Notes under the pieces: model-generated
What the model saw: the letters and a program-made list of their open reading frames with translations, nothing else
Database searches by the model: none
Told to the model about the DNA's origin: nothing
Assembly (NCBI GenBank): GCA_963666565.1
Contig: OY762911.1
Coordinates: 736,001 to 800,000, forward strand
Direction: 5' to 3'
From: Thermoanaerobaculia bacterium
GTDB lineage: Bacteria; Acidobacteriota; Thermoanaerobaculia; Multivoradales; Multivoraceae
Length of the DNA stretch: 64,000 bases
Made by a program: the position numbers and the translations under genes
Part shown: one piece after another, positions 1 to 64,000 of the stretch
Numbering within the stretch: position 1 is the stretch's first letter
Layout: every line of letters starts with the position of its first letter

Positions 1-535
1 TCACGGCCTCGTAGTAGTCGTCCAGAGGAATGAACACCCCGTTCTCCTCCACCCACCGGCGCATCCGCTGATTGCAGCTACTCGCCCAGGAAACCACCTC
101 AACGCGCCAGCCTCGCCGGTGCATCCGCTCCAGATCGGCATGGAAGCCGGCGCCGTCGTAGAAGCCCTGGCCGTCCCCCGTCAGGACCACCGCGACGCCC
201 GTATCGCCGTTGTAGTCCGCGAAGTCGCGCAGCATCTGGAGTTGAAGGATGCGGTCGGGGCCCTGCTGCTCGCCACGTTCCACCGACCCCCTGTCGACCA
301 GTTCGACCTTGACGCCTTCGGACTCGAGCCGGTTCCACAGGCGACGCAGCTCCGGCGGCACCGAGCCGGCGGCAATCGCCTTTTCGACCGGACGCTCAGC
401 ACTGGCCAGCTTCATCATGTTCCGGAAGTTGACGCGGACCCTGTGCCGCGCGGAAGGGCCCTCGCGTTCCTCCGCCTCGGCCTGTGCGCCGATGAAGATG
501 TTCGAGTTGTCCCAGTAGATGAAGACTCGGTCCAT
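1..535 (-). CDS. NYN (PIN-fold) domain protein, runs off the window edge
   Basis: Own translation from ATG at 535: MDRVFIYWDNSNIF...EQQGPD...VAVVLTGDGQGF...GWRVEVVSW. DxxN, TGDG and G-W-x-V-E-V motifs are typical of NYN/LabA-like nucleases. Not in the ORF track because there is no stop inside the window. Confidence 0.85.
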   Translation of the reverse strand, partial: MDRVFIYWDNSNIFIGAQAEAEEREGPSARHRVRVNFRNMMKLASAERPVEKAIAAGSVPPELRRLWNRLESEGVKVELVDRGSVERGEQQGPDRILQLQMLRDFADYNGDTGVAVVLTGDGQGFYDGAGFHADLERMHRRGWRVEVVSWASSCNQRMRRWVEENGVFIPLDDYYEAV

Positions 536-580
536 GTGTCGAGCCTACCGGAAGGCCTCGAAGCAGGAATCGTCGCAGGC

Positions 581-771
581 CGGGTGCGCGCGTCCTCCGA
601 CCCGCACTGTGCGCGGGTCTTCCCGACCCGCACTGGGTGCGCGGGTCTTCCGACCCGCATCCGCCGAAGGCGGGGAAGAAATCGTCGCCGGCCTTTGGCC
701 GGCGGCCATTCTCCCCGGTCTCCGCCGCTTCGCGGCTGCGCCCGGATGCGGGTCGGAAGACCCGCGCACCC
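581..771. repeat. REP cluster plus type-A REPIN (inverted REP pair with three internal hairpins)
   Basis: GGGTGCGCGGGTCTTCCGACCCGC copies; inner GCCGAAGGC, GCCGGCCTTTGGCCGGC and CCGCTTCGCGG hairpins; closing inverted REP at about 746-771. Confidence 0.9.
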
Positions 772-826
772 GGCGGCAGGCGGCTAACCGCGGTCTGTTG
801 TCTGGGCCTTTGACCGCTCGGCGGAA

Positions 827-1135
827 CTACTCCCCGAACAAGTCGCTCAGCCAGTTCGCGAACCGCCGGGCGAGATCGGCGTTCGCGTCCAGGTCGCCGT
901 TGGCGTCCGCCACCACGCCCAGGGCGAGCAGGCCGGATCTCTTCAAGTCTTCCGGAAGTCCCTTGAGGAGCTTTGGGTAGCCCCTCTTGTTGATGATCGT
1001 GAAGGGCAGTTCAAAGCGTGGCGGCTCGGGCTCAACGCACACCCATTCGCCGATTCCGACAGACCTGCAAAGGTGCTCGACGACATGCTCGTCGTCTTCC
1101 CCCTCCACGAGGAGGATCATCCCTTCGTCCACCAC
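827..1135 (-). pseudogene. DUF3226/TOPRIM-like partner of AAA ATPase, internally deleted
   Basis: LLVEGEDDEHVV...LALGVVADAN motifs; only about 100 aa, jumping from DANGDL to DANADL directly into the C-terminal FANWL. Confidence 0.65.
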
Positions 1136-1143
1136 GCGCTCGC

Positions 1144-1630
1144 CTACCGGACTTCGATTCTCTGCTCGGCCGCGACGGTGAGCTCGTCCTCGGAGTAGAC
1201 GACAGCCCGACAGCCTCGGTCGGTGCGATCCAATCGAACGAGAATGCCGTCGGTACGTTCGCACTCCGTTGCCGCCCGTGCGAAGCCCACGATGCAGTCC
1301 CAACTGTGGGTGGTCGCGAGCACCTGAATGTCGCCTTCCCGCGCCGCGCGCAGGACCAAGCGCCAGAAGTTCTCGTGCACCTTGTAGTGGAGGCCGTTTT
1401 CGGCTTCATCGATGAGAAGGAGGCCTTCGCGGCAGCGGGTAAGCGCAAAAGCCGTGCCGAAGAGCCTCGTAGCGCCATCGCCGAAGCTCTTCAGGGGCAC
1501 GGGGCGCGCGCGCCCCTTGAGCCTCAAGATGACCCGTTGACCTGACGACCGATATCCCGTTGACTCTCCCTCGCCACCGACGACAGCGATGCCGTCCACT
1601 CTCTCGTCAAGAACGAGCCCCAGGGCACAA
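1144..1630 (-). pseudogene. C-terminal half of AAA_15/AAA_21 (ABC-type) ATPase
   Basis: SFGDG signature, LLLIDEAENGLH Walker B/D-loop, QVLATTHS H-loop, ...IEVR end; Walker A half missing. Confidence 0.8.
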
Positions 1631-1649
1631 GCCAAGAACAACTGGTCTT

Positions 1650-2084
1650 CGGTCAATAGACCGCGTCGCTCACGAGACCGCCATCGAGTCCGCCGGGCGA
1701 ACCATCGCGGTCATCGGCACGCCGCTCTCGCACGTATACCCGAAGGCTCACCGGGACCTGCAGCGCCTCATCGCCGAGCGTTTCCTGGTCGTCAGCCCCG
1801 TTCCTCTGAAACGGTACGAGTCGCAGGACTACCGCCTCAACCGCTTCTTCTTCCCGGAACGGAACGTCGTTATGTCGGCGCTGACGGAGGCAACCGTCAT
1901 CGTTGAAGCCGGCGAAACCTCCGGCTCGCTGACCCAGGCCCGCGCAGCCCTGGACCAGGGGAGGAAGCTGTTCGTCCTCGACGGTTGCTTCCGGAACCCG
2001 CGATTGACCTGGCCGGCGCGCCTGGAGGAGAAGGGGGCAGTGAGGGTCCGGGACTACACCGAGATCGAACGTGAGCTTGCCTGA
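1650..2084 (+). pseudogene. 5'-truncated DprA/Smf-like protein
   Basis: IDRVAHETAI..GRTIAVIGTPL..YP, FFFPERNVVMSAL, VIVEAGETSGSLTQARAALDQGR. Confidence 0.85.
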
Positions 2085-2420
2085 GCGCTTCACGCGTGTC
2101 GACGAACTGACGAGACTCGATCACCACTGGCTGACCCCCGGCGACCGCTGTTTCTTCCTCGGCGAGTACGCCGCCAGACAGGGCTACGCCTACAGCCCGA
2201 CCAACAACCTGCTCATCAACTTCAAGAAACCGATGGACCGGCGAGGGAAACCTGAGTGGAGATACAAGGAGAAGGCGATCCGCGAGATCGCCTCAGCATT
2301 CCGTCGTGCGCTCGCCCCGGTCCGCCGGAGGGCCATGCCTTCGTGCCTATGCCGCCGTCGAAGGCGTCCCACGATCCTCTCCACGACGACCGTCTCACTC
2401 GCATGCTCCGCGCTGCAAGA
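2077..2420 (+). pseudogene. DprA-associated phosphoribosyltransferase-like protein, frameshifted and truncated
   Basis: DHHWL...FFLGEYAARQGY..S.TNNLLINFKK; continues in another frame after about 2320 (FVPMPPSKASHDPLHDDRLTRML); start overlaps the DprA stop. Confidence 0.7.
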
Positions 2421-2489
2421 CTCCAGCGGCGGGATGCTGTAGTGCTTGGCCGGAACCACCGGCCCTGGGCGCGACGGAAGCGAAGTTAG

Positions 2490-2603
2490 TGGACGCCGGC
2501 CGGAGGCCGACGACGATGTTGTTGGCCGCCTGCGGCGGCAAGCGGGTCGGAAGACCCGCGCACCCATGCGGGTCGGAAAGACCCGCGCACCCAGCGCACC
2601 CAG
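2490..2603. repeat. Half REPIN plus REP copies
   Basis: GCGGGTCGGAAGACCCGCGCACCC twice, with internal hairpins. Confidence 0.85.
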
Positions 2604-2609
2604 GTGGGG

Positions 2610-4226
2610 TCAGGCGCCCCAGACGGTCACGGGCCGGCCGCCGAGGGACTCCTCGCGACGGTAGAGCTTCTCCTCCCACGGCTTCGACGCGTCCCGGTCG
2701 AAGATCACCAGGTGGCCCGACTCGGCGCCGCACTTGTCCATGTAGGCCAGGGTCTGCTCCAGGCCCTCGCGGATCGTCGCCTCCAGGCCGCCGCGCAGGA
2801 TCTTGCACTCCACGACGTAGCGGCGCGCCGGCACGCCGGGCTCGGCGGCGCCGGCGAAGCGGCCCGGCGGCCACACGATCAGCAGGTCCGTCCGGCGGCT
2901 GCCCAGCGCGTACTCCCGCTCGATCCGGCCGCCGCCGTTCACGATCCGCTGGAGGAACGTCTGCAGAATCAACTGCGGACCCGCCTCCTTGTACTGGAAC
3001 CGCTCGAGCCAGTGCTCCGAGTGTTCGCGGAAGAAGCGCTGAAACGCCGCCAGCAAGCCCTCCGCGTCCAGGTCGCCGTCCGGCTTCACGTACCACTCCG
3101 TCTCCTGGACGATCTCCGACTCGCGGGCGTACATGAGTTCCCGCGGGATCACTTCGCGGTAGATCGGATTGGCGATCTTCGCCGTGCCGCGCCTCGTCAG
3201 CAGACCCAGGTCCCGAACGTACTCCACGTCGTTCGAGCTGGCCATGTCCGTCCCGTTCGCGGCGCCGCCGCTCAGCACCGGCTCGACCACGCGCCGCACA
3301 CGCTCCTCCCGGAGCTTGTCCGCCAACTGGTGCAGGTGGGTCTGGCGGCTCAGGATCAACTCCTCGCGCGCCTCCATGATCTCTTCCTCGTCGATCGTCC
3401 GGGAGCGGTCCCGGTTCGCCCTGTTTCTGAAACAGGCCTGGTAGGCCAGCGCGTTCACCAGCCACGGCTGGCCCCGGGACTGGTCCCACACTGCGGCGAC
3501 CGCGCCCTCGGTGAACTCCTGACCCGTCTCCTCCGCGTGCTGACCGAGCAGCGTGCGGACGTCCGCCTCGTCGAAGTCGCCGAGCCGCAGCGACTCCGCC
3601 TTGATGTTGAAGGCGCTGCCGCCGGCGATGATCTCGCCCGCCGACTCCGAGTGGATGCGGTAGTCCCGCACGTCGCGGATGCCGCAGAGGATGACGCTCT
3701 GAGGAAACGCGGCCGGCCGTTGATCGTAGCCGGCGCGCAACTGGCGGAGCACGGAGATCAGGGTGTCGCCGACCAGCGCGTCGATCTCGTCGATCATCAA
3801 CACGAGGGGCTTGGCGTCGGCCAGCGACCAGCGACCCAGGGCCAACCGCAGCGCTCCGTGCGGCCCGGCGCGCGTCAGCGCCTCTTCCCACATGCCGTCC
3901 AGGAAGGCGTCGCCATGCGCAACGAGCGCCCGTTCGGAGATCTCGGCCAGCACCGTTCGTATTCCCTCCGCGACATCGCCTCGCGCGGTCTGCGCGGTCT
4001 CGACGTTCGCGTACACGCAGCGGTGTTCGCCGCCCTCGTTCAGCAGGTCGCGCAACGCGAGCAGCGCCGAGGTCTTCCCGGTCTGGCGCGGCGCGTGCAG
4101 CACGAAGTAGCGCTCGTCCCGGATGAGGCGCAGAACCTCGTCGAGGTCGAACCGCTCAAGCGGCGGGATGCTGTAGTGCTTGGCCGGAACCACCGGCCCG
4201 GTGGTGTTGAAGAATCGCTCGGTCAT
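2610..4226 (-). CDS. AAA-like ATPase with C-terminal PD-(D/E)XK nuclease domain
   Basis: FFNTTGP start, HAPRQTGKTS Walker A, LMIDEID Walker B, EREYALGSRRTDLLI...VVECK nuclease motif. Confidence 0.88.
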   Translation of the reverse strand: MTERFFNTTGPVVPAKHYSIPPLERFDLDEVLRLIRDERYFVLHAPRQTGKTSALLALRDLLNEGGEHRCVYANVETAQTARGDVAEGIRTVLAEISERALVAHGDAFLDGMWEEALTRAGPHGALRLALGRWSLADAKPLVLMIDEIDALVGDTLISVLRQLRAGYDQRPAAFPQSVILCGIRDVRDYRIHSESAGEIIAGGSAFNIKAESLRLGDFDEADVRTLLGQHAEETGQEFTEGAVAAVWDQSRGQPWLVNALAYQACFRNRANRDRSRTIDEEEIMEAREELILSRQTHLHQLADKLREERVRRVVEPVLSGGAANGTDMASSNDVEYVRDLGLLTRRGTAKIANPIYREVIPRELMYARESEIVQETEWYVKPDGDLDAEGLLAAFQRFFREHSEHWLERFQYKEAGPQLILQTFLQRIVNGGGRIEREYALGSRRTDLLIVWPPGRFAGAAEPGVPARRYVVECKILRGGLEATIREGLEQTLAYMDKCGAESGHLVIFDRDASKPWEEKLYRREESLGGRPVTVWGA

Positions 4227-4447
4227 CGGCTTCGGCTCGCCGTCTTGGCGACTCCTCTCCGCATCGTAGCGCGTGCCGCCCGCCGGGTGCGCGGGTCTTC
4301 CGACCCGCTTCCGGGCGCAGCCGCGAAAGCGGCGGAGACCGGAGAGAATGGACGCCGCATGGGTAATGGGATGGTCCGCCCCGCCCTCTACGGCCTCTTG
4401 TAGGGCCAGAATGGGTTTTTCCCAACCAACAAGGGAGGAGACGGACC

Positions 4448-5506
4448 ATGAAGAAGGTTACTCGAGTCGGTATCGATCTGGGCAAGCGCCTGTTCCAGGT
4501 GTGCGCGATGGACTCGTCGGGCGCGGTGGTGTTTCAGCGTCAGGTGAAGGCGTCGGGGCTGATGGAGTTGATGGTGCAGCTCGAGCCGTGCCTGGTGGGC
4601 ATGGAGGCGAGCTGCGGCGCGCACTACTGGGTGGAGAAGCTGAGCGCTCTGGGTCACGACGCGCGGATGATGAGTCCTCAGTTCGTGCGGCCTTACGTGA
4701 AGTCGAACAAGAGCGACTACCACGACGCGGAGGCGATCTGCGAGGCGGTGTCCCGTCCGACGATGCGTTTCGTGCCGTACAAGACGAAGGAGCAGCGTGC
4801 TCTTCAGCAGGTTCATCGGAGCCGGGAGGCGGCGCTTCGCCGTCGCACGCAGTTGGTGAACCAGTTGCGGGGATTCCTGGGCGAGTACGGGATCGTGCTG
4901 CGTCAGGGCCGGGCGGTGGTCATGCGGGCGGTGCCCGACATCGCGAGCGACGCGGAGCGCGAGCTGCCGGGTCAGTTTCGCGCGCTGCTGTGGATGCAGT
5001 ACGAGGCTCTGATGCAGGTCCACAAGGAGGTCGAGGACCTGACCGCGATGCTGGTGCGGGAGTCGAAGGAGAACCCTCACTGCCAGCGTCTGATGTCGAT
5101 TCCGGGCATCGGTCCGATCGTGGCGACGGCGATCGTGGCGGCGGTGGGCAACGGCTGGGCTTTCAGCAGCGGTCGTCAGATGTCGGCCTGGATGGGCTTG
5201 GTGCCGCGTCAGGACTCGACCGGGGGTCGCACGGTGCTGCGCGGGATCAGCAAGCGCGGCGACCGTTACCTGCGCTCGCTCCTGATCCACGGTGCGCGGG
5301 CGGTCCTGCGCACGGCGGCGAAGGGCGAGCGAACGCGGCTGAAGGGCTGGGCGCTCGACGTCAAGCGGCGCCGGGGGCCGAACGTCGCCACGGTGGCACT
5401 GGCCAACAAGCTGGGCCGCATCGCCTGGGCGGTGCTTCGCCGCGGCGAGCTGTACCGCGACGACCGCCTCGCCGGGTCTCGGCAGAAGGTCTCTCGGGCC
5501 GCGTAG
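4448..5506 (+). CDS. IS110/IS1111 DEDD transposase (recombinase)
   Basis: VGIDLGK, GMEASCGAHYW, KSDYHDAEAI, IPGIGPI, GLVPRQDSTGG (catalytic Ser), ISKRGDRYLR. Confidence 0.97.
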   Translation: MKKVTRVGIDLGKRLFQVCAMDSSGAVVFQRQVKASGLMELMVQLEPCLVGMEASCGAHYWVEKLSALGHDARMMSPQFVRPYVKSNKSDYHDAEAICEAVSRPTMRFVPYKTKEQRALQQVHRSREAALRRRTQLVNQLRGFLGEYGIVLRQGRAVVMRAVPDIASDAERELPGQFRALLWMQYEALMQVHKEVEDLTAMLVRESKENPHCQRLMSIPGIGPIVATAIVAAVGNGWAFSSGRQMSAWMGLVPRQDSTGGRTVLRGISKRGDRYLRSLLIHGARAVLRTAAKGERTRLKGWALDVKRRRGPNVATVALANKLGRIAWAVLRRGELYRDDRLAGSRQKVSRAA

Positions 5507-5559
5507 CAGGCGGCTCGATCCACATCGAATCAACCAAGGAGGATTGCCCCACCAAGTCG

Positions 5560-5775
5560 TTGCGAGGACACAACGGAGCGATGGCGAAACAGGTCGGACC
5601 GGCGCGTCGAGAGCCTGAACCCGCGCAGGGCCATTCAACAGGCCGTCTGGGTGTACAGAAGAGACGACGCGCGCGTATTCCATCGGGGCCAGGGAGCTCG
5701 AAACCACGAGACGCCCAACAACAGGCCGAATACATGCAAGCAACGACACCTCTCTCGCCGGAACTCCGGAAAGTG
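5560..5775 (+). ncRNA. Putative bridge/seekRNA of the IS1111 element (ends approximate)
   Basis: Stem GCGCGTCG/CGACGCGC (5602-5609 and 5665-5672) encloses ACCCGCGCA (5619-5627) and CTGGGTG (5647-5653), which match both REP strands; a second loop has ATTCCATC and ATACAT matching the IS end junction. Confidence 0.8.
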
Positions 5776-5778
5776 CCC

Positions 5779-5804
5779 TTGCACAAGCGGGGCGGACCAT
5801 ACAT
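5779..5804 (+). promoter_or_regulatory. -35 half of circle-junction promoter
   Basis: TTGCAC (5779-5784), a 17-bp spacer, then CAT, completed to CATAAT by left-end AAT (4365-4367) on circularisation. Confidence 0.75.
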
Positions 5805-6045
5805 GCGCGGGTCTTCTGACCCGCTTCCGGGCGCAGCCGCGAAAGCGGCGGAGACCGGAGAGAATGGACGCCGCATGGGTGCGCGGGTCTTCCGACCCGC
5901 ATCGGTGCGCGGGTTTTCTGACCCGCTTTCCGCCGCAGGCGGCGGCCAGTATCGTCGCCGGCCTCCGGCCGGCGTCCATTCCCCCCGGCCTCCGCCGCTT
6001 CGCGGCGGCGCCCGGATGCGGGTCGGAAGACCCGCGCACCCAGCG
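5804..6045. repeat. REP array plus type-A REPIN right of the IS
   Basis: 76-bp unit repeated left (4285-4360) and right (5804-5879) of the IS, then further REPs and an inverted REP. Confidence 0.9.
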
Positions 6046-6098
6046 GGCAACCAGCGGATAGGCTCGGCGGCGCCACTTCGACACCCAGGGAGACCGCC

Positions 6099-6434
6099 AT
6101 GACCGACACCGCCGCCGCCGTCGACGACATCTTCGCCCGGATGCCCGGCCGCCTGGACCCGCAGGCCGCCGCGGGCCTCGACGTCGTGATCCAGTTCGAC
6201 CTCTCGGGCGAGGGCGGCGGCGTCCGGCACTGCGCGATCAAGGACGGCGCCTGCACCGTCGGCGAGGGCGCCCACGACGCGCCGACGATGACCCTGTCGA
6301 TGGAGGCCGCCGACTACGTCGCGCTCATTTCCGGCGAGCTGGACGGCACCGTCGCCTTCATGAGCGGGAAGCTGCGGATCGACGGCGACATGGGGCTGGC
6401 GATGCGGATGCAGAGCCTGTTTCGCACCGACTGA
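6099..6434 (+). CDS. SCP2 sterol-binding domain protein
   Basis: IQFDLSGEGGG...AFMSGKLRIDGDMGLAMRMQSLF. Confidence 0.92.
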   Translation: MTDTAAAVDDIFARMPGRLDPQAAAGLDVVIQFDLSGEGGGVRHCAIKDGACTVGEGAHDAPTMTLSMEAADYVALISGELDGTVAFMSGKLRIDGDMGLAMRMQSLFRTD

Positions 6435-6555
6435 GACTGGGTACGCGGGTCTTCCGACCCGCCCCGGACGGAGCCGCGGAGCGGCGGAGACCGGAAGGAG
6501 CGGAGGTTGGCCAGAGGCCGACGACGGTAGTGGACACCGCCCCGCGCACCGACAG

Positions 6556-8955
6556 CTATGGCGGCTCGAAGCCGAGAACCTCGCCGTAGAAGGCGAGCTC
6601 CGCCTCCAGCGCGCGGACGATGTTCCCGGCGCGGCGAAAGCCGTGCTGCTCGCCTTCGAAGAGGTGGTAGTCGACGCGGACGCCCTTGGCGCGCAGCGCC
6701 TCGACCATCGCCTCGGCCTGGTTCGGCGGCACGATGCGGTCTTCGTCGCCCTGGAAGAAGATGACGGGGCAGGAGAAGCGGTCGCGGGCTTCGAGCGGCG
6801 AGCGCTCGCGGTAGAGGTCGGCGCGCTCCGGGTAGGGGCCGACCAGGCCGTCGAGGTAGCGGGACTCGAACTTGTGGGTGTCGCGGGCGAGGGCGGCGAG
6901 ATCGGCGACGCCGTAGTGGCTGGCGCCGGCGGCGAAGGTGTCCGTGAAGGCGAGCGCGGCGAGGGTGCTGTAGCCGCCGGCGCTGCCGCCGCGGATGAGC
7001 AGCCTGGCCGGGTCGGCCTCGCCGCGGGCGGCCAGGGCCTCGGCGGCGGCGGCGCAGTCCTCGACGTCGACGATGCCCCAGCGGCCGCGCAGCGACTCGC
7101 GGTAGGCGCTGCCGTAGCCGGTGCTGCCGCCGTAGTTCACGTCGACGACGGCGAAGCCGCGCGAGGTCCAGAACTGGACGCCGGGGTCGTGGACGTGCTC
7201 GGCGGCGGAGGTCGGGCCGCCATGGCTCATGACGATGAGCGGCGGGCGGGCGCCGGCGGGCGGCGTGACGTCGTCGTTCTTCGGCGGGTAGAAGAACGCG
7301 AACGCGCGGCGGCCGCCGGCCGACGGGAACTCGATGTGCCGGCCGGTGGAGAGATAGCGGGGGTCCGGGGCCTGGCCGGTCGTGACGAGGACGTCGAGCT
7401 CGGGCGCGGCGGGATCCGCCAGCGAGAGGCGGACGATCTCCGCCGGCCGATCCGGCGCGCCGCCGAGGAAGAAGACGGAAGGCACCCCACTGGGTGCAGC
7501 CGAGCGGCCACTGGGTGCGCGGGTCTCCTGACCTCCGCTGGGTGCGCGGGTCTTCCGACCCGCATCCGTCCCACTGGGTGCGCGGGTCTTCCGACCCGCA
7601 TCCGCCCCGCTGGGTGCGCGGGTCTTCCGACCCGCATCCGCCCCGCTGGGTGCGCGGGTCTTCCGACCCGCATCCGCCCCACTGGGTGCGCGGGTCTTCC
7701 GACCCGCATCCGCCCCACTGGGTGCGCGGGTCTTCCGACCCGCATCCGCCCCACTGGGTGCGCGGGTCTTCTGACCCGCAACCGGCCCGGCAGAGCGCCC
7801 GATCGAAGTGTAAGGCGTCGCAATGCGGATCGGCCGCGGGGCTTCTCCGCCATCCCGTGCCTCCGGCAGGAACTCGAGCCCCCAGCCCCCCCGCTCGCAA
7901 CAGGCGGCGACGATGCCGCCCGGCACGTGCGCGTACGTGGACGTGCCGAAGACCCAGGGCGGCCGGCCGAACTCGGCGTCGCGGGGGCAGAGCGGCTCGA
8001 CCTTCGCCGATGCGGCACGGTACAGGTTCCACCAGCCGCCGCGGTCGGAGACGAAGACGAGGCGGCCGCGGGAGTCGAAGCTCGGCTGCTGGACGGCCTC
8101 GGGCCGGTCCGGGTCGCCGCCGGCGACGACGCGCGCCGCCTGGGGCAGACCGTCCTCGTCCAGGTCGGCCAGATGGAGCGTCGTCGTGTCCCACGGCATG
8201 TCGGGGTGGTTCCAGCTCAGCCAGGCGAGGCGGTTGCCGCCTGGCGAGAGGCGCGGCGAGCTGAAGAAGTCCGCGCCGGAGACGAGTGCGACGGGGCGCG
8301 GAGGCTCGACGGCACCGGGCGATTCGACGGCGCCGGGCGGCTCGATGACACCGGACAGATCCGCCGGCAAGGCGATCGCGACCAGGGAAGCGACTTCGTC
8401 GCCGCCGTCCGGGCCGGGGCGTTCCTGGACCGCGATCAGGCGGTGGCGGTGACTGTCGAAGACGAGATCGGCGTAGCGGGCGCCGTCGGCCGGGGTCAGG
8501 GGGACGGCGGCGTCCGCGGCACTCGCTCCAGCGGCGGTGAGGTAAACGCGCTGATCGGCGAAGTTGACGAAGGCGTGGAGGAGCGGCTCGGGCTCGCCGC
8601 TTCGCGGCGTCGCGCTCGATGCGGGCCAGAAGGCCCGCGCACCGACCCGTGTGGCGCCGGCAGTCGATGCGGCGGCGCCGAGCAGGCAGAAGGCGCCGCC
8701 GCCGTATTCGTGGACGCGGCTGCGCACGTCGAAGCCCTCGGGCGTCAGCGTGCGGACGCCGCCGTCCGGGTCGCGGCAGACGAGGACGTTGCGGCCGCCC
8801 TCCTCGGGCCGCCGCTCCAGCCAGCAGACGAACTCGCCCAGCACGGCGAGGTCGTCGATGCGGCGGCCGCCTTCCGCGACGGACCGCGCCGAGATCGGCG
8901 ACGGCCAGGCGCCGTAGGGGACGGCGGCGGCGCCGCGTGGTGGATCGTCAGCCAT
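6556..8955 (-). CDS. S9 family peptidase (acylaminoacyl/dipeptidyl peptidase) with in-frame REP insertions
   Basis: PYGAWPSPIS, HGGPT, GGSAGG nucleophile, QGDED..VP, GEQHGFR; start taken as ATG 8955. Confidence 0.93.
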   Translation of the reverse strand: MADDPPRGAAAVPYGAWPSPISARSVAEGGRRIDDLAVLGEFVCWLERRPEEGGRNVLVCRDPDGGVRTLTPEGFDVRSRVHEYGGGAFCLLGAAASTAGATRVGARAFWPASSATPRSGEPEPLLHAFVNFADQRVYLTAAGASAADAAVPLTPADGARYADLVFDSHRHRLIAVQERPGPDGGDEVASLVAIALPADLSGVIEPPGAVESPGAVEPPRPVALVSGADFFSSPRLSPGGNRLAWLSWNHPDMPWDTTTLHLADLDEDGLPQAARVVAGGDPDRPEAVQQPSFDSRGRLVFVSDRGGWWNLYRAASAKVEPLCPRDAEFGRPPWVFGTSTYAHVPGGIVAACCERGGWGLEFLPEARDGGEAPRPIRIATPYTSIGRSAGPVAGQKTRAPSGADAGRKTRAPSGADAGRKTRAPSGADAGRKTRAPSGADAGRKTRAPSGADAGRKTRAPSGTDAGRKTRAPSGGQETRAPSGRSAAPSGVPSVFFLGGAPDRPAEIVRLSLADPAAPELDVLVTTGQAPDPRYLSTGRHIEFPSAGGRRAFAFFYPPKNDDVTPPAGARPPLIVMSHGGPTSAAEHVHDPGVQFWTSRGFAVVDVNYGGSTGYGSAYRESLRGRWGIVDVEDCAAAAEALAARGEADPARLLIRGGSAGGYSTLAALAFTDTFAAGASHYGVADLAALARDTHKFESRYLDGLVGPYPERADLYRERSPLEARDRFSCPVIFFQGDEDRIVPPNQAEAMVEALRAKGVRVDYHLFEGEQHGFRRAGNIVRALEAELAFYGEVLGFEPP
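7488..7782. repeat. Tandem REP array, 36-bp unit, in frame in the S9 peptidase
   Basis: 7 full units plus 1 degenerate unit; encodes repeated [12 protein letters not shown]. Confidence 0.95.
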
Positions 8956-8974
8956 TGGCGAAGCGTAACCGGCC

Positions 8975-9150
8975 CACTGGGTGCGGCTGGGTGCCGCTGG
9001 CGCCACTGGGTGCGCGGGTCTTCTGACCCGCATCGGGCAGAGGCGCGAAGCGGCGGCGCCCGGAGAAGAAGGCCGCCGGCCAAAGGCCGGCGACGATGTC
9101 CTTCGCCGCCATGCGGGTCGGAAAGACCCGCGCACCCAGCGGCACCCGGT
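8975..9150. repeat. Leader-only repeats plus type-A REPIN
   Basis: CTGGGTGC repeats followed by an inverted REP pair at about 9007-9138. Confidence 0.88.
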
Positions 9151-9181
9151 GGCGGCGAGTTGCCTATAGTCTCGTCCACCG

Positions 9182-10930
9182 ATGACGACGCCTCAACGAA
9201 CCCTGAGCGTCTCGCGGATCGTTCTCGCCGGCCTGGCCCTCCTCGCCGGCTCGACGCTCCTCGCCGGCCCCGGCCTCGCGCAACAGGAGGATCTGCCGGC
9301 GGTCTTCTCCGAAGTCATCGACGTCCGGGTCGTGAACATCGAGGTCGTCGTCACCGACCGGGACGGCAACCGCATCCACGGCCTGAAGGCGTCCGACTTC
9401 GAGCTCCTGGTGGACGGCGAGCCGACGCCCATCGACTACTTCACCGAGATCGAGGAGGGCCGGGCGCTGGCCGCAGCGGACGGCGAGGCGGTGGCCGGCG
9501 TGCCGAACCTCGAGCCGGACGCCCCCGTGGGCACCAGCTTCCTGCTGTTCATCGACGACTTCTTCTCCGTCAAGCGCGATCGCGACCGGGTGCTCGACCG
9601 CCTGGAAGAGCAGTTCTCGCAGCTCGGCCCGGAAGACCGCGTCGCCGCCGTCTCCTTCGACGGCAAGACGGTCGACATGCTGACGACCTGGACCAACTCG
9701 CCGACCCAGTTGGCGGACGCGCTCCGCGAGGCGCGCCGGCGCAGGACGCAGGGCCTGATGCGGATCGCCGAGCTGCGCACGAACGACCAGGAACGGCGGG
9801 AGCAGACGGAACTCCGCGCCATCGCGAACCGGTTCATCGAGGAAGGCGGCGTCGAACCGCCCGAGGACGTGATGCGCAACACCCTGCGCGGCACCGAGCT
9901 GCGGTACGCGACGAACCTGGAGAGCCAGTTGGAGCGGTCCGTCCTCGCGGCCGTGGCGACGCTGCGCAGCTTCGCCAACCGCCCGGGCCGCAAGGTAATG
10001 CTCCTGCTCGCCGGCGGCTGGCCCGAATCGCCGGCGCTCTACACCGTCGCCAGCGGCGGCCTGAGCGCCGACAATCTCGGCGCCGCGTCCGACTCCCGGC
10101 TGATGAGCCACCGCACTCTGTTCGGCCCCCTCGTCTCGGCCGCGAACCTGATCGGCTACACGCTCTATCCGGTCGACGTGCCGGGATTCCGCCCGGCGTT
10201 CACCCTGGACGCGTCGGCCAGCCTCGACAGCAACGCGGCGTCCGACCCGTCCGCGGGCGCCGGGGCGTTCCAGGAGCGGGAGCTGCTGCAGCACACCACC
10301 CTCCAGCATCTGGCCAGGTCGACCGGCGGGCTGGCGATGATCAACGCCGAGCGCGACAGCGCATTCGCCGACGCGATCGCCGACACCCGCTCGTACTACT
10401 GGCTCGGCTTCCAGCCGCAGCGGCGCGAGGACGACGAGGTCCACGAGATCGAGGTGCGGCTCGTCGACCATCCCGACTACCGGGTGCGCTCGCGCGAGGG
10501 CTACGTCGACATGTCGCGCGCGACCGAAGTGACCATGATGGTGGAGGGTTCGCTGCTGTTCGGGAACCCGCCATCCGCCAAGCCGCTCGGCGTGCGCTTC
10601 GGCAAGCCGGAGCGGCGCCGCCTGGGCAAGATGGTCGTCCCGGTCGAGGTGGCGATCCCGCTGGACGAGGTGCAGCTTCTGCCTGTCGCCGGCATGTGGC
10701 AGAACGAACTGGAGTTCCGGGTTACGGTGATGGACAAGCACGGCAACCGCTCGGAAACCCCGGTCGAGAAGATCCGGATCGCCGGCCCGCAGGAACCGCA
10801 GCCGGGGCAGTACTTCACCTACCAGACCGGGCTCGAACTGCGGCGGCGAGAGCACACGTTCGTCATCGCCGTCTACGACCCCCTGACCGGCGCGATCCTG
10901 TCGTCGCAGGGCGAGATCGGGGTGCGGTAG
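9182..10930 (+). CDS. Acidobacterial VWA-domain secreted protein
   Basis: Signal peptide; FSEVIDVRVVNIEVVVTDRDG..I.GL...DF; GRKVMLL; LARSTGG; SYYWLGF; VRSREGY. Confidence 0.9.
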   Translation: MTTPQRTLSVSRIVLAGLALLAGSTLLAGPGLAQQEDLPAVFSEVIDVRVVNIEVVVTDRDGNRIHGLKASDFELLVDGEPTPIDYFTEIEEGRALAAADGEAVAGVPNLEPDAPVGTSFLLFIDDFFSVKRDRDRVLDRLEEQFSQLGPEDRVAAVSFDGKTVDMLTTWTNSPTQLADALREARRRRTQGLMRIAELRTNDQERREQTELRAIANRFIEEGGVEPPEDVMRNTLRGTELRYATNLESQLERSVLAAVATLRSFANRPGRKVMLLLAGGWPESPALYTVASGGLSADNLGAASDSRLMSHRTLFGPLVSAANLIGYTLYPVDVPGFRPAFTLDASASLDSNAASDPSAGAGAFQERELLQHTTLQHLARSTGGLAMINAERDSAFADAIADTRSYYWLGFQPQRREDDEVHEIEVRLVDHPDYRVRSREGYVDMSRATEVTMMVEGSLLFGNPPSAKPLGVRFGKPERRRLGKMVVPVEVAIPLDEVQLLPVAGMWQNELEFRVTVMDKHGNRSETPVEKIRIAGPQEPQPGQYFTYQTGLELRRREHTFVIAVYDPLTGAILSSQGEIGVR

Positions 10931-10946
10931 CCCACCGGTTGCGCAC

Positions 10947-11246
10947 CGGGTGCGCCGCTGGGTGCGCGGGTCTTCCTGACCCGCATCCGGGCGCTGGGTG
11001 CGCGGGTCTTCTGACCCGCATCCGGGCGCTGGGTGCGCGCTGGGTGCGCGCTGGGTGCGCGCTGGGTGCGCGCTGGGTGCGCGCTGGGTGCGCGCTGGGT
11101 GCGCGCTGGGTGCGCGGGTCTTCTGACCCGCATTCCGCCGTAGGCGGCGAACAGCATCGTCGCCGGCCTTTGGCCGGCGGCCTTTTTCTCTGGGCTCCGC
11201 CGCTTCGCGGCTTCGCCCGATGCGGGTCAGAAGACCCGCGCACCCG
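10947..11246. repeat. REPs, 11-bp leader microsatellite (CTGGGTGCGCG)x8, and REPIN
   Basis: Units start at 11029 and recur every 11 bp to 11106; the last runs into a full REP. Confidence 0.92.
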
Positions 11247-11247
11247 G

Positions 11248-12372
11248 TCACCGCAGCAGGAACGCCGCCGCGACCGCGGCCGCCAGCACCACCGCAAGCA
11301 GCGGCGGCAGCAACACGCGCCACAGCGGCGGCGCGGGCCGTTCGCGGGCGAGCCGCCGCCGGCGGTCGTTCAGGCTCTCGATCGCCGACTGCCACTCCCC
11401 CTTCGCCGGGCTCGCCGCTGAGCGGTCGCCGGCGACCGCCGTCTTCCGGGCGCGCGCCCGCGAGACGCTGTCCTCCGCGGGCCGCACCCGCGGCCGGAGG
11501 TCCTCCCTCGCCTTCCGCAGCCGGGCGACGACGTCGTCGAGAGCCGCCCGCCGCCGGTCCGGGTCGCGGTCGAGCGCGGCCGCGAACACCGGTTCGAACG
11601 CCTCGGGCGCGCTGCCGGGGAGCGTGCCCGTCAGGTCCACGGCCTGGATGCCGATCGCCCGGCGCATCGCGTCGTAGGTGTTGGCGATGAACGGCAACTC
11701 GCCGGTCACGAGTTCGTAGAGCACGACGCCGAGGGTCCAGACGTCGTCCGCGGTCGTGAAAGGGACGGGGTCGCCCGTGACCGCGGCCGCCGCGCCCTCG
11801 ATCTGCTCCGGCGAGAGATAGGCCGCCGTCCAAAGGCTGGGCGACTCCACCGCCTCGCTCGCGACCGCCAGGGTCACCGGCCCCAGGCTCGACGCCGCCA
11901 GGAGCTTCGCGTCTCCGCCTTGCAGCAGTTGGACGTTTGCCGGCCGCAGACTGCCGTGGACGGCGCCGGACCGGTGCAGCTCGCGGAGCGCCCGCGCGAC
12001 GGCGAGGCCGATGCCGGCCGCCTCGCCGGCGCCGAGCGGCGAGCGCTGGAGCCGCTGCCGCAACGTCTCGCCGCCGCCGAGCGCCCAAGCAAGGTGCGCC
12101 GGCGGCTCGAACGACCAGTCGACCAGCGGCGTCAGGGCCGAGTCGCCCGCCGGGGCGTCCCGGACGACCGCCTCGTTGCGGTCCACCGCCGCCTCGACCT
12201 CCGTTCGCGGCGCGTCCTTCGGGTAGCGCTGGACCAGCACCCAGAACCGGGCGGCGATGTCCTGCGCCCGATGCAGCGGCAGCGGCAACTCCCCCGGCAG
12301 GCAGTGGAGCGGGTTCTGCACCCGAAACCGCGAGACGATGTCGCCGGCCTTCACGGTTGGCGATGTTGGCAC
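11248..12372 (-). CDS. Ser/Thr kinase-like (probable pseudokinase) with C-terminal TM helix
   Basis: LH..GAVHGSLRPANV, TAAYLSPEQ, DDVWTLGVVLYELVTGELPF; start uncertain. Confidence 0.8.
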   Translation of the reverse strand: MPTSPTVKAGDIVSRFRVQNPLHCLPGELPLPLHRAQDIAARFWVLVQRYPKDAPRTEVEAAVDRNEAVVRDAPAGDSALTPLVDWSFEPPAHLAWALGGGETLRQRLQRSPLGAGEAAGIGLAVARALRELHRSGAVHGSLRPANVQLLQGGDAKLLAASSLGPVTLAVASEAVESPSLWTAAYLSPEQIEGAAAAVTGDPVPFTTADDVWTLGVVLYELVTGELPFIANTYDAMRRAIGIQAVDLTGTLPGSAPEAFEPVFAAALDRDPDRRRAALDDVVARLRKAREDLRPRVRPAEDSVSRARARKTAVAGDRSAASPAKGEWQSAIESLNDRRRRLARERPAPPLWRVLLPPLLAVVLAAAVAAAFLLR

Positions 12373-12572
12373 GAAGCCGCGGCGCCGGCTCGCCGGTCCC
12401 GCGCAGTCTCCGCCCCGTGGGTCGGCGGCGGCGCTCGTGGAACCGCCGGGCAAGGCGCTTGGACTCGCTTCCGCCCGTCGGGCCGGCGCGTTTGCCCGAC
12501 CGGCGCCGTGTTGTGCTAGCCTGACTCTCGATCCCGATCCCGAACCGCATCCCCAGCAACGGAGGACTCAGC

Positions 12573-12917
12573 ATGAAGAAGGCACTGTTTGTTGCTCTGG
12601 CTCTCTCGCTCGCGCTCGGCGCTCCGGCGCTCGCCGGCGATACCTGGACCGGCGAGGTCCTCGACATGGTCTGCTTCGGCAACGGCCAGAAGGGCGCCGG
12701 GCATGCGAGTTGCGCCGCCAAGTGTCTTGGCGACGGCAACGAGATGGGTCTGCTCGTGGGCGACGACGTCGTCAAGATCGACCGCGCCGGCTCCGACGCC
12801 GCCGCGATCAAGACCCTCGAAGGTCTCGGCGGCAAGGCCGCCAAGGTCACCGGGACGTCGATGACGGCCGACGACGGCACCGTCACCGTGAAGGTCTCGG
12901 CCGCCGAAGCCGCCTGA
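12573..12917 (+). CDS. Small secreted protein with D..C / H..C...C motif
   Basis: GGAGGA RBS, MKK signal peptide, GEVLDMVCF...HASCAAKCL..G..MGLL. Confidence 0.8.
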   Translation: MKKALFVALALSLALGAPALAGDTWTGEVLDMVCFGNGQKGAGHASCAAKCLGDGNEMGLLVGDDVVKIDRAGSDAAAIKTLEGLGGKAAKVTGTSMTADDGTVTVKVSAAEAA

Positions 12918-12941
12918 ATCGCCGCACAGCGGCGGATTCCT

Positions 12942-12970
12942 GAAAGCGGGCCGCAAGGCCCGCTTTCTTC
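12942..12970 (+). terminator. Intrinsic terminator
   Basis: GAAAGCGGGCC-GCAA-GGCCCGCTTTC followed by TT. Confidence 0.7.
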
Positions 12971-13117
12971 GTTCAGGGGTGGGTGTGTGTGGCCGCCGGG
13001 TGCCGCACTGGGTGCCGCTGGGCGCCACTGGGTGCGCGGCGGGGGCACCCGGTGCGGAAACTCATGGACGCTCCGGCCTCCCCGTCCGTACCTTCCTTCA
13101 GCAGCCGGAGCAAACGA

Positions 13118-13858
13118 ATGAACGACGCGAACCACGAACCGGACGAACCCACGCCGCTCGGCTGGCACTGGAGGGGCTACCACCCCCACCTGGACGACCC
13201 GAGCCGGCTCCAGAGCGTCGGATTCCGGCTCGCGGACAGCGTGCCGCAACATCTCCTGAAACGTTGGCGCGAGGAAGCCGAAGGGTCCAGCGACAAGGTC
13301 CGCGCCGCGAAGGTCCACCGCCTGGTCAGCGAATTCGAGGACACGGGCTACGGCGCTTGCCACCTGCGCCAGCCGGCGATCGCCTCGGTGGTCCAGGACG
13401 CGCTCCTCTACGGCGACGGCGACGCCTATCGACTCCTCGAGTGGTGCGTCATGCCGAACCACATCCACGCCCTGCTGGAGCCGCGGCGGCCGCTCCCTGG
13501 CATCGTGCGGGCGTGGAAGGCGATCACCGCGCGCCGGGCCAACCGGATCCTGCACCGCAAGGGCCGCTTCTGGATGGTCGACTACTACGACCGGTTCATC
13601 CGCAACCGCCGGCACCTCGAAACCGTGCGACGCTACATCCAGCACAACCCCGTCGGCGCCGGCCTGTGCCGCGCGCCGCACGACTGGCCATGGTCGTCCG
13701 CCCACCAGCGCTGGGTGCGCGGGTCTTCCGACCCACACTGGGTGCGCGGGTCTTCCGACCCGCATCCGGTACGCGGGTCTTCTGACCCGCATCCGGTACG
13801 CGGGTCTTCTGACCCGCATCGGGCGACGTCGCGAAGCGGCGCAGACCGGAAGAAGTAG
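13118..13858 (+). CDS. REP-associated tyrosine transposase (RAYT, Y1/HUH)
   Basis: RGYHPH...FRLADS, WCVMPNHIHAL (HUH), W-K, FW..DYYDRFIR, RYIQHNP (catalytic Tyr), WPWSSA; REP leaders upstream and REPs downstream. Confidence 0.93.
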   Translation: MNDANHEPDEPTPLGWHWRGYHPHLDDPSRLQSVGFRLADSVPQHLLKRWREEAEGSSDKVRAAKVHRLVSEFEDTGYGACHLRQPAIASVVQDALLYGDGDAYRLLEWCVMPNHIHALLEPRRPLPGIVRAWKAITARRANRILHRKGRFWMVDYYDRFIRNRRHLETVRRYIQHNPVGAGLCRAPHDWPWSSAHQRWVRGSSDPHWVRGSSDPHPVRGSSDPHPVRGSSDPHRATSRSGADRKK

Positions 13859-13965
13859 CCGCCGGCCGAAGGCCGGCGACGATGTTGTCGGCCGCCTTCG
13901 GCGGCAAGCGGGTCAGAAGACCCGCGCACCCAGTGGCGCCCAGTGGCGCCCAGTGGGCACCCAGC
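13711..13965. repeat. REP array (27-bp units) plus REPIN at the RAYT 3' end
   Basis: Four REPs read as VRGSSDPH in the RAYT frame, then an inverted REP at about 13907-13931 and leader repeats. Confidence 0.92.
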
Positions 13966-13986
13966 CATATGCCATAGTCGCCGGCC

Positions 13987-15663
<1,677 letters not shown>

Positions 15664-15677
15664 AGTCCGCTGAGTGC

Positions 15678-15940
15678 CCGCATCTGGGTGCGCGGGTCTT
15701 CCGACCCGCATCTGGGTGCGCGGGTCTTCCGACCCGCATCTGGGTGCGCGGGTCTTCCGACCCGCATCTGGGTGCGCGGGTCTTCTGACCCGCATCTGGG
15801 TGCGCGGGTCTTCTGACCCGCATGGCCGCCGAAGGCGGCGAACAACATCGTCGCCGGCCTTCGGCCGGCGGCCATTTCCTCCGGTCGCCGCCGCTTTGCG
15901 GCGCCGCCTAGATGCGGGTCGGAAGACCCGCGCACCCAGC
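15678..15940. repeat. Intergenic REP array (5 x 28 bp) plus REPIN
   Basis: Units at 15684, 15712, 15740, 15768 and 15796; closing inverted REP at about 15914. Confidence 0.93.
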
Positions 15941-16039
15941 GGAGGAAGGGGTGCGTGAGTACCGTTTCGCAGTACAGTTACGCGGATGGAAAGAGGCGGC
16001 GAGCGCCCGAAGATGCACTCGCGGCCTCCGTTTTTCTAT

Positions 16040-16117
16040 GGTGTGTGTCGTCTAGCGATCCAGGACGCCGAGTTGAGTCCTCGGAAACGCGGGTTTGAAT
16101 CCCCGTCGCACACCCCA
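16040..16117 (+). ncRNA. tRNA-like element / pseudo-tRNA, anticodon GAG
   Basis: Cloverleaf: GTGTGTG/CGCACAC acceptor, (C)GTC/GAC(G) D stem, CCGAG/CTCGG anticodon stem, GCGGG/CCCGT T stem, encoded C-CCA end. Confidence 0.7.
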
Positions 16118-16251
16118 TCGGAGGGCGGCTAACCACGGAACCCGACCAGCTCTTCGGTGTTTCCTCTTGTCGCGGAGTCCACCCACTAGACGATTCCACC
16201 ACTTTTCGGGACGATCCTATACCGCCAGTCGTCCACGCGGTCAAGGTCGGT

Positions 16252-16560
16252 TCACAACTCCGCCATGATGCGCGGGATATGACTGCCCCCACGGACGTAG
16301 TCTTCACGCGGCCCCCAAAACTCCTCGTCGAGCATCTCCACGCTCTGCACACGGTCCACTCGCAACATCTTCCAGCCTTGTCCGGCACCGGACAGGCTTG
16401 GTCCACCAACTTGGTAGACGAGCGCAAGAGTGTGGGCCTTTCGGCTCCAGCCACAGGCGTGGGGCTCAACGCGCCGATAGCCGGGTGCGGTCTTGTACTC
16501 GACCCGTAACCGGCGGCGCTCTTTGATCGCCTGTGCGATCATGTCCAAGCGGCGCTTCAC
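16252..16560 (-). CDS. Stand-alone WYL domain protein
   Basis: IAQAIKERRRLRVEY....RRVEPHACG...YQVGG.S.SG...WKMLRVDRV. Confidence 0.85.
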   Translation of the reverse strand: MKRRLDMIAQAIKERRRLRVEYKTAPGYRRVEPHACGWSRKAHTLALVYQVGGPSLSGAGQGWKMLRVDRVQSVEMLDEEFWGPREDYVRGGSHIPRIMAEL

Positions 16561-16702
16561 GGTTGGCCCGATCGTGTGTCAGTTGGCCGAACTTCGTCGG
16601 CAAGACGCTCCAATTCGGCGAGATTGTGGGCGTCGGCGAGAATGTCGCGCAACGGTGGAAGTCTAGCACCTTCCTGGTGTTGGCGGCTATCGTCTCGGGG
16701 TG

Positions 16703-16808
16703 GCATCCGGATGAGAATAGCCGCCGGCCGAAGGCCGGCGACGATGTTGTCCGCCGCCTACGGCGGCAAGCGGGTCAGAAAGACCCGCGCACCCAGCGGG
16801 CACCCAGC
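16703..16808. repeat. Half REPIN
   Basis: GCCGCCGGCCGAAGGCCGGCGACGATGTT...GCGGGTCAGAAAGACCCGCGCACCC. Confidence 0.85.
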
Positions 16809-16818
16809 GCGCCGCCGG

Positions 16819-19230
16819 CTATGCGCGGCCAACGAGGCGCTTGATGGCGCCCTTGATCGGCTCGGGCAGGCGGCGGCCGAGGCGAACGGCCTGACGTTCG
16901 AGGCGTACCGCCAGGCTCTCGCGGGCCATCGACGCCGGCCGGCGGCCGCCATCCCTGAGCCACTCCTGCTCCTCGGCGGTCAACGTCAGCGCCGCGGCGG
17001 CGACCAGTTCCTCCACCTCCCGCTCGGTGGCCGCGCCGACGATGGCGTGCAGCGGCAGGTCCTGCGCCAGCACCCAGGCGAGCGCGACCTGCGGCACGGA
17101 GGCGCCGCGGGCCTCGGCGAACTCGGTCGCCCGCTCCAGCCGCGCCAGGTTCACGCCGTGGACGTAGGCGGTGCGGCAAGCCTCGTCGACCAGCCCCGGA
17201 TCGGCCGCCAGGGCGCGGCGGGTGACGCGGCCGGAGAACAGGCCGCGCGCCAGCGACGACCAGGCGAACACAGCCATGCCCGTGCTCCGGTGCCAGGCGC
17301 GGTCGCCCGCGGCCGCGGCGCCGGTCAGCGTCACGCAGCCGCCGCCCCAGGGGTCGCGGATCTGGTCGGCGAGCGAGAAGTTGGGGCTCGACGCGGCGGG
17401 CAACGGCCGCCCGTTGGCCGCCGCGTAGTCGCAGGCCTCCTCGATCCGCGCGCGGGTCCAGTTCGAGAAGCCGTACGCGCGCAGGCGGCCGGCGGCGACG
17501 TGCTCGGCGAAGGCGTCGACCATCTCGCCGACCGGCACGGCCGCATCGTCGCGGTGCAGCATGTACAGGTCGACGGCGGGGAGCCGGAGCCGGTCGAGCG
17601 ACTCGGCGAGGTCCCGCGCCAGGGCTTCCGGGTTGACGCGCGCGCCGGAAGCGTCGGGGTGGCAGCCCTTGGAGAGGACGAAGACGTCGTCGGCGAGGCG
17701 GCGGCGTTCGAGCCACGAGCCGATGGCGCGCTCCGAGGCGCCGCCGCCGTAGACGTGGCCGGTGTCGATGCCGCAGATGCCGTTCTCGAAGGCCGCGTCG
17801 AGGAGGGCGTCGGCGGCGTCCTGGGAGGCGGGGGCGTCGCCGTCGAGGATCATCGTGCCGAGGATGAGTCGGGAGACATAGCGCGGCGGCGATTCGCCTC
17901 CGCTGGGTGCGCGGGTCTTCCGACCCGCATCGGGCGGAGCCGCGGAGCGGCGCAGACCGGAAGAATGGCCGCCGGCCGAAGGCCGGCGACGATGCTGTTC
18001 GCCGCCTTCGGCGGCATGCGGGTCAGAAGACCCGCGCACCCAGTGCGGGTCAGAAGACCCGCGCACCCAGTGCGGGTCAGAAGACCCGCGCACCCAGTGC
18101 GGGTCAGAAGACCCGCGCACCCAGTGCGGGTCGGAAGACCCGCGCACCCAGGGGACCCGCGCGTCCAGCAATCCGGATAAAACGCGGTACGTCATCGCCC
18201 GATGGCTCCCCGCCGTAACCCCGACGCTCGGCTCGAAGGGGTACTGCACGCCCATCCGGCGGCGCAGCTCGTCCATCAGTTCGAGCAGCGCGACGGACTC
18301 GGCGTGCGGCAGCAGCGGACTCTCGACGTCGCCGTCGCGGAGCATCCGTTCGACTTCGAGCGCCTGGTACTCGTAGCCGTTGCAGAGGAACGGGCACTCC
18401 AGCGAGGCGACCTCTCGCGTCTCGCACTCCAGTTCGGCCTTCTGCGCCCGCCAGAACTCGGGGATCAGGATCCTCCCGGCGTCGCCCTGGATGACGGCGG
18501 TGTCGGGTGTGGCGCGGCTGATGGAGGATTCGAGGTACGCCTCCGCCCCGCCGCCGAAGCGCAGGACGATCTTGCAGTGCCGGTCCACTCCCGACGGCGC
18601 GAGATCGGCGCGGACCTCGATCTCCGGCATCTCGCCGCCGGTCACCCGCTCGCCGAAGACGAGCGACGCCAGCGAGAGCGTGTAGCAGCCCACGTCGAGC
18701 AGGCTGCCGCCGGCAAGCGCCGGATCGTAGAGCCGGCTCGCCGCGTCGAACTGCGTCTCGAAGCCGAAGGAACAGACGAGCCGGCTCGGTTCGCCGATCG
18801 TGCCGTTCGCGATCCAGTCCGCCACCCGCCGGGTGGCCGGAAGGAAGCGGGTCCACATCGCCTCCAGCAGCGGGCGCTCGCATTCGCGGGCGATGGCGCA
18901 CAGCCGGCGGGCCTCGGAGGCGTTGACACAGAGCGGCTTCTCGCACAGCACCGCCTTGCCGTGCCGGAGCGCCAGCGCCGCGTGTTCCATGTGGCCGGGG
19001 TGCGGCGTAGCGACGTAGACCGCGTCGACCGATTCGCTGCGCACGAGGTCGCGGTAGCCGCCGGCCTCCGCCGTCCCGTAGCCGCGCTCGGCGTTGAACG
19101 CGCGCGCCCGCTCCGGGTCGCGGCTGCCGGCGGCGACGACTCTGTGACCCTCCAGTGCGTCGATGGCGGTGGCGAAGGTGCGGGCTATGGCCCCCGGACC
19201 GAGGATTCCCCAGCGGACGGCGGCGGTCAT
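16819..19230 (-). CDS. Gfo/Idh/MocA oxidoreductase fused to aldo/keto reductase, with in-frame REP insert
   Basis: WGILGPGAIA, VYVATPH, LCEKP, GGSLLDVGCY; then VSRLILGTM, IDTGHVYG, LSKGCHP, DLYMLHRD, GFSNW. Confidence 0.88.
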   Translation of the reverse strand: MTAAVRWGILGPGAIARTFATAIDALEGHRVVAAGSRDPERARAFNAERGYGTAEAGGYRDLVRSESVDAVYVATPHPGHMEHAALALRHGKAVLCEKPLCVNASEARRLCAIARECERPLLEAMWTRFLPATRRVADWIANGTIGEPSRLVCSFGFETQFDAASRLYDPALAGGSLLDVGCYTLSLASLVFGERVTGGEMPEIEVRADLAPSGVDRHCKIVLRFGGGAEAYLESSISRATPDTAVIQGDAGRILIPEFWRAQKAELECETREVASLECPFLCNGYEYQALEVERMLRDGDVESPLLPHAESVALLELMDELRRRMGVQYPFEPSVGVTAGSHRAMTYRVLSGLLDARVPWVRGSSDPHWVRGSSDPHWVRGSSDPHWVRGSSDPHWVRGSSDPHAAEGGEQHRRRPSAGGHSSGLRRSAAPPDAGRKTRAPSGGESPPRYVSRLILGTMILDGDAPASQDAADALLDAAFENGICGIDTGHVYGGGASERAIGSWLERRRLADDVFVLSKGCHPDASGARVNPEALARDLAESLDRLRLPAVDLYMLHRDDAAVPVGEMVDAFAEHVAAGRLRAYGFSNWTRARIEEACDYAAANGRPLPAASSPNFSLADQIRDPWGGGCVTLTGAAAAGDRAWHRSTGMAVFAWSSLARGLFSGRVTRRALAADPGLVDEACRTAYVHGVNLARLERATEFAEARGASVPQVALAWVLAQDLPLHAIVGAATEREVEELVAAAALTLTAEEQEWLRDGGRRPASMARESLAVRLERQAVRLGRRLPEPIKGAIKRLVGRA
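17903..18165. repeat. REPIN plus 5 x 27-bp REP array, in frame
   Basis: (WVRGSSDPH)5 followed by REPIN-encoded peptide in the oxidoreductase frame. Confidence 0.93.
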
Positions 19231-21410
19231 ACCTTCCCGCGCAACGCCTGAAGCACCAGGTCGCGGGCGCGTCGGGGCTCGTAGAGGAAGACGCGGCGGG
19301 CCTTCGGGCCGAAGCGGTAGCGCATTCCGGCCGCGCGCCGCCGCCAGCCGGCGTAGGGCCGGGCGACCGTCAGCGCGTAGTGGGCGGCGCCGGCTCGGGC
19401 ACCGCCGCCGCCGCCCGAGCCCGAGCCCTCGGCGAGGCGCCGCAACTCGTCCTGGGGCAGGCGGCGCCAGTGGACGGCGGCGGCGAGCGGCGCGATCACG
19501 TCGCCGCCGTAGGGGCGCTCGGACTCGACCCGGAAGCCGGTGCGGATCAGCCGGGCGATGTCGCTGGAGCGGGTGGCGCGGGCGCAGTCGCCTTCCACCG
19601 GCGGCATGGGCAGCCGCTCGAACCGGCGGGCGGCGGGCGGCAGCCGGCGGTAGGCGGCGGCCGCCGCGGCGCCGGTGCGGCGGTTCCACTGGTGACGGGC
19701 CGGGCCGACGTAGTCGTCGACGAAGAGGCGGCCGCCGGGTTCGAGGGCGTCGAGGATGGCGTCGAGAAGTCGCTCGAGGCGGAGGTGGGAGGACAGGCCG
19801 CCGATGCAGCAGGCGGCCTGGTAGGCAGCGGCCGGGAGGTCGGGGCGGCGAGGGTGGAGGCGAAGGCGGCGAATGAGGGCGGGAGGGGACTCCGGCTCGC
19901 CACTGGGTGCGCGGGTCTTCCGACCCGCTGCCGCCGAAGGCGGCGGAGAATCGCCGGTCGAAGACCGTCCGACAGAGGCGACGACGTCCACGCTGGCGGC
20001 GAAACCGGCGCGGAGAAGTTCGTGGGCCCACGCTTCGTCGCCGATGAGCAACACCCGGTCGAGGGGTTCTGCCGGGACATGCTCGGCAATCCAGTCGCCG
20101 GGGCTGGGGAGGGGCGAAGGCCGGGGCTCGCCGCTTCGCGGCGTCGCGCTCGGTGCGGGTCGGAAGACCCGCGCACCCAGCGGAGATTCGCTACTGGGTG
20201 CGCGGGTCTTCCGACCCGCATCCGCCGAAGGCGGAGGACAATCGCCGGCCGAAGGCCGTCCGTTCCCCGCCACGCCCGCCACGTCGGCGACGCCGCCGCT
20301 GCCGGGGCCGGCGCCAAGCTGCTCCAGCCGCTCCCCGGCCTGCTGCCGCCACTGCAGCCGGAAGTACAGCGCGTGCTTCCGCTCCGAGCACGTCCGGCAG
20401 GTCCCGCACGGATTGCCGCTGCTCAGGCCGTCGACGATCTCGGCCAGCAGCGGCGAGCGACGCACCTCGGCGAGCGAGGTCTCGGGATAGAGCCCGATCG
20501 GCTCGTCCTCCCAGAAGATGCACGGCGACACCGCGCCGTTCGGCCGCACCACCACGGTGTGCCCCGGCCAGGCGCAGCCGGCGACCGCGGTGCGGAACCG
20601 CCCCCGCAGCCGCTGCCGGTCGTAGAGCCCCGCGCGCCAGCGCATCAGCCGGCCGCGCAGGCCGATCGCGCCGCCGTCGTCGAAGTCGGGGTAGGAGACG
20701 AGACGGAGCCCGCGGGCCGCCGCGTCCTCGGCGGCCGCCGCCAGTTCGGCGCGTAGCGCGCCCGGGTCCTCGCCGTCGAGCAGTTCGTCCTCGGCGGTCA
20801 CGTGGGCGGTCGGCGCCACGAAGCGGACGTCGAGCTCGCTGGCGCCGACCTCCTCGGCGAAGCGCGGCAGGTCGAGCAGGTCGGCGCGGTTCGTCCGCAT
20901 CCACACGAAGATCAGCCGCAGCCGCGTCGAGCCGCCGCGGCGGACCTCGTTCAGCAGGTCGAGGCAACGCATCAGCCGGTCGAACTTGCCGCCCACCCGG
21001 ATCGACTCGTAGGTCTCGGCCCGGGTGCCGTCCATCGAGACGCCAACGGCGTTCACCCCGGCCTCGCAAATGGCCTCGGCCTTCGGCGGCGTCAGCGGCA
21101 GCAGGTTCGTCGGGAACCACAGGTCGGGGACGCCGTAGCCGCCGGCCTCGCGGACGATGTCGATGAACTTCGGATGAACCAGCGGCTCGGCGGCGCAGCC
21201 CAGGGCGACGCGACGGGCGCGCGGGAAGAGGTCGGCCGCTACCCGCGAGAAGGTCTCGAGCGGCATCATGCCGGTCTTCGAGAGCTCGCGGTCGAAGGGC
21301 AGGAACTGCAGCCGGTCGACGGCGGAGAAGTAGCACATCCGGCACTTCAGGTTGCAGCGCTCGGTGGTGTCGAGGATGACCTCGAGGGGGCGGCGTTGGA
21401 GGAGGGGCAT
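19227..21410 (-). CDS. Radical SAM/SPASM protein fused to a methyltransferase-like domain, with REP inserts
   Basis: CNLKCRMC, AEPLVHP, CAWP...VRPNGAVSPC, CGTCRTC; C-terminal LEPGGRLFVDDYVGP. Confidence 0.85.
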   Translation of the reverse strand: MPLLQRRPLEVILDTTERCNLKCRMCYFSAVDRLQFLPFDRELSKTGMMPLETFSRVAADLFPRARRVALGCAAEPLVHPKFIDIVREAGGYGVPDLWFPTNLLPLTPPKAEAICEAGVNAVGVSMDGTRAETYESIRVGGKFDRLMRCLDLLNEVRRGGSTRLRLIFVWMRTNRADLLDLPRFAEEVGASELDVRFVAPTAHVTAEDELLDGEDPGALRAELAAAAEDAAARGLRLVSYPDFDDGGAIGLRGRLMRWRAGLYDRQRLRGRFRTAVAGCAWPGHTVVVRPNGAVSPCIFWEDEPIGLYPETSLAEVRRSPLLAEIVDGLSSGNPCGTCRTCSERKHALYFRLQWRQQAGERLEQLGAGPGSGGVADVAGVAGNGRPSAGDCPPPSADAGRKTRAPSSESPLGARVFRPAPSATPRSGEPRPSPLPSPGDWIAEHVPAEPLDRVLLIGDEAWAHELLRAGFAASVDVVASVGRSSTGDSPPPSAAAGRKTRAPSGEPESPPALIRRLRLHPRRPDLPAAAYQAACCIGGLSSHLRLERLLDAILDALEPGGRLFVDDYVGPARHQWNRRTGAAAAAAYRRLPPAARRFERLPMPPVEGDCARATRSSDIARLIRTGFRVESERPYGGDVIAPLAAAVHWRRLPQDELRRLAEGSGSGGGGGARAGAAHYALTVARPYAGWRRRAAGMRYRFGPKARRVFLYEPRRARDLVLQALRGKV

Positions 21411-21420
21411 GGAGTTGGCC

Positions 21421-21600
21421 GGATGCGGGTCAGAAGACCCGCGCACCCAGTGGGACGGATGCGGGTCGGAAGACCCGCGCACCCAGTGGGACGGATGCGG
21501 GTCGGAAGACCCGCGCACCCAGTGGGACGGATGCGGGTCGGAAGACCCGCGCACCCAGTGGGACGGATGCGGGTCGGAAGACCCGCGCACCCAGTGGGAG
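21421..21600. repeat. REP array, 5 x 36 bp, between the glycosyltransferase and radical SAM genes
   Basis: GGATGCGGGTCRGAAGACCCGCGCACCCAGTGGGAC units. Confidence 0.93.
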
Positions 21601-21605
21601 GAGGT

Positions 21606-22772
21606 TCATGGGGGCAGCGCCTTGAGCATGGTCTGGCAGACGCCGCGGCCGGAACTCCTGCGGCGCCATACGGCGGCGATGCTAGCCGGGTCCCGTTCGC
21701 CGCGCCGCCAGGCCGCCCGTTCCTCGGCCATCGCCGCGGCCAGCGGGCCGGCGCGGTGCGCGGAGGCGACCCGGCCGTAGGCGCCTCCCTCGGACCAGCT
21801 CCGCAGGCTCGGGATCGGCGTGCCGACCACGGTCGCTCCCATCGACAGCGCCTCGCAGCCGGCGTGCGGCGCGCCCTCCCACCGCGACGAGAACACGATG
21901 AAGCGGCTGCCGGCGAGCGCGTCGGCGAGCACCTCGGGGTACTGCGGCCCGTGGTGCTCCACGTTCGGGAAGCGGCGCCCGAGCCCGCCGAACAGCTCCT
22001 CGCCGCCCGGTCCGAAGATGTCGACCGGCTCGCTCCGCGCCACGCGCCCGGCCCGGCCGAGGTAACGGGCGAGCGCGCGGACCAGGAGCGGCGCGTTCTT
22101 CTGTGGATCGTCCCAGCGGCCGATGGCCACCATGCCGCGCCGCTCGCGCCCAAGGTCGGGCGACTCGACGTAGACGCGGTTGATGGCGAGGGGAGCGACG
22201 TGGACCCGGTCGGCCAGGCCGGGCGCGCCCGCCCGGCGCAGGAAGCGGCGGAAGTGGGTCCGCGCCTCCTCGCAGCCGAGGATCAACGCGTCGGACGATT
22301 CGGCGCTGCGGACGAACTCGGCGTCCTGCGGGTCGGCGCGGCGGAACGAGAGCAGGTAGCGCTTGGCCACGAAGCGAAGCTGCCGCATCTGGCGCCGGCG
22401 GTCGGCGACGCCGGAGAAGACCTTCCGGCGCAACGTCGCGAGGGGGAACGCGCGAAGACCCATCTGGCCGTCGGAGTCGCCCATGGCGATCGTCAGCGCA
22501 CCGGCGGCGCGGATCGTCTCCAGCAGGGCCGACATCTGGTGGAAGGAGGGCACGATCGCGACATCGACGGCGAGGCCGCGCCAGAACGCCTCGTCTTCCA
22601 GGCCGCCGCCCCGCGGCGACGCGATGGGCACGGGAAAGCCGTCGTTCGAGGACTCCGGGCAGGCGACGACCGCCTCGTGGCCGAGCGTCTCCAGCCCGCG
22701 GACGTACTCCTCGAAGCGGAAACTGCACTGGCTCAGCGGCGTACCGTAGTTCCAGACGACCGCGACCCGCAT
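21606..22772 (-). CDS. Glycosyltransferase, GT4 family
   Basis: AIGRWDDPQKN, FSSRWEGAPHAGCEALSMG (EX7E). Confidence 0.88.
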   Translation of the reverse strand: MRVAVVWNYGTPLSQCSFRFEEYVRGLETLGHEAVVACPESSNDGFPVPIASPRGGGLEDEAFWRGLAVDVAIVPSFHQMSALLETIRAAGALTIAMGDSDGQMGLRAFPLATLRRKVFSGVADRRRQMRQLRFVAKRYLLSFRRADPQDAEFVRSAESSDALILGCEEARTHFRRFLRRAGAPGLADRVHVAPLAINRVYVESPDLGRERRGMVAIGRWDDPQKNAPLLVRALARYLGRAGRVARSEPVDIFGPGGEELFGGLGRRFPNVEHHGPQYPEVLADALAGSRFIVFSSRWEGAPHAGCEALSMGATVVGTPIPSLRSWSEGGAYGRVASAHRAGPLAAAMAEERAAWRRGERDPASIAAVWRRRSSGRGVCQTMLKALPP

Positions 22773-22808
22773 GATGGGGTGACGCTACCGGACGCCGCTG
22801 GAGTACGG

Positions 22809-22987
22809 CTGGGTGCGCGGGTCTTCCGACCCGCTCTCGGGCGAAGCCGCGGAGCGGCGAAGCCCGGACAATAGGGCCGCCGGCCAAAGGCCGGCGACGA
22901 TGTTCCCGCCGCCTGCGGCGGCAAGCGGGTCAGAAGACCCGCGCACCCAGTGGGCGCACCCAGCGGGCACCAGCGGCACCCGGTGCA
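22809..22987. repeat. Type-A REPIN plus leader repeats
   Basis: Inverted REP pair at about 22809-22950. Confidence 0.9.
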
Positions 22988-22988
22988 G

Positions 22989-24941
22989 TCAATCGCAGGG
23001 AAACGCGTAGTTGTCGCTGAGGCTCGCCGCGGTCTCCCCCAGCCGGTTGTGCAGACTCCAGTTGCGCCCCGCGGCATCCTGCACGTACAGGTTGAACGCG
23101 AGGTCCGTCACCGGGGCGACGTACACCCAGCGATGCGCGTTCAGGTGGCAGCCGTCGAGCACCTTGACCAGCACTTCCGCGTTGTCGCGGCTGAAGAACC
23201 ACAGCAGGCCCGCCTCCCCCGACGCCCAGATGCCGGACTTGGCTTCGCCGACCTCTCCCGACGCCGTCTCGTAGCACATGGCGACCTTGACGCCGTTCCC
23301 GAAGGCGAGCGGAACCGTCTCCGGGCGGCAGTCCGTGTAGCCGGGGCCATCGGGCGAACCCGGCAGGGGACCGAGCCCCGTATCGGGATCCGGGTCGGGG
23401 TCGGGGTCCGGGTCCGGATCGGGCTCGGGTTCCTCGGCGGGCACCGGGTACAGGTAGCGCGCCGCCGCCTCGTCGTCTTCGTTCAGTCGCGCCCCGCGGC
23501 CGTCGCCGTGAGCGTACGCCCGCATGAGCGCCTCGCCGGTCACCTCGTCGCACGGCCCGCTGGCGTCGTCGCCGCAGGGGTGGCCGATCCCGATCACGTG
23601 GCCGAGTTCATGGCCCATGATCTCTTCGTGGGCCTTGCGCGGGTTGGCCCTGGCGCTCACCCACCGCTCGTAGCCGTCCTGGGTGGTGACGTTCGACTCG
23701 ACGATCGCGAGCGCCTCCACCGAGTCGTTGCCCGGAACCCGGTGCGTCTCCGCCGAAGCGTCGCAGTAGAAGAAGGTGTAGGTGATGGCGATGACGCCGC
23801 TCTCGCCGGGTTCGTAGGACCCGGAGATCTCGTCGAACGGGTCCTCCCAGGAGATCGAGTTCACTCCGTCCACGTCGTCGATCAGGAACTCGCGGTTCGA
23901 CGTGCCCTCGAGAGCGAGCCGGACGCGAGCGCCCGAGACGCCGTTCCAGGCGCGGATGCCGGCGCGCACTTCCGCGAGGCCGCCGCCGGGAACGCCGGGC
24001 TGGCCTCCCGCCTGGACGGTCATGCCCACGCTCCGGCCGCGGTCGAACTCCCGCCAGCGAAGCGCCAGACCGTCGTGGAGGCACTCGGCGGGGCTTCGCG
24101 TGACGCGGAACGGCATGGCGACCGAGAGCGGCTCGCCGGGACGCTCCGCGAGGAAGTAGTCGGCGGGGCGCGCGACGCCGGCGGCGCGGTCGGCGATCCA
24201 GCGGCGGAAGGCGGCCGCGTCGCGCGGCTGGCCGCGGCGCGCGCGCTCGGCTGCCGCGGCGTCGGTCGGCGCCGCGGTTTCGGCCCGCGCCGACGCCTCC
24301 CGCAGCAGCACGGCGCCGCGGCCGCGCTCGACCTCGAAGAACATCCCGACCGCCAGCTCGACCGGACGGTAGACGTCTTCGCCGGCGTCGCGGTCGACGT
24401 CGCGATCGAGGAAGAGGAGCACCCGGTCTCCCTCGGCGAGGATCGGCAGGCCGATGACCTTCATGGCCAGGCCGCCGGGGCCGACGCCGCCGGGCTGGCG
24501 GACGAGGATCGTGCCGGCGGGGGCGGAGCCCTTGAGGACCTGCTCGATGGAGATGATGGAGTCGGTGGAGGGCGGGCGCGTGCCGGGGGCCGGGGAGGCG
24601 GCGAGGACCTGGCCGTAGACGATGAGGGGGGAGCGGTCGACGAGGGATTCGTCGGCGGGGAGGATGTAGACGAGGGCGGTCGCGGGGGACGCGAGGAGGG
24701 TGATGGCGAGGAGGGTGGCGGCGGCCAGGAAGGAGCCGGCCTGGCGGCCGGCGCGGTTTGTTTGAGTGCGGGTCAGAAGACCCGCGCACCCAGTGCGGGT
24801 CAGAACCCGGCTGGCGCGTCCCCGCGCCAGCCGCGTCACAGTCCGAGCGCCCGTCTTCGGGCGGTCGGATGTCAGACCCGCGCACCCAGTGGCCCACCCG
24901 GTCATGGCGCTATTCGGCGCATGGGAAGGCCTCGGTGTCAC
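22989..24941 (-). CDS. Secreted metzincin-like metalloprotease with (PD)n linker and Cys-rich C-terminal domain
   Basis: HELGHVIGIGH, ALMR Met-turn, PDPDPD linker, WFFSRDNAEVLVKVLDGC...AFPC; start uncertain because of REP inserts in the N-terminal region. Confidence 0.85.
   Translation of the reverse strand: MTPRPSHAPNSAMTGWATGCAGLTSDRPKTGARTVTRLARGRASRVLTRTGCAGLLTRTQTNRAGRQAGSFLAAATLLAITLLASPATALVYILPADESLVDRSPLIVYGQVLAASPAPGTRPPSTDSIISIEQVLKGSAPAGTILVRQPGGVGPGGLAMKVIGLPILAEGDRVLLFLDRDVDRDAGEDVYRPVELAVGMFFEVERGRGAVLLREASARAETAAPTDAAAAERARRGQPRDAAAFRRWIADRAAGVARPADYFLAERPGEPLSVAMPFRVTRSPAECLHDGLALRWREFDRGRSVGMTVQAGGQPGVPGGGLAEVRAGIRAWNGVSGARVRLALEGTSNREFLIDDVDGVNSISWEDPFDEISGSYEPGESGVIAITYTFFYCDASAETHRVPGNDSVEALAIVESNVTTQDGYERWVSARANPRKAHEEIMGHELGHVIGIGHPCGDDASGPCDEVTGEALMRAYAHGDGRGARLNEDDEAAARYLYPVPAEEPEPDPDPDPDPDPDPDTGLGPLPGSPDGPGYTDCRPETVPLAFGNGVKVAMCYETASGEVGEAKSGIWASGEAGLLWFFSRDNAEVLVKVLDGCHLNAHRWVYVAPVTDLAFNLYVQDAAGRNWSLHNRLGETAASLSDNYAFPCD
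24766..24890. repeat. REP plus type-B element (REP with two hairpins replacing its loop)
   Basis: Near-identical to 47277-47372; related to 52461-52554. Confidence 0.85.
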
Positions 24942-26262
24942 TCCGGGTGGACGCCGTGTCGCCCAGGCGGTTGTGGTGCGACCAGGTGCGGCCTTCGCTG
25001 TCCACGACGTGGAGGTTGAAGGCGAGGTCGGTCACCGGGGCGACGTAGACCCAACGGTGGTTGTTGTAGAAGCAGCCGTTCAGCACCTTGATCAGCACTT
25101 CCGCGTTGTCGCGGGTGAAGAACCACAGCAGGCCGGATTCGCCGGACGCCCAGATGCCTGCCTTGCCCTCGCCCACCGTGCCTTCGGCCGTCTCGTAGCA
25201 CATGCGGACGCTGTAGCCGCCGTCGAAGACGAGCGGCGTGGTTGCCGGCACGCAGTCGGTGTAGCCCGGTCCGGTGGGCGGACCGTCGCCCGGATCGGGG
25301 TCGGGCGTCGGATCGGGCGTGGGGTCCGGGTCGGGATCGGGATCCGGATCGGGATCGGGGTCCGGGTCGGTGGCCGGGTGGTCCACGGCCAGGCGGATGC
25401 CGTAGGGTCCCGATTCCGAGTCGGGCTGCCAGGCTTCCCAGTCGCGGTCCGCCGTCGAGCGAGCCCGGAAAGCGCGCCGGCCCGCGGAGTTGTCCGTGTC
25501 CACGGCCAGTAGCTTCGTGTCGCTGACCGGGGCGCCGCGCCGCCACGAGACGGCGAGCCAGACGTGGCCGGCGGCGAGCGACTGGCCGGCCAGGTCGCCA
25601 GCCAGCCGGAAGCAGTCGTAGGTGCCGGCCTGCTCGAGCCGGCTGGCGACCTCGTAGGCGGCCAGCCCGTCGCCCGGCACGCCGCCAGCGTTGGAGTAGA
25701 ACGTCAGCGTGAAGGCCACGTCGGGGCTCTCGTCCTCCTGCGAGCGCCCGAAGCACGCCTCGGCGTAGGCGACCGTGCCCGCGCTCGGCAGCTCGAACCG
25801 CTGGGCGAACTCCATCTCGTAGAGGGGATCGTCGGTCGCTTCGTCGACCAGCCAGAGGAACTCCTCGAAGCTGTCGTCGTCGTACTCGTAGACCTGGGTG
25901 GCGGGCTGGGAGACACTGACGGGGGCGGCGGCGCCGGGGACGGCGGCGCCAAGGCTGCGTACCGAGACGGGGGCGGCGGCGGGCCGTTCGACGAGGCGGA
26001 GGCGCTCGGCCTGCACGACGGCGCGCGGTTCGGGCGCCAGGAGGTCGCGGCCGGCCTGGGCGGCGAGGGGCGGGGCGAGGAAGATGAGAGCGAGGAGGGA
26101 GGCGAAGGACGGCCTTCGGCCGGCGGTTCTCCGCCGCCTTCGGCGGCAGCGGGTCAGAGGACCCGCGCACCCAGGGCGGGTCGAAAGACCCGCGTACCCG
26201 GTGCGGGACGCGAGCGAGATCGGCGAGGCGGGGCAACCGGGGGCGGGGGTCCGGCGGGTCAT
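24910..26262 (-). CDS. Secreted protein with (PD)n linker and Cys-rich C-terminal domain
   Basis: AGGAGG RBS; signal h-region LLALIFLAPPLAA; YEYDD domain; WFFTRDNAEVLIKVLNGC...AFPC. Confidence 0.85.
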   Translation of the reverse strand: MTRRTPAPGCPASPISLASRTGYAGLSTRPGCAGPLTRCRRRRRRTAGRRPSFASLLALIFLAPPLAAQAGRDLLAPEPRAVVQAERLRLVERPAAAPVSVRSLGAAVPGAAAPVSVSQPATQVYEYDDDSFEEFLWLVDEATDDPLYEMEFAQRFELPSAGTVAYAEACFGRSQEDESPDVAFTLTFYSNAGGVPGDGLAAYEVASRLEQAGTYDCFRLAGDLAGQSLAAGHVWLAVSWRRGAPVSDTKLLAVDTDNSAGRRAFRARSTADRDWEAWQPDSESGPYGIRLAVDHPATDPDPDPDPDPDPDPDPTPDPTPDPDPGDGPPTGPGYTDCVPATTPLVFDGGYSVRMCYETAEGTVGEGKAGIWASGESGLLWFFTRDNAEVLIKVLNGCFYNNHRWVYVAPVTDLAFNLHVVDSEGRTWSHHNRLGDTASTRSDTEAFPCAE

Positions 26263-26334
26263 GGGGCGAGTCCTCCTTGGGTCAGTGCACGACCACCCGT
26301 GCGAAGGACACTAGTGCAAGAGGCGCGCCAGTGC

Positions 26335-26505
26335 TGTGGGGTGCGCTGGGTGCGCCGGGTGCGCGGGTCTTCCGACCCGCTCCCGGGCGACGCCGCGGAG
26401 CGGCGGAGACCGGAGAGAACGGCCGCCGGCCGGAGGCCGGCGACGATGTCGGAGGCCGCCTTCGGCGGCATGCGGGTCAGAAGACCCGCGCACCCAGGGC
26501 ACCCG
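26335..26505. repeat. Type-A REPIN
   Basis: Inverted REP pair at about 26357-26496. Confidence 0.9.
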
Positions 26506-26511
26506 GCGGGG

Positions 26512-27786
26512 CTAGGGGCTGCACTTGAGCGCCATGGTGTCGGTCTGGGTGACCGCGGACTCTCCCTGCTTGTTGTGGTACGACCAGGCCCGGTTCCTTC
26601 CGTCGCTGACGTAGAGGTTGAAGGCCACGTCGGTCGCCGCCGCCATGAACACCCAGCGGTAACCGTTCTCCTTGCAGCCGTCGAGGACCTTGACCAGGAC
26701 CTCCGGGTTGTCCGAACCGAAGAACCAGAGCAGGCCGCCCTTGGTCGACTTGTAGATGCCGGCCTTGGCCTCGCCCAGCGTGCCCGCGGCCGTCTCGTAG
26801 CAGAGGCTTACCCGGTTGTCGCCGTCGAAGACGAGCGGCGCCACCGTGGGAACGCAGTCCGTGTAGCCCTCGCCGGTGGGCGGGCGGGTCAGCGGCCCGT
26901 GGGGCGGGACGTTGTCCGGCGGCGGCGGCTCGGGATCGGGGTCGGGGTCGGGGTCCGGATCGGGGGTCGTCGTGTCGTGAGGCGACTCGTCGACCGTCAT
27001 CCGGATGCCGTATGCCTTGAGATTGGTGCCAGTACGCGCGTTGCTCCAGGAAGTCCAGTCGGCTTCGCTTCCCGTACGGGTTCGCTTCCGCAGGTACGTC
27101 TCGTAGTCCGGCTCCGTGTCGGCGTCGTTGCCGTCGGTCGGCCGCGGATCCGTCGCGGTGAACCGGTCCTCGCCGAGGCGCTTCTTGTACTCGGCCCGCC
27201 AGGCGATGCCGGCCCAGATCGGGCCCCGCCTGAGTTCTAGTCCGGTCAGGGGTTCGCCCAACGCTTCGCACAGCAGCTCCCCCGCGGTCTCGATCGTGGT
27301 CCTTACGTCGTAGCTCGGGCGCCGCGGCGTCCCGATGTCGCCGCTCTTGTCCTCGTAGAAGGTCAACCTGTACACCAAGTCACGGATCCCGACCGTTGAA
27401 GGACGCTCGAAGCACACGGTGACGCTGTGCAGGTCGGCGGCCGGGTCGATGACGAACCTCTGGGCCACCTCCTGCTCGAAGGACTGGTTGCCGGAGAAGA
27501 ACGGCAGGGCCAGGTTCTCGAAGGCGCCGCCACGGAAGTGGTCGTCGTAGTAGTACGTGGCCAGGTCGTGGGTTGCCTGAACGACGCCGGTCGGCGCGTC
27601 GATCTCCTGGACCCGCACCGCGGTCTTCGCCTCCCGCGGAGCGGAGGGGCTCCCCCCGCGGCCGAAGACCTGGTCCGGGTCCAGGAGGTCGATTCCGCTC
27701 TGTGCCGCCAGCGGCGCCGCGGCGAGCGCCAGCAGGCTCGTCAGGCAGATCAGGCGTCGAAGGGTGCGGCGATTGCTCTGTTCCAT
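26512..27786 (-). CDS. Secreted paralog of 24910-26262 with Cys-rich C-terminal domain
   Basis: Signal peptide, YYYDD..FE, QEVAQRF, YGIRM, PD linker, WFFGSDNPEVLVKVLDGC; start taken as ATG 27786. Confidence 0.85.
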   Translation of the reverse strand: MEQSNRRTLRRLICLTSLLALAAAPLAAQSGIDLLDPDQVFGRGGSPSAPREAKTAVRVQEIDAPTGVVQATHDLATYYYDDHFRGGAFENLALPFFSGNQSFEQEVAQRFVIDPAADLHSVTVCFERPSTVGIRDLVYRLTFYEDKSGDIGTPRRPSYDVRTTIETAGELLCEALGEPLTGLELRRGPIWAGIAWRAEYKKRLGEDRFTATDPRPTDGNDADTEPDYETYLRKRTRTGSEADWTSWSNARTGTNLKAYGIRMTVDESPHDTTTPDPDPDPDPDPEPPPPDNVPPHGPLTRPPTGEGYTDCVPTVAPLVFDGDNRVSLCYETAAGTLGEAKAGIYKSTKGGLLWFFGSDNPEVLVKVLDGCKENGYRWVFMAAATDVAFNLYVSDGRNRAWSYHNKQGESAVTQTDTMALKCSP

Positions 27787-28001
27787 GGTGGTTCTTCCCT
27801 TTTCCGGTCGAGCTGCTCGGCTCGGTGTATGGAGGAGGCGGGCTACTGCCACCTAGCCTACGCCCAACTCATAGCGAAAAGCAAATCTGAGGCGCATCCG
27901 ATCCCGGGATGAACCGTCGCCCCGGGCCGGCGGCGCTCGCCGCCCGGCCGAGGGGCGCGCCAGCCCGGCGACGGCGCCGAAACCGGCGGCGCCGCCACGC
28001 G

Positions 28002-28037
28002 AAAATGGGGCGGCAGGCTGAAAGCCTGCCGCCCCGG
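28002..28037 (-). terminator. Strong hairpin, probable terminator for the 28228-29406 transcript
   Basis: GGGGCGGCAGGCT-TTC-AGCCTGCCGCCCC followed by ATTTT on the minus strand. Confidence 0.6.
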
Positions 28038-28227
28038 CGAAGGTTGGCAGCGACGAAAGAGCGGGTTTAGCGCAAATCGCCACTTAGGATTTTCGTTTGG
28101 ACAGACGGCCTAAGCTTGGACCTCCATCGCTGCCTGGCGGCCTTCCGGAGCAAGGAGCGGGATGCTGATGATCACCCTGCGATACCTCCGGAACGGCTGC
28201 CTCGGTTCCTTCCTGATCCCCGCTTCC

Positions 28228-29406
28228 CTACCTGTCGGTCGGGAACGGGTTGTCCGGCACGAGCTCCTGGCCCATGTTGGCCGCTGCGGCGCCAGGACAC
28301 CCGACACTGAGCATCCGCTTGCCCGCCTTCGGCTTCGGGAGCGTCTCGTTGACGCCGTCCGAGCGAGCAGTCGGCGTGCCCGTGATCTCAAGCATGGCTA
28401 CCTTCTTGCTGCTGGACTGGCAGTAGGTCTCGCTCGCCGTGGCGGCGTGCTGGATGGTCAGGGTATTGCTGTCAAGCGCGATACCGGCATCCACGAGATC
28501 CTGGCCGGTGCCGGGAGTCGCGTTGGTGACCCTGACCGTCCAAGTCGCGGCAAACCCGGTAGCCGTGGGGCTGATCGGGTGCCCAAGCAGCATCTCCGCA
28601 CTCGTTGGCCCGTCGGCGTTCGCAGCCGAGATGTGGCCGGTGCCGTTGCCCCAAAGCGACAGAGTGATGTTGTAGTCACCCCCAGCGAGTTCGCTGGCGT
28701 TCCGGTCCACCGAAGCGCCCACGTCGTCGATCACGCCGCCCGTCTGACCGCCGGTCGTCTGAGCCCTCATGCCGACGACCGTGCCGCCGTCGCCCATCAT
28801 GCAGTTGGAGTCGACCTGGCTGACCGCAGAGCCCGTGACCCTGGCGCCGCAACGCGGCGCAGGATCGTCCGGCTTGACCGGCAGGATGTGCGAGACGATG
28901 CCGACGCGGCCGGTGCTCTTCTGCTTGATGTAGCTGGCGGTAGCGCCCTCCGTCACCTCGAAGTCGTCTCCACCGGGATTGGCGGCCTTGGTCGCCGCGT
29001 TGCCCATCGCATCCTTGGGGAGGAGGTTGGCCACGGCCGTGTTCATGTCGTCCGTGATCCAGTACCAGCCGCCGTCCATGAGCCCCTGGACCTCGACCGA
29101 GCCGCCGTCCTTGGCGTGGCAGGAAAGGCCGTTGTCGTCCGTGAGCGCCTGGGTCGCGAGGTCGCCGTCGAGCGTTGCATCGCCCGAAGTGGAGACGCTG
29201 CCGCAGGTGACGACGAAGGTCACCTTGTCGGCGCCCTTGGCCTTCATCCCGACGAAGCCGCCCTCGCCCTTGAAGACCTGGGTGACGTGGCAGTCGGCAT
29301 CCGGGCAGGCGACCGAGATCTTCGCGGGATCCGCGACGCCGGCCTGACCGAAGGCCATGGTGGTAGCCGCGCCGATCAACAGCGCGAACATGAGATAGTT
29401 CTTCAC
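28228..29406 (-). CDS. Secreted Cys/Thr/Gly-rich protein, candidate major surface protein
   Basis: AAAGGAG RBS, MKNYLMFALLIGAATTMAFG signal peptide, multiple Cys; no family recognised. Confidence 0.75.
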   Translation of the reverse strand: MKNYLMFALLIGAATTMAFGQAGVADPAKISVACPDADCHVTQVFKGEGGFVGMKAKGADKVTFVVTCGSVSTSGDATLDGDLATQALTDDNGLSCHAKDGGSVEVQGLMDGGWYWITDDMNTAVANLLPKDAMGNAATKAANPGGDDFEVTEGATASYIKQKSTGRVGIVSHILPVKPDDPAPRCGARVTGSAVSQVDSNCMMGDGGTVVGMRAQTTGGQTGGVIDDVGASVDRNASELAGGDYNITLSLWGNGTGHISAANADGPTSAEMLLGHPISPTATGFAATWTVRVTNATPGTGQDLVDAGIALDSNTLTIQHAATASETYCQSSSKKVAMLEITGTPTARSDGVNETLPKPKAGKRMLSVGCPGAAAANMGQELVPDNPFPTDR

Positions 29407-29691
29407 TTGTTCTCCTTTGTACCGGCGCGGTTCCGCGCCGGTTCACCCGGGGCTATCAACCCCTGTTCAAGATGGCGGAAGGAGGAGTCCCCCCGCCTTA
29501 GACTGTCTCTTCAACCAATCCGGCGGACAGCCGCCGAATTGCCTGCTCAGGCTCGCATCACCTCCAGGATAAAGGATGCCTTGGTCTTCATTCGCTCCAA
29601 GTTTCAGGTCCAACCCCGCAACCCCGCTCAGGCGCTCCAACGAAGCGGAGAACCGAAGGGGAGTCTTCGCGCTGAACCCGTCGTGCTCGGC

Positions 29692-29721
29692 ACGCTACTC
29701 CGCCACCGGGGGTGTTGTCAA
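29692..29721 (-). promoter_or_regulatory. sigma70-type promoter
   Basis: TTGACA (29721-29716), 18-bp spacer, TAGCGT (29697-29692). Confidence 0.6.
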
Positions 29722-29834
29722 GTCCTCTTGTCTCGCATCTTGCCCGCGAAGGCGATCTGCACCGCGACGCCGCCCGGATGCGGGTCGGAAGACCCGCGCA
29801 CCCAGCAGGGCGGGTCGGAAGACCCGCGCACCGG

Positions 29835-31385
29835 TTACGGCGCCGCGCAGGCGAACGCCTCCTTGTCCTGCACCGGCAGGAACCGCGTGCCGGCGGGGTT
29901 CTCGTACGTCCGCTCCAGGCCGGTTTCGGTGTCGGTGACGGTCATCGTCACGCCGACGTCGGTCAGGCCGGCCGCGTACACCCAGCGGTGGCCGTTCAGG
30001 GCGCAGCCGTCCAGCACCTTGAGCACCATCTCGACGTTGCTCGGCTCGAAGAACCAGTAGAGGCCGGTGTCTCCGGTCAGCGGCCAGGAGACGGCGCCGC
30101 CCGTCTCGCCGTCCGGCTTCGCCCAGGAGGCGCGCACGGCGTAGCGGCCGTTCTCGAGGCACAGCGTCCGGTCGTCCGGCTCGCACTCGCCGGCGTCGCC
30201 GGCGGAGTGCGAGGCCGCGGCGGCCCGGAACGGCGCCGGCGCCTCGTCCGGCGGCTCGAACGCGACCGCCGCGGGGTCCGTGCCGTCAGCTGCCCGCCGA
30301 AACGCAGGCGCACCGGCGGTCGTCGCGCTTCCGCCGCGCACGGCCTCCAGTTCGTCCGCCGCGAGCAGGTACCGGCTCTCGCCGTACAGGTTGGTCCCCT
30401 GCGGACAGACGGCGAACGTCTCCTGGTCCTGGACCGGCTGGAAGGCGGCCCCCGGCGGGTTGTAGTAGGTGGCGGCGACGCCGGTCTCCGAGTCGATCAC
30501 CTTCATGACGACCTTCACGTCCGTCAGGCCGCCGGCGAACACCCAGTAGCGCTGGTTGAAGGCGCAGCCGTCCAGGACCTTGACCAGGACCTCGACGTTC
30601 TCCGCGTTGAAGAACCAGACGTAGCCCGTGTCGTTCGTCAACGGCACCGCCGAGCCGGCGCCGCCGTCGGCCGCGGCCTCCCACTGGAGCTCGACCCGGA
30701 AACGGCCCCGGTTCAGGCAGATCGTTCCGCCGTCGTCCATGCACTCGCCGACCTCGGCGAGCGTCGTCGCGCCGACTTCGGGCGTGGGGGCCGAGCGGCC
30801 GCGGTTGTTCACCGCGACGACCTGGTAGGCGCGGAAGGTGGCGGGCGGGATGTTCTCGATGACGAGCGAGGTCGTGTTCGCCGGCAGGGTGGCGATCCGC
30901 ATGAACTCGCTGTCGACCATCCGCTCGTGGATCTCGAAGCCCGTCTCGTCGCCGGAACGGTCCTGCCAGCGGAGCTCCAGTTCCGTCTGGCCGATGGCGG
31001 TGACGGTCAGGTCGATCGGCGAGGCCGGGCCCACCGGGCCCACCGGGCCGGTCAGGGGATAGAGGACGCGCACCGCGTTGCGGTCGTCGCGGTTGAGCGC
31101 CGCGCCCCGGCCGTCGCCGTGGGCGAGGGCGCGCATGATCGCCTCGTCGTTCAGCTCGTTGCACGAGGCGCTCGCATCGTCGCCGCAGGAGTGGCCGATG
31201 CCGAGGACGTGGCCCAGTTCGTGGGCCATGATCTCCTCGTGGTCGCGGCGCGGGTTGTCGAAATTGCGCCAGCGAAGGGGAGTGCCGGGTTGCTCGCAGC
31301 CGGCGCCCACGCGGAGCAGGTTGTACGGCGAGACGATGGCCGTGAGGTCCCCGGCAAGGTCCGTCGAGGGCAGGCCGCCGCCAGC
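29835..31385 (-). pseudogene. Deletion derivative of 32860-35673 (HExxH remnant, FN3, two C-terminal domains)
   Basis: Near-identical 3' portion; two internal deletions, a frameshift near 31370 and no signal peptide. Confidence 0.8.
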
Positions 31386-31525
31386 CGCCGGCAGCCGGCG
31401 CCGAGCGCCGTCTGCCGCTCCCGGAAACCTACCCCGGGCCGGATCGGAATCGACCCTCTCTACCGGGCCTGTTCACGATCATCTCTGTACTGGAAAACAC
31501 TATCCGCCGAGAAGTCGGCAGTGCT

Positions 31526-31789
31526 TCAGTTTGAGGAGGAGCCGCCCATCTGAAGACGTTCCAAGTGTTGAATCCGGTCGCCAAAGCCGTCCAGATCGCG
31601 GCGCAAGTCCTCCTTCAAGTCGGTGAACCGGCTGTTGAAGGACACCGTCACGAAGGTCAGCCAGAGCACGAGGATCAGGCCAATGATCGAGAGTAGGCCA
31701 GGAACAACAGCCCGCTGTAGTCGGCCCCTGGCCGTCTCTCCAGGCCCGATCTGCGGTCGCTTCCCCTGGTCCGGGACGGCATCTGTCAT
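31526..31789 (-). CDS. Small membrane protein (TM helix plus coiled coil)
   Basis: LLSIIGLILVLWLTFVTV then FTDLKEDLRRDLDGFGDRIQHLERL; starts 3 bp after the upstream ORF ends. Confidence 0.65.
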   Translation of the reverse strand: MTDAVPDQGKRPQIGPGETARGRLQRAVVPGLLSIIGLILVLWLTFVTVSFNSRFTDLKEDLRRDLDGFGDRIQHLERLQMGGSSSN

Positions 31790-31792
31790 GGG

Positions 31793-32083
31793 CTAAGACT
31801 GGGCTTCCGAGAGCCAAGTCCAGAGCTTGCCGTCCGTGTAGCCCGAGTAGGCGGAGTTGAGCTTGAAGACGACGCCGGACACGGTTCTGTCCTTGCCCTT
31901 GATGCCAGCGGTTTCCGCCGTGCCGTTCGTCGTCGCGCTCAAGGGCACCGCGACGAGGGTCATTCCGCCAGCCAACTCATAGACGTTGTCGCCCCCATAC
32001 TCTCGCTTCAGGCGAGACACGACCTCAGCGGCCGCTCTACGTCCTTCCTTGTCCAGCGCTACGGCGAACACCTTCTTGTCCAT
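31793..32083 (-). CDS. Small hypothetical protein, Cas2/SinR-like ferredoxin-fold candidate
   Basis: GGGAGA RBS; beta-alpha-beta pattern; C-terminal YSGY....LWTWL. The fold call is inference. Confidence 0.6.
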   Translation of the reverse strand: MDKKVFAVALDKEGRRAAAEVVSRLKREYGGDNVYELAGGMTLVAVPLSATTNGTAETAGIKGKDRTVSGVVFKLNSAYSGYTDGKLWTWLSEAQS

Positions 32084-32140
32084 GTCTTCTCCCTTGCACC
32101 TCCCGTGTAAACGCCCAAGTCTAGCCGTGGATCAGGCTCT

Positions 32141-32211
32141 GGGGAGCATCTCCGGTGGACTGCCGTGGGCTACGCATCCGCCGACGAGGGGTTCGATTCG
32201 CTGGCTCTCCA
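32141..32211 (+). ncRNA. Degenerate tRNA-like element, anticodon loop CTACGCA
   Basis: GGGGAGC/GCTCTCC-A acceptor with G3:U70, GTGGG/TCCGC stem, GGTTCGATTC T loop; weak T stem, short D region, no CCA. Confidence 0.5.
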
Positions 32212-32859
32212 CGCCCCGCGCCAAAAGCGTCGGCGCAGACAGTCGATCTAAGCTGAGACAGCCACCTTGGACGCCTTCTTCGGCGCGTCATCGGGCCGGT
32301 CGCCGGCCGCGACGTCGGCGACGACATTGCGACGGCGCTTCTCCCTGTTCGGTCCAGATGTCATCGGCTCTCTCACCGATGCCGCCGCAGCAATATAGAC
32401 ACCTCCTTGCTCTGGCTGAGCAACTAGAGTGTAGCCGACTCCAAACCGTCGGCCAACACCCTGGACGTTCCATTGCTGATCGCAGTAGCCGTTGCTGCCG
32501 AGGCGACGGTGACGCAACCAGACGCGCCCCCGGGAGAAGGGGCCGGAGCGGATCTCGACCGACCTGGCCTTCCAGAGCGGGACGATTCTCTGCCTCGACC
32601 TTCTGCCTCGACGGCCCCACGCGCGTCCACAGTCGGCAACGCGGCCGAACCCAAGACTGCGTGAGCGGCCAAGCACCGAGGAGAGCAGCGCCTTCGGGCT
32701 GGGCGAGGAGATCGGGCGCACTAAACTGAGACACTACAGAGAAACTCACCCCAGCTGGCCAGCCACCCGTGGACCAGTCCGTGCTCCCGCAATCGGGCGC
32801 ACCGATTTCGGATCCGCGCACCCAGCAGGGCGGGTCGGAAGACCCGCGCACCCAGTGAG

Positions 32860-35610
32860 TTACGGCGCCGCGCAGGCGAACGCCTTCTTGTCCTGCACCG
32901 GCAGGAAGCGGGTGCCGGCGGGGTTCTCGTACGTCTTCGCCTCGCCGGTCTCGGTGTCGGTGACGGTCATCGTCACGCCGACGTCCGTCAGGCCGGCGGC
33001 GAACACCCAGCGGTGGCCGTTCAGCGCGCAGCCGTCCAGCACCTTCAGGACCATCTCCACGTTGCTCGGCTCGAAGAACCAGTAGAGCCCCGTGTCTCCG
33101 GTCAGCGGCCAGGAGACCGCGTCGCCCGTCTCACCGTCCGGTTTCGCCCAGGAGGCGCGGACGGCGTAGCGGCCGTTCTCGAGGCACAGCGTCCGGTCGT
33201 CCGGCTCGCACTCGCCGGCGTCCGAGGCCGCGACTGCCCGGAACGGCGGCGGCGCCTCGGACGGCAGCTCGAGCGCGACGGCCGCGCGGTTCGTGCCGCC
33301 GCGCACGGCCTCCAGCTCGTCCGCCGCCAGCAGGTACCGGCTCTCGCCGTACAGGTTGGTTCCCTGCGGACAGACGGCGAACGTCTCCTGGTCCTGGACC
33401 GGCTGGAAGGCGGCCCCCGGCGGGTTGTAGTAGGTGGCGGCGACGCCGGTCTCCGAGTCGATCACCTTCATGACGACCTTCACGTCCGTCAGGCCGCCGG
33501 CGAACACCCAGTAGCGCTGGTTGAACGCGCAGCCGTCCAGGACCTTGACCAGGACCTCGACGTTCTCCGCGTTGAAGAACCAGACGAAGCCCGTGTCGTT
33601 CGTCAGCGGCACGGCCGAACCGGCGCCGCCGTCGACCGCCGCCTGCCACTGGAGTTCCACCCGGAAACGCCCCTGGTTCAGGCACACCGTGTCGCCGTCG
33701 GCCACGCACTCCCCGACCTCGGCGAGCGTCGTCGCGCCGACTTCGGGCGTGGGCGCCGAACTGCCGCGGTCGTTCACGGCGACGACCTGGTAGGCGCGGA
33801 AGGTGGCGGGCGGGATGTTCTCGATGACGATCGACGTCGTGTTCGCGGGCAAGGTCGCGATCCGCATGAACTCGCTGTCGACCATCCGCTCGTGGATCTC
33901 GAAGCCCGTCTCGTCGCCGGAACGGTCCTGCCAGCGGAGCTCCAGTTCCGTCTGGCCGATGGCGGTGACGGTCAGGTCGATCGGCGAGGCCGGGCCCACC
34001 GGGCCCACCGGGCCGGTCAGGGGATAGAGGACGCGCACCGCGTTGCGGTCGTCGCGGTTGAGCGCCGCGCCCCGGCCGTCGCCGTGGGCGAGGGCGCGCA
34101 TGATCGCCTCGTCGGTCAGCTCGTTGCACGAGCTGTTCGCCTCGTCGCCGCAGGAGTGGCCGATGCCGAGGACGTGGCCCAGTTCGTGGGCCATGATCTC
34201 CTCGTGGTTCCGGCGCGGGTTCGCGCTGCCGGCAAGCCACTCGCCGTAGCCGTCCTGGGTCGCGATGTTGGCCTCCACCAGTTCGTAGGCCTCCGTCCGG
34301 CGGCCTCCGGGGATCGGATGCGGGGGATTGGCGGCGTCGCAGTAGGCGTAGGCGATGGTGATGGCCAGGATGCCCCCGACCTCCGGATCGAACGAGCCCG
34401 GGATCTCGTCGGCCGGATCCTCGAAGCCGATCCTGTTCTCGCCGTCGGGTTGGAGCGTGAACTCCTCGTCCGTCAGACCGCTCCGGACCAGATGCACGCG
34501 GCTCCGCGGATCCCCGTTCCAGGCTCTCATGCCGGCAAGCACCTGCGACCTGCCCGCGCTTGGCGCTCCCGGCTGGCCGCCGGCCTGGACCACGAGATCC
34601 AGGCTGTCGCCGCGGTCGAAGTTGCGCCAGCGAAGGGGAGTGCCGGGTTGCTCGCAGCCGGCGCCCACGCGGAGCAGGTTGTACGGCGAGACGACCGCCG
34701 CGGGGTCCTCCCCCAAGTCCGTGGCGAAGTAGTCCGCCGGCTGCTCCCGGCCGGCCGCGCGGTCGGCGATCCAGCGCCGGAACGGCGCGGCGTGACGCGG
34801 CAGGCGCGCCAGGCGCCGGGCCTCGGCGTGGGGGTCGGCGGGCCGCGCATGAGGGCCGGAAGAGCCGCTCGCCCAGTGCGCCGGCGCCTCGCCATGGAGC
34901 GACGGCTCGCGCATGAGCAGGGTCCGGGCGCCCGACCGCACCTCGAAGAACATGCCGAGCGCGAGTTCCACGGTGCGGTAGACGCCCTCGACCGGATCGA
35001 GGAAGAGCAGCGCCCGGTCGCCCTCGACGAGGTCGGGCAGGCCCATGACCCGCGCCGCGATGCCGCCCGGGCCCATGCCGCCGGGCTGGCGGACGACGAT
35101 CGTGCCGCCGGGGACGAAGCCCTTGAGCACTTCCTCGACCTGGAACATGAAGTCGGTCGAGGGCAGGCCGTCGGCCGGCGAGGGCTCGGCGGCCAGGACT
35201 TCGCCGAAGACGATGACGGGCGAGCGGTCGACGAGGGCGGCGTCGGTGGGGAGGACGTAGACGAGGGCTTGGGCGGCGGAGGCGGCGAGGAGCAGCGCGG
35301 CGGCGGCCAGAAGAACCGACGGGCTTCGCCCGGCGAGTTGTTGCCGCCTTCGGCGGGAGCGGGTCGGAAGACCCGCGCACCCGGCGGCCAGAATGGACGG
35401 GCTTCGCCCGGCGAGTTGGTGCCGCCTTCGGCGGGGGCGGGTCGGAAGACCCGCGCACCCGGTGGTCAGAATGGACGGGCTTCGCCCGGCGGGTTGTTGC
35501 CGCCTTCGGCGGATGCGGGTCACAGGACCCGCGCACCCAGTGGGACCAGCGCACGCGGTGGGATCCGCGCGGCGGCAGAGAAGAATGGCGATGAACCGAT
35601 GCGTGGGCAT
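32860..35610 (-). CDS. Secreted metzincin-like metalloprotease + FN3 + two Cys-rich C-terminal domains
   Basis: HELGHVLGIGH, AIMR, LELRWQDRSGDETGF (FN3), CLNQGRFRV...WFFNAENVEVLVKVLDGC domain twice; start uncertain. Confidence 0.88.
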   Translation of the reverse strand: MPTHRFIAILLCRRADPTACAGPTGCAGPVTRIRRRRQQPAGRSPSILTTGCAGLPTRPRRRRHQLAGRSPSILAAGCAGLPTRSRRRRQQLAGRSPSVLLAAAALLLAASAAQALVYVLPTDAALVDRSPVIVFGEVLAAEPSPADGLPSTDFMFQVEEVLKGFVPGGTIVVRQPGGMGPGGIAARVMGLPDLVEGDRALLFLDPVEGVYRTVELALGMFFEVRSGARTLLMREPSLHGEAPAHWASGSSGPHARPADPHAEARRLARLPRHAAPFRRWIADRAAGREQPADYFATDLGEDPAAVVSPYNLLRVGAGCEQPGTPLRWRNFDRGDSLDLVVQAGGQPGAPSAGRSQVLAGMRAWNGDPRSRVHLVRSGLTDEEFTLQPDGENRIGFEDPADEIPGSFDPEVGGILAITIAYAYCDAANPPHPIPGGRRTEAYELVEANIATQDGYGEWLAGSANPRRNHEEIMAHELGHVLGIGHSCGDEANSSCNELTDEAIMRALAHGDGRGAALNRDDRNAVRVLYPLTGPVGPVGPASPIDLTVTAIGQTELELRWQDRSGDETGFEIHERMVDSEFMRIATLPANTTSIVIENIPPATFRAYQVVAVNDRGSSAPTPEVGATTLAEVGECVADGDTVCLNQGRFRVELQWQAAVDGGAGSAVPLTNDTGFVWFFNAENVEVLVKVLDGCAFNQRYWVFAGGLTDVKVVMKVIDSETGVAATYYNPPGAAFQPVQDQETFAVCPQGTNLYGESRYLLAADELEAVRGGTNRAAVALELPSEAPPPFRAVAASDAGECEPDDRTLCLENGRYAVRASWAKPDGETGDAVSWPLTGDTGLYWFFEPSNVEMVLKVLDGCALNGHRWVFAAGLTDVGVTMTVTDTETGEAKTYENPAGTRFLPVQDKKAFACAAP
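35318..35545. repeat. 3 x 78-bp REP-plus-hairpin units in frame ahead of the signal h-region
   Basis: Units at 35318, 35396 and 35474; peptide [22 protein letters not shown]. Confidence 0.9.
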
Positions 35611-35781
35611 GGCGAAGCCCGTCGCCCTGGATGGAGGGGCGAGGGGAAAGCGCGCGGATTCTAGCATCCTCAAGGGGTTTCGCGCCGTTGCCGTTCGTGC
35701 GGGTCGGTCACCCGCGTCCCAGCGTCAGCCGTTCGGAGGAAGTACAGGCTTCAACGCGTTCCGGCGGGGCGGGATTCCCGC

Positions 35782-36450
35782 TCAGGAGAGCAGTTGGCCC
35801 GCCCTCACGGTCAACTCGTCGAGCCTGGCGCCGAGTTCGATCCGCGCTTCCTCGCGCTCAGCGGGCGTCGTCCTGCGCTCGAGCGCCATCGGTTCGCCGA
35901 CCGCGACCGCCACGCGGGTGAAGGGCGCGCCGACGTTCAAGCGGTCCCAGCTTCGCACCCTGAATCCGCGGGCGGCGGCGATGCCGGCGGGGACGATCGG
36001 CGCGCCCGACGTCGCCGCAAGCGCGATGCCGCCGGGCTTGGCCTCGCGGGCCGGCCCGCGCGGACCGTCGGGCATGAGGAGCAGGGTCGACCGGTGCCTG
36101 CGGAGCTCGCCGTAGAGGTGGAGGGCCGCGTCGCGGCCGCCCCGCGAGGTCGAGCCGCGGGTGACGCGGATGCCCCAGGCTCGGCCGATCCGCGCCGACA
36201 GCTCGCCGTCGGCGGAGTGGCTGGCGAGGATGGACACCGGTCCGCCGGCCGGCAGCAGGAACCTGCGCACCAGCAGCAGGGAGAGCATCGTCTGCTCGTG
36301 CCAGCAGGCAAGCATCGCCGGCGGCTGCAACGCCCGCTCCAGGTGTTCGCGGCCCTCAAGGCGGCGAAGGCGCCAGGTCGCCGAGAGCGCCTGAGAGAAG
36401 AACCGCGCCGCCAAAGCGGCAACCGGCAACGCAGCGCCCCGAACCTTCAC
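35782..36450 (-). CDS. DUF374 lysophospholipid acyltransferase-like protein
   Basis: ACWHEQ, LASHSADGEL, RGSTSRGG, MPDGPRGP, SWDR...PF; start obscured by a REP array. Confidence 0.88.
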   Translation of the reverse strand: MKVRGAALPVAALAARFFSQALSATWRLRRLEGREHLERALQPPAMLACWHEQTMLSLLLVRRFLLPAGGPVSILASHSADGELSARIGRAWGIRVTRGSTSRGGRDAALHLYGELRRHRSTLLLMPDGPRGPAREAKPGGIALAATSGAPIVPAGIAAARGFRVRSWDRLNVGAPFTRVAVAVGEPMALERRTTPAEREEARIELGARLDELTVRAGQLLS

Positions 36451-36670
36451 CACTGGGTGCGCGGGTCCCACTGGGTGCGCGGGTCTTCCGACCCGCATCC
36501 GGGCCACTGGGTGCGCGGGTCCTCTGACCCGCATCCGGGCCACTGGGTGCGCGGGTCCTCCGACCCGCATCCGCCCTGGGTGCGCGGGTCTTCCGACCCG
36601 CATCCGGGCTGGGCGCACGGCCCCCACTGGGTGCGCGGGTCCTCTGACCCGCATCCGCCGAAGGCGGCCA
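36451..36670. repeat. REP array (6 copies, mixed spacing)
   Basis: Direct copies, one truncated, lying over the expected 5' end of the DUF374 gene. Confidence 0.9.
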
Positions 36671-36702
36671 AAGAAACGGCCAGCCCGCTGCCGGCGCCCT
36701 CC

Positions 36703-38604
36703 TCACCCATGAAACTGCAAATCGTAAAGCCGCTTGTACGCGCCGCCCAGTTCCAGCAGCTCTTCGTGCGTCCCCTCCTCCACGATCGATCCCCGATCCA
36801 GCACCACGATCCGGTCGGCCCGCACCACCGTCGACAGCCTGTGCGCGATGACCAGCGCGGTCCGCCCCTCCATCAGGTTGTAGATCGCCCGCTGCACGAC
36901 CGCCTCCGACTCCGTGTCGAGGTGCGACGTCGCCTCGTCCAGAATCAGGATCGGCGCGTTCTTCAGCAGCGCCCGCGCGATCGCCAGCCGCTGCCGCTGG
37001 CCGCCGGACAGGTTCTGCCCGCCCTCGCCGACCACCGTGTCGTAGCCCTCCGGCATCGCCATGATGAAGTCGTCCGCGTAGGCGGCGGCCGCCGCCATCC
37101 GCACGTCCTCGAGCGGCAGGTCGTCGCGGCCGTAGGCGATGTTGTTCCGCACCGTGTCGTTGAACAGCACCGTCTCCTGGGTGACGATCCCGATCAGCGA
37201 CCGCAGGTTCCGAAGCGGCAGGGCGCGGATGTCGACCCCGTCGATCGACACCCTGCCCGCCACCGGGTCGAAGAAACGCGGCAGCAGGTTGACCAGCGTC
37301 GACTTCCCGGCGCCCGACGCGCCCACCAGGGCGACCACCTCGTCGCGATGGAGATCGAGCCGGATGCCGGAGAGCACCCCCTTGCCGTGCCCGGTGTCCT
37401 CGTAGTCGAAGGAGACGTCCTCAAAGCGGATGCCCCGCTCCAGCCCGGAGATCGGCGGCGCGGTGGGCCGGTCGACGATCTCGCTCTCGATCTGCATGAC
37501 GCCGTGGACCCGCCGGCTGCAAGCGACGGCTTCCTGGAGGACGAGGTTGACCTTGTTCAGCTTGCGGATCGGGTCGTACATGAGGAACAGCACGAGCAGG
37601 AACTGGAAGAACAGGCCGAAGGTCAGGCGGCCGTCGCGGATCATCAGGCCGGCGGAGATGACGAGCGCCGCGCCGCCGATGGCCGCGGTGGCTTCGATCA
37701 CCGGGCTCGAGAGGGTCGAAAGGAACTGGGCGCGGAGGTTGGCCAGCAGGTGGCCGCGGGTGGCGCCCTCGAAGCGCCGGCACTCGAACTCCTCCATGCC
37801 GAACGCCTTGACGACGCGGTTGCCGCGGATGCCTTCCGTCAGAAGCCCGGAGAGGTCGGCCATCCGCTCCTGGCTGCGGTAGCTCACCTTGCGCATGCCC
37901 TTGCCGAAGCGGGCCAGCAGGAACGCGAAGACCGGCGCCGCGAACAGCGACACGACCGCGAGGGTGAAATGGAGCGTGAGCAGCGTGCCGGCGTAGACGA
38001 ACAGCATGGCGACGGACATGAAGATGTCGAACAGCCTCGCCGAGACCGCGTTCTGGAGCTTCGAGATGTCGCTGACGACGCGGCTGTAGAGCTCGCCCGA
38101 AGTGAAGCGCTGGTGGAAGCGGCTCGACTGGTGGATGATGTGGCGATAGAGGTCGTTGCGGATGTCGGTCGTGACGCCCAGGCCGGCGCGCTGGAACGAG
38201 TAGCCCGACAGGAACGCCATGAGGCTCCGCAGCAGCACGACGAGCACCAGCAGAATCGGCGTGAAGAAGGCCTCGCGCCGCCCCTCGATCCCGAACCGGA
38301 TCTTCGCGTCTTCGTAGAGGCCGGCCGCCGCCGCCCGGAGGCGCCCGGTGAACCGCTCGACCGGCTCGAACAGGCCGCTCGCGGCCGGGTCGGCTTCCTC
38401 CGCCGGGCGCCCGACGCCCAGGCCGCCGATGGACACGCCTTCGAGGTCCTCGTCGCTGGCGAGAAGCACCTCCTCGAACATCGGGTTCATCAGCCCCACG
38501 AAGGCCAGCGTGGCGACGCTGAAGACCGCGATGGCGGCCAGAGCGAGCAGCCCCCAATGCACGTAGCGGCGGGCGTAATGAAGGAAGAAGGCGACCAGCT
38601 CCAT
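36703..38604 (-). CDS. msbA: MsbA-like ABC exporter (TMD + NBD)
   Basis: GASGAGKST, LSGGQRQR, ILDEATS, IAHRLST; next to DUF374. Confidence 0.85.
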   Translation of the reverse strand: MELVAFFLHYARRYVHWGLLALAAIAVFSVATLAFVGLMNPMFEEVLLASDEDLEGVSIGGLGVGRPAEEADPAASGLFEPVERFTGRLRAAAAGLYEDAKIRFGIEGRREAFFTPILLVLVVLLRSLMAFLSGYSFQRAGLGVTTDIRNDLYRHIIHQSSRFHQRFTSGELYSRVVSDISKLQNAVSARLFDIFMSVAMLFVYAGTLLTLHFTLAVVSLFAAPVFAFLLARFGKGMRKVSYRSQERMADLSGLLTEGIRGNRVVKAFGMEEFECRRFEGATRGHLLANLRAQFLSTLSSPVIEATAAIGGAALVISAGLMIRDGRLTFGLFFQFLLVLFLMYDPIRKLNKVNLVLQEAVACSRRVHGVMQIESEIVDRPTAPPISGLERGIRFEDVSFDYEDTGHGKGVLSGIRLDLHRDEVVALVGASGAGKSTLVNLLPRFFDPVAGRVSIDGVDIRALPLRNLRSLIGIVTQETVLFNDTVRNNIAYGRDDLPLEDVRMAAAAAYADDFIMAMPEGYDTVVGEGGQNLSGGQRQRLAIARALLKNAPILILDEATSHLDTESEAVVQRAIYNLMEGRTALVIAHRLSTVVRADRIVVLDRGSIVEEGTHEELLELGGAYKRLYDLQFHG

Positions 38605-38627
38605 GCCGGCGCAGCATACTTTGCGCT

Positions 38628-41070
<2,443 letters not shown>

Positions 41071-41108
41071 CGGCGGCCGCAGCGGGGCGTGGGCGTTAGG
41101 ATTTCGCC

Positions 41109-42491
41109 ATGACCGCCTCCCCCTGGGTCGTCGTCATCGACGACGAGGCCGGTTCCCGCCAGTCCATGGCGATCGCCCTGGAGCGGGCCGGGCTGCGCGT
41201 GCGCGTGTTCGACGACGCCGAACCGGCGCTCGCCTTCGTCGAGCGGGAACCGCGGGTGCGCCTCGCGGTCTGCGATCTGCGAATGCCGGGGATGGACGGG
41301 CTGGCCTTCCTGAACCGGGTGCGGGCCCAGGAGCTCGACCTGGCCGTCATCCTGGTGACCGGGTTCGGCACGATCGAGTCCGCCGTCGAGGCGATGCGGG
41401 TCGGCGCCGACGACTACCTGACCAAGCCGGTCGACCTCTACGAGCTGCGGAGCCGCGTCCTCAAGCTGATCGAGAACTGGCAGTTGCGCGACGAGGTGAC
41501 GAACCTGCGCGAGATGCTCGACGAGCGGTTCGGGTTCGACGCCATCGTGGGCCGGTCGGCGGCGATGGAGCAGTTGTTCCAGCAGATGCGCCAGGTCGCG
41601 CCGAGCCGCGCGTCGGTGCTGATCCTGGGCGAAAGCGGCACCGGCAAGGAACTCGTGGCGAAGGCGCTGCACCAGGCGAGCTCGCGCAGCCAGGAGAGGT
41701 TCCTGGCGCTCAACTGCGGCGCCATCCCGAACGAGATCCTGGAGAGCGAACTGTTCGGGCACGAGAGGGGATCGTTCACCGGCGCGGTGAGCCGCAAGAT
41801 CGGCAAGTTCGAGCTGGCGGCGCGCGGCACGCTGTTCCTGGACGAGATCAGCGAGCTGATCCCGGAACTCCAGGTCAAGCTGCTGCGGGTGCTGGAAGAG
41901 CGGCAGATCATGCGGGTCGGCGGCAGCAGGACGATCGACATCGACTTCCGGCTGCTCGCGGCCACGAACCGCAACCTGGAGGAGGCGGTCGAGAAGGGCG
42001 CCTTCCGGGAGGACCTCTACTACCGGCTCAAGGTCGTGATTCTGCGGATTCCGCCGCTGCGGGAACGCCTCGACGACCTGCCGCTGCTCGCCGACCACTT
42101 CCTGCGGGAGTTCGCGAACCGCGAGGGCAAGCCGGAGATGCAGCTCTCGGGCAGGGCCCTCTCGTGCCTCGCCCGGAACCGCTGGCAGGGCAACGTGCGG
42201 GAACTGCGGAACGTGCTGGAGACGGTCGCGGTCTTCCACGACGGCGGCCGGATCGAGGTCGGCGATCTGCCCGAGGAGATTCGCCAGGCCGCCGAAGCGC
42301 CGGCCGAAGCGGCCGTCCAGACCGCCTTCGGCGAACCGCGGACGATGGCCGAGATCGAGCGCCGGGCGATCCTGCAGACGCTGGACCGCACCGGCGGCAA
42401 GCGGGCCGAAGCGGCGCGGGTGCTGGGAATCGGCGTGCGGACGCTGCAGCGGAAGCTGAAGGACTACCGCGAGAAGGGGCTGGTGCAGTGA
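41109..42491 (+). CDS. Sigma54-dependent response regulator (NtrC/AtoC family)
   Basis: REC DLRMPGMDG, GESGTGKE, ELFGHERGSFTGA, WQGNVREL, Fis-type HTH. Confidence 0.95.
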   Translation: MTASPWVVVIDDEAGSRQSMAIALERAGLRVRVFDDAEPALAFVEREPRVRLAVCDLRMPGMDGLAFLNRVRAQELDLAVILVTGFGTIESAVEAMRVGADDYLTKPVDLYELRSRVLKLIENWQLRDEVTNLREMLDERFGFDAIVGRSAAMEQLFQQMRQVAPSRASVLILGESGTGKELVAKALHQASSRSQERFLALNCGAIPNEILESELFGHERGSFTGAVSRKIGKFELAARGTLFLDEISELIPELQVKLLRVLEERQIMRVGGSRTIDIDFRLLAATNRNLEEAVEKGAFREDLYYRLKVVILRIPPLRERLDDLPLLADHFLREFANREGKPEMQLSGRALSCLARNRWQGNVRELRNVLETVAVFHDGGRIEVGDLPEEIRQAAEAPAEAAVQTAFGEPRTMAEIERRAILQTLDRTGGKRAEAARVLGIGVRTLQRKLKDYREKGLVQ

Positions 42492-42555
42492 TAGCGGCCA
42501 GAAGGTCCGCCCATGAGGTTTGGGCTGAAACTGACGCAGCCCTCATCCCCCGGGC

Positions 42556-43089
42556 TCAACGAACCTTCGATAGTTCTCTCTTCACGCCCTCTTTGAAGTC
42601 GCCCACGCGGACCCGGCTATCCTCTACGGCCTTGGCCAGTAGCTGTCTAACCTGCTTGCGCCGAATCCTGCGGAGCCTCCCGTCCTCTATCGCACTCACA
42701 ACGAGAGAAGCAACCTTGCCTAGACGTTGGTAGTCAAGATGGCTGACATCAACATGGCGTCCAACGAGATCCTCTATCGTGGTATCTCCTCGACTCTCGC
42801 CAAACTGCAGGCCGACTGACTGAAAGTCCTCGTCTGGAAGCCAGACCACGACCAGCGTTTCTACGTGGTCACTCGCCGCCGCCATCGCGAGCGCAGCCTC
42901 CTCTACCTCCTCCTTGGAACCGTCGCCGCAACGCCAGAAGGACAGGGCGTTTTCCCGAGTCCTAAGGTCAATCGTAACGGCGTCCGCCGGGATCTCGCCT
43001 GGCGACCACCCGCTGTCTGTACCCGTTCGCCACTTCGCCTCGCTGATCTTCCGGGCCACAAACATCGCCCTACTCGTCCGCATCCTCAA
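42556..43089 (-). CDS. Hypothetical protein, RES/ART-like candidate
   Basis: RKIS..KW, ADAVTIDLRTRENALSFW, GDT....L...HVD pattern; lower GC. Confidence 0.6.
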   Translation of the reverse strand: MRMRTSRAMFVARKISEAKWRTGTDSGWSPGEIPADAVTIDLRTRENALSFWRCGDGSKEEVEEAALAMAAASDHVETLVVVWLPDEDFQSVGLQFGESRGDTTIEDLVGRHVDVSHLDYQRLGKVASLVVSAIEDGRLRRIRRKQVRQLLAKAVEDSRVRVGDFKEGVKRELSKVR

Positions 43090-43702
43090 TCACGTCCCCA
43101 ATGTACTCGCGGAGCCATGACTCAGGCTCACGGTGTGCCTTGAGGATCGAGCACACACCAGCCTCTTCCCAGACCTCGGCCAACTGCACCGCAGTCTCCC
43201 TAACTTCGGCGTCACCCTCTCTCAAGCAGTCCCGCACGAGCGCCAGACGCCAAGCCCGGCTGCCGGGCCGCTCTTCCTGCCGACCCAAACAGCGCATAAG
43301 GGACGCCGCGAAGTTCGGTCTGCTGCCATCAAGGCAGACGCCTCGCAGAACTTCAAGTGCTTGGCCAGAGTCCGAGGCCAAGATCTCCTTCACCGTGGAC
43401 TCCGCGGAGTGCGCTACGCCAGCTACCAACGGCTCCGCATCCAAGGCCGACCACAACCTCGCCTCTATCTCCCGTCTCTCTTGCGAGTCCCACAGCGACC
43501 CCCGGAGTGCCTGCGACGCGAATCCAGCAACGTCAACCAACATCGGAAAGAGGCTTGCCTGAGAGCGCGGCTGAATCTCCACTGCCCAAGTTCCGTCGAT
43601 GTAGAGCCGCCGGGCCAGTTCTAGGCGCGACTTCTGCAACGAAGCTGCGTCGAAGCAAGCCGCCAAGGACTCTCTTACTTGTCGTCCCATTTCAACCGCC
43701 AT
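43070..43702 (-). CDS. Hypothetical protein with C-terminal HEAT-like repeat
   Basis: L.EGDAEVRETAVQLAEVW...L.AHREPESWLREYI; overlaps both neighbours. Confidence 0.65.
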   Translation of the reverse strand: MAVEMGRQVRESLAACFDAASLQKSRLELARRLYIDGTWAVEIQPRSQASLFPMLVDVAGFASQALRGSLWDSQERREIEARLWSALDAEPLVAGVAHSAESTVKEILASDSGQALEVLRGVCLDGSRPNFAASLMRCLGRQEERPGSRAWRLALVRDCLREGDAEVRETAVQLAEVWEEAGVCSILKAHREPESWLREYIGDVIEDADE

Positions 43703-44462
43703 CAAAAAGCCTCCTGGCTCTCTCAGTAATAGCTGCCTCGAATGCCTCACGCTCGCGGACGCGAAGAGCGCGCGCCCGATTCAGAGCTTCTTCCTGGCCA
43801 ACAGGATTCTGACTCTCCCAAGTGACGTCCAAATCAAGCATGAGACCTACTCTGCCCGGCCCTGCCTCTACGGAGCCCTGTACCAGTGCGATTCTCACGC
43901 CGTCGCCATGGAGATACTCAACGCGGCTGAACACTGACCTAACCGCTCCCGAAAGGCCCTCCACGACAGGTAAGGCAGTCTTCAGGTAATCGCTCATTTC
44001 TGACAGGTCGGGAACAACGATCTTGTTTATGTAGCGCACGCCGATCCGAGACACGCCGTTCGGCTGTGCTACCTCCCAGTACGCCGAAAGAGCGCGGTGA
44101 ATTCGAGGTTCAAATTCCCGCCAGCCACCTTCTTCCTCTTGAGACGGATCTTGATAAGGTCGAAGCATATGCACGCTGAGAACCTCCGGCCCCACCCCGA
44201 CTAACCTGTCTCCAACCTCCGTCAAGAACTGAACCTTGGCCAGGTGTTGGGAGAGATCCAGGTTGGGAGGCCGGTTGTCCCCACGGATTTCCAGGTTGGC
44301 TTCGACAACCCTCTGCTCCCGAGGTTTGCCGCAGTACTCGTCTCGGAGTTTCTCATGGAGTTTTCCGGGAAGTGTCAGATCCCACTCTTGGCTTGGTTCG
44401 AATCGGAACTCGCAGAGTGCTTCCTCAATGGGTGGATTTCTATAACGGCGGCGCTCTACCAT
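43692..44462 (-). CDS. TIGR04255 family protein
   Basis: YRNPPIEEALCEFRF, SRIGVRYINKI, LDLDV, FEAAITE. Confidence 0.88.
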   Translation of the reverse strand: MVERRRYRNPPIEEALCEFRFEPSQEWDLTLPGKLHEKLRDEYCGKPREQRVVEANLEIRGDNRPPNLDLSQHLAKVQFLTEVGDRLVGVGPEVLSVHMLRPYQDPSQEEEGGWREFEPRIHRALSAYWEVAQPNGVSRIGVRYINKIVVPDLSEMSDYLKTALPVVEGLSGAVRSVFSRVEYLHGDGVRIALVQGSVEAGPGRVGLMLDLDVTWESQNPVGQEEALNRARALRVREREAFEAAITERARRLFDGG

Positions 44463-45099
44463 CGGCTCGTCCTGCTGCTAACCTCAGTGCCAAGGACCTG
44501 ACCATGTTCCAACGGCCAGCGCTCAATCGACCAAGGCGCCGCTACCTTGTCGTACCGGCGCCGAGCCGGCGTCATGGTCCCGTAGGCCCCTCGACGGCGA
44601 CAAGCTAGCGACGCGCGCTGCCAGGGACGCCAAAGCTGGTCCGCTTCGCCCATCGAGCCGAAAGGCGGAATCGCCGCAGGCACATGAACAGCCAAGAAAG
44701 TACAAAGTGCTTCTGCCGTCCCGTCGAGGTAGCCGCGCCGCGTAGGCTCGGCGCCAAAAGTGCCGGACGCCAACGTGGATCTACTGGGGGAGGCCGAGTA
44801 CATAGGCGCGAACGCAGGCTTGACAAGGAGCAACGCCACCACCTTGGTCCGCACTCCATGGTCAATCGCGCACGACGATCTCGAGCAACTCAACGCGGGT
44901 CCGACCTCACGTCGCGACCGAACAGAGACTCCCGAGTTGTCCAATGCTACTCCTCTCCACTCCGCGCGCCCAGTAATCTCGCCGGCCTCTAGCCTCGGCT
45001 GATGAGCCTTGGGCCGAATCAGGCGCACCGACCTTATAGCACGGCGGCTATCGCGCGCACTTGGCCCGCCGCACAGCCCGCAGCCGCTAGGATGTCTCG

Positions 45100-45858
45100 G
45101 TGAGCGAGGGACAGGCGGTACGAGACGTGCGTGCAAGGGTGCCTCAGCTCTCCGTCAACGTCGACCACGTCGCGACCCTGCGGCAGGCTCGACTTGCCGG
45201 CTATCCGAGCCCCCTGGCGGCCGCCCGGCTCGCCGAGGAAGCCGGCGCTTTCGGGATCACCGTGCATCTACGCCAGGACCGCCGCCACATTCAGGACCAG
45301 GACGTCGTCGGCCTCCGCGAGACGGTCAAGGGCCGTCTCAACCTAGAGATCGCGGCCGAGGAGTCGATGCTCCAGTTCGCGGAGCGGGTGCGACCCGACC
45401 AGGCGACGCTCGTGCCAGAGCGGCCGGACGAGGTAACGACGGAGGGCGGGCTCGATCTGGTCGGACGCGACGAGCAGATGCGCCGCGCCGCCAGCCGCCT
45501 GCGCGCCGCGGGCATCCGCGTCGCCGTCTTCGTCGATCCCGACCTGACGCAGCTAGCGGCTCTCGACGATCAGGACGATGTGAGCGGTTTCGAGTTGAAC
45601 ACCGACGCCTACACGCGCGCCTCGGGCGCCGACGCGGACGCCGAGTTCGCGAAGATCGAAGCGGCGGCCGAGCGTGGCCTCGCGACGGGCCGGGAGGCGT
45701 ACGCGGGACACGGTCTGACCGTCGCCAACGTCGGCCGGGTCGCGGCGGTCGCCGGAATCAGTGAGCTGAACATCGGCCACTCGATCGTGTCGCGGGCGGT
45801 GCTGGTCGGGATGCCGGCGGCGGTCGCGGAGATGTTGGAGGCGATGCGCGCGGGTTGA
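45100..45858 (+). CDS. pdxJ: Pyridoxine 5'-phosphate synthase
   Basis: LSVNVDHVATLRQAR, ITVHLRQDRRHI, TLVPE...VTTEGGLD, AGHGL, ELNIGHSI. Confidence 0.96.
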   Translation: MSEGQAVRDVRARVPQLSVNVDHVATLRQARLAGYPSPLAAARLAEEAGAFGITVHLRQDRRHIQDQDVVGLRETVKGRLNLEIAAEESMLQFAERVRPDQATLVPERPDEVTTEGGLDLVGRDEQMRRAASRLRAAGIRVAVFVDPDLTQLAALDDQDDVSGFELNTDAYTRASGADADAEFAKIEAAAERGLATGREAYAGHGLTVANVGRVAAVAGISELNIGHSIVSRAVLVGMPAAVAEMLEAMRAG

Positions 45859-45940
45859 GCGGCTCGGGCTCGCCGCTTCGCGGCGCCGCCCCAGAGCGGG
45901 TCGGAAGACCCGCGCACCCAGCGCACGCACCCAGCAGCGG

Positions 45941-47482
45941 TCAGGCGCCGAGTTCGGCTTCGATGACGCGGGCGATGCGGCCGCAGAGTTCTTCGATCCG
46001 GTCCTGGTCCGGCCCCTCGATCATCACCCGGGCCAGCGCCTCCGTGCCGCTGTAGCGAAGCAGGACCCGCCCCGAGGTTCCGAGTTCCCGCTCTACCGAG
46101 GCGACGGCTTCGCTCAACCCGGGGACGCTCTCGAGCGGCTGCTTCTCGCGCACGCGGACGTTCCGCAGAGTCTGCGGGAAGCGGCGGAAGCCGGCAGCCA
46201 GAGCGTCGAGCGGGCGGCCGGCCGCGGCGACGATCCCGGCCACGACGGCCGCGGTGAGCAGGCCGTCGCCGGTCGTACCGAGGTCGAGATCGACCAGGTG
46301 GCCCGACTGCTCGCCGCCGAGGCGGATGCCTTCGCGCCGCATTGCCTCGACCACCTCGCGGTCGCCGACGCCGCAGCGGACCACGCCGACGCTCGCGGCC
46401 TCGAGCGCCTTCTCCAGGCCCATGTTCGACATCGTCGTGGCGACGATGCGGCGGCCCGGCAGTTCGCCGCGCGCCGCGAGGTGCGAGGCCCAGACGTAGA
46501 GCAGGACGTCGCCGTCGCAGACGCGCCCCTGGCGATCGCACAGCAACGCGCGGTCGGCGTCGCCGTCGAGGGCGACGCCCAGGTCGCTGCCGGTGGCGCG
46601 AGTGAAGGCGGCGATGCGCTCCGTGCAGGTCGAGCCGCAGTCGAGGTTGATGTTCCGGCCGTCCGGCCGGTCGCTGGTGACGCGGCACTCGGCGCCGAGG
46701 CCGGCGAACAGCCGCTCGGCGTACGGCGCGCCGGCGCCGTTCGCGGCGTCGACGGCGATCCGCAGGCCGGCCAGGGGGCGGTCTCCCGGAAGCGAGGCCG
46801 CCAGTTGTTCCAGGTAGCGATCGGCGAGTTCGGGCTCGTCGTGGAGGGCGTCGTCCGCGGGCCGATCGTGTTGGCGGTCGGCCTTCGGCCGGCGCATTCC
46901 GGCCGCCTTCGGCGGCAGCGGGTCAGAGGACCCGCGCACCCAGTCTTCGATCGCCCGCTCGACGGCGGGACCCACCTTGAAGCCGTCCGCTCCGATCAGC
47001 TTGACGCCGTTGTCGGTGTGCGGGTTGTGGCTGGCCGAGATGACGATGCCCCCGGCGGCGCCCAGCTCGGTGACCAGGAACGCCACCGCCGGCGTGGGCA
47101 CGACGCCGGCCGAGCGCACCTCGCAGCCGGCGGCGCGGATGGCGGCGGCGAGCCAGCCGGCGATTTCGGTGCGGCTGGCGCGGGTGTCGCCGCCGAGGAT
47201 GAGGAGTGGCGCCGGTCTTCGACCGGCGGTTCTGTTGGCCGCCTCCGCCGGCAGCGGGTCAGAATCCGGCACCCAATGCGGGTCGGAACCCGGCTGGCGC
47301 GCTCCCGCGCCAGCCGCGTCACAGTCCGAGCGCCCGTCATCGGGCGGTCGGATGTCAGACCCGCGCACCCAGCCACACAGGCGGGCGAAGCGGTAGCCGA
47401 CCGCCTGGACGGTCGCCCGGTCGAGCGGCGGCGTGCCGAAGACGGCGCGCATGCCGTCCGTGCCGAAGAGCCTGCCGGTCAA
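45941..47482 (-). CDS. glmM: Phosphoglucosamine mutase with two in-frame REP insertions
   Basis: LFGTDG, GDTR, ISASHNP, LDGDADR, GGEQSGH, RYSGTE. Confidence 0.95.
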   Translation of the reverse strand: MTGRLFGTDGMRAVFGTPPLDRATVQAVGYRFARLCGWVRGSDIRPPDDGRSDCDAAGAGARQPGSDPHWVPDSDPLPAEAANRTAGRRPAPLLILGGDTRASRTEIAGWLAAAIRAAGCEVRSAGVVPTPAVAFLVTELGAAGGIVISASHNPHTDNGVKLIGADGFKVGPAVERAIEDWVRGSSDPLPPKAAGMRRPKADRQHDRPADDALHDEPELADRYLEQLAASLPGDRPLAGLRIAVDAANGAGAPYAERLFAGLGAECRVTSDRPDGRNINLDCGSTCTERIAAFTRATGSDLGVALDGDADRALLCDRQGRVCDGDVLLYVWASHLAARGELPGRRIVATTMSNMGLEKALEAASVGVVRCGVGDREVVEAMRREGIRLGGEQSGHLVDLDLGTTGDGLLTAAVVAGIVAAAGRPLDALAAGFRRFPQTLRNVRVREKQPLESVPGLSEAVASVERELGTSGRVLLRYSGTEALARVMIEGPDQDRIEELCGRIARVIEAELGA

Positions 47483-48417
47483 CGGCCGCTGCCGGGAGAA
47501 GCGCGGTCTTCCGCGTCGCCGTCCACGCGGACGGGGGGCAGCCGCGGCGCACCCGTCTGGGGCTGCCGGGAAACCATCGGCACGAACACGTCGACGATGG
47601 TGGGGGACTCCACCCGGACGTGCTCGCTGGCGAAGCGCACCCGCACCTGCCTGTCCGTGAAGTCGAGCCCGCGGCCGGTGAGGTCGATGGGCCCGGCCAG
47701 CGCGACCCCCAGCTTGTTGATCTCGGAGCGCGCCCCCTGCACGGTGACCATCGGCGGCTCGATCCGCACGTTCTCGTCGTCGACGCTGATGCCGCCGATC
47801 GGCTCGCCGATCCAGGCGACCTGCACCGGCACCGCCACGGAGATCTCCTCGTCGACGCTCAGCACGAGGCGGTCCGGCGTGACGGACACGACCTCGACCT
47901 CCTCGGCGGGCAGCACGACGTCCTCGGCGGCGAGCACGACCTCGACCTCGCGGGGACCGCTGTAGGGACCGCCGGCCAGCGCGTCCTCGGGCACCGGAAC
48001 CTGGACCCGGACCTGATCGAGGTCCAGCGAGGCGATCAGCTCGTCGGCGCCGCGAATGCGGACCTGAACCCCCTCGGGCTCGAAGCTCAGCACCGTCAGG
48101 CGCTCGTGGTCGGGGACCGTCAGCCGCGCCACCACGTTCGTCTCGCTCGGCGGCGTCGTCATCTCGCGCAGCCGCGGACAGAACGACGCCGGCAGCCAGA
48201 TGCCCACCGCAATCACGACCGCGAGGGCCCGGAACATCCAGCGCCCGCCGCTCTCGCTCACGCCGCGCGGCCCCGGCGCCCGCTGGGTGCGCGGGTCTTC
48301 CGACCCGCCTCCGGACCGCGCCGCGACACCCGCCCGCTGGGTGCGCGGGTCTTCCGACCCGCTTCCGGACCGCGCCGCGGCTCGACGCGTCTCCGTGCGA
48401 CCGCCGCTCTCGCTCAT
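47479..48417 (-). CDS. cdaR: CdaR/YbbR-like regulator of diadenylate cyclase
   Basis: TM helix, V.VRIRG, P.MVTVQG YbbR repeats; lies between cdaA and glmM. Confidence 0.8.
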   Translation of the reverse strand: MSESGGRTETRRAAARSGSGSEDPRTQRAGVAARSGGGSEDPRTQRAPGPRGVSESGGRWMFRALAVVIAVGIWLPASFCPRLREMTTPPSETNVVARLTVPDHERLTVLSFEPEGVQVRIRGADELIASLDLDQVRVQVPVPEDALAGGPYSGPREVEVVLAAEDVVLPAEEVEVVSVTPDRLVLSVDEEISVAVPVQVAWIGEPIGGISVDDENVRIEPPMVTVQGARSEINKLGVALAGPIDLTGRGLDFTDRQVRVRFASEHVRVESPTIVDVFVPMVSRQPQTGAPRLPPVRVDGDAEDRASPGSGR

Positions 48418-49190
48418 GCCGGCGCCCTCCCCGTCCCCGGCGCCAGCAGCAGTTCGAAGAGCTGGTTCCGCAGCTCGCGCAGCGTCAAGTCGCCGGTCAG
48501 GCGGCCTTCGTGGGCGATGGAGATCCTGCCGGTCTCCTCGGAGACGACGACGACGACCGCGTCCGTCTCCTCCGTCATGCCGATCGCCGCGCGGTGCCGC
48601 GTGCCGTGCTCGATCGAGACGCCGGCGCTGGTCGTCAGCGGCAGGAAGCAGGCGGCGGCGGCGATCCGGTCCTTCTGGACGATCACGGCCCCGTCGTGGA
48701 GCGGGGTGTCGCGGGCGAAGAGCGTCAGCAGCAGGTCGTAGGAGATCTCCGCGTCGAGCGCGATGCCGTTCGCCGCGTAGTCGCGCAGGCCGTCGACCCG
48801 CTCGATGACGATCAGCGCGCCCAGCCGCCGGAGGCACAGGGCCTGGGCCGCGATGACGATCTCGTGGATCCCGGACTCGCCGGTCTGGTCGGTGGTCAGG
48901 CGCAGCAGGGGGTTGCGCCCCACGCGGGCGAGCGCCCGCCGGATCTGGTTCTGGAACAGGACGACGATGACGACCGGCAGCGCCGGCAACAGGTAGTTCA
49001 GCGAGGCCTGCAGGGTGTCGAGGCGCAGCAGAGCCGCGATCCACGCCGCCCCGGCCAATACGAGGATGCCGACCAGGATGCGGACGCCGCCGGTGCCGCG
49101 GATCAGCAGCAGGACGTTGTAGACGACCAGCCCGACCACCAGGAGGTCGACGACATCCCTCCATCCCAGGAGCCCGAGCGGCTGGGCCAG
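48414..49190 (-). CDS. cdaA: Diadenylate cyclase (start uncertain)
   Basis: Three TM segments, VVLFQNQIRRAL, PLHDGAV, HGTRHRAAIG, VSEETG. Confidence 0.93.
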   Translation of the reverse strand: MAQPLGLLGWRDVVDLLVVGLVVYNVLLLIRGTGGVRILVGILVLAGAAWIAALLRLDTLQASLNYLLPALPVVIVVLFQNQIRRALARVGRNPLLRLTTDQTGESGIHEIVIAAQALCLRRLGALIVIERVDGLRDYAANGIALDAEISYDLLLTLFARDTPLHDGAVIVQKDRIAAAACFLPLTTSAGVSIEHGTRHRAAIGMTEETDAVVVVVSEETGRISIAHEGRLTGDLTLRELRNQLFELLLAPGTGRAPA

Positions 49191-49201
49191 GTCCGGCGTC
49201 G

Positions 49202-51205
<2,004 letters not shown>

Positions 51206-51314
51206 CGTTCGGTGCGGGGCGCCGTGGGCGGGGGACGACGAATCCGCGAGGGACAACGACCCGCGGACCCGCACGATTCCGTACCCGTTGTACGAGCGGG
51301 TTCCCGGAAGGTTG

Positions 51315-52421
51315 TCACTCCAGGCCCCGCACTTCAAGGGATCCAATCGCTTGATTCTCGCGGGAGGCCCGGATTGCGTCGCCAACGGGAGGCGAAACGG
51401 GGGCCGCGCGCCGGGCCCGCCGCAACACCCGAAGCCGCCCTCCGCGCTGTTCCCAGCGCCAGCCGCCGCCGCAGTCGCAGCCGACGGACCGCCCGTTCAG
51501 GCGGCGCCGCTCGAGCTGCCGCGCCAGCTCGCGCCGGGCGTTCCGGGTGGGCGGGTAGGCGGCGCCGGCCAGCCGGTGCAGGCGGGCGAGCGCCGCCGGC
51601 CACAGCGGCCGCGGCAGGCGGGCGAGCGCCTCGATCTCGACATCGCAGGACTCTTCGCCCGTACGCGGCGCCAGGACCGCGTCGACCAGCCGGCGCACGG
51701 CGGGCTCGGCGCCCCGGGCCGCACGGGCCAGGCGGACGAGCCGTTCGACGACGTCGGGCGCCTCGGCCGCGAGGACCGGCAGCAGACGGCGGCGGACGAT
51801 GTTGCGGCGCGGGCCGGGGGCGCGGTTCGTCGGATCGTCGATGGGTTCGATGCCCGCCCCGGCGGCGTGGCGCCGCAGGACGCCGGGGTCGAGCTCCAGC
51901 AGCGGCCGGAGCAGCGGCAGTCCGAGCCGGTGCGAGACGGACCGCATCGCGCCGAGGCCGGCGGCGCCGCTGCCGAAGAGGATGCGAAGCAGGACGGTCT
52001 CGGCCTGGTCGAGCCGGTGGTGGGCGGCCAGGATCGCCGCCGCGCCGGTCGACCGGGCGACCGCGGCGAGCAGGCGGTAGCGCTCGGCGCGGGCCCATTC
52101 CTCCAGGCTCCGGCCCGGCGGCAGGGGCCGGGCGGCGCGGACCTCGAAGGGAACGCCGGCGCGGGCCGCGATCCGGGCCGCCCCGCGGGCGCGCCGGGCC
52201 GAGCCGCCGTCCAGCCGGTGGTCGACGTGGACGGCCACGGGTCTCCAGCCGAACCGGGACGCGCCGGCGCGGAGGGCGAGCAGCAGCGCCGTCGAGTCCG
52301 GGCCGCCCGAGAAGGCGACGGCGAGCGGAGCGCCGCGGGCCGCGCGGGCGAGTTCCGGGCGACGGCGGAAGAAGGCGGCGACCGCGGTGTCGACGGCTGC
52401 GCCTGCCGGCGGCGCGCTCAC
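51315..52421 (-). CDS. tilS: tRNA(Ile)-lysidine synthetase
   Basis: [41 protein letters not shown]. Confidence 0.93.
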
Positions 52422-52460
52422 GGTTGCGCCTCGTGGATCGGACAGACTGGCGAACCCGGA

Positions 52461-52554
52461 TGCGGGTCGGCCACCCGGGTGGCGCATCCCGCGCCACCCG
52501 TGAACCTGTCCGTGCGCCCGTCTTCGGGCGCGCGGATGGCAGACCCGCGCACCC
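52461..52554. repeat. Type-B REP element
   Basis: GCGGGTC...two hairpins...GACCCGCGCACCC. Confidence 0.8.
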
Positions 52555-52610
52555 AGGACCGATTCGAGCCGACGGTCGAGAGGCGAGGCGCCGGGCGGCG
52601 GGAAGTCGGA

Positions 52611-52687
52611 TGGTGGCGGTGGAGGGACTCGAACCCCCGACACAGCGGATATGAGCCGCTTGCTCTAACCGGCTGAGCTACACCGCC
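52611..52687 (-). tRNA. tRNA with CAT anticodon (probably elongator Met)
   Basis: GGCGGTGTAGCTCAG...CTCATAT...GGTTCGAGTCCC...CACCGCCACCA. Confidence 0.93.
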
Positions 52688-52791
52688 AGACGAACGCGGA
52701 ATCGTACCGGAACGAGGCGCCGGCCGAACCGGGTGCGCGTCTTCCGGCCGCCTTCGGCGGCGGCGGGTCAGAGGACCCGCGCACCGACCGT

Positions 52792-53163
52792 TCAGGGGCC
52801 GGGCTTGCGCAGCGAGTCCTGGCAGCTTCGGAACTGCCCGAAGAAGCTGCGCATCGACTCGGAGAGCGCCGCGTCGTTCAGACGGTAGATCACATTCTGG
52901 CCTCGCCGCTGGTCGATCACGAGATCGGCCTCCTTCAGCACGGACAGGTGCCGCGAGATGGTCGGCTGGGAGAGATCGAACTCGCCCACGATGTCGCCGA
53001 CGCAACGCTGCTCGTCTTCCAGCAGGCGGAGTATGTTCTGCCGGGTCGAGTCGGACAGCGCCTTGAAGACCTTCGTCATCTGACGGGAGCGCCGGTCGCG
53101 GGGCTCCAGCCCGCTCAGCGAGCCGCCCAAGCGTACAGGTCGATGTTCTGTCTTCTGATCCAC
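52792..53163 (-). CDS. ArsR/SmtB family transcriptional regulator (alternative start 53079)
   Basis: VFKALSDSTRQNIL.LL, LSQPTISRHLSVLKEADLV. Confidence 0.92.
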   Translation of the reverse strand: MDQKTEHRPVRLGGSLSGLEPRDRRSRQMTKVFKALSDSTRQNILRLLEDEQRCVGDIVGEFDLSQPTISRHLSVLKEADLVIDQRRGQNVIYRLNDAALSESMRSFFGQFRSCQDSLRKPGP

Positions 53164-53300
53164 GATTCTGGTTCTCCGGGGAATGAAGAGAGTTGGCCAT
53201 TATGCCATAACCCGGACCATCTGTGGGACTTCGATCGCTCCATGCGCGGATCGTCGCTGGGTGCGCGGGCCTGACCCGCCTTTCGCCGCCAACCGCCGCA

Positions 53301-54002
53301 TCAGACCCGAGAGTTGAGGCGAGCCGGCATCATCAGGCCCCGGCGGCGGAGCGCCCGGCGCATGCGGCCGACCACCGTCGCCACCGTCGCCGGCGCCAGT
53401 TGGACCGCGTTCGCCGCCTCGCGGGAGTTCCAGCCGTCGACCACCATGCGCTCCGTCATCCAGGTGTCCCGGAGCGCCGTCCCGCCCGGCCTGGCGACGC
53501 CGCGGCACTCGCTCCGGAAGCGGCTTCGGAGCTCCCGCGCGTAGATGGCGTCGATCGGGCTGTAGGCCCGGCTCGGGAGTTCGACGAGCTCCGTGTCCTC
53601 GGCCAGTCCGGCCTCCACGCCGACGTGAAGTTCCACGACGGCGCCGCGCTTCAGCGCCGAGCGGGCGCGCAGCCAGTCGACCAGCGTGCTCCGGGCGACC
53701 CGGCGCAGGTAGGACCGGATGGTCGTTTCGGACTTCGCGCGGCATCCGCGCAGGCCCCGGCGGTCTTTCTGGAGGAGCCGCAGGTAGGTCTCCTGGATCA
53801 ACTCGTCGAGGAGGTCGCTGGTCAGGTACGTGCCGTAACTTCGCGCCAGCGCGGTGAGGGTGCTGCGCAACAACGGGTCGACGCGCCGGACCAGGGATGC
53901 CCAGTCCGCGTCGGCGGCGACGCACTCGCGCCAGAGGTCGGGGAAGTCGTGTGGCTGCTCGGTCTGCTGGTGACAGGTCTGTGGGTTCATCGTCCGCTCC
54001 AT
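53301..54002 (-). CDS. ECF-type sigma-70 factor
   Basis: DELIQETYLRL, YLRRVARSTLVDWLR, C-terminal HTH (REAA..VQL...TV). Confidence 0.8.
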   Translation of the reverse strand: MERTMNPQTCHQQTEQPHDFPDLWRECVAADADWASLVRRVDPLLRSTLTALARSYGTYLTSDLLDELIQETYLRLLQKDRRGLRGCRAKSETTIRSYLRRVARSTLVDWLRARSALKRGAVVELHVGVEAGLAEDTELVELPSRAYSPIDAIYARELRSRFRSECRGVARPGGTALRDTWMTERMVVDGWNSREAANAVQLAPATVATVVGRMRRALRRRGLMMPARLNSRV

Positions 54003-54132
54003 GCAAGTGGAGCGGAGGCGCCCAGCGGGACACGCCGGCAGGCTTTGGGCTCAGGGCGACGGCGCCCGGCCCGGCCAACTCAGAGTCGGCAAGGGCGGGA
54101 GAGCGTAGCAGGCCAGCAGGGCGATTTGGAGG

Positions 54133-54288
54133 TTAGCGGAGCTTCTCTTCGACGAACTCGACGTGACGCCGGATCTTCGGGTCGTACTTCTTGAGCCTCA
54201 GCTTCTCCTGGCCGAGCTTCTTGTTCTTCGTCGTCGTGTAGAAGTACCCGGTTCCGGCACTCGATACGAGCTTGATCTTGTCTCTCAC
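54133..54288 (-). CDS. rpmG: 50S ribosomal protein L33 (Cys-free type)
   Basis: Own translation [24 protein letters not shown]...[19 protein letters not shown]; GGAGGT RBS. Confidence 0.96.
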
Positions 54289-54338
54289 GTCGTCACCTCC
54301 GATGCGGCCCGGCGGCTCGCGGGGACTGGGGAGCGGAA

Positions 54339-54415
54339 TGGCGGGGCCGACGGGACTCGAACCCGCGACCTCCGGCGTGACAGGCCGGCATTCTAACCAG
54401 CTGAACTACGACCCC
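54339..54415 (-). tRNA. tRNA-Asp(GTC)
   Basis: GGGGTCGTAGTTCAG...CTGTCAC...GGTTCGAGTCCC...GCCA. Confidence 0.96.
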
Positions 54416-54528
54416 GTGGGTCCGTCTCCTCGCTTTGTCCCTCGCTTGCTTCGTCCTGTTCCCGCCGCCGTTGCGGCGTCTTCTTCGGTTCCTCGGGTTT
54501 CCTGGTCGCGCGTACTCCGGAACCTCCG

Positions 54529-54603
54529 TGGTGGGAGGTGGGGGATTCGAACCCGCGACCCCCTGCGTGTAAAGCAGGTGCTCTACCCCTGAGCTAACCT
54601 CCC
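54529..54603 (-). tRNA. tRNA-Val(TAC)
   Basis: GGGAGGTTAGCTCAG...TTTACAC...GGTTCGAATCCC...ACCA. Confidence 0.94.
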
Positions 54604-54762
54604 CGGCGCCGACCGATCGGCCGCCCGGCGGACATCGCAGGCCGCGGAATCTTAGGGCAGGCGGGGAGCATCGTCAATGAAGAACCCGGCGGTCCCCCGA
54701 GGCGGCCCGGTCCGTGGCACAATCGCGGCGCAGAACCAACCTTCCCCGAGGAGCACTCACTC

Positions 54763-55362
54763 ATGCACGAAGTTCCCGATCTGGCCTACCCGTTCGACGC
54801 CCTCGAGCCGCACATCGACGCGCGCACGATGGAGATACACCACGACAAGCACCACGCGGCCTACGTCGCCAACCTGAACGCGGCGCTCGAGGGCCGCGAC
54901 GACCTGGCCGCGCGGAGCGTCGAGAACCTGCTCCGCAACTTCGACGAGGTGCCGGACTCCATCAAGGGCGCCGTGCGCAACCACGGGGGCGGCCACGCCA
55001 ACCACTCGCTGTTCTGGTCGGTCATGAGCCCGAACGGCGGCGGCGCGCCGAGCGGCGACCTGGCCACGGCCATCGACATCCGCTTCGGCAGCTTCGACCA
55101 GTTGAAGGAGCGCTTCGTCAGCGCCGCCATGGGCCAGTTCGGCAGCGGCTGGGGCTGGCTGGTCAGCGGCGACGACGGCCTGGCCGTCATCGCGCGGCCG
55201 AACCAGGACTCGCCGCTGATGGAGGGCCTGACGCCCCTGCTCGGTGTCGACGTGTGGGAGCACGCCTACTACCTGAACTACCAGAACCGGCGCCTGGACT
55301 ACCTCAACGCCTTCTGGAACGTGGTCGACTGGGACGCCGTGGCGGCGCGGTTCAGAGGGTAG
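54763..55362 (+). CDS. sodA: Fe/Mn superoxide dismutase
   Basis: [15 protein letters not shown] (Mn-type signature), [16 protein letters not shown]. Confidence 0.93.
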
Positions 55363-55406
55363 CTTCGCCGCAGTGCACCCACTGGGTGCGCCCGCTGGGT
55401 GCGCGG

Positions 55407-57143
55407 TCAGCGCTGGGCGACGAGGCCGGACCCGCGGCGGCGGGCCGGCCGGCCCTGCTCCATGCGGCGGTCCAGCAGATCCTCCGCCTCGTCCAGCAGT
55501 TCGAGGGCGCGCGCGAGCTGGTTGTCGAGTTCCCGCTCGGCCTTGAAGCCCTCGGTCAGGCCGAAGGCGGTGTTGAAGATCTCGTAGCGGAGCCGGATGC
55601 GGGCGTGGCGCTCGACGGCCGGGTTCTCCAGCGCCTCGTCGAGCTCTTCGCGCGAGACGAGATCCTCCTCGACGATCCAGTCCCAGAACCGTTCCAGGTA
55701 GTCGTCGGCCGGCGCCCAGTCCGTGGAGTCGACTCCCTCGGGCACTCCCTGCTCGAACGGGAAGCGGTGAAAGCCGCTCTGCGCCCGCAGGCGGGAGATG
55801 ACGGGCGGATCGTCCTCCAGGGACACGACGTAATCGGGCGTTACGCCGCCGCCGCCGTAGACCTCGCGGCCGAGATCCGTGTAGAAGACGGGGCGCTCCT
55901 CGCTCTCCGGGCCGCCGAGCCCGGGCGTCGCCGCCGCGCCGCCGCCGGCGTCGCCTTCTCCGGCGTTGCCGCCGTTTTCGCCATCCGCGGCGCCGCCGTT
56001 CGCATCGCCGCTGGCGCCCGCGTCGTCGTCGCCGTTGCCGCCGTCCGCGTCGTAGCCCGTGTAGTAGTCCCAGTACGAGGAGTAGTCGCGCTGGATCAGC
56101 CGCCCAGCCGGCGTGTAGTAGCGCGCCGTGGTCAGGGCCAGCCCGGCGCCGTAGGACAGTTCGTAGACCGTCTGCACCAGGCCCTTGCCCCAGGTCGACT
56201 CCCCGACGACCAGGCCCACGTCGTGGTCCTGGATCGCGCCCGACACGATCTCGGAGGCGGACGCGGAACCGGCGTTCACCAGCACGACGACAGGCAGCCC
56301 GAGCGGTTCGTAGCGGCCCGTGGACCGGTACGACTGGCGGGAGCTGTCGATCCGCCCCCGCGTCTCGACGATCGTGCTGCCGGGAGGCACGAACTGGTCG
56401 GAGACCTCGATCGCCTGGTCGAGCAGGCCGCCGCCGTTGTAGCGCAGGTCGAGGATCAGCCGCTTCATGCCCTGCTCCCTGAGGTCGGCCAGGGCGCGAG
56501 CGACCTCGCCGCCGGTCGAACGGGAGAAGTCGGTGATCCAGAGGAAGCCGGTCTCCGGCGTCAGCATGTGGGCGTGGCGCACCGTCTCCTGCGGGATCTC
56601 GGCCCGGGTCACCGTGACCTCCAGGGGCTCGTCGAAGCCCGGCCGCAGCAGCGTCACCGTGACGTCCGTTCCCTTCGGCCCCTTGAGCTTGCGGATCGCC
56701 TCGTTCGGGTGCATCTCCTCCGTCGGCTCGCCGTCGATCAGGTGGATGATGTCGCCGGCCCGGATGCCCTTCTCGTAGCCGGGCGTCCCCTCGATCGGCG
56801 AGATGACGGTCAGGCGGCCGTTCCGCGTGCCGACGTAGATGCCCAGGCCGTAGAAGGAACTCTGCTGCCGCTCGCGCATCGTGTCGTAGGCGACCGGCGG
56901 CAGGAAGCTCGTGTGGGGGTCGAGGTTGCGCAGCATGCCCCCGATCGAGGCGTAGACGAGATCCCGGTAGGTAACGTCCGGGACGGCGTAGTTCGCATGG
57001 GCCGCCTCGACCAGTTCGGTGTACATGCGGACCTGCGCGAGTTCCTCGGCGTGGATCGCCAGCAGGTTGCCGCCCGCGAGGCCGCCGGCGAGGACGGCCG
57101 CGGCGACGAAGACGAGTGCCAGGTTGCGCCAGGTTCGATTCAC
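55407..57143 (-). CDS. ctpA: S41 carboxyl-terminal processing protease
   Basis: LDPHT, PDZ GLGI, LDLRYNGGGLL, SASASEI, WGKGLVQ, GGVTPD. Confidence 0.93.
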   Translation of the reverse strand: MNRTWRNLALVFVAAAVLAGGLAGGNLLAIHAEELAQVRMYTELVEAAHANYAVPDVTYRDLVYASIGGMLRNLDPHTSFLPPVAYDTMRERQQSSFYGLGIYVGTRNGRLTVISPIEGTPGYEKGIRAGDIIHLIDGEPTEEMHPNEAIRKLKGPKGTDVTVTLLRPGFDEPLEVTVTRAEIPQETVRHAHMLTPETGFLWITDFSRSTGGEVARALADLREQGMKRLILDLRYNGGGLLDQAIEVSDQFVPPGSTIVETRGRIDSSRQSYRSTGRYEPLGLPVVVLVNAGSASASEIVSGAIQDHDVGLVVGESTWGKGLVQTVYELSYGAGLALTTARYYTPAGRLIQRDYSSYWDYYTGYDADGGNGDDDAGASGDANGGAADGENGGNAGEGDAGGGAAATPGLGGPESEERPVFYTDLGREVYGGGGVTPDYVVSLEDDPPVISRLRAQSGFHRFPFEQGVPEGVDSTDWAPADDYLERFWDWIVEEDLVSREELDEALENPAVERHARIRLRYEIFNTAFGLTEGFKAERELDNQLARALELLDEAEDLLDRRMEQGRPARRRGSGLVAQR

Positions 57144-57334
57144 GGTTTCACCGCGGGCCGCCGCCCGGTGGCGACGGGAAGCGGGCATTGTACCAGCGAG
57201 CGAGCGGCGACGGCGTGGCGGCGGTGCGCGTACCCGCCCGTCCTGGGTCAGGAGGGGTCGGCGCCGACTGGGCTGGACGTTGTTGCCGGCCGCGCTGCAG
57301 CGCAGGAGCGCAGCCCCGAAGCGGCACACGCGAA

Positions 57335-58201
57335 TCAGTCGTCTTGCTCCTCCTCGATGCGCTTGCGCCGACGCTGCACAAGCGCCGAGGCGCCGACGCC
57401 CACCAGGTACAGGAGTATCGTGGGTCCCGCAACGATCGTCATGTTCACCACGTCCGGCGTCGGCGTGATCACGGCGGAGATGACGATGATGATGAGCACC
57501 GCCCAGCGGAAGTGCCTCATCAGGAACCGCGGCGTCACCACCCCGAGCTGCGACAGCATGAAGATGACGATGGGAAGCTGGAACATGACCGCCAGCCCGA
57601 GCAGCACGTTGACCGCGAAGCTGAAGTAGCGCTCGATCCGGATGTCGGCGTCCCAGTTCGCGTTGAGGCCCATCTGGACCAGGAACTCGGTCGCGAAGGG
57701 GAGGGCGACGAAGTAGCCGAAGGCGCCGCCGCCGATGAAGAAGAGGGAACCGAAGAAGACGAAGGGGATCGCGTAGCGCTTCTCGCGGCGGTAGAGGCCC
57801 GGCGCCACGAACCCCCAGAGCTGGGCGACGAGGTAGGGCGACGAAACGAAGACGGCCGCCAGCAGCGCCACCTTCACCTGCACGACGAACGGATCCGCGA
57901 CGCCGTCGAAGACAAGCTGATCGATGTGGGGCTCGATCGGCTTGGCCAGCAGGTTGTAGATCTCCTCGGCGAACGCGAAGCAGCCGAAGAACGCGACCAC
58001 GACGACGATCAGCGTGCGCAGGATGCGGCGGCGCAGCTCGTCGAGGTGCTCGAGCAGCGTCATCCGCGGAAGCTCTTCGTCCTCCGCCTCGGGGCGCTTC
58101 CTGCCCTGCCCCTTCTCGGGCAAGCGCTCTTCGGGCAACCGCTCCGGCGCCGACTCTTCGGGCGGCTGGACCGGGGCGTCGTCCTCAGACTGCGGGGTCA
58201 C
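57335..58201 (-). CDS. tatC: Twin-arginine translocase TatC
   Basis: [34 protein letters not shown]. Confidence 0.96.
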
Positions 58202-58481
58202 TCGGGGCCCCGGCGCCCGATTCGCGCGGTTTCTTCGAACTGCTCGAACTCGACCCGCCCGCACTCCTGGCGGAAGCGTCGATCCGGCGCGCCGGCGACG
58301 GCCGCTTCTCCTCGTCGAGTTCGACGTCGATCGACCGCTTCAGGTCGCTGGTGGCGCGCCTGAACTCGGCCATCCCCCGGCCGAGCGTGCGGCCGAGCTC
58401 GGGCAGCTTCCTGGGGCCGAAAATGAGCAGGGCCGCCGCCATGATGAACAATGCCTCCTGCATGCCGATCGGGCCGAACAT
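58185..58481 (-). CDS. tatA: TatA/TatB subunit
   Basis: [26 protein letters not shown]. Confidence 0.9.
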
Positions 58482-58549
58482 GGGCCGGCATGATACGCCA
58501 ACCGCACGGCTGGTGGATCGAGGAGGAGGAAGAAGACCGACTCGCGCTT

Positions 58550-58986
58550 ACCGCTTCGCGGCGGGCTTCTTGGCCGCCTGCGGCGGCATGCGGGTCAGAA
58601 AGACCCGCGCACCCAGTGGCACTGGCCCGTGCGTCAGCCCGCTCGGCAACGACGTCGAGCCCCGGTCCACACCGACGTCCAGCCCAGTCGGGGCAGGAGG
58701 GGTCGGCGCCCAGGTGCCTCTGAACGAGCGACGGCCGATGACGTTGCAGTCACCGACGCCCAACCGGAGCGAGTGAAGCGGAGCAAGCGCAACCCCGCCC
58801 GTCTCCTCTGGAGCGCGCGCGTCACCTGGGCGCCGACCCCTCCGGCCCCAAGACGGGCGGGTGCGTGCTCCGCCGCGGCGCTGCCGTGCTGCGTAGGCCG
58901 GACAAAAGGGCCGCCGGCCGAAGGCCGGCGACGATTCTGTCGGCCGCCTGCGGCGGCATGCGGGTCAGAAGACCCGCGCACCCAGC
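58550..58986. repeat. Composite repeat region: family-1 REP halves flanking an inverted pair of a second repeat family
   Basis: GGGGCAGGAGGGGTCGGCGCCCAGGTG (58690-58716) and its near-perfect inverse (58823-58849). Confidence 0.8.
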
Positions 58987-58990
58987 GGGG

Positions 58991-59485
58991 TTACGAAACC
59001 GGGCCGAGGGCCTCGACGATGCGGTCGACCAGCTCGCGGGCGGCGCCGCGGCCGCCGCGGGCGTCGAGCACGAGGTCGACGTTGTCGCGCACTTCCTGCA
59101 CGGCGTCGGCCGGGGCCGCGGACAGGCCCGCGGCACGCAGGACCGGCAGGTCGACCAAGTCGTCGCCGACGTAGGCGACCTCGGACGCTTCGAGTCCGCG
59201 GCGCTCCAGCAGGTCGGCGAAGGCCGCGGCCTTGTCGCGGCAGCCCAGGAGAACCTCGTCGAAGCCGAGGTCGGCGGCGCGGCGCGCCACCGCGGGCGAG
59301 TCGCGCCTGGCGCTCAGAAGGCCGACGCCGAGGCCGGCCTCTCGCGCGCGCCCCACGGCCACGCCGTCCCTCGTGTCGAACGCCACCGCCACCTCGTCGC
59401 CGACGTAGTAGAGCCGGCCGTCCGTCAGCACGCCGTCGACGTCGAACAACAGGAAGCGAAGCCGCAGGACAACGGAGGAGAGCAT
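58991..59485 (-). CDS. kdsC: KDO 8-phosphate phosphatase
   Basis: FDVDGVLTDG, YVGDDLVD, GGRGAARE. Confidence 0.93.
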   Translation of the reverse strand: MLSSVVLRLRFLLFDVDGVLTDGRLYYVGDEVAVAFDTRDGVAVGRAREAGLGVGLLSARRDSPAVARRAADLGFDEVLLGCRDKAAAFADLLERRGLEASEVAYVGDDLVDLPVLRAAGLSAAPADAVQEVRDNVDLVLDARGGRGAARELVDRIVEALGPVS

Positions 59486-59500
59486 CGACGGAACAGCCTC

Positions 59501-60559
59501 CTAACGGCGCCGGAGGCCCCAGAGGTCGTGAACGTGGACGAGGCCCCGGAGGCGGCCGTCGCCGCCGGTGACGAAGAGGGACGTGATGCGGTGCCGCTCC
59601 ATCGACTCCACCGCGACGGAGACCAGGGCGTCCGCGGGAATCGTCTTCGGCTCCGGCGTCATGTAGTTGCGGACCGCGCGGTCGAGGAAGGCGCCGCCGC
59701 CCGCCCCCGCCGCGGCTGCCGCGTTCAGCAGCCGCCGCAGGTCGCCGTCCGAGATCACGCCGCGGAGCGCCCCCGCGTCGTCCAGGACCGCCGTGATGCC
59801 GAACGACTTCTCCGTCATCTCGAACAGCGCCTCGCGCAGCGGCGACTCGAGCTCCACCCGGGGCAGCGCGTCGCCGCGGTGCATCACCTGCTCCACCGTC
59901 ATCAGCCGTCGGCCGAGCGCGCCGCCGGGATGCAGCGTCGCGAAGTCCTCCAGCGTGAAGCCGCGGGCCTCGAGCAGGGCCATCGCCAGCGCGTCGCCCA
60001 GAGCCAGGGTCGCGGTCGTCGAGGCGGTGGGCGCCAGGTTCAGGGGGCACGCCTCCTGGTCGATCGCCGCCGAGAGGTGCAGGTCGGCCCGCTCGGCGAG
60101 CGTGCTCCGGGCGGCGCCGGTGATTGCGATCAGCGGCACGCCCCGGCGGTGCAGCACGTCGGTCATCCGGAGGAGCTCTTCCGTGCCGCCGGACGACGAC
60201 GCGGCCAGCACGACGTCGCCGGGCACGATCATGCCGAGGTCGCCGTGGATCGCCTCGGCCGGGTGGATGAAGAGCGCCGGCGTCCCCGTCGAAGACAGGG
60301 TCGCCGCGACCTTCTTCATCACGTGGCCGCTCTTGCCCATGCCGGTGCAGACGACCCGCCCCCGGCAGTCGCGCATCCGCCGCACGGCCTCGCCGAACTC
60401 GTCGCCGAGCTGGCCGATCAGGCCCTCGATCGCGGCCGCCTCGATCGCCAGCACCTTGCGGGCGATCTCCAGGCTGCGGTCCTCGCCGGCCGCCGGCGCC
60501 GCAGGCGCCGCGCCCGTCACAGCCGCCGCGACCCCCGCCGCCACGTTCGCCCCGGTCAC
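59501..60559 (-). CDS. kdsD: Arabinose 5-phosphate isomerase (SIS + CBS)
   Basis: TGMGKSGH, HPAEAIHGDLG, APTAST, HPGGALG. Confidence 0.95.
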   Translation of the reverse strand: MTGANVAAGVAAAVTGAAPAAPAAGEDRSLEIARKVLAIEAAAIEGLIGQLGDEFGEAVRRMRDCRGRVVCTGMGKSGHVMKKVAATLSSTGTPALFIHPAEAIHGDLGMIVPGDVVLAASSSGGTEELLRMTDVLHRRGVPLIAITGAARSTLAERADLHLSAAIDQEACPLNLAPTASTTATLALGDALAMALLEARGFTLEDFATLHPGGALGRRLMTVEQVMHRGDALPRVELESPLREALFEMTEKSFGITAVLDDAGALRGVISDGDLRRLLNAAAAAGAGGGAFLDRAVRNYMTPEPKTIPADALVSVAVESMERHRITSLFVTGGDGRLRGLVHVHDLWGLRRR

Positions 60560-61392
60560 GCCCAGGCCCCTTCCGCCGCCCGCGCGCGGTGGATCTCGAG
60601 CGCCGACAGCAGCAGGTTCTCGGCCCGCCGAAGCGGCAACTGAGTCTCCCGGTCGCAGCGCGCGGCGTCCGGGTCGGGGTGCGTCTCCAGGTAGAGGCCG
60701 GCCGCGCCGGCGGCGACGGCGGCCCGCGTCAGCGGTTCGGCGAAGCGGCGGTCGCCGCCGCTCTCTCGTTCGCGCGCGCCGGGAAGCTGCAGCGAGTGGG
60801 TCACGTCGTAGAGAACGGCGATCCCGTTCTCGGCCAGGATCCGGAAGCTCCGCATGTCGACAACCAGGTTCCGGTAGCCGAACGAACTGCCGCGCTCGGT
60901 GACGGCGACCCGTGCGTTGCCGGTCGCGCGCGCCTTGTCGACCGCCCGCACCATGTCGTCGGGCGCCATGAACTGGCCCTTCTTCACCAGGAGCGGACGG
61001 CCGGTGGCAGCGGCCTCGGTCACGAGGTCGGTCTGCCGGCAGAGGAAGGCCGGGATCTGGAGCGCGTCGCACACCTCGGCGGCGGCGCCGCACTGGCCCG
61101 GCTCGTGGACGTCCGTCAGCACGGGGAGGCCGGTGACCTCCTTGACCTCCCGGAGCGCGGCCAGGCCCTCGTCGAGTCCGGGACCGCGGAAGCTGTCGCC
61201 CGAGCTGCGGTTCGCCTTGTCGAAGGAGGACTTGAAGATCAGCGGCAGGCCCAGGCGGTGGCTCATCGCCTGGAGTTCCTGGCCGAAGCCGACCAGCCAG
61301 TCGCGGCCCTCGATCACGCAGGGGCCGGCGATCGCCGGCAACGCGCCGCCGCCGAGCGCGACCCCCGGCGCGAGCTCGAAGCCGTCCGTCAA
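60556..61392 (-). CDS. kdsA: KDO 8-phosphate synthase
   Basis: IAGPCVIE, KSSFDKANRSS, QIPAFLCRQTDL, KKGQF. Confidence 0.97.
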   Translation of the reverse strand: MTDGFELAPGVALGGGALPAIAGPCVIEGRDWLVGFGQELQAMSHRLGLPLIFKSSFDKANRSSGDSFRGPGLDEGLAALREVKEVTGLPVLTDVHEPGQCGAAAEVCDALQIPAFLCRQTDLVTEAAATGRPLLVKKGQFMAPDDMVRAVDKARATGNARVAVTERGSSFGYRNLVVDMRSFRILAENGIAVLYDVTHSLQLPGARERESGGDRRFAEPLTRAAVAAGAAGLYLETHPDPDAARCDRETQLPLRRAENLLLSALEIHRARAAEGAWA

Positions 61393-61399
61393 GGCGCCC

Positions 61400-63085
<1,686 letters not shown>

Positions 63086-63123
63086 CTAAACCTCGTCCTG
63101 TCCTGTCCCTGTTCGTCGGCGAC

Positions 63124-63921
63124 TCACGATGGCGGCGCCCCGGAACCCTCGGGCGACTCGGCCCGCATCCGCCGCTCCGCCGTCGCCAGGTCCATCGGCG
63201 TATCGACGCCCAGCGGCGCCTCGTCGACCGGCAGGACCCGGATGCGGATGCCGTTCTCCAGCGCCCGGAGCTGCTCCAGGCTTTCGCTGCGCTCGAGCGG
63301 CGACCGGTCCAGGGCGGCGAGCCGCAGGAGGGTCGTGCGGCGGTAGCCGTAGACGCCCACGTGCAGCCGCGCCGGGGCCGGCGGCTTCAGCGCGAGGTCC
63401 TTCCGCCGGCGGAAGGGAATCGCCGCGCGGCTGAAGTAGAGGGCGTAGCCGTCGACGCCGCAGACGACCTTGACCTGGTTCGGATCCCGCAGCGCCCTGT
63501 CGTCGACGTCGGCGGCCAGGGTCGCCATCTCCTCCTCGGGGTGCGCCCGCAGGTGCGCCGCGAGTTCCGTGACGGCCGCGGGATCGAGCAGCGGCTCGTC
63601 GCCCTGCACGTTGACGATGGCGTCCGCCCGCCAGTCGCGCGCCGCCCAGGCGATCCGGTCGGTGCCGCTCTGGCAGTCCCCGGGCGTCATCTCGCAGAGA
63701 CCGCCGAAGCCCTCCACCGTGCGGAAGATTTCCTCGTGATCCGTCAGCACGACGACGGCGTCGAGGCCGGAGGCCTCGCTCGCTCGCCGGTAGACGTGCT
63801 CGATCATCGGTCGGCCGCAGATCGTCAGCAGAGCCTTCCCGGGCAGTCGAATCGAGTCATGGCGAGCGGGAATGGCACAGACGACGCCGGTCGCGTCTGC
63901 TACGGAACCCGCCTTCGACAC
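63124..63921 (-). CDS. kdsB: CMP-KDO synthetase
   Basis: IPARHDSIRLPGK, SGTDR, VNVQGDEP, LYFSR, SLEQLRALE. Confidence 0.96.
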   Translation of the reverse strand: MSKAGSVADATGVVCAIPARHDSIRLPGKALLTICGRPMIEHVYRRASEASGLDAVVVLTDHEEIFRTVEGFGGLCEMTPGDCQSGTDRIAWAARDWRADAIVNVQGDEPLLDPAAVTELAAHLRAHPEEEMATLAADVDDRALRDPNQVKVVCGVDGYALYFSRAAIPFRRRKDLALKPPAPARLHVGVYGYRRTTLLRLAALDRSPLERSESLEQLRALENGIRIRVLPVDEAPLGVDTPMDLATAERRMRAESPEGSGAPPS

Positions 63922-64000
63922 GGCCCACCCTACCCGCGCGCCGCGCCGAGGGTCAAACCGACGGCCGGCGGTAGGCTCGCGGCGTGCAGAACAGGCATCG

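What the first reader, a model, noticed from the sequence alone, without database searches (positions are those of the whole stretch)
4361..5825. IS1111-type element inserted precisely into the REP leader
Removing 4365-5803 and one shared T restores GGGTGCGCGGGTCTTCTGACCCGC. The inverted repeats are subterminal (6-7 nt from the left end, 3-4 nt from the right) and there is no target-site duplication. REP-targeting IS110 members are known in Gammaproteobacteria (IS621, ISPa11). Here the target is a different REP family, present about 90 times in this window alone, in a probable acidobacterium. This gives three layers: RAYT spreads REPs, and the IS uses REPs as landing pads.
Basis: partly seen in the sequence, partly recalled or inferred. 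Interest (0 to 1): 0.8.

Follow-up and report, generated by a model that had tools for sequence, protein, structure and literature searches.

The report
RNA-guided insertion sequence targeting REPs
This is an intact jumping gene of the IS1111 kind that appears to use its own small guide RNA to land at one exact spot in a short repeat found hundreds of times in a probable acidobacterial genome; the mechanism was described in 2024, so this is a clean new example and not a new system.

Summary
Window 4365-5804 is a 1440-bp IS110-family element of the IS1111 group. It has a 352-aa DEDD transposase, 14-bp subterminal inverted repeats, a 298-bp non-coding tail and no target-site duplication. All 5 copies in the genome are 100% identical. 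All sit at TGGGT|GCGCGGGTC, at the 5' edge of the host REP, in one orientation. About 526 uninterrupted sites of this kind remain.

The tail encodes a seekRNA/bridge-RNA-type guide. ACCCGCGCA (5619-5627) is complementary to the top strand at the cut. CTGGGTG (5647-5653) is complementary to the bottom strand. This is the order published for IS1111 seekRNAs.

Relatives in other genomes of the same genus changed 1-3 guide letters and sit in correspondingly different REP families. Across 23 relatives the RNA scaffold shows compensatory base-pair changes, and the loops match each element's own flanks.

REP-targeting IS110/IS1111 elements and natural guide redirection are already published, and this scan has met the kind before on other DNA. 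It is therefore a new member of a known kind, in a new phylum and a new REP family.

There is no expression, circle-junction or empty-site evidence. The RAYT layer is plausible but not shown.

The parts
4359..4364 (+). Left half of the split target (ATGGGT here; CTGGGT at the other 45 of 46 insertions examined)
4365..5804 (+). The insertion sequence, 1440 bp. One T is ambiguous, so 4364-5803 is equally valid.
   Evidence: 5 copies at 100% identity in the genome; junctions
4371..4384 (+). Left subterminal inverted repeat ATGGTCCGCCCCGC
4448..5506 (+). Transposase/recombinase gene, 352 aa. DEDD RuvC-like domain plus C-terminal Transposase_20 domain. GLVPRQDSTG motif at residues 250-259.
   Evidence: PF01548 and PF02371; NF033542 341 bits; 40% identity over 336 aa to an IS4321 transposase; D10, E53, D90 and D93 invariant in 17 relatives
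5507..5804 (+). 3' non-coding region, 298 bp against 83 bp at the left end
   Evidence: as conserved as codon positions 1-2
5580..5736 (+). Predicted seekRNA/bridge-RNA-type guide scaffold. Helices: P1 5580-5584/5680-5684; outer stem 5602-5609/5665-5672; inner hairpin 5629-5632/5641-5644; second-domain stem 5687-5690/5724-5727.
   Evidence: 23-sequence alignment A3; 15 of 25 pairs with compensatory change; 96.9% of cells paired against 79.3% in shuffles
5619..5627 (+). Guide segment ACCCGCGCA, complementary to the top strand T|GCGCGGGT
5647..5653 (+). Guide segment CTGGGTG, complementary to the bottom strand of CTGGGT|G
5677..5683 (+). Candidate donor-side segment ATTCCAT. It could pair with left-end bases ATGGGAT (4366-4372) with one G:U. 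It is near-invariant in relatives, without covariation.
   Evidence: inference
5730..5736 (+). Candidate donor-side segment ATACATG, the same sense as the right terminus ATACAT
   Evidence: The C/T letter agrees with the right end in 21 of 21 relatives
5779..5784 (+). TTGCAC, a -35-like hexamer. With 17 nt of spacer it would face a -10 (CATAAT) that forms only when the two ends are joined in a circle.
   Evidence: TTG-type hexamer at this place in most relatives; inference
5787..5800 (+). Right subterminal inverted repeat GCGGGGCGGACCAT
5805..5824 (+). Right half of the split target: REP core GCGCGGGTCTTCTGACCCGC (7-bp stem, 4-nt loop)

Best explanation
Window 4365-5804 is an intact, recently active IS1111-group (IS110-family) insertion sequence.

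Its 3' non-coding region encodes a structured guide RNA of the seekRNA/bridge-RNA type. Two loop segments of this RNA flank a small hairpin and pair with the two strands of the 14-nt site CTGGGT|GCGCGGGT, the 5' edge of the host REP.

The DEDD recombinase, loaded with this RNA, recombines the circularised element with that site at T|G. The result has one orientation and no duplication. Joining the ends in the circle would also assemble a promoter, TTGCAC-N17-CATAAT.

Because the site is a REP, the genome offers hundreds of intergenic landing pads. Relatives in sister genomes changed 1-3 guide letters and now land in whichever REP family is common there.

Shown here: element anatomy, copy identity, site specificity, guide-target complementarity and its covariation, and RNA structural covariation.

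Inferred from the published family mechanism: the RNA exists, it binds the recombinase, a circle forms, and the junction promoter works.
For: (1) Family. PF01548 and PF02371 are present. NF033542 scores 341 bits against a cut-off of 140. The transposase is 40% identical over 336 aa to an IS4321 transposase.

(2) Copies. 5 of 5 copies are 100% identical and sit at TGGGT|GCGCGGGTC in one orientation.

(3) Guide segments. They lie at 5619-5627 and 5647-5653, overlap at the cut, and have the top-strand match 5' of the bottom-strand match. This is the layout described for IS1111 seekRNAs (PMC11187229 section 9). A pair this good, in this order, arose in 1 of 5000 dinucleotide shuffles and 8 of 5000 random genomic windows.

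(4) Covariation within the genus, over 46 distinct insertions in the loci fetched.
- Left flank is CTGGGT in 45 of 46.
- The element's own guide makes 9 of 9 Watson-Crick pairs in 28, 8 of 9 in 17 (15 of these are a G:U), and 4 of 9 in 1.
- Mean is 8.52 with the own guide against 6.93 with the guides of other variants.
- The variant with guide GTCGGCGCA (23 insertions) sits at T|GCGCCGRC. Its host has 0 GCGCGGGTC-type sites and 413 GCGCCGRC-type sites. Hosts of ACCCGCGCA variants have 52 against 21 and 68 against 40, and the window's genome 525 against 70.

(5) Wider clade (46-57% aa identity).
- The RNA scaffold is conserved: 15 of 25 pairs show compensatory change, 96.9% of cells are paired against 79.3% in shuffles (0 of 500 reach it), and slid controls reach at most 49%.
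- In 17 loci with defined ends, the mean longest guide-flank match is 6.88/7.29 nt with the own target against 2.90/3.21 across lineages.
- 10 of 17 own pairs reach T>=7 and B>=6, against 0 of 236 cross pairs.

(6) Conservation. The tail is conserved like codon positions 1-2 (0.856 against 0.866/0.885) and well above position 3 (0.755).

(7) Donor side. The letter in AUA[C/U]AUG agrees with the right terminus CATA[C/T]AT in 21 of 21 sequences: 7 C/C, including one unrelated lineage, and 14 T/T.
Against: - No Rfam family matches the tail.
- The single-sequence fold is unremarkable: z = -1.5, and 16 of 200 shuffles fold as well.
- Within the genus the fold shows 0 compensatory pairs of 49, because there is too little divergence.
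- Exceptions to the guide match: L012's guide has one internal mismatch to its only known site; one insertion (L062) has a right flank matching only 4 of 9; and the window's own copy has A instead of C at position -6.
- Alignment A3 was picked with a pattern that required the motifs GATGG[CT], A[TC]TCCAT and ATA[CT]AT. The constancy of helix P1 and of those motifs is therefore partly by construction. The covariation in the other helices and the loop-flank matches are not.
- The 5' donor-side segment shows no covariation with the variable left-end base.
Confidence: 0.9

Rival explanations
1. Dual-match recognition. The guide RNA reads the sequence, but the REP stem-loop next to the paired stretch is a second, structural determinant that the recombinase needs or prefers, as reported for ISPpu10. 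This extends the best explanation and does not replace it.
For: Abstract of bioRxiv 10.64898/2026.03.19.712850. Most insertions tabulated have a hairpin directly 3' of the paired stretch.
Against: This cannot be separated here, because 494 of 526 intact sites carry the hairpin anyway. One of the 5 own copies (C1:347394) sits at a site with only GCGCGGGTC and no REP hairpin. Targeted REPs in the sister genome have three different stems sharing only T|GCGCCGRC.
Confidence: 0.3
2. Protein-only recognition. The transposase itself reads the REP sequence or hairpin, and the matches in the tail are leftovers of REP DNA captured by the element.
For: The REP is so abundant that REP-like words are common. 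8 of 5000 random genomic windows also hold such a pair.
Against: The two matches are in opposite senses around a hairpin, which is not a REP copy. They change with the target in variants whose transposases stay 76-85% identical. Unrelated lineages with non-REP targets show the same loop-flank rule. The scaffold covaries as an RNA.
Confidence: 0.04
3. The REP association is secondary. REPs were added beside resident IS copies, or REP-REP recombination moved them, and the IS did not choose REPs.
For: 3 of the 5 copies lie in tandem REP arrays, and 3 of 5 lie in the REP-dense 600-800 kb region.
Against: Every junction splits a REP at the same phosphodiester bond. Joining the flanks rebuilds an exact REP in 5 of 5 own copies and 45 of 46 overall. 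REP addition would not do this.
Confidence: 0.02

Closest known systems
ISPa11 (IS1111 family, Pseudomonas aeruginosa) and its seekRNA
   Same: IS1111-type element that inserts into the host REP. It has a 3' non-coding region giving a seekRNA with a top-strand match 5' of a bottom-strand match (PMC11187229 sections 9 and 13; abstract of PMC1525189; table in PMC13604230).
   Different: Different phylum, REP sequence and guide. Identity to ISPa11 was not measured because no sequence was on hand. The RNA here is predicted, not purified.
ISEc11 / ISXne4 natural redirection
   Same: Close relatives with a conserved RNA stem whose target-matching letters differ and match different flanks (PMC11187229 section 10).
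   Different: Here the switch is 1-3 letters in one guide only, the left half-site stays constant, and the alternative targets are different REP families of sister genomes.
IS621 (IS110 group, E. coli) bridge RNA
   Same: DEDD recombinase plus a structured RNA whose internal-loop strands pair with both strands of target and donor. The natural target is a REP (PMC11208160, passages read).
   Different: In IS621 the RNA lies in the left end and there are no long subterminal repeats. Here the RNA is in the right end, the repeats are 14 bp, and only a single T is shared between donor and target, against IS621's CT core.
ISPpu9 / ISPpu10 (Pseudomonas putida)
   Same: IS110-family elements inserted specifically into REPs (abstracts of PMC12288879 and of bioRxiv 10.64898/2026.03.19.712850).
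   Different: Different subgroup and host. A stem-loop gate has been tested for ISPpu10 and is untested here.
IS4321 / IS5075 (IS1111 family, enterobacterial plasmids)
   Same: The transposase aligns over its full length at 40% identity, E 7e-90. The gene order is the same, with a 3' non-coding region.
   Different: They target the terminal repeats of Tn21-type transposons, not REPs (title of the Partridge & Hall 2003 reference, seen in the reference list). I could not define the ends of the fetched copy.

Membership tests
IS110 family, IS1111 group | DEDD (RuvC-like) N-terminal domain plus PF02371 C-terminal domain | tested here: met
   PF01548 72.6 bits and PF02371 84.4 bits. NF033542 341 bits against a cut-off of 140. 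D10, E53, D90 and D93 are invariant in 17 relatives.
IS110 family, IS1111 group | Subterminal inverted repeats of about 7-17 bp with short terminal extensions | tested here: met
   14-bp perfect repeat at 4371-4384 and 5787-5800, with extensions of 6-7 nt and 3-4 nt. The range is quoted from PMC11208160.
IS110 family, IS1111 group | Longer non-coding region downstream of the transposase gene | tested here: met
   298 bp downstream against 83 bp upstream. The criterion comes from PMC11187229 section 6.
IS110 family, IS1111 group | Site- and orientation-specific insertion without a target-site duplication | tested here: met
   5 of 5 own copies; 45 of 46 insertions overall match the rule.
IS110 family, IS1111 group | C-terminal GL-P----S(t)G motif | tested here: met
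   GLVPRQDSTG, residues 250-259, read from the translation. G250, P253, S257 and G259 are invariant in A2. The motif is as written in PMC11187229 section 6.
IS110 family, IS1111 group | Transposase related over its full length to IS1111-group transposases and falling in their clade | tested here: inconclusive
   Full-length 40% identity to IS4321 and 39.9% to IS5075. No tree was built with IS110-group outgroups because none was on hand.
IS1111-type seekRNA / bridge RNA | [quoted passage not shown] | tested here: met
   The layout is from PMC11187229 section 9.
IS1111-type seekRNA / bridge RNA | The RNA is made and co-purifies with the transposase, and is needed for transposition | not testable with these tools
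   No RNA run is listed for this DNA.
REP / RAYT system (the target) | Short palindromic unit in high copy | tested here: met
   659 exact 20-mer cores in 4.79 Mb and 77 in the window. 7-bp stem and 4-nt loop read from the sequence. Whether copies lie mostly between genes was not tallied genome-wide; at least one array lies inside a gene.
REP / RAYT system (the target) | A cognate RAYT (REP-associated tyrosine transposase) flanked by REPs | tested here: inconclusive
   There is a single Y1_Tnp gene in the genome. NF047646 scores 76.3 bits, under the 80-bit cut-off. REPs lie only on its 3' side within about 1.8 kb.
GTAG- or CGTC-tagged REP superfamilies (PMC3733652) | GTAG or CGTC tetranucleotide at one end of the palindrome | tested here: not met
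   Neither tag is in CTGGGTGCGCGGGTCTTCYGACCCGC or its complement, by reading. The superfamily definition is taken from the abstract only.

The most novel reading that the evidence does not exclude
Within one acidobacterial genus, a single IS1111 lineage keeps re-tuning one arm of its guide RNA by 1-3 point changes. In this way it follows whichever REP family has expanded in each host, while the other arm stays fixed on the CTGGGT leader that the REP families share. That would be a three-tier parasite chain (RAYT, REP, RNA-guided IS) caught co-evolving, and a natural example of retargeting by point mutation. The element's copy number and chromosomal distribution would then be set by REP dynamics: 3 of 5 copies lie in the REP-dense region around the RAYT-like gene, and two IS-RAYT neighbour pairs occur in a sister genome.
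Probability: 0.5. Interest if true: 0.5.

Novelty: new member of a known kind. Interest (0 to 1): 0.35.

Why it matters
- It extends REP-targeting by RNA-guided IS1111 elements to Acidobacteriota (Thermoanaerobaculia) and to a REP family that carries neither the GTAG nor the CGTC tag.
- It gives a compact natural series of guide variants (ACCCGCGCA, GACCCGCGCA, GCCCGCGCA, GTCGGCGCA, GCCGCCGCA) with their observed targets, which is useful as natural data on mismatch and G:U tolerance.
- The 23-sequence scaffold, with its variable target loops and near-constant donor segments, could help annotate IS1111 guide RNAs, for which Rfam 15 returned nothing here.
- For genome annotation, it explains why these IS copies and the REPs break short-read assemblies at the same places.

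Tried and rejected
- Rfam scan of 4250-5950 at E<=1: only a chance snaR-A match at E 0.56, far below its gathering score.
- Public runs: no RNA holder is listed.
- Laying Logan contigs of X1, X2, X3 and X5: no contig joins 4364 to 5805 (empty site) or 5804 to 4365 (circle). Contigs break at the REPs, so this says nothing either way.
- The 76-bp direct repeat flanking this copy was considered as a long duplication. Rejected: it is the tandem REP unit, and the other copies show no such 76-bp repeat.
- CAGAAGA (5656-5662), complementary to the REP loop TCTTCTG, was considered as an extended guide explaining the T-loop preference. Rejected: the segment is not conserved in the sister variants, and their genomes are T-loop dominated anyway.
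- IS4321 as a positive control for the guide layout: I could not place its ends in the fetched copy and dropped it.
- A base after AUAYAUG as a 'handshake' match to the right flank: by eye the match is mixed, so no claim is made.
- ISfinder is not available, and supplementary tables of the two 2024 papers are closed. Whether this clade is already listed there is unknown.
Full report
**What is there.** Reading 4200-6000 shows an insert bounded by ...CATGGGT|AATGGGATGG on the left (4364/4365). On the right it is bounded by ...GGACCATACAT|GCGCGGGTCTTCTGACCCGC (5804/5805). One T is shared, so the element is 4365-5804 or 4364-5803, 1440 bp either way. Taking it out rebuilds TGGGT+GCGCGGGTCTTCTGACCCGC, an intact copy of the window's REP.

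A perfect 14-bp inverted repeat lies at 4371-4384 and 5787-5800, 6-7 nt and 3-4 nt inside the ends. There is no duplication of the target. The 76-bp direct repeat on both sides of this copy is a tandem REP-plus-spacer unit that was already there, and the other copies do not share it.

The single long gene (4448-5506, 352 aa) has PF01548 and PF02371. It scores 341 bits on NF033542 'IS110 family RNA-guided transposase' against a cut-off of 140. It aligns over its full length at 40% identity with an IS4321 transposase. It carries the GL-P----TG motif and four invariant acidic residues, D10, E53, D90 and D93. The non-coding region is 83 bp upstream and 298 bp downstream. All of this fits the published description of the IS1111 group (PMC11187229 section 6; PMC11208160 passages).

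**Is it more than chance?** The window's genome is one contig of 4,786,144 bp. It holds 5 copies, all 100% identical over 1440 bp. All five sit at TGGGT|GCGCGGGTC in the same orientation relative to the REP. Four are in full REPs. One (C1:347394) is at a site that has only the first nine bases of the core.

The REP itself is real:
- 77 matches in the window with up to 2 mismatches, against 0.03 expected.
- 659 exact cores in the genome.
- 525 uninterrupted CTGGGTGCGCGGGTC sites.

**How it chooses the site.** In the 3' tail, ACCCGCGCA (5619-5627) is the reverse complement of T|GCGCGGGT. CTGGGTG (5647-5653) is the same sense as CTGGGT|G. The two segments flank a small hairpin (GGCC 5629-5632 with GGCC 5641-5644). 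They are enclosed by an 8-bp stem (5602-5609 with 5665-5672). They overlap at the cut, and the top-strand match comes first. This is the arrangement reported for the seekRNAs of ISEc11, ISPa11 and ISKpn4 (PMC11187229 section 9). A pair this good, in this order and within 80 nt, arose in 1 of 5000 dinucleotide shuffles of the tail and in 8 of 5000 random genomic windows.

**Covariation within the genus.** Relatives at 76-82% protein identity lie in MAGs titled Thermoanaerobaculia or Candidatus Multivorans (Acidobacteriota). In a sample of 151 genomes of the class, 14 had a match at E<=1e-60. Close relatives were found only in the window's own genus, in 6 of 21 sampled genomes besides the window's own. 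Other genera had relatives only at 36-39%.

I collected every locus that held both exact end anchors 1300-1600 nt apart. Partial copies and distant relatives were left out. This gave 46 distinct insertions.
- The left flank is CTGGGT in 45 and ATGGGT in 1, which is the window's copy.
- The guide arm differs between variants and follows the right flank.
- ACCCGCGCA and GACCCGCGCA elements (19 insertions) sit at T|GCGCGGGTC.
- The GTCGGCGCA element (23 insertions in one genome) sits at T|GCGCCGAC or T|GCGCCGGC, the latter through a G:U pair.
- The GCCCGCGCA element (3 insertions) sits at GCGCGGGCC, GCGCGGGTC and GCGCGGACC.
- The own guide gives 9 of 9 Watson-Crick pairs in 28 insertions, 8 of 9 in 17, and 4 of 9 in 1.
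- The mean is 8.52 with the own guide against 6.93 with the guides of other variants.

The hosts differ accordingly:

| Genome | GCGCGGGTC-type sites | GCGCCGRC-type sites |
|---|---|---|
| Host of the GTCGGCGCA element | 0 | 413 |
| Host of an ACCCGCGCA element | 52 | 21 |
| Host of a GACCCGCGCA element | 68 | 40 |
| The window's genome | 525 | 70 |

In the genus-level alignment, the base pairs that RNAalifold drew between the two guide arms are broken in exactly the retargeted variants. No pair is compensatory, 0 of 49. The arms therefore follow the DNA target, not each other.

**The RNA scaffold in the wider clade.** A profile scan returned relatives at 46-57% identity from Proteobacteria, Acidobacteriaceae and others. 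A pattern for three conserved motifs picked out 33 loci and 24 distinct tails. I aligned 23 of them; L126 was left out because the pattern started too early.

RNAalifold gives 25 pairs, 15 of them with compensatory change. On that structure, 96.9% of cells pair against 79.3% in shuffles, and 0 of 500 shuffles reach the observed value. With the 3' partners slid by 1-3 columns, at most 49% pair. All 8 pairs of the outer stem covary. Because the pattern required GATGG[CT], A[TC]TCCAT and ATA[CT]AT, the constancy of helix P1 and of those motifs is partly by construction. The other helices are not affected by this.

In 17 of the 23 loci both ends could be placed by the conserved end motifs AATGGNATGG and CCATAYAT. 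The other six were dropped.
- The mean longest loop-flank match is 6.88 nt (top-strand arm) and 7.29 nt (bottom-strand arm) with each element's own flanks.
- Across lineages the means are 2.90 and 3.21 nt.
- 10 of 17 own pairs reach at least 7 and at least 6, against 0 of 236 cross pairs.
- All 17 targets read T|G at the cut.

The tail of the window's element is as conserved among genus variants as codon positions 1-2, and more than position 3: 0.856 against 0.866/0.885 and 0.755.

**Donor side.** A second domain (stem 5687-5690 with 5724-5727) is flanked by ATTCCAT (5677-5683) and ATACATG (5730-5736). The latter is the same sense as the right terminus. Its C/T letter agrees with the right end in 21 of 21 sequences where both were found: 7 C/C, including one lineage outside the genus, and 14 T/T. 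ATTCCAT could pair with left-end bases 2-8, but it does not covary with the variable middle base there. I regard the 3' donor segment as likely and the 5' one as open. PMC11208160 notes that IS1111 donor-binding nucleotides tend to sit in a multi-loop, which fits helix P1 closing the whole first domain.

**Circle promoter (inference).** TTGCAC at 5779-5784, 17 nt of spacer, and then the last three and first three bases of the element would make CATAAT once the ends are joined. A TTG-type hexamer sits at the same distance in most relatives. Junction promoters are described for this family (review PMC13604230, passage).

**What is missing.**
- No Rfam family covers the tail.
- The lone fold is not exceptional, with z = -1.5.
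- L012's guide has one mismatch to its only site, and one insertion (L062) has an unrelated right flank.
- Whether the REP stem-loop adds specificity, as reported for ISPpu10 (abstract), cannot be told here. 494 of 526 intact sites have the hairpin anyway, and one own copy sits at a hairpin-less site.

**Comparison and novelty.** REP-targeting by IS110-family elements has been known since 2006: ISPa11, ISPpu9, ISPpu10, ISPsy8, ISRm19 and ISRm22 (abstract of PMC1525189). The guide RNA and natural redirection (ISEc11 against ISXne4) were published in 2024. This scan has already reported IS1111-type guide RNAs on other DNA, including one in a REP.

I found no paper pairing 'Thermoanaerobaculia' with 'IS110' (0 hits). 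A search for 'RAYT' with 'Acidobacteri' gave 61 papers. Of the 8 listed, only PMC3733652 was relevant. Its passage concerns tyrosine transposases of Acidobacteria, not IS110 elements. The best named relative is only 40% identical. Unnamed plasmid-borne relatives reach 49%, and unnamed metagenome proteins reach 97%.

Verdict: a real, well-supported new member of a known kind. Its most interesting aspect is the natural guide series that tracks REP families within one genus.

Noticed in passing
window 7544-7779, inside ORF 6556-9135 (-): Seven REPs spaced exactly 36 bp apart lie in frame inside a Peptidase_S9 gene (PF00326, E 1.7e-49). They add a twelve-residue repeat ahead of the S9 catalytic domain, which matches at residues 653-855. 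This is an intragenic REP array with a period that is a multiple of three.
   Followed up: partly
whole genome G000 against sister genomes: The window's genome has about 526 intact target sites, against 52-68 in the two sister genomes counted with the same pattern. Its REPs are mostly the C-loop variant (450 C against 209 T exact cores). The four sister genomes counted for loop type are T-loop dominated: 46/4, 47/13, 41/8 and 11/0. This looks like a recent burst of one REP variant.
   Followed up: partly
G000:C1 copies at 724511, 740365, 803519, 2464004: All 4 own insertions in full REPs are in the T-loop variant, although only 34% (144 of 429) of CTGGGT-led sites are T-loop. The binomial probability is about 0.013. 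No explanation was found.
   Followed up: partly
window 12983-13858 (+): RAYT-like gene, the only Y1_Tnp match in the genome (NF047646 at 76.3 bits against a cut-off of 80). Its reading frame runs on into four REPs, giving [13 protein letters not shown] repeats at the C-terminus. REPs lie only on its 3' side.
   Followed up: partly
G000:C1:600000-800000: REP-dense region around the RAYT-like gene: 105 of 659 cores in 200 kb, against a mean of about 27. It holds 3 of the 5 IS copies.
   Followed up: partly
G028:C1:22084-26354 (loci L075, L081, L171, L172): In a sister genome two IS copies each lie about 190 bp from a RAYT orthologue. They form two tandem IS-RAYT units with a period of 2439 bp.
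   Followed up: no
L159:2635-3816: In a Pseudomonadales relative the guide-RNA region occurs three times in tandem, with a period of 516 bp, after one transposase gene.
   Followed up: no
L062 (G028:C1:about 18013): One insertion of the GTCGGCGCA variant has the usual left flank ACTGGGT but a right flank (GCCTCAGGG...) matching only 4 of 9 guide positions. This is either an off-target insertion or a later rearrangement.
   Followed up: no
window 4360-5813, run X5: A contig from a marine metagenome of another study carries a variant of the element with 20 substitutions and 1 gap. It has the same TGGGT and REP junctions but different outer flanks.
   Followed up: no

What the first reader, a model, noticed from the sequence alone, without database searches (positions are those of the whole stretch)
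5600..5675. Readable bridge/seekRNA target loop programmed against the host REP consensus
Seen: outer stem GCGCGTCG (5602-5609)/CGACGCGC (5665-5672) and inner stem GGCC (5629-5632)/GGCC (5641-5644). The two single-stranded arms are ACCCGCGCA (5619-5627), the reverse complement of TGCGCGGGT right of the insertion point, and CTGGGTG (5647-5653), the REP sequence left of it. The left guide matches the REP consensus CTGGGT better than this actual site (ATGGGT), implying one tolerated mismatch. Known: IS110/IS1111 recombinases use such bipartite RNA guides. Inference: a natural RNA-guided recombinase with target CTGGGTGCGCGGGT and a candidate reprogrammable tool.
Basis: partly seen in the sequence, partly recalled or inferred. 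Interest (0 to 1): 0.92.

Follow-up and report, generated by a model that had tools for sequence, protein, structure and literature searches.

The report
REP-targeting IS1111 element's guide RNA loop

Summary
They lie in the 297-nt non-coding region downstream of a 352-aa IS110/IS1111-type transposase, inside a 1440-bp element (4364-5803) with 12-bp subterminal inverted repeats and 7-nt/3-nt terminal extensions.

The genome has 5 identical copies. All 5 have TGCGCGGGT on the right. Four have CTGGG on the left; this copy has ATGGG. The 14-mer target occurs 526 times in the genome against 0.31 expected.

- **Covariation within the clade:** relatives 81-85% identical in DNA carry five alleles of the 5' arm, each fitting its own right flank. 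At 46 distinct insertion sites, 28 pair perfectly, 15 have one G·U, 2 have one mismatch and 1 is an outlier.
- **Covariation across the family:** in 76 metagenome elements with the same scaffold, both arms covary with their flanks (0 of 10000 permutations reach the observed score).
- **Structure:** the stems covary and the arm-to-arm pairing does not.

Arm order and overlap match published IS1111 seekRNAs. REP-targeting relatives such as ISPa11 and ISPpu10 are already described. No RNA data were available. Verdict: real, correctly read, and a new member of a known kind.

The parts
4364..5803 (+). Whole IS1111-family insertion sequence, 1440 bp. The T at 4364/5804 could belong to either side; boundaries follow the family's 7-nt/3-nt rule.
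   Evidence: 5 identical copies in the genome. Flanks diverge outside these limits in 40 full-length copies. An uninterrupted copy of the same site lies at 5875-5888.
4359..4363 (+). Left half of the target at this copy: ATGGG (consensus CTGGG).
4364..4370 (+). Left terminal extension TAATGGG (7 nt).
   Evidence: The 7-nt left/3-nt right rule is from Siddiquee 2024, a passage of the introduction. TAATGGG precedes the left repeat in most scaffold relatives.
4371..4382 (+). Left subterminal inverted repeat ATGGTCCGCCCC.
   Evidence: Reverse complement of 5789-5800.
4448..5506 (+). Transposase gene, 352 aa, DEDD/RuvC-like N-terminal domain plus IS110-type C-terminal domain. Contains GLVPRQDSTG.
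   Evidence: PF01548 at 4.1e-20 and PF02371 at 7.6e-24. Translation. Motif definition.
5592..5604 (+). Invariant 5' handle GGTCGGACCGGCG of the RNA scaffold.
   Evidence: Invariant in 9 clade variants. It was a fixed part of the scan pattern that fetched the metagenome relatives, so its identity there is not independent.
5602..5609 (+). Outer stem, 5' strand.
   Evidence: Pairs with 5665-5672. 5 of its 8 pairs show changes on both sides across 18 sequences.
5619..5627 (+). 5' guide arm ACCCGCGCA (right-target guide). [quoted passage not shown]
   Evidence: Five alleles track the right flank. Family-wide permutation test 0 of 10000.
5629..5644 (+). Inner hairpin GGCC-loop-GGCC separating the two arms.
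   Evidence: 97.2% of cells paired in 18 sequences. Almost invariant, so it carries no covariation signal.
5647..5653 (+). 3' guide arm CTGGG+TG (left-target guide). Same sense as the top strand, so it pairs with the bottom strand.
   Evidence: 44 of 45 left flanks are CTGGG. This position covaries with left flanks across the family, 0 of 10000. The trailing T[G/A] is constant in all groups.
5665..5672 (+). Outer stem, 3' strand.
5673..5745 (+). Second loop, the likely donor-binding loop: 5' arm with CCAT (5680-5683), stem GGCC 5687-5690 with 5724-5727 enclosing a hairpin, and 3' arm ATACATGC 5730-5737.
   Evidence: ATACATGC equals the right end plus the first flank bases. The triplet in this arm equals the right terminal extension in 65 of 68 relatives, with four different triplets. 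The role of the 5' arm is unresolved.
5779..5784 (+). -35-like TTGCAC. It lies 17 nt before CA (5802-5803), which in a circularised element would abut TAAT (4364-4367) to give a -10-like hexamer.
   Evidence: The same geometry (TTGC-type hexamer, 16-17 nt spacer) holds in 63 of 68 relatives. A junction promoter is reported for ISEc11 (passage). Inferred here, not shown.
5789..5803 (+). Right subterminal inverted repeat GGGGCGGACCAT (5789-5800) plus the 3-nt extension ACA.
5804..5824 (+). Right half of the target, TGCGCGGGT (5804-5812), running into the REP hairpin GCGGGTC-TTCT-GACCCGC (5807-5824).
   Evidence: All 5 own copies share it. The 14-mer occurs 526 times in the genome.

Best explanation
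The region 5592-5745 encodes the guide RNA (seekRNA, also called bridge RNA) of an IS1111-family insertion sequence spanning 4364-5803. It lies on the same strand as the transposase gene and downstream of it.

The flagged part (5602-5672) is the target-binding loop. A covarying outer stem and a GGCC/GGCC inner hairpin hold two single-stranded arms.
[quoted passage not shown] - The two footprints overlap at TG, next to the crossover.

A second loop (5673-5745) reads the element's own right end. Guided this way, the DEDD transposase inserts a circular copy of the element at CTGGG^TGCGCGGGT, the 5' edge of the host's REP hairpin.

Shown here: the anatomy, the site specificity and the guide/target covariation. 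Inferred from the family: that the molecule is an RNA bound by the transposase, that a circular intermediate forms, and the strand-exchange chemistry.
For: 1. **Family anatomy.**
   - PF01548 and PF02371 both hit, and the GL-P----TG motif is in the translation.
   - The subterminal repeats are 12 bp, with 7-nt and 3-nt extensions.
   - The long non-coding region is downstream: 297 nt against 84 nt upstream.
2. **Site specificity.**
   - There are 5 identical copies, all at REPs.
   - The target 14-mer occurs 526 times against 0.31 expected.
3. **Guide grammar.**
   - The top-strand complement lies 5' of the bottom-strand complement, and they overlap on the target, as published for IS1111 seekRNAs.
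   - This also fits the LTG/RTG core overlap of IS621.
4. **Natural reprogramming inside the clade** (81-85% nt identity).
   - Arm alleles ACCCGCGCA, GCCCGCGCA, GUCGGCGCA, GCCGGCGCA and GCCGCCGCA sit beside TGCGCGGGT, TGCGCGG(GC/GT/AC), TGCGCCG(AC/GC), TGCGCCGGC and TGCGCCGGC respectively.
   - Of 46 sites, 28 are fully Watson-Crick, 15 have one G·U, 2 have one mismatch and 1 is an outlier.
   - The host of the GUCGGCGCA allele has 420 sites matching CTGGGTGCGCSGRY. The first 100 listed are all of the CCGGC, CCGAC or CCGAT type. The same host has 0 sites of the window's type.
5. **Family-wide covariation** in metagenome elements sharing the scaffold.
   - 5' arm against right flank: mean run 4.74 against 2.13 permuted, 0 of 10000. 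With one element per class: 5.27 against 1.72, 0 of 10000.
   - 3' arm against left flank: 4.78 against 2.31, 0 of 10000. With one per class: 4.58 against 1.77, 0 of 10000.
6. **Structure.**
   - 91.1% of cells pair against 80.2% in shuffles (0 of 500), and 21-51% when the partner columns are slid.
   - 5 of the 8 outer-stem pairs change on both sides.
   - Ten G·U cells in that stem would be A·C on the opposite strand, which favours a plus-strand transcript.
7. **Donor loop.** Its triplet matches the right extension in 65 of 68 elements.
Against: - No transcript was observed. No RNA run was listed, so expression is untested.
- No sigma-70-like promoter or terminator was found around it.
- The fold of the whole non-coding region is no more stable than shuffles (z = -0.70).
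- RNAalifold on the close relatives pairs the two arms with each other. This pairing is not conserved across the family (43.3% against 41.1% shuffled).
- The overlap 'TG' does not behave as a clean duplicated core. The left junction reads CTGGG-TA and the right reads ACA-TG in all copies, so the exact crossover is unresolved.
- One copy in a relative (L062) has a right flank that does not fit its guide.
- The metagenome relatives were selected with a pattern containing the scaffold. That selection says nothing about arms or flanks, but it does fix part of the stem context.
Confidence: 0.88

Rival explanations
1. The similarity is a by-product of REP-like sequence. The non-coding region merely contains GC-rich REP-like fragments, or a hairpin whose two sides happen to resemble the REP, with no guiding role.
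For: - Unanchored matches of this length are not rare in shuffles: 951 and 4401 of 20000.
- The two arms are partly complementary to each other (ACCC with GGGU), and RNAalifold pairs them.
- The genome is 70% G+C with hundreds of REPs.
Against: - The junction-anchored arms in the right order never occur in 100000 shuffles.
- Arm changes follow flank changes in five alleles and across the family.
- Arm-to-arm pairing is not conserved.
- Relatives with non-REP targets carry the same scaffold with other arms.
Confidence: 0.02
2. The conserved hairpin acts as DNA, not RNA. It would be a structured single-stranded or cruciform site in the element that the transposase binds and that pairs with the target during transposition.
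For: - Nothing here shows a transcript.
- G·T pairs can also form in single-stranded DNA of the same strand.
Against: - In every family member tested so far, the specificity determinant is an RNA that co-purifies with the transposase. I saw this for ISEc11, ISPa11, ISKpn4 and ISPst6 (passages) and for IS621.
- Ten G·U cells in the outer stem rule out a symmetric duplex or cruciform.
Confidence: 0.04
3. The guide module is a fossil. The element in this genome no longer moves, or its site choice is set by the protein recognising the REP hairpin, and the RNA match is a leftover.
For: - Only 5 of about 530 perfect sites are occupied.
- A preprint reports that for ISPpu10 a target stem-loop is a second specificity determinant beside base pairing (abstract only).
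- All right flanks in the clade keep hairpin potential.
Against: - Five copies are 100% identical over 1451 bases, and the reading frame is intact.
- Sister species carry 1 to 21 or more copies with guide alleles adapted to their own REP variants. That requires selection on the guide.
- A hairpin requirement would add to the RNA match, not replace it.
Confidence: 0.05

Closest known systems
ISPa11 (IS1111 family, Pseudomonas aeruginosa) and its 96-nt seekRNA (Siddiquee et al. 2024, PMC11187229; I read sections 6, 9, 10 and 13 plus passages)
   Same: - DEDD transposase and subterminal inverted repeats.
- Guide RNA encoded downstream of the transposase gene.
[quoted passage not shown]
- The target is the host's REP.
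   Different: - The host is a Thermoanaerobaculia / 'Candidatus Multivorans'-like acidobacterium, judged from the record titles of relatives.
- The best annotated plasmid-borne transposases are at most about 50% identical.
- No experiment exists for this element.
ISEc11 / ISXne4 natural re-direction (same paper, section 10)
   Same: Related elements keep the stem and differ in the target-matching segments, and their insertion sites differ to match.
   Different: Here the series is finer. There are five alleles differing by 1-3 bases in elements 81-85% identical. They follow REP sub-families of sister species, and one allele covers two REP variants through a G·U pair (14 and 8 sites).
IS621 bridge RNA (IS110 group; Durrant et al. 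2024, PMC11208160; Hiraizumi et al. 2024, PMC11208158; passages read)
   Same: - Two internal loops, each with a left guide (bottom strand) and a right guide (top strand) that overlap at the core.
- The second loop reads the element's own ends.
   Different: - The RNA lies downstream, not upstream.
- The order of the two guides in the loop is reversed.
- The subterminal repeats are long.
- There is no clean duplicated core dinucleotide: TA at the left junction, TG at the right.
- The 5' arm of the second loop could not be matched convincingly to the left end.
ISPpu10 (REP/stem-loop target, Pseudomonas putida; bridge RNA predicted in Durrant 2024 Extended Data Fig. 10 legend; preprint 10.64898/2026.03.19.712850, abstract only)
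   Same: RNA-guided element of this family whose sites are copies of a conserved intergenic repeat with a GC-rich stem-loop.
   Different: - In the window the hairpin lies 3' of the insertion point and overlaps the right-guide footprint.
- Whether the hairpin itself is sensed is untested.

Membership tests
IS1111 family (within IS110 in ISfinder) | DEDD (RuvC-like) N-terminal transposase domain plus the IS110-type C-terminal domain | tested here: met
   PF01548 (72.6 bits, cut-off 29) and PF02371 (84.4 bits, cut-off 21.3).
IS1111 family (within IS110 in ISfinder) | C-terminal GL-P----S/T-G motif and transposase length about 330-350 aa (Siddiquee 2024, section 6) | tested here: met
   GLVPRQDSTG is in the 352-aa translation. 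I read it by eye and did not align it to reference proteins.
IS1111 family (within IS110 in ISfinder) | Subterminal inverted repeats of about 11-13 bp with asymmetric terminal extensions (7 or 6 nt left, 3 nt right) | tested here: met
   ATGGTCCGCCCC at 4371-4382 with GGGGCGGACCAT at 5789-5800. Extensions are TAATGGG and ACA. One T is ambiguous between element and target.
IS1111 family (within IS110 in ISfinder) | The longer non-coding region lies downstream of the transposase gene | tested here: met
   297 nt downstream (5507-5803) against 84 nt upstream (4364-4447).
IS1111 family (within IS110 in ISfinder) | Sequence-specific insertion in one orientation without a target duplication | tested here: met
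   46 distinct sites of the clade. 45 have TGCGC at the right and 45 of 45 readable left flanks have [C/A]TGGG. No direct repeat beyond the ambiguous T.
IS1111 family (within IS110 in ISfinder) | Circular intermediate, often with a promoter assembled at the junction | tested here: inconclusive
   Sequence only. TTGCAC, a 17-nt spacer, then CA plus TAAT would form a promoter-like site. The geometry is kept in 63 of 68 relatives. No circle junction was seen in the contigs laid.
seekRNA / bridge RNA | [quoted passage not shown] | tested here: met
   5619-5627 and 5647-5653, with overlap TG. Definition.
seekRNA / bridge RNA | Guide segments change with the target in related elements while the stems are kept | tested here: met
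seekRNA / bridge RNA | A second (donor) loop complementary to the element's ends | tested here: inconclusive
   The 3' arm tracks the right extension in 65 of 68 elements. The 5' arm shows only CCAT against ATGG of the left extension, and its core-facing bases do not fit TA (my reading output).
seekRNA / bridge RNA | The region is transcribed, and the RNA binds the transposase and is required for transposition | not testable with these tools
   No RNA run was listed. No promoter-like site was found.
Any Rfam family | Covariance-model match at gathering score | tested here: not met
   Best hits over 4200-6100 are all far below gathering score (E of 2.3 or more). None of the hits is a bridge RNA or seekRNA family.

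The most novel reading that the evidence does not exclude
The element's guide co-evolves with its host's REP repertoire. Sister species with different REP stems carry the same element with 1-3 compensating base changes in the right-target guide. One allele (GUCGGCGCA) uses a U opposite G or A to cover two REP sub-families at once.

In addition, the 3' arm of the second loop reads across the right end into the first 2-4 bases of the flank (window TGC; relatives TGAA, TGAC, TGGC). In other words, it reads the integrated or post-exchange junction and not the circle junction. That would be an IS1111-specific 'handshake' or excision guide, placed on the opposite arm from the one described for IS621.
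Probability: 0.4. Interest if true: 0.5.

Novelty: new member of a known kind. Interest (0 to 1): 0.35.

Why it matters
This does not reveal a new mechanism. Its value is as a clean natural data set for a system now used in genome engineering.
- It gives 46 insertion sites with five guide alleles in near-identical elements.
- It gives more than 20 further guide classes on one conserved scaffold from metagenomes.
- These show which positions tolerate G·U or mismatches: position 8 of the right guide and the outermost base of the left guide.
- They also show that both arms and the right-end reader of the donor loop are the variable parts.

It extends RNA-guided IS1111 elements and REP targeting to uncultured Acidobacteriota (Thermoanaerobaculia). 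It also shows a mobile element tracking the divergence of its host's REP family.

Tried and rejected
**Searches and tests that gave nothing**
- **Rfam**: no meaningful hit.
- **Fold energy of the non-coding region**: not different from shuffles.
- **Promoter/terminator scan**: 0 promoter-like sites, and 1 terminator-like site inside the transposase gene on the minus strand.
- **RNA evidence:** no RNA holder was listed.
- **Contigs of four DNA runs laid on 3900-6300**:
  - Only short unitigs were returned.
  - No contig bridges an empty site or a circle junction.
  - The listed joints (for example 4305 to 5805) have short sides of 20-27 letters in REP sequence, so I read them as REP-to-REP joins from other loci.
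  - Depths were not used.
- **blastn of 5560-5804:** no match against complete E. coli genomes. Against plasmids there were only weak partial matches (19 records, none covering 80% of the query). I therefore could not align the scaffold to an experimentally studied element.

**Analyses dropped or left open**
- **Distant relatives** (35-42% aa identity) in G085, G181 and G198 were fetched and their ends located. They have a different subterminal repeat, and I did not decode their guides, so I dropped them.
- **The crossover.** I tried to define a duplicated core dinucleotide. GT, TG and AT all fail against the two junctions, and only one T is shared. The crossover position is left open.
- **The 5' arm of the second loop.** I considered it as the complement of the left end. 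Beyond CCAT with ATGG, the fit needs wobbles, and one variant (GTACTCC) breaks it. Left open.

**Limits of the material**
- The first end-finding patterns for the metagenome loci were too strict: 30 rows and wrong ends. One search replaced them.
- In one search, 8 of 76 scaffold-bearing loci had no usable right end and were left out. Four of the 80 loci (L097, L113, L126, L167) matched the scan pattern by chance and were left out.
They hold the ISPa11 and ISEc11 RNA sequences and Durrant's table of predicted bridge RNAs, so a direct comparison was not possible.

Full report
**What is there.** The window carries a 1440-bp insertion sequence at 4364-5803 on the plus strand.
- Its only gene (4448-5506, 352 aa) has both domains of IS110/IS1111 transposases: PF01548 at 4.1e-20 and PF02371 at 7.6e-24.
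- The translation contains GLVPRQDSTG. This fits the GL-P----S/T-G motif that Siddiquee et al. give for IS1111 transposases (section 6).
- The ends are ATGGTCCGCCCC (4371-4382) and its reverse complement (5789-5800). They are preceded by TAATGGG and followed by ACA. This is the '7 bp left, 3 bp right' arrangement of IS1111 members (passage).
- The long non-coding region is downstream of the gene: 297 nt against 84 nt upstream.

**The observation.**
- The element sits between two 76-bp tandem units that each contain a REP. The next unit boundary (5875-5888) is an intact copy of the same site, ATGGG|TGCGCGGGT. The bases left of TAATGGG are therefore target and not element.
- The genome holds 5 copies that are 100% identical over 1451 bases. 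All 5 have TGCGCGGGTC on the right.
- Four have CTGGG on the left. Only the window's copy has ATGGG.
- The 14-mer CTGGGTGCGCGGGT occurs 526 times in the 4.79-Mb genome, against 0.31 expected from composition.

**Chance.**
- Taken loosely, such matches are not rare. In dinucleotide shuffles of the 281-nt non-coding region, a 9-mer or longer complementary to a 22-nt target appears in 951 of 20000 shuffles. A 7-mer or longer in the same sense appears in 4401, and both appear in 219.
Each exact junction-anchored arm appears in about 0.5% of shuffles (487 and 512 of 100000). They never appear together in this order within 5-80 nt (0 of 100000).
- The fold of the whole region is not unusually stable (z = -0.70).

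**Close relatives give a natural swap experiment.**
- A scan of one genome per species found 50 loci. All those encoding a protein 75% or more identical are in Thermoanaerobaculia, 'Candidatus Multivorans' or Vicinamibacteraceae metagenome-assembled genomes.
- Forty full-length copies, the 5 own included, fall into 11 sequence variants that are 81-85% identical to the window's element from end to end.
- The 3' arm CTGGGTG and the left flank CTGGG are constant. The 5' arm is not.
- With further copies, there are 46 distinct insertion sites and five arm alleles:

| 5' arm allele | Right flank | Sites | Pairing |
|---|---|---|---|
| ACCCGCGCA | TGCGCGGGT | 17 | all Watson-Crick |
| GUCGGCGCA | TGCGCCGAC | 8 | perfect |
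| GUCGGCGCA | TGCGCCGGC | 14 | one U·G |
| GCCGGCGCA | TGCGCCGGC | 2 | perfect |
| GCCCGCGCA | TGCGCGGGC / TGCGCGGGT / TGCGCGGAC | 1 each | perfect / one wobble / one mismatch |
| GCCGCCGCA | TGCGCCGGC | 1 | one mismatch |
| GUCGGCGCA (L062) | flank does not fit | 1 | outlier |

- In total, 28 sites are perfect, 15 have one wobble, 2 have one mismatch and 1 is an outlier.
- The host of the GUCGGCGCA allele has 420 sites matching CTGGGTGCGCSGRY. The first 100 listed are all of the CCGGC, CCGAC or CCGAT type. That host has no site of the window's type.
- Four hosts of other alleles have 29-69 sites of the window's type.
- The guide therefore follows each host's own REP.

**A wider family with one scaffold.**
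- A metagenome scan used the conserved handle and spacing only, with the arms left free.
- Of these, 76 carry the full scaffold and 68 also have a readable right end.
- They have many different arms and different targets, including a large group of about 1.31-kb elements inserted at CCAGC|GATAG-like sites.
- The 5' arm covaries with the right flank. Over 77 unique pairs, the mean run of identity is 4.74 against 2.13 after permuting flanks (0 of 10000 permutations reach it). With one element per arm class (22 classes) it is 5.27 against 1.72, again 0 of 10000.
- The 3' arm covaries with the left flank. Over 49 unique pairs it is 4.78 against 2.31 (0 of 10000). With 12 classes it is 4.58 against 1.77 (0 of 10000).
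- Relatedness inflates such tests. The one-per-class versions are the safer figures.

**Structure.**
- 91.1% of cells form pairs, against 80.2% in shuffles (0 of 500) and 21-51% when the partner columns are slid.
- 5 of the 8 outer-stem pairs change on both sides. The GGCC/GGCC hairpin is almost invariant, so it is uninformative.
- Ten G·U cells in the outer stem would be A·C on the other strand. This favours a plus-strand single-stranded molecule.
- RNAalifold on the close relatives also pairs the two arms with each other. Across the family that pairing is at chance level: 43.3% against 41.1%, with 181 of 500 shuffles as high. I read it as a side effect of the GGGT repeat inside this particular target.

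**Mechanism.**
- The arrangement is the one published for IS1111 seekRNAs. The segment complementary to the top strand comes first, the segment complementary to the bottom strand comes second, and they overlap on the target (Siddiquee 2024, section 9).
- It also corresponds to the left- and right-target guides of the IS621 bridge RNA, which both include the core (Durrant 2024 passage).
- Here the overlap is TG, and insertion is at CTGGG^TGCGCGGGT, at the 5' foot of the REP hairpin.
- A second loop follows at 5673-5745. Its 3' arm ATACATGC equals the last five bases of the element plus the first three of the flank.
- In the wider family, the triplet at this position equals the right terminal extension in 65 of 68 elements: AGA 52, ATA 7, ACA 4, ATG 2. 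One differs, and two were not found by the pattern.
- This second loop is therefore the donor-reading loop, at least for the right end. The following 2-4 bases often repeat the start of the right flank (mean run 1.18 against 0.85 permuted, 0 of 10000).
- The 5' arm of this loop and the exact crossover remain unresolved. The left junction reads TA where the right one reads TG.
- A -35-like TTGCAC lies 17 nt before the last two bases of the element. In a circle these would abut TAAT. The geometry is kept in 63 of 68 relatives, in line with the junction promoter reported for ISEc11 (passage).
- The RNA nature, the binding to the transposase and the circle are all inferred from the family and not shown here.

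**What is known, and novelty.**
- RNA-guided targeting by IS110/IS1111 elements was published in 2024.
- ISPa11, a REP-targeting IS1111 member, has an experimentally recovered seekRNA.
- ISPpu10 and ISPa11 are among six elements with predicted bridge RNAs in Durrant et al. (Extended Data Fig. 10 legend).
- A 2026 preprint adds a target stem-loop requirement for ISPpu10 (abstract only).
- A full-text search for Thermoanaerobaculia or Multivorans together with these terms listed no paper holding either name. All 12 papers listed, out of 28 found, show 0 occurrences.
- The best annotated plasmid-borne transposases are about 49% identical, and all 5000 best-scoring records are below 60%.
- This is a new member of a known kind, in a phylum where it had not been described in the papers I could search.

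**Verdict.** I put 0.88 on a functional seekRNA/bridge-RNA target loop. Interest is moderate to low at 0.35. The mechanism is known. The natural allelic series and the conserved scaffold are useful material for working out design rules, but a specialist would not be surprised.

Noticed in passing
window 4287-4363 and 5804-5888: The element sits inside a tandem array of 76-bp units, each a REP hairpin plus a spacer. The next unit boundary (5875-5888) is an unoccupied, identical copy of the insertion site.
   Followed up: partly
window about 7490-7780 (inside ORF 6556-9135, minus strand): A run of REP-like units is read through in frame inside an 859-aa ORF. It gives about seven repeats of a 12-residue peptide (…[12 protein letters not shown]…) in the middle of what looks like a peptidase-type protein (translation). 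Either a REP array is tolerated inside a gene, or two genes are falsely joined.
   Followed up: no
window 5656-5662: CAGAAGA, just 3' of the left guide, is complementary to the REP loop region TCTTCTG. It is present only in the window's own variant, which has a 2-nt insertion here. It may be chance.
   Followed up: no
L062 (relative's genome, same host as L017): One copy of the GUCGGCGCA-allele element has a right flank TGCCTCAGG that does not fit its guide (3 mismatches, 2 wobbles). This is either an off-target insertion or a later rearrangement.
   Followed up: no
L098-L176 (metagenome contigs): A large, widespread group of about 1311-1324-bp elements uses the same RNA scaffold. They insert at CCAGC|GATAG- or GGTAG-like sites. 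Within that group, some elements have switched the right guide to other targets, such as L150 and L127 (TGTACTGC, TGTAGATG).
   Followed up: partly
window 5779-5803 with 4364-4367: A split promoter-like site (-35-like TTGCAC, 17-nt spacer, -10-like hexamer half from each end) would form only in a circularised element. The geometry is conserved in 63 of 68 relatives.
   Followed up: partly
window 2610-4226 (minus strand): A 538-aa AAA-type ATPase ORF (PF13401, PF13191 and PF14516; only PF13401 clears its curated cut-off) ends 138 nt from the element's left end. No link to the element is apparent.
   Followed up: no
G000 whole genome: Besides 526 sites of the window's target type, the genome has 51 sites of the CTGGGTGCGCCGGC type. 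That type is used by the sister-species alleles, and none of the 5 copies here occupies one.
   Followed up: partly

What the first reader, a model, noticed from the sequence alone, without database searches (positions are those of the whole stretch)
16040..16117. Non-canonical tRNA-like RNA with mixed identity next to a WYL gene
Seen: a full cloverleaf with encoded CCA. The body resembles tRNA-Glu (TCGTCTAG...CCAGGAC, 4-nt variable loop). The anticodon is GAG (Leu) yet there is no long variable arm, and a possible G-1:C73 pair is the tRNA-His determinant. Invariant positions deviate: D loop GA for GG, T loop TTTGAATC, pyrimidine at 37. The stems remain paired, which fits maintained structure better than random decay. 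It lies in a lower-GC cassette between REPINs, convergent with a stand-alone WYL gene. Inference: tRNA mimic/decoy, mistranslating tRNA, or ligand of a WYL-linked stress or defence module.
Basis: partly seen in the sequence, partly recalled or inferred. Interest (0 to 1): 0.8.

Follow-up and report, generated by a model that had tools for sequence, protein, structure and literature searches.

The report
Orphan phage-type tRNA with mixed identity
A real but odd tRNA gene, with a histidine-type end, a glutamate-type body and a leucine anticodon, sits on a small foreign DNA islet; it looks like a stray from the tRNA clusters that phages carry, and whether it still works is open.

Summary
Window 16040-16117 (+) is a complete cloverleaf with 22 of 22 standard pairs and an encoded CCA. 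ARAGORN calls it Leu(GAG). Rfam tRNA scores 31.7 bits (cut-off 29), against 54-69 for the host's own tRNAs.

Its identity signals are mixed:
- G-1, G1-U2-G3 and C73, shared in this genome only with tRNA-His.
- A Glu-type D arm and a 4-nt variable loop.
- Anticodon loop UUGAGUC, with U37.
- An 8-nt T loop.

Two of the "deviations" are lineage traits. A19/U56 and the D and T arms recur almost letter for letter in tRNA-Glu genes of phage tRNA arrays, including an Erythrobacter phage. The loop differs by one base from that of one phage tRNA-His.

The gene lies on a 749-bp lower-GC islet with a stand-alone WYL gene, inserted between ilvD and an aldo/keto reductase and flanked by REPINs. The islet was not found in 41 congeners or 299 genomes of the order. 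One sponge-metagenome contig carries it at about 95% identity. That copy has the same anticodon arm but a normal 7-nt T loop.

The WYL link does not generalise: none of 86 WYL-homologue loci has such a tRNA. No RNA data were available.

Best reading: an orphaned phage-array tRNA that HisRS could probably charge and that decodes poorly.

The parts
15796..15939 (.). Left REPIN (two inverted REP units), preceded by a 28-nt tandem REP array at 15674-15823
   Evidence: the repeat finder families D1-D7 and inverted pairs I2-I6
15944..16692 (.). 749-bp lower-GC islet, an insertion relative to congeners. The same stretch is held at about 95% identity by one contig of run X7, with unlike flanks.
   Evidence: GC profile. 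ilvD and the aldo/keto reductase abut in L105 and lie about 200 nt apart in L103. Read laying record 6 covers 15944-16692 with loose ends on both sides.
15993..16036 (+). GC-rich hairpin (15993-16028) followed by a U-run (16031-16035), directly upstream of the tRNA-like gene. It looks like a terminator on the + strand. Its role is inferred.
   Evidence: MFE fold. The consensus terminator scan did not list it. X7 shows no substitution here and one 1-nt deletion at 16037.
16040..16117 (+). Non-canonical tRNA gene: G-1, 7-bp acceptor stem, Glu-type D arm, anticodon loop UUGAGUC (GAG, U37), 4-nt variable loop, 8-nt T loop, C73, encoded CCA
16137..16163 (+). Weak hairpin followed by UCUUGU; a possible 3' end signal (inferred only)
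   Evidence: MFE fold; not listed by the terminator scan
16252..16560 (-). Stand-alone WYL-domain gene (102 aa from the GTG; an in-frame ATG at codon 7 is where relative P0004 starts)
   Evidence: Pfam WYL 1.1e-7. Two PADLOC WYL models. Against X7, 9 synonymous and 5 non-synonymous codon changes. AlphaFold2 pLDDT 89.5; best folds are the DriD and PafBC WYL domains.
16716..16796 (.). Right half-REPIN, an 81-nt inverted repeat of 15796-15876 (85%). A 20-nt direct repeat occurs at 15923-15942 and 16780-16799.
   Evidence: the repeat finder I1 and D10

Best explanation
This is a genuine tRNA gene of foreign origin. It is a member of the pool of divergent tRNAs that phages carry in tRNA arrays, and it is now stranded on a 749-bp islet with a small WYL gene in the ilvD/aldo-keto-reductase intergenic region.

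Its identity signals are scrambled:
- The acceptor end carries the complete bacterial histidine set: encoded G-1 paired with C73, plus G1-C72, U2-A71 and G3-C70.
- The core is the glutamate type: U11-A24, U13.G22 and a 4-nt variable loop.
- The anticodon is GAG (Leu codons CUC/CUU), in a loop with U37.

Inferred mechanism, if it is transcribed: RNase P would leave G-1 because it pairs with C73. The host HisRS would charge it, since the host's own tRNA-His uses G-1/C73. LeuRS should reject it (C73, no long arm), and so should GluRS (A35, U37). It would therefore be a His-tRNA with a Leu anticodon.

U37, the low tRNA-model score and, in this strain, an 8-nt T loop predict a poor or null decoder. 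I put about even odds on whether it still yields a stable, chargeable tRNA-like RNA under selection or is a recently silenced passenger.

What is shown: the structure, the identity elements, the foreign origin, the insertion and the second copy. What is inferred: expression, processing, charging and any role.
For: Structure and identity:
- 22 of 22 standard pairs.
- U8, A14, G18, A21, U33, G53, U54, U55, A58 and C61 are all present by reading.
- Only this gene and tRNA-His have C73 among 45 CCA-ending calls. Both have G-1 and begin GTG.
- Published identity sets (PMC9976931, Table 1 in section 6 and the histidine passage): bacterial His is G-1 and C73 with a minor anticodon contribution, and microhelices with G-1:C73 are charged. 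Leu needs A73 and core elements. Glu needs G1-C72, U2-A71, tertiary pairs, a missing residue 47, and U34, U35, C36, A37.

Phage-array origin:
- The 19-nt D arm occurs in 2 viral contigs, both times in tRNA-Glu(TTC) of 30-36-gene arrays that also have T loop TTTGAAT.
- tRNA-Glu(CTC) of Erythrobacter phage vB_EliS-L02 has 18 of 19 D-arm letters. Its variable-loop end and T arm are identical to the 7-nt-loop form. The array's genes end in CCA.
- Phage tRNA-His in L154 has loop TTGTGTC, one base from TTGAGTC. It also has a 4-nt variable loop, GA in the D loop, TTTGAAT and C73-CCA.
- L159 is a phage look-alike with the same ends and an odd anticodon loop.
- The best own-genome relatives are only about 66% identical, so it is not a recent host duplicate.

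Foreign islet:
- Lower GC.
- The islet was not found in 41 congeners or in 299 other genomes of the order. The 101-nt tRNA-like stretch alone matched none of 36 congeners.
- ilvD and the reductase are adjacent in congeners.

Constraint:
- The X7 copy keeps the whole anticodon arm and both ends.
- The tRNA has 1 substitution in 77 nt.
- The stretch 15988-16183 has 2 of 196, against 37 of 553 elsewhere (p=0.001; p=0.03 if the 3 indels are counted).
Against: - No expression data: no RNA run holds the stretch.
- No sigma-70-like promoter was found on either strand of 15850-16800. A terminator-like hairpin ends 4 nt before the gene.
- The Rfam score of 31.7 is 22-37 bits below the four host tRNAs scored (His, both Glu, Leu(GAG)), and 18-24 below the phage relatives L159 (49.9) and L098 Glu(TTC) (56.0).
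- The extra C in the T loop is present in every contig of the window's own lineage that was laid (X1, X5). It is absent from X7 and from all relatives. That looks like relaxed constraint here.
- The conserved "core" was delimited after seeing the data. For the tRNA alone the contrast is not significant (p=0.24). All 3 indels fall in the core.
- Only one independent homologue exists, so no covariation test is possible.
- Similarity to phage tRNAs is arm by arm. No single phage tRNA matches all arms, so descent from an array is an inference.
- The WYL protein has no relative in the phage collection.
Confidence: 0.55

Rival explanations
1. A dead relic. The tRNA came in on a mobile element, lost its anticodon identity (for example GUG to GAG in a His-type tRNA) and its promoter, and is now neutral DNA that has not yet had time to lose its stems.
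For: - 8-nt T loop in this lineage only.
- Lowest tRNA score in the genome set examined.
- No promoter-like site, and a terminator-like hairpin abutting the 5' end.
- Very narrow distribution.
- All three indels between the two copies lie in or next to it.
Against: - 22 of 22 pairs are intact.
- 1 substitution in 77 nt where about 5 are expected at the islet's non-core rate.
- The flanking 120 nt are also nearly unchanged.
- The odd features (A19/U56, U37-C38, 4-nt variable loop) are inherited traits of working-looking phage tRNAs, not decay.
Confidence: 0.3
2. A working dual-identity tRNA. It is histidylated and reads CUC/CUU, giving regulated Leu-to-His mistranslation, as tRNA-ProX does for Pro in Streptomyces.
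For: - Complete His acceptor set with a Leu anticodon (PMC9976931 Table 1).
- Precedent for natural dual-identity tRNAs (PMC10404621, abstract and passages).
- Precedent for a CUN-reading tRNA derived from tRNA-His in yeast mitochondria (passage in PMC7609411).
- The anticodon arm is unchanged in X7.
Against: - U37 and the 8-nt T loop are unfavourable for decoding (the effect of U37 is recalled general knowledge).
- CUC is expected to be a common codon in a 70% GC genome (codon usage not measured), so efficient use would be costly.
- No dedicated synthetase is nearby. The two HisRS-family loci lie at C1:2.53 Mb and 1.65 Mb, and the window is at 0.74-0.80 Mb.
- No expression data.
Confidence: 0.08
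3. A tRNA-like RNA that works with the neighbouring WYL protein, as its ligand or as a decoy in a stress or defence module.
For: - The two genes are co-inherited in both known copies of the islet.
- It is the only WYL domain in the genome.
- The model's best structural matches are WYL domains that bind single-stranded nucleic acid (DriD with ssDNA), followed by Sm proteins.
Against: - No locus among the 86 that encode WYL relatives has such a tRNA. Four loci have any ARAGORN call; by my reading only one looks real, a tRNA-Asp 207 nt upstream in L044.
- The nearest relatives L017 and L018 (71% aa) share only the coding region, and no RNA family matches beside it in L017.
- No defence family beyond the generic WYL models.
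- Two copies at 95% identity cannot separate linkage from co-function.
Confidence: 0.05
4. A DNA-level site. The tRNA-shaped stretch and its flanking hairpins serve as an attachment or recombination target, and that, not an RNA, is what is conserved.
For: - tRNA genes are common integration sites (general knowledge).
- Conservation extends about 50-65 nt beyond the tRNA on both sides.
- The islet has sharp borders with unlike flanks in X7.
Against: - No integrase or recombinase on or next to the islet. The nearest mobile gene is a RAYT about 2 kb away.
- No terminal repeats of the islet itself other than the REPIN parts.
- One copy per genome.
Confidence: 0.02

Closest known systems
tRNA-Glu genes of phage tRNA arrays (Erythrobacter phage vB_EliS-L02, OL955261.1; viral contigs L098/L099)
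   Same: - D arm is 18-19 of 19 letters identical.
- GA in the D loop with UUUGAAU in the T loop (A19:U56 in place of G19:C56).
- The T stem and the end of the variable loop are identical to the 7-nt-loop allele.
- CCA is encoded in the Erythrobacter phage array.
   Different: - All seven acceptor pairs and the anticodon arm differ.
- Discriminator is C, not A.
- Anticodon is GAG, not YUC.
- U37, not A37.
- It stands alone in a bacterial chromosome, not in an array.
Bacterial tRNA-His (host copy, and phage copies such as L154)
   Same: - Encoded G-1 opposite C73, and G1-U2-G3 with C70-A71-C72.
- The CCCCA end.
- G34 and G36.
- The L154 loop UUGUGUC differs by one base. L154 also has a 4-nt variable loop, GA in the D loop and UUUGAAU.
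   Different: - A35 instead of U35, so the anticodon is not His.
- The D arm is the Glu type, not the usual GCUC/GAGC type.
- L154 has C, not G, at -1.
Dual-identity mistranslating tRNAs (tRNA-ProX of Streptomyces and Kitasatospora; PMC10404621)
   Same: Identity elements for one amino acid combined with the anticodon of another, in a gene with a patchy distribution.
   Different: - tRNA-ProX genes sit next to a dedicated ProRS isoform, and they were shown to decode.
- Here no synthetase is adjacent, nothing has been shown, and the loop and T loop look unfavourable.
L159:3962-4037 (-), a tRNA-like gene on a phage contig
   Same: - g at -1, start GTGTG, end ACAC-C-CCA.
- D loop AGTGATCA.
- 4-nt variable loop.
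- UUUGAAU.
- An anticodon loop that does not fit His.
   Different: - Different stems throughout.
- Loop CCAGAAC without U33.
- Low-GC phage context beside a Phd/YefM-like ORF and an IS1595 transposase, with no WYL.
- 49.9 Rfam bits.
Bacterial Y RNA / YrlA tRNA-like modules
   Same: A tRNA-like fold in a non-coding RNA.
   Different: No Rfam match other than tRNA, and no Ro60/TROVE gene in the genome.

Membership tests
tRNA (Rfam RF00005, canonical elongator) | Cloverleaf with 7/4/5/5-bp stems and a score at or above the gathering cut-off | tested here: met
   31.7 bits against 29; 22 of 22 standard pairs
tRNA (Rfam RF00005, canonical elongator) | 7-nt T loop and a purine at position 37 | tested here: not met
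   8-nt T loop in the Infernal alignment, 7 nt in the X7 copy. U37 in both copies. Of 212 ARAGORN calls examined, 6 had T at 37.
tRNA (Rfam RF00005, canonical elongator) | G18-G19 with U55-C56 elbow pairs | tested here: inconclusive
   G18 and U55 are present. G19:C56 is replaced by A19:U56, a Watson-Crick pair also seen in phage tRNA-Glu and tRNA-His. The tertiary fold was not modelled.
Bacterial tRNA-Leu | A73 and a class-II core with a long variable arm (PMC9976931 Table 1) | tested here: not met
   C73 and a 4-nt variable loop. The host has a normal 85-nt tRNA-Leu(GAG) with A73.
Bacterial tRNA-His | Encoded G-1 and C73 | tested here: met
   G at 16040 and C at 16114. Shared only with the host tRNA-His among 45 CCA-ending calls.
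Bacterial tRNA-His | Anticodon G34-U35-G36 | tested here: not met
   GAG: G34 and G36 are kept, with A35
Bacterial tRNA-Glu | G1-C72, U2-A71, U13.G22-type core and missing residue 47 | tested here: met
   Read. The D arm is identical to phage tRNA-Glu(TTC).
Bacterial tRNA-Glu | U34/U35/C36 and A37 | tested here: not met
   G34, A35, G36, U37
Dual-identity mistranslating tRNAs (tRNA-ProX kind) | Acceptor and core identity for one amino acid with the anticodon of another | tested here: met
   In silico only:
Dual-identity mistranslating tRNAs (tRNA-ProX kind) | Adjacent dedicated synthetase isoform | tested here: not met
   HisRS-family matches only at C1:2530173 and C1:1653807; the window is C1:736001-800000
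Dual-identity mistranslating tRNAs (tRNA-ProX kind) | Charging and decoding shown | not testable with these tools
   Needs aminoacylation and reporter assays
Y RNA / YrlA | Rfam Y-RNA model match and a Ro60 (TROVE) gene | tested here: not met
   No such Rfam match even at E up to 10. TROVE has 0 matches in the genome, which is 97% complete.
WYL-domain proteins (neighbouring gene) | Pfam PF13280 match over the cut-off and an Sm-like WYL fold | tested here: met
   32.1 bits against 21.8. Foldseek best hits are DriD and PafBC WYL domains, TMq 0.61-0.66, E about 0.01.

The most novel reading that the evidence does not exclude
A natural histidine-accepting tRNA with a leucine (GAG) anticodon, kept with a stand-alone WYL gene on a REPIN-flanked mini-islet. 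It would act either as a conditional Leu-to-His mistranslator or as a non-decoding His-tRNA mimic (for example titrating HisRS or a tRNA-His-directed factor), with the single-strand-binding WYL protein sensing or controlling it.
Probability: 0.12. Interest if true: 0.8.

Novelty: new variant of a known kind. Interest (0 to 1): 0.45.

Why it matters
Natural tRNAs whose acceptor identity and anticodon disagree are rare. Where they have been tested (tRNA-ProX), they drive deliberate mistranslation. A His-acceptor/Leu-anticodon tRNA has not turned up in my literature searches (none of the listed papers that I opened describes one).

If it is expressed and charged, it would be a second, independent kind of dual-identity tRNA. 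It would also be a clean natural test of how far G-1:C73 alone sets histidine identity in vivo.

If it is silent, it is still a tidy example of how phage-array tRNAs end up as orphans in bacterial chromosomes. It also shows why gene finders will label it tRNA-Leu, which is wrong.

Tried and rejected
- Chance match or ARAGORN false positive: rejected. The genome has about ten poor ARAGORN calls without CCA. This one has CCA, all conserved core bases and an Rfam match.
- Recent duplicate of a host tRNA: rejected. The best own-genome relatives (Glu TTC, Gln CTG, Glu CTC) are only about 66% identical.
- Inverted anticodon hairpin of a tRNA-Glu (CUC read backwards as GAG): considered by hand and rejected. 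An inversion predicts A37; U37 is seen.
- Y RNA: rejected.
- A 49-aa ORF upstream of WYL (16557-16706, -): probably not a gene. It has 6 non-synonymous against 2 synonymous changes versus X7, its start lies outside the conserved islet, and it has no family match.
- Conserved partner gene of the small WYL family: clustering ORFs around 87 loci gave no partner shared with the window.
- DNA similarity of the islet to plasmids and phages: none at E 1e-3 or better.
- WYL protein by tblastn: phages 0; plasmids 11 records at 28-36% identity.
- Sequence search of solved structures with the WYL alignment: nothing below E 0.3.

Viral pattern scans that led nowhere:
- T-arm 18-mer: 1 contig (L097) with no tRNA call. 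By my own rough estimate of the collection's size, this is at about chance level.
- Anticodon-arm 17-mer: 0 contigs.
- Glu D arm plus UUGAG: 23 loci, none candidate-like.
- 5'-half pattern: 44 loci, only L159 tRNA-like.
- Glu D arm plus His end: L153, plus an unrelated L208.

Other points:
- The degenerate His-end/U56 pattern matched no other genome among 400 of the class.
- The 9 weak 56-nt matches in other families were not examined.
- Expression: no RNA holder was listed for the islet, so nothing can be said either way.
- The promoter/terminator consensus scan found no promoter on either strand and did not list the two hairpins. It also found none for the WYL gene, so it is uninformative.
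- Supplementary files of papers were not requested.
Full report
**What is there.** ARAGORN finds five tRNA-like genes in the window. One is tRNA-Leu(gag) at 16041-16117 on the + strand. Rfam's tRNA model matches 16041-16113 at 31.7 bits, just above the cut-off of 29. The three ordinary tRNAs of the window score 66-69.

The Infernal alignment shows four regular stems and a T loop with one extra base, UUUGAAUC. Read as a cloverleaf that includes G-1:C73, all 22 pairs are standard and three are G-U. The thermodynamic MFE fold is not the cloverleaf, which is common for tRNAs and says little.

By direct reading the parts are:
- acceptor gtgtgtg/cgcacac
- tc
- D arm gtct-agcgatcca-ggac
- g
- anticodon arm ccgag-ttgagtc-ctcgg
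- variable loop aaac
- T arm gcggg-tttgaatc-cccgt
- C73 and CCA

U8, A14, G18, A21, U33, G53, U54, U55, A58 and C61 are in place. The departures are A19 for G19, U56 for C56, U37, and the eighth T-loop base.

**Identity signals.** The genome (4.79 Mb, 70% GC, one contig) gives 56 ARAGORN calls. Forty-five of them end in CCA. Among those, only tRNA-His(GTG) and this gene have C73, and both have G at -1 and begin GTG. A normal 85-nt tRNA-Leu(GAG) with A73, two tRNA-Glu genes and one tRNA-His exist elsewhere.

The table of validated determinants (PMC9976931, section 6 and the histidine passage) gives these sets:
- Bacterial His identity rests on G-1 and C73, with a lesser anticodon contribution. 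Microhelices with G-1:C73 are charged.
- Leu needs A73 and core features.
- Glu needs G1-C72, U2-A71, tertiary pairs, the missing residue 47, and U34, U35, C36, A37.

The gene therefore meets the whole His acceptor set and the non-anticodon Glu set. It meets nothing of Leu except the anticodon. The label tRNA-Leu is wrong in all but name.

**Where the odd features come from.**
- *D arm.* The 19-nt D arm occurs in two of the 2.9 million viral contigs. Both times it is in a tRNA-Glu(TTC) inside a 30-36-gene tRNA array, and that tRNA also has the T loop TTTGAAT.
- *Annotated phages.* A BLAST of the 78-nt gene gave four weak records. One is Erythrobacter phage vB_EliS-L02. Its unannotated tRNA-Glu(CTC) has 18 of 19 D-arm letters, and the end of its variable loop plus its T arm equal the 7-nt-loop form of our gene. 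All of the array's tRNA calls but the first end in CCA, and the array lies near a tyrosine recombinase and an RNA ligase.
- *A19/U56.* GA for GG and U56 for C56 are thus a compensated pair inherited from a phage tRNA lineage, not two defects.
- *U37.* It is rare: 6 of 212 ARAGORN calls in everything I held. It recurs in a 76-nt tRNA(GAG) of the L098/L099 arrays (loop CTGAGTA). It also recurs in the phage tRNA-His(GTG) of L154, whose loop TTGTGTC differs from ours only at position 35. L154 also has a 4-nt variable loop, GA in the D loop, TTTGAAT and C73-CCA, but it has C at -1.
- *Other look-alikes.* L153 holds a His-type tRNA (GTG) with a Glu-type D arm. L159 holds a look-alike with the same ends, D loop and T loop and a non-His anticodon loop.
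- *Limits.* No single relative matches all arms, and the best host tRNAs are about 66% identical.

I read the gene as a member of the fast-evolving phage-array tRNA pool. Which arm came from what cannot be resolved with 77 nt.

**The islet.** GC falls to 0.61-0.65 over 15800-16800. On the left lie a 28-nt REP array and a full REPIN. On the right lies a half REPIN that is an 81-nt inverted repeat of the left one. A RAYT-type transposase gene lies about 2 kb upstream.

In the congeners G016 and G027, ilvD and the aldo/keto reductase abut or are about 200 nt apart. So 15664-16815 is an insertion.

Distribution of the 749-bp islet and the gene:
- One copy in the genome.
- Islet absent from the 41 other species of the genus; the 101-nt tRNA-like stretch alone matched none of 36 congeners.
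- Absent from 299 other genomes of the order.
- No DNA match in plasmids or phages.
- A loose pattern for a His end plus a U56 T loop matched none of 400 other genomes of the class.

**The second copy.** Seven public runs hold words of the islet. Contigs of four were laid.
- X1 is identical and may be the source.
- X5 and X6 hold identical fragments at low depth.
- X7, a sponge metagenome, has one 2398-nt contig at depth 409. It covers 15944-16692 with 39 substitutions and 3 one-base indels, and it runs on into unlike sequence at both ends.

Inside the tRNA, X7 differs by C16056T, a variable D-loop position, and by lacking one C of the run 16101-16104. That gives a normal 7-nt T loop. The acceptor, the anticodon arm with UUGAGUC, A19/U56 and C73-CCA are the same.

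The 8-nt loop is therefore real, since it is seen in X1 and X5 contigs, but private to the window's lineage.

Substitutions per region:

| Region | Substitutions |
|---|---|
| tRNA | 1 of 77 |
| 15988-16183 | 2 of 196 |
| WYL gene | 15 of 309 |
| Upstream of WYL | 9 of 132 |

- The core-versus-rest contrast gives p=0.004 with the 34 listed changes and p=0.001 with all 39. It gives p=0.03 if the three indels, all in the core, are counted.
- The core was delimited after seeing the data.
- For the tRNA alone, p=0.24.

This is moderate evidence of constraint, not strong evidence.

**The WYL gene.**
- The 102-aa ORF matches Pfam WYL (1.1e-7) and two PADLOC WYL models. It has no NCBIfam match.
- It is the only WYL domain found in the genome.
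- Against X7 it shows 9 synonymous and 5 non-synonymous codon changes, so it is a live gene.
- An AlphaFold2 model (pLDDT 89.5) is closest to the ssDNA-binding WYL domains of DriD and PafBC, and then to Sm proteins.
- It has 11 relatives in the 5.8-billion-protein set.
- Six genome loci and 80 of 97 metagenome loci encoding relatives were fetched. ARAGORN calls a tRNA in 4 of these 86 loci. By my reading only L044's looks real, a tRNA-Asp 207 nt upstream on the same strand.
- BLAST finds no similarity to the tRNA-like gene in any of them.
- The nearest relatives, L017 and L018 (71% aa), match the window only across the coding region, and no RNA family lies beside the gene in L017.
- Relatives occur on 11 plasmid records and on no phage record.

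The tRNA-WYL pairing is thus seen only in the two copies of this islet.

**How it most likely works.** Shown: structure, identity elements, foreign origin and a second copy. Inferred: everything about the RNA.

If it is transcribed, the G-1:C73 pair should direct RNase P to leave G-1 (recalled from the E. coli tRNA-His literature), and the host HisRS should charge it. C73 and the short arm should exclude LeuRS. A35 and U37 should exclude GluRS. The product would be His-tRNA with anticodon GAG.

Efficient use at CUC/CUU would be costly in a 70% GC genome. U37, the low model score and the 8-nt T loop argue that it decodes poorly or not at all.

A hairpin with a U-run ends four bases before the gene, and a weaker hairpin follows it. 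No promoter-like site was found, but none was found for the WYL gene either. No RNA run was available.

I therefore hold the orphaned phage-array tRNA with His acceptor identity as the best account (0.55), with even odds inside it on whether it still makes a stable, chargeable RNA. The rivals are:
- a dead relic (0.30)
- a working Leu-to-His mistranslator of the tRNA-ProX kind (0.08; PMC10404621, abstract and passages)
- a WYL partner or decoy (0.05)
- a DNA-level recombination site (0.02)

**Comparison and novelty.** It works like, or would work like, a dual-identity tRNA. It is not a member of the tRNA-ProX family, and no dedicated synthetase is adjacent. It is not a Y RNA.

A review passage notes that a CUN-reading tRNA-Thr of yeast mitochondria arose from tRNA-His (PMC7609411). 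That shows the His-to-CUN anticodon route has been taken before.

My four literature searches listed no paper whose title or abstract describes a bacterial His-acceptor/Leu-anticodon tRNA or a tRNA-like partner of a WYL protein. I opened three of the listed papers.

I rate it a new variant of a known kind. Its interest is moderate until expression is shown.

Noticed in passing
window 12983-13858 (+); 15674-15823; about 17900-18150: A RAYT-type gene (Pfam Y1_Tnp, 2.7e-8) lies about 2 kb from 28-nt tandem REP arrays and REPINs that recur between the neighbouring genes. The islet is bracketed by an 81-nt inverted pair of REPIN halves, as if it were cargo inside a very large REPIN.
   Followed up: partly
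window 25264-25356 (+): ARAGORN calls a 93-nt tRNA-Pro(cgg) in a stretch of GGATCGGG-type short repeats. Rfam gives no tRNA there, so it is probably a false positive.
   Followed up: no
window 52611-54603 (-): An ordinary tRNA cluster, Met(CAT), Asp(GTC) and Val(TAC), each at 66-69 Rfam bits.
   Followed up: no
window 19227-22784 (-): A radical-SAM/SPASM protein (787 aa) followed by a group-1 glycosyltransferase, just beyond the Gfo/Idh/MocA and aldo/keto reductase genes. This may be a peptide-modification or sugar pathway.
   Followed up: no
L159:3962-4037 (-): A phage-contig tRNA-like gene (Rfam 49.9 bits) with a His-type end (g-1, C73, CCA), GA/U56 and the anticodon loop CCAGAAC, which lacks U33. 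It lies beside a Phd/YefM-like ORF, an HNH gene and an IS1595 transposase. It is the nearest look-alike of the finding.
   Followed up: partly
L098:7739-7814 (-), L099:6169-6244 (+); L209/L210 (Erythrobacter phage): Phage tRNA arrays hold class-I-length "Leu" tRNAs (76-79 nt, no long variable arm). One has anticodon GAG with U37. Isotype labels from the anticodon alone are unsafe in such arrays.
   Followed up: partly
L136, L138, L140, L141, L144, L146-L148, L151, L152: A recurrent viral-contig tRNA-Glu(TTC)-like gene that starts GTGCCCG and has the anticodon loop CCTTCCG (C33 and C37).
   Followed up: no
L153:2531-2607 (-): In an 18-gene viral tRNA array, a His-type tRNA (GTG, g-1, C73, CCA) with a Glu-type D arm and a T loop without the TTC motif (Rfam 42.1 bits).
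   Followed up: partly
L097:7403-7420 (-): The only exact viral match to the 18-nt T arm with the 4-C run. ARAGORN calls no tRNA there. The flanks could pair (tgcac/gtgca) into a minihelix. By my estimate this is probably chance.
   Followed up: no
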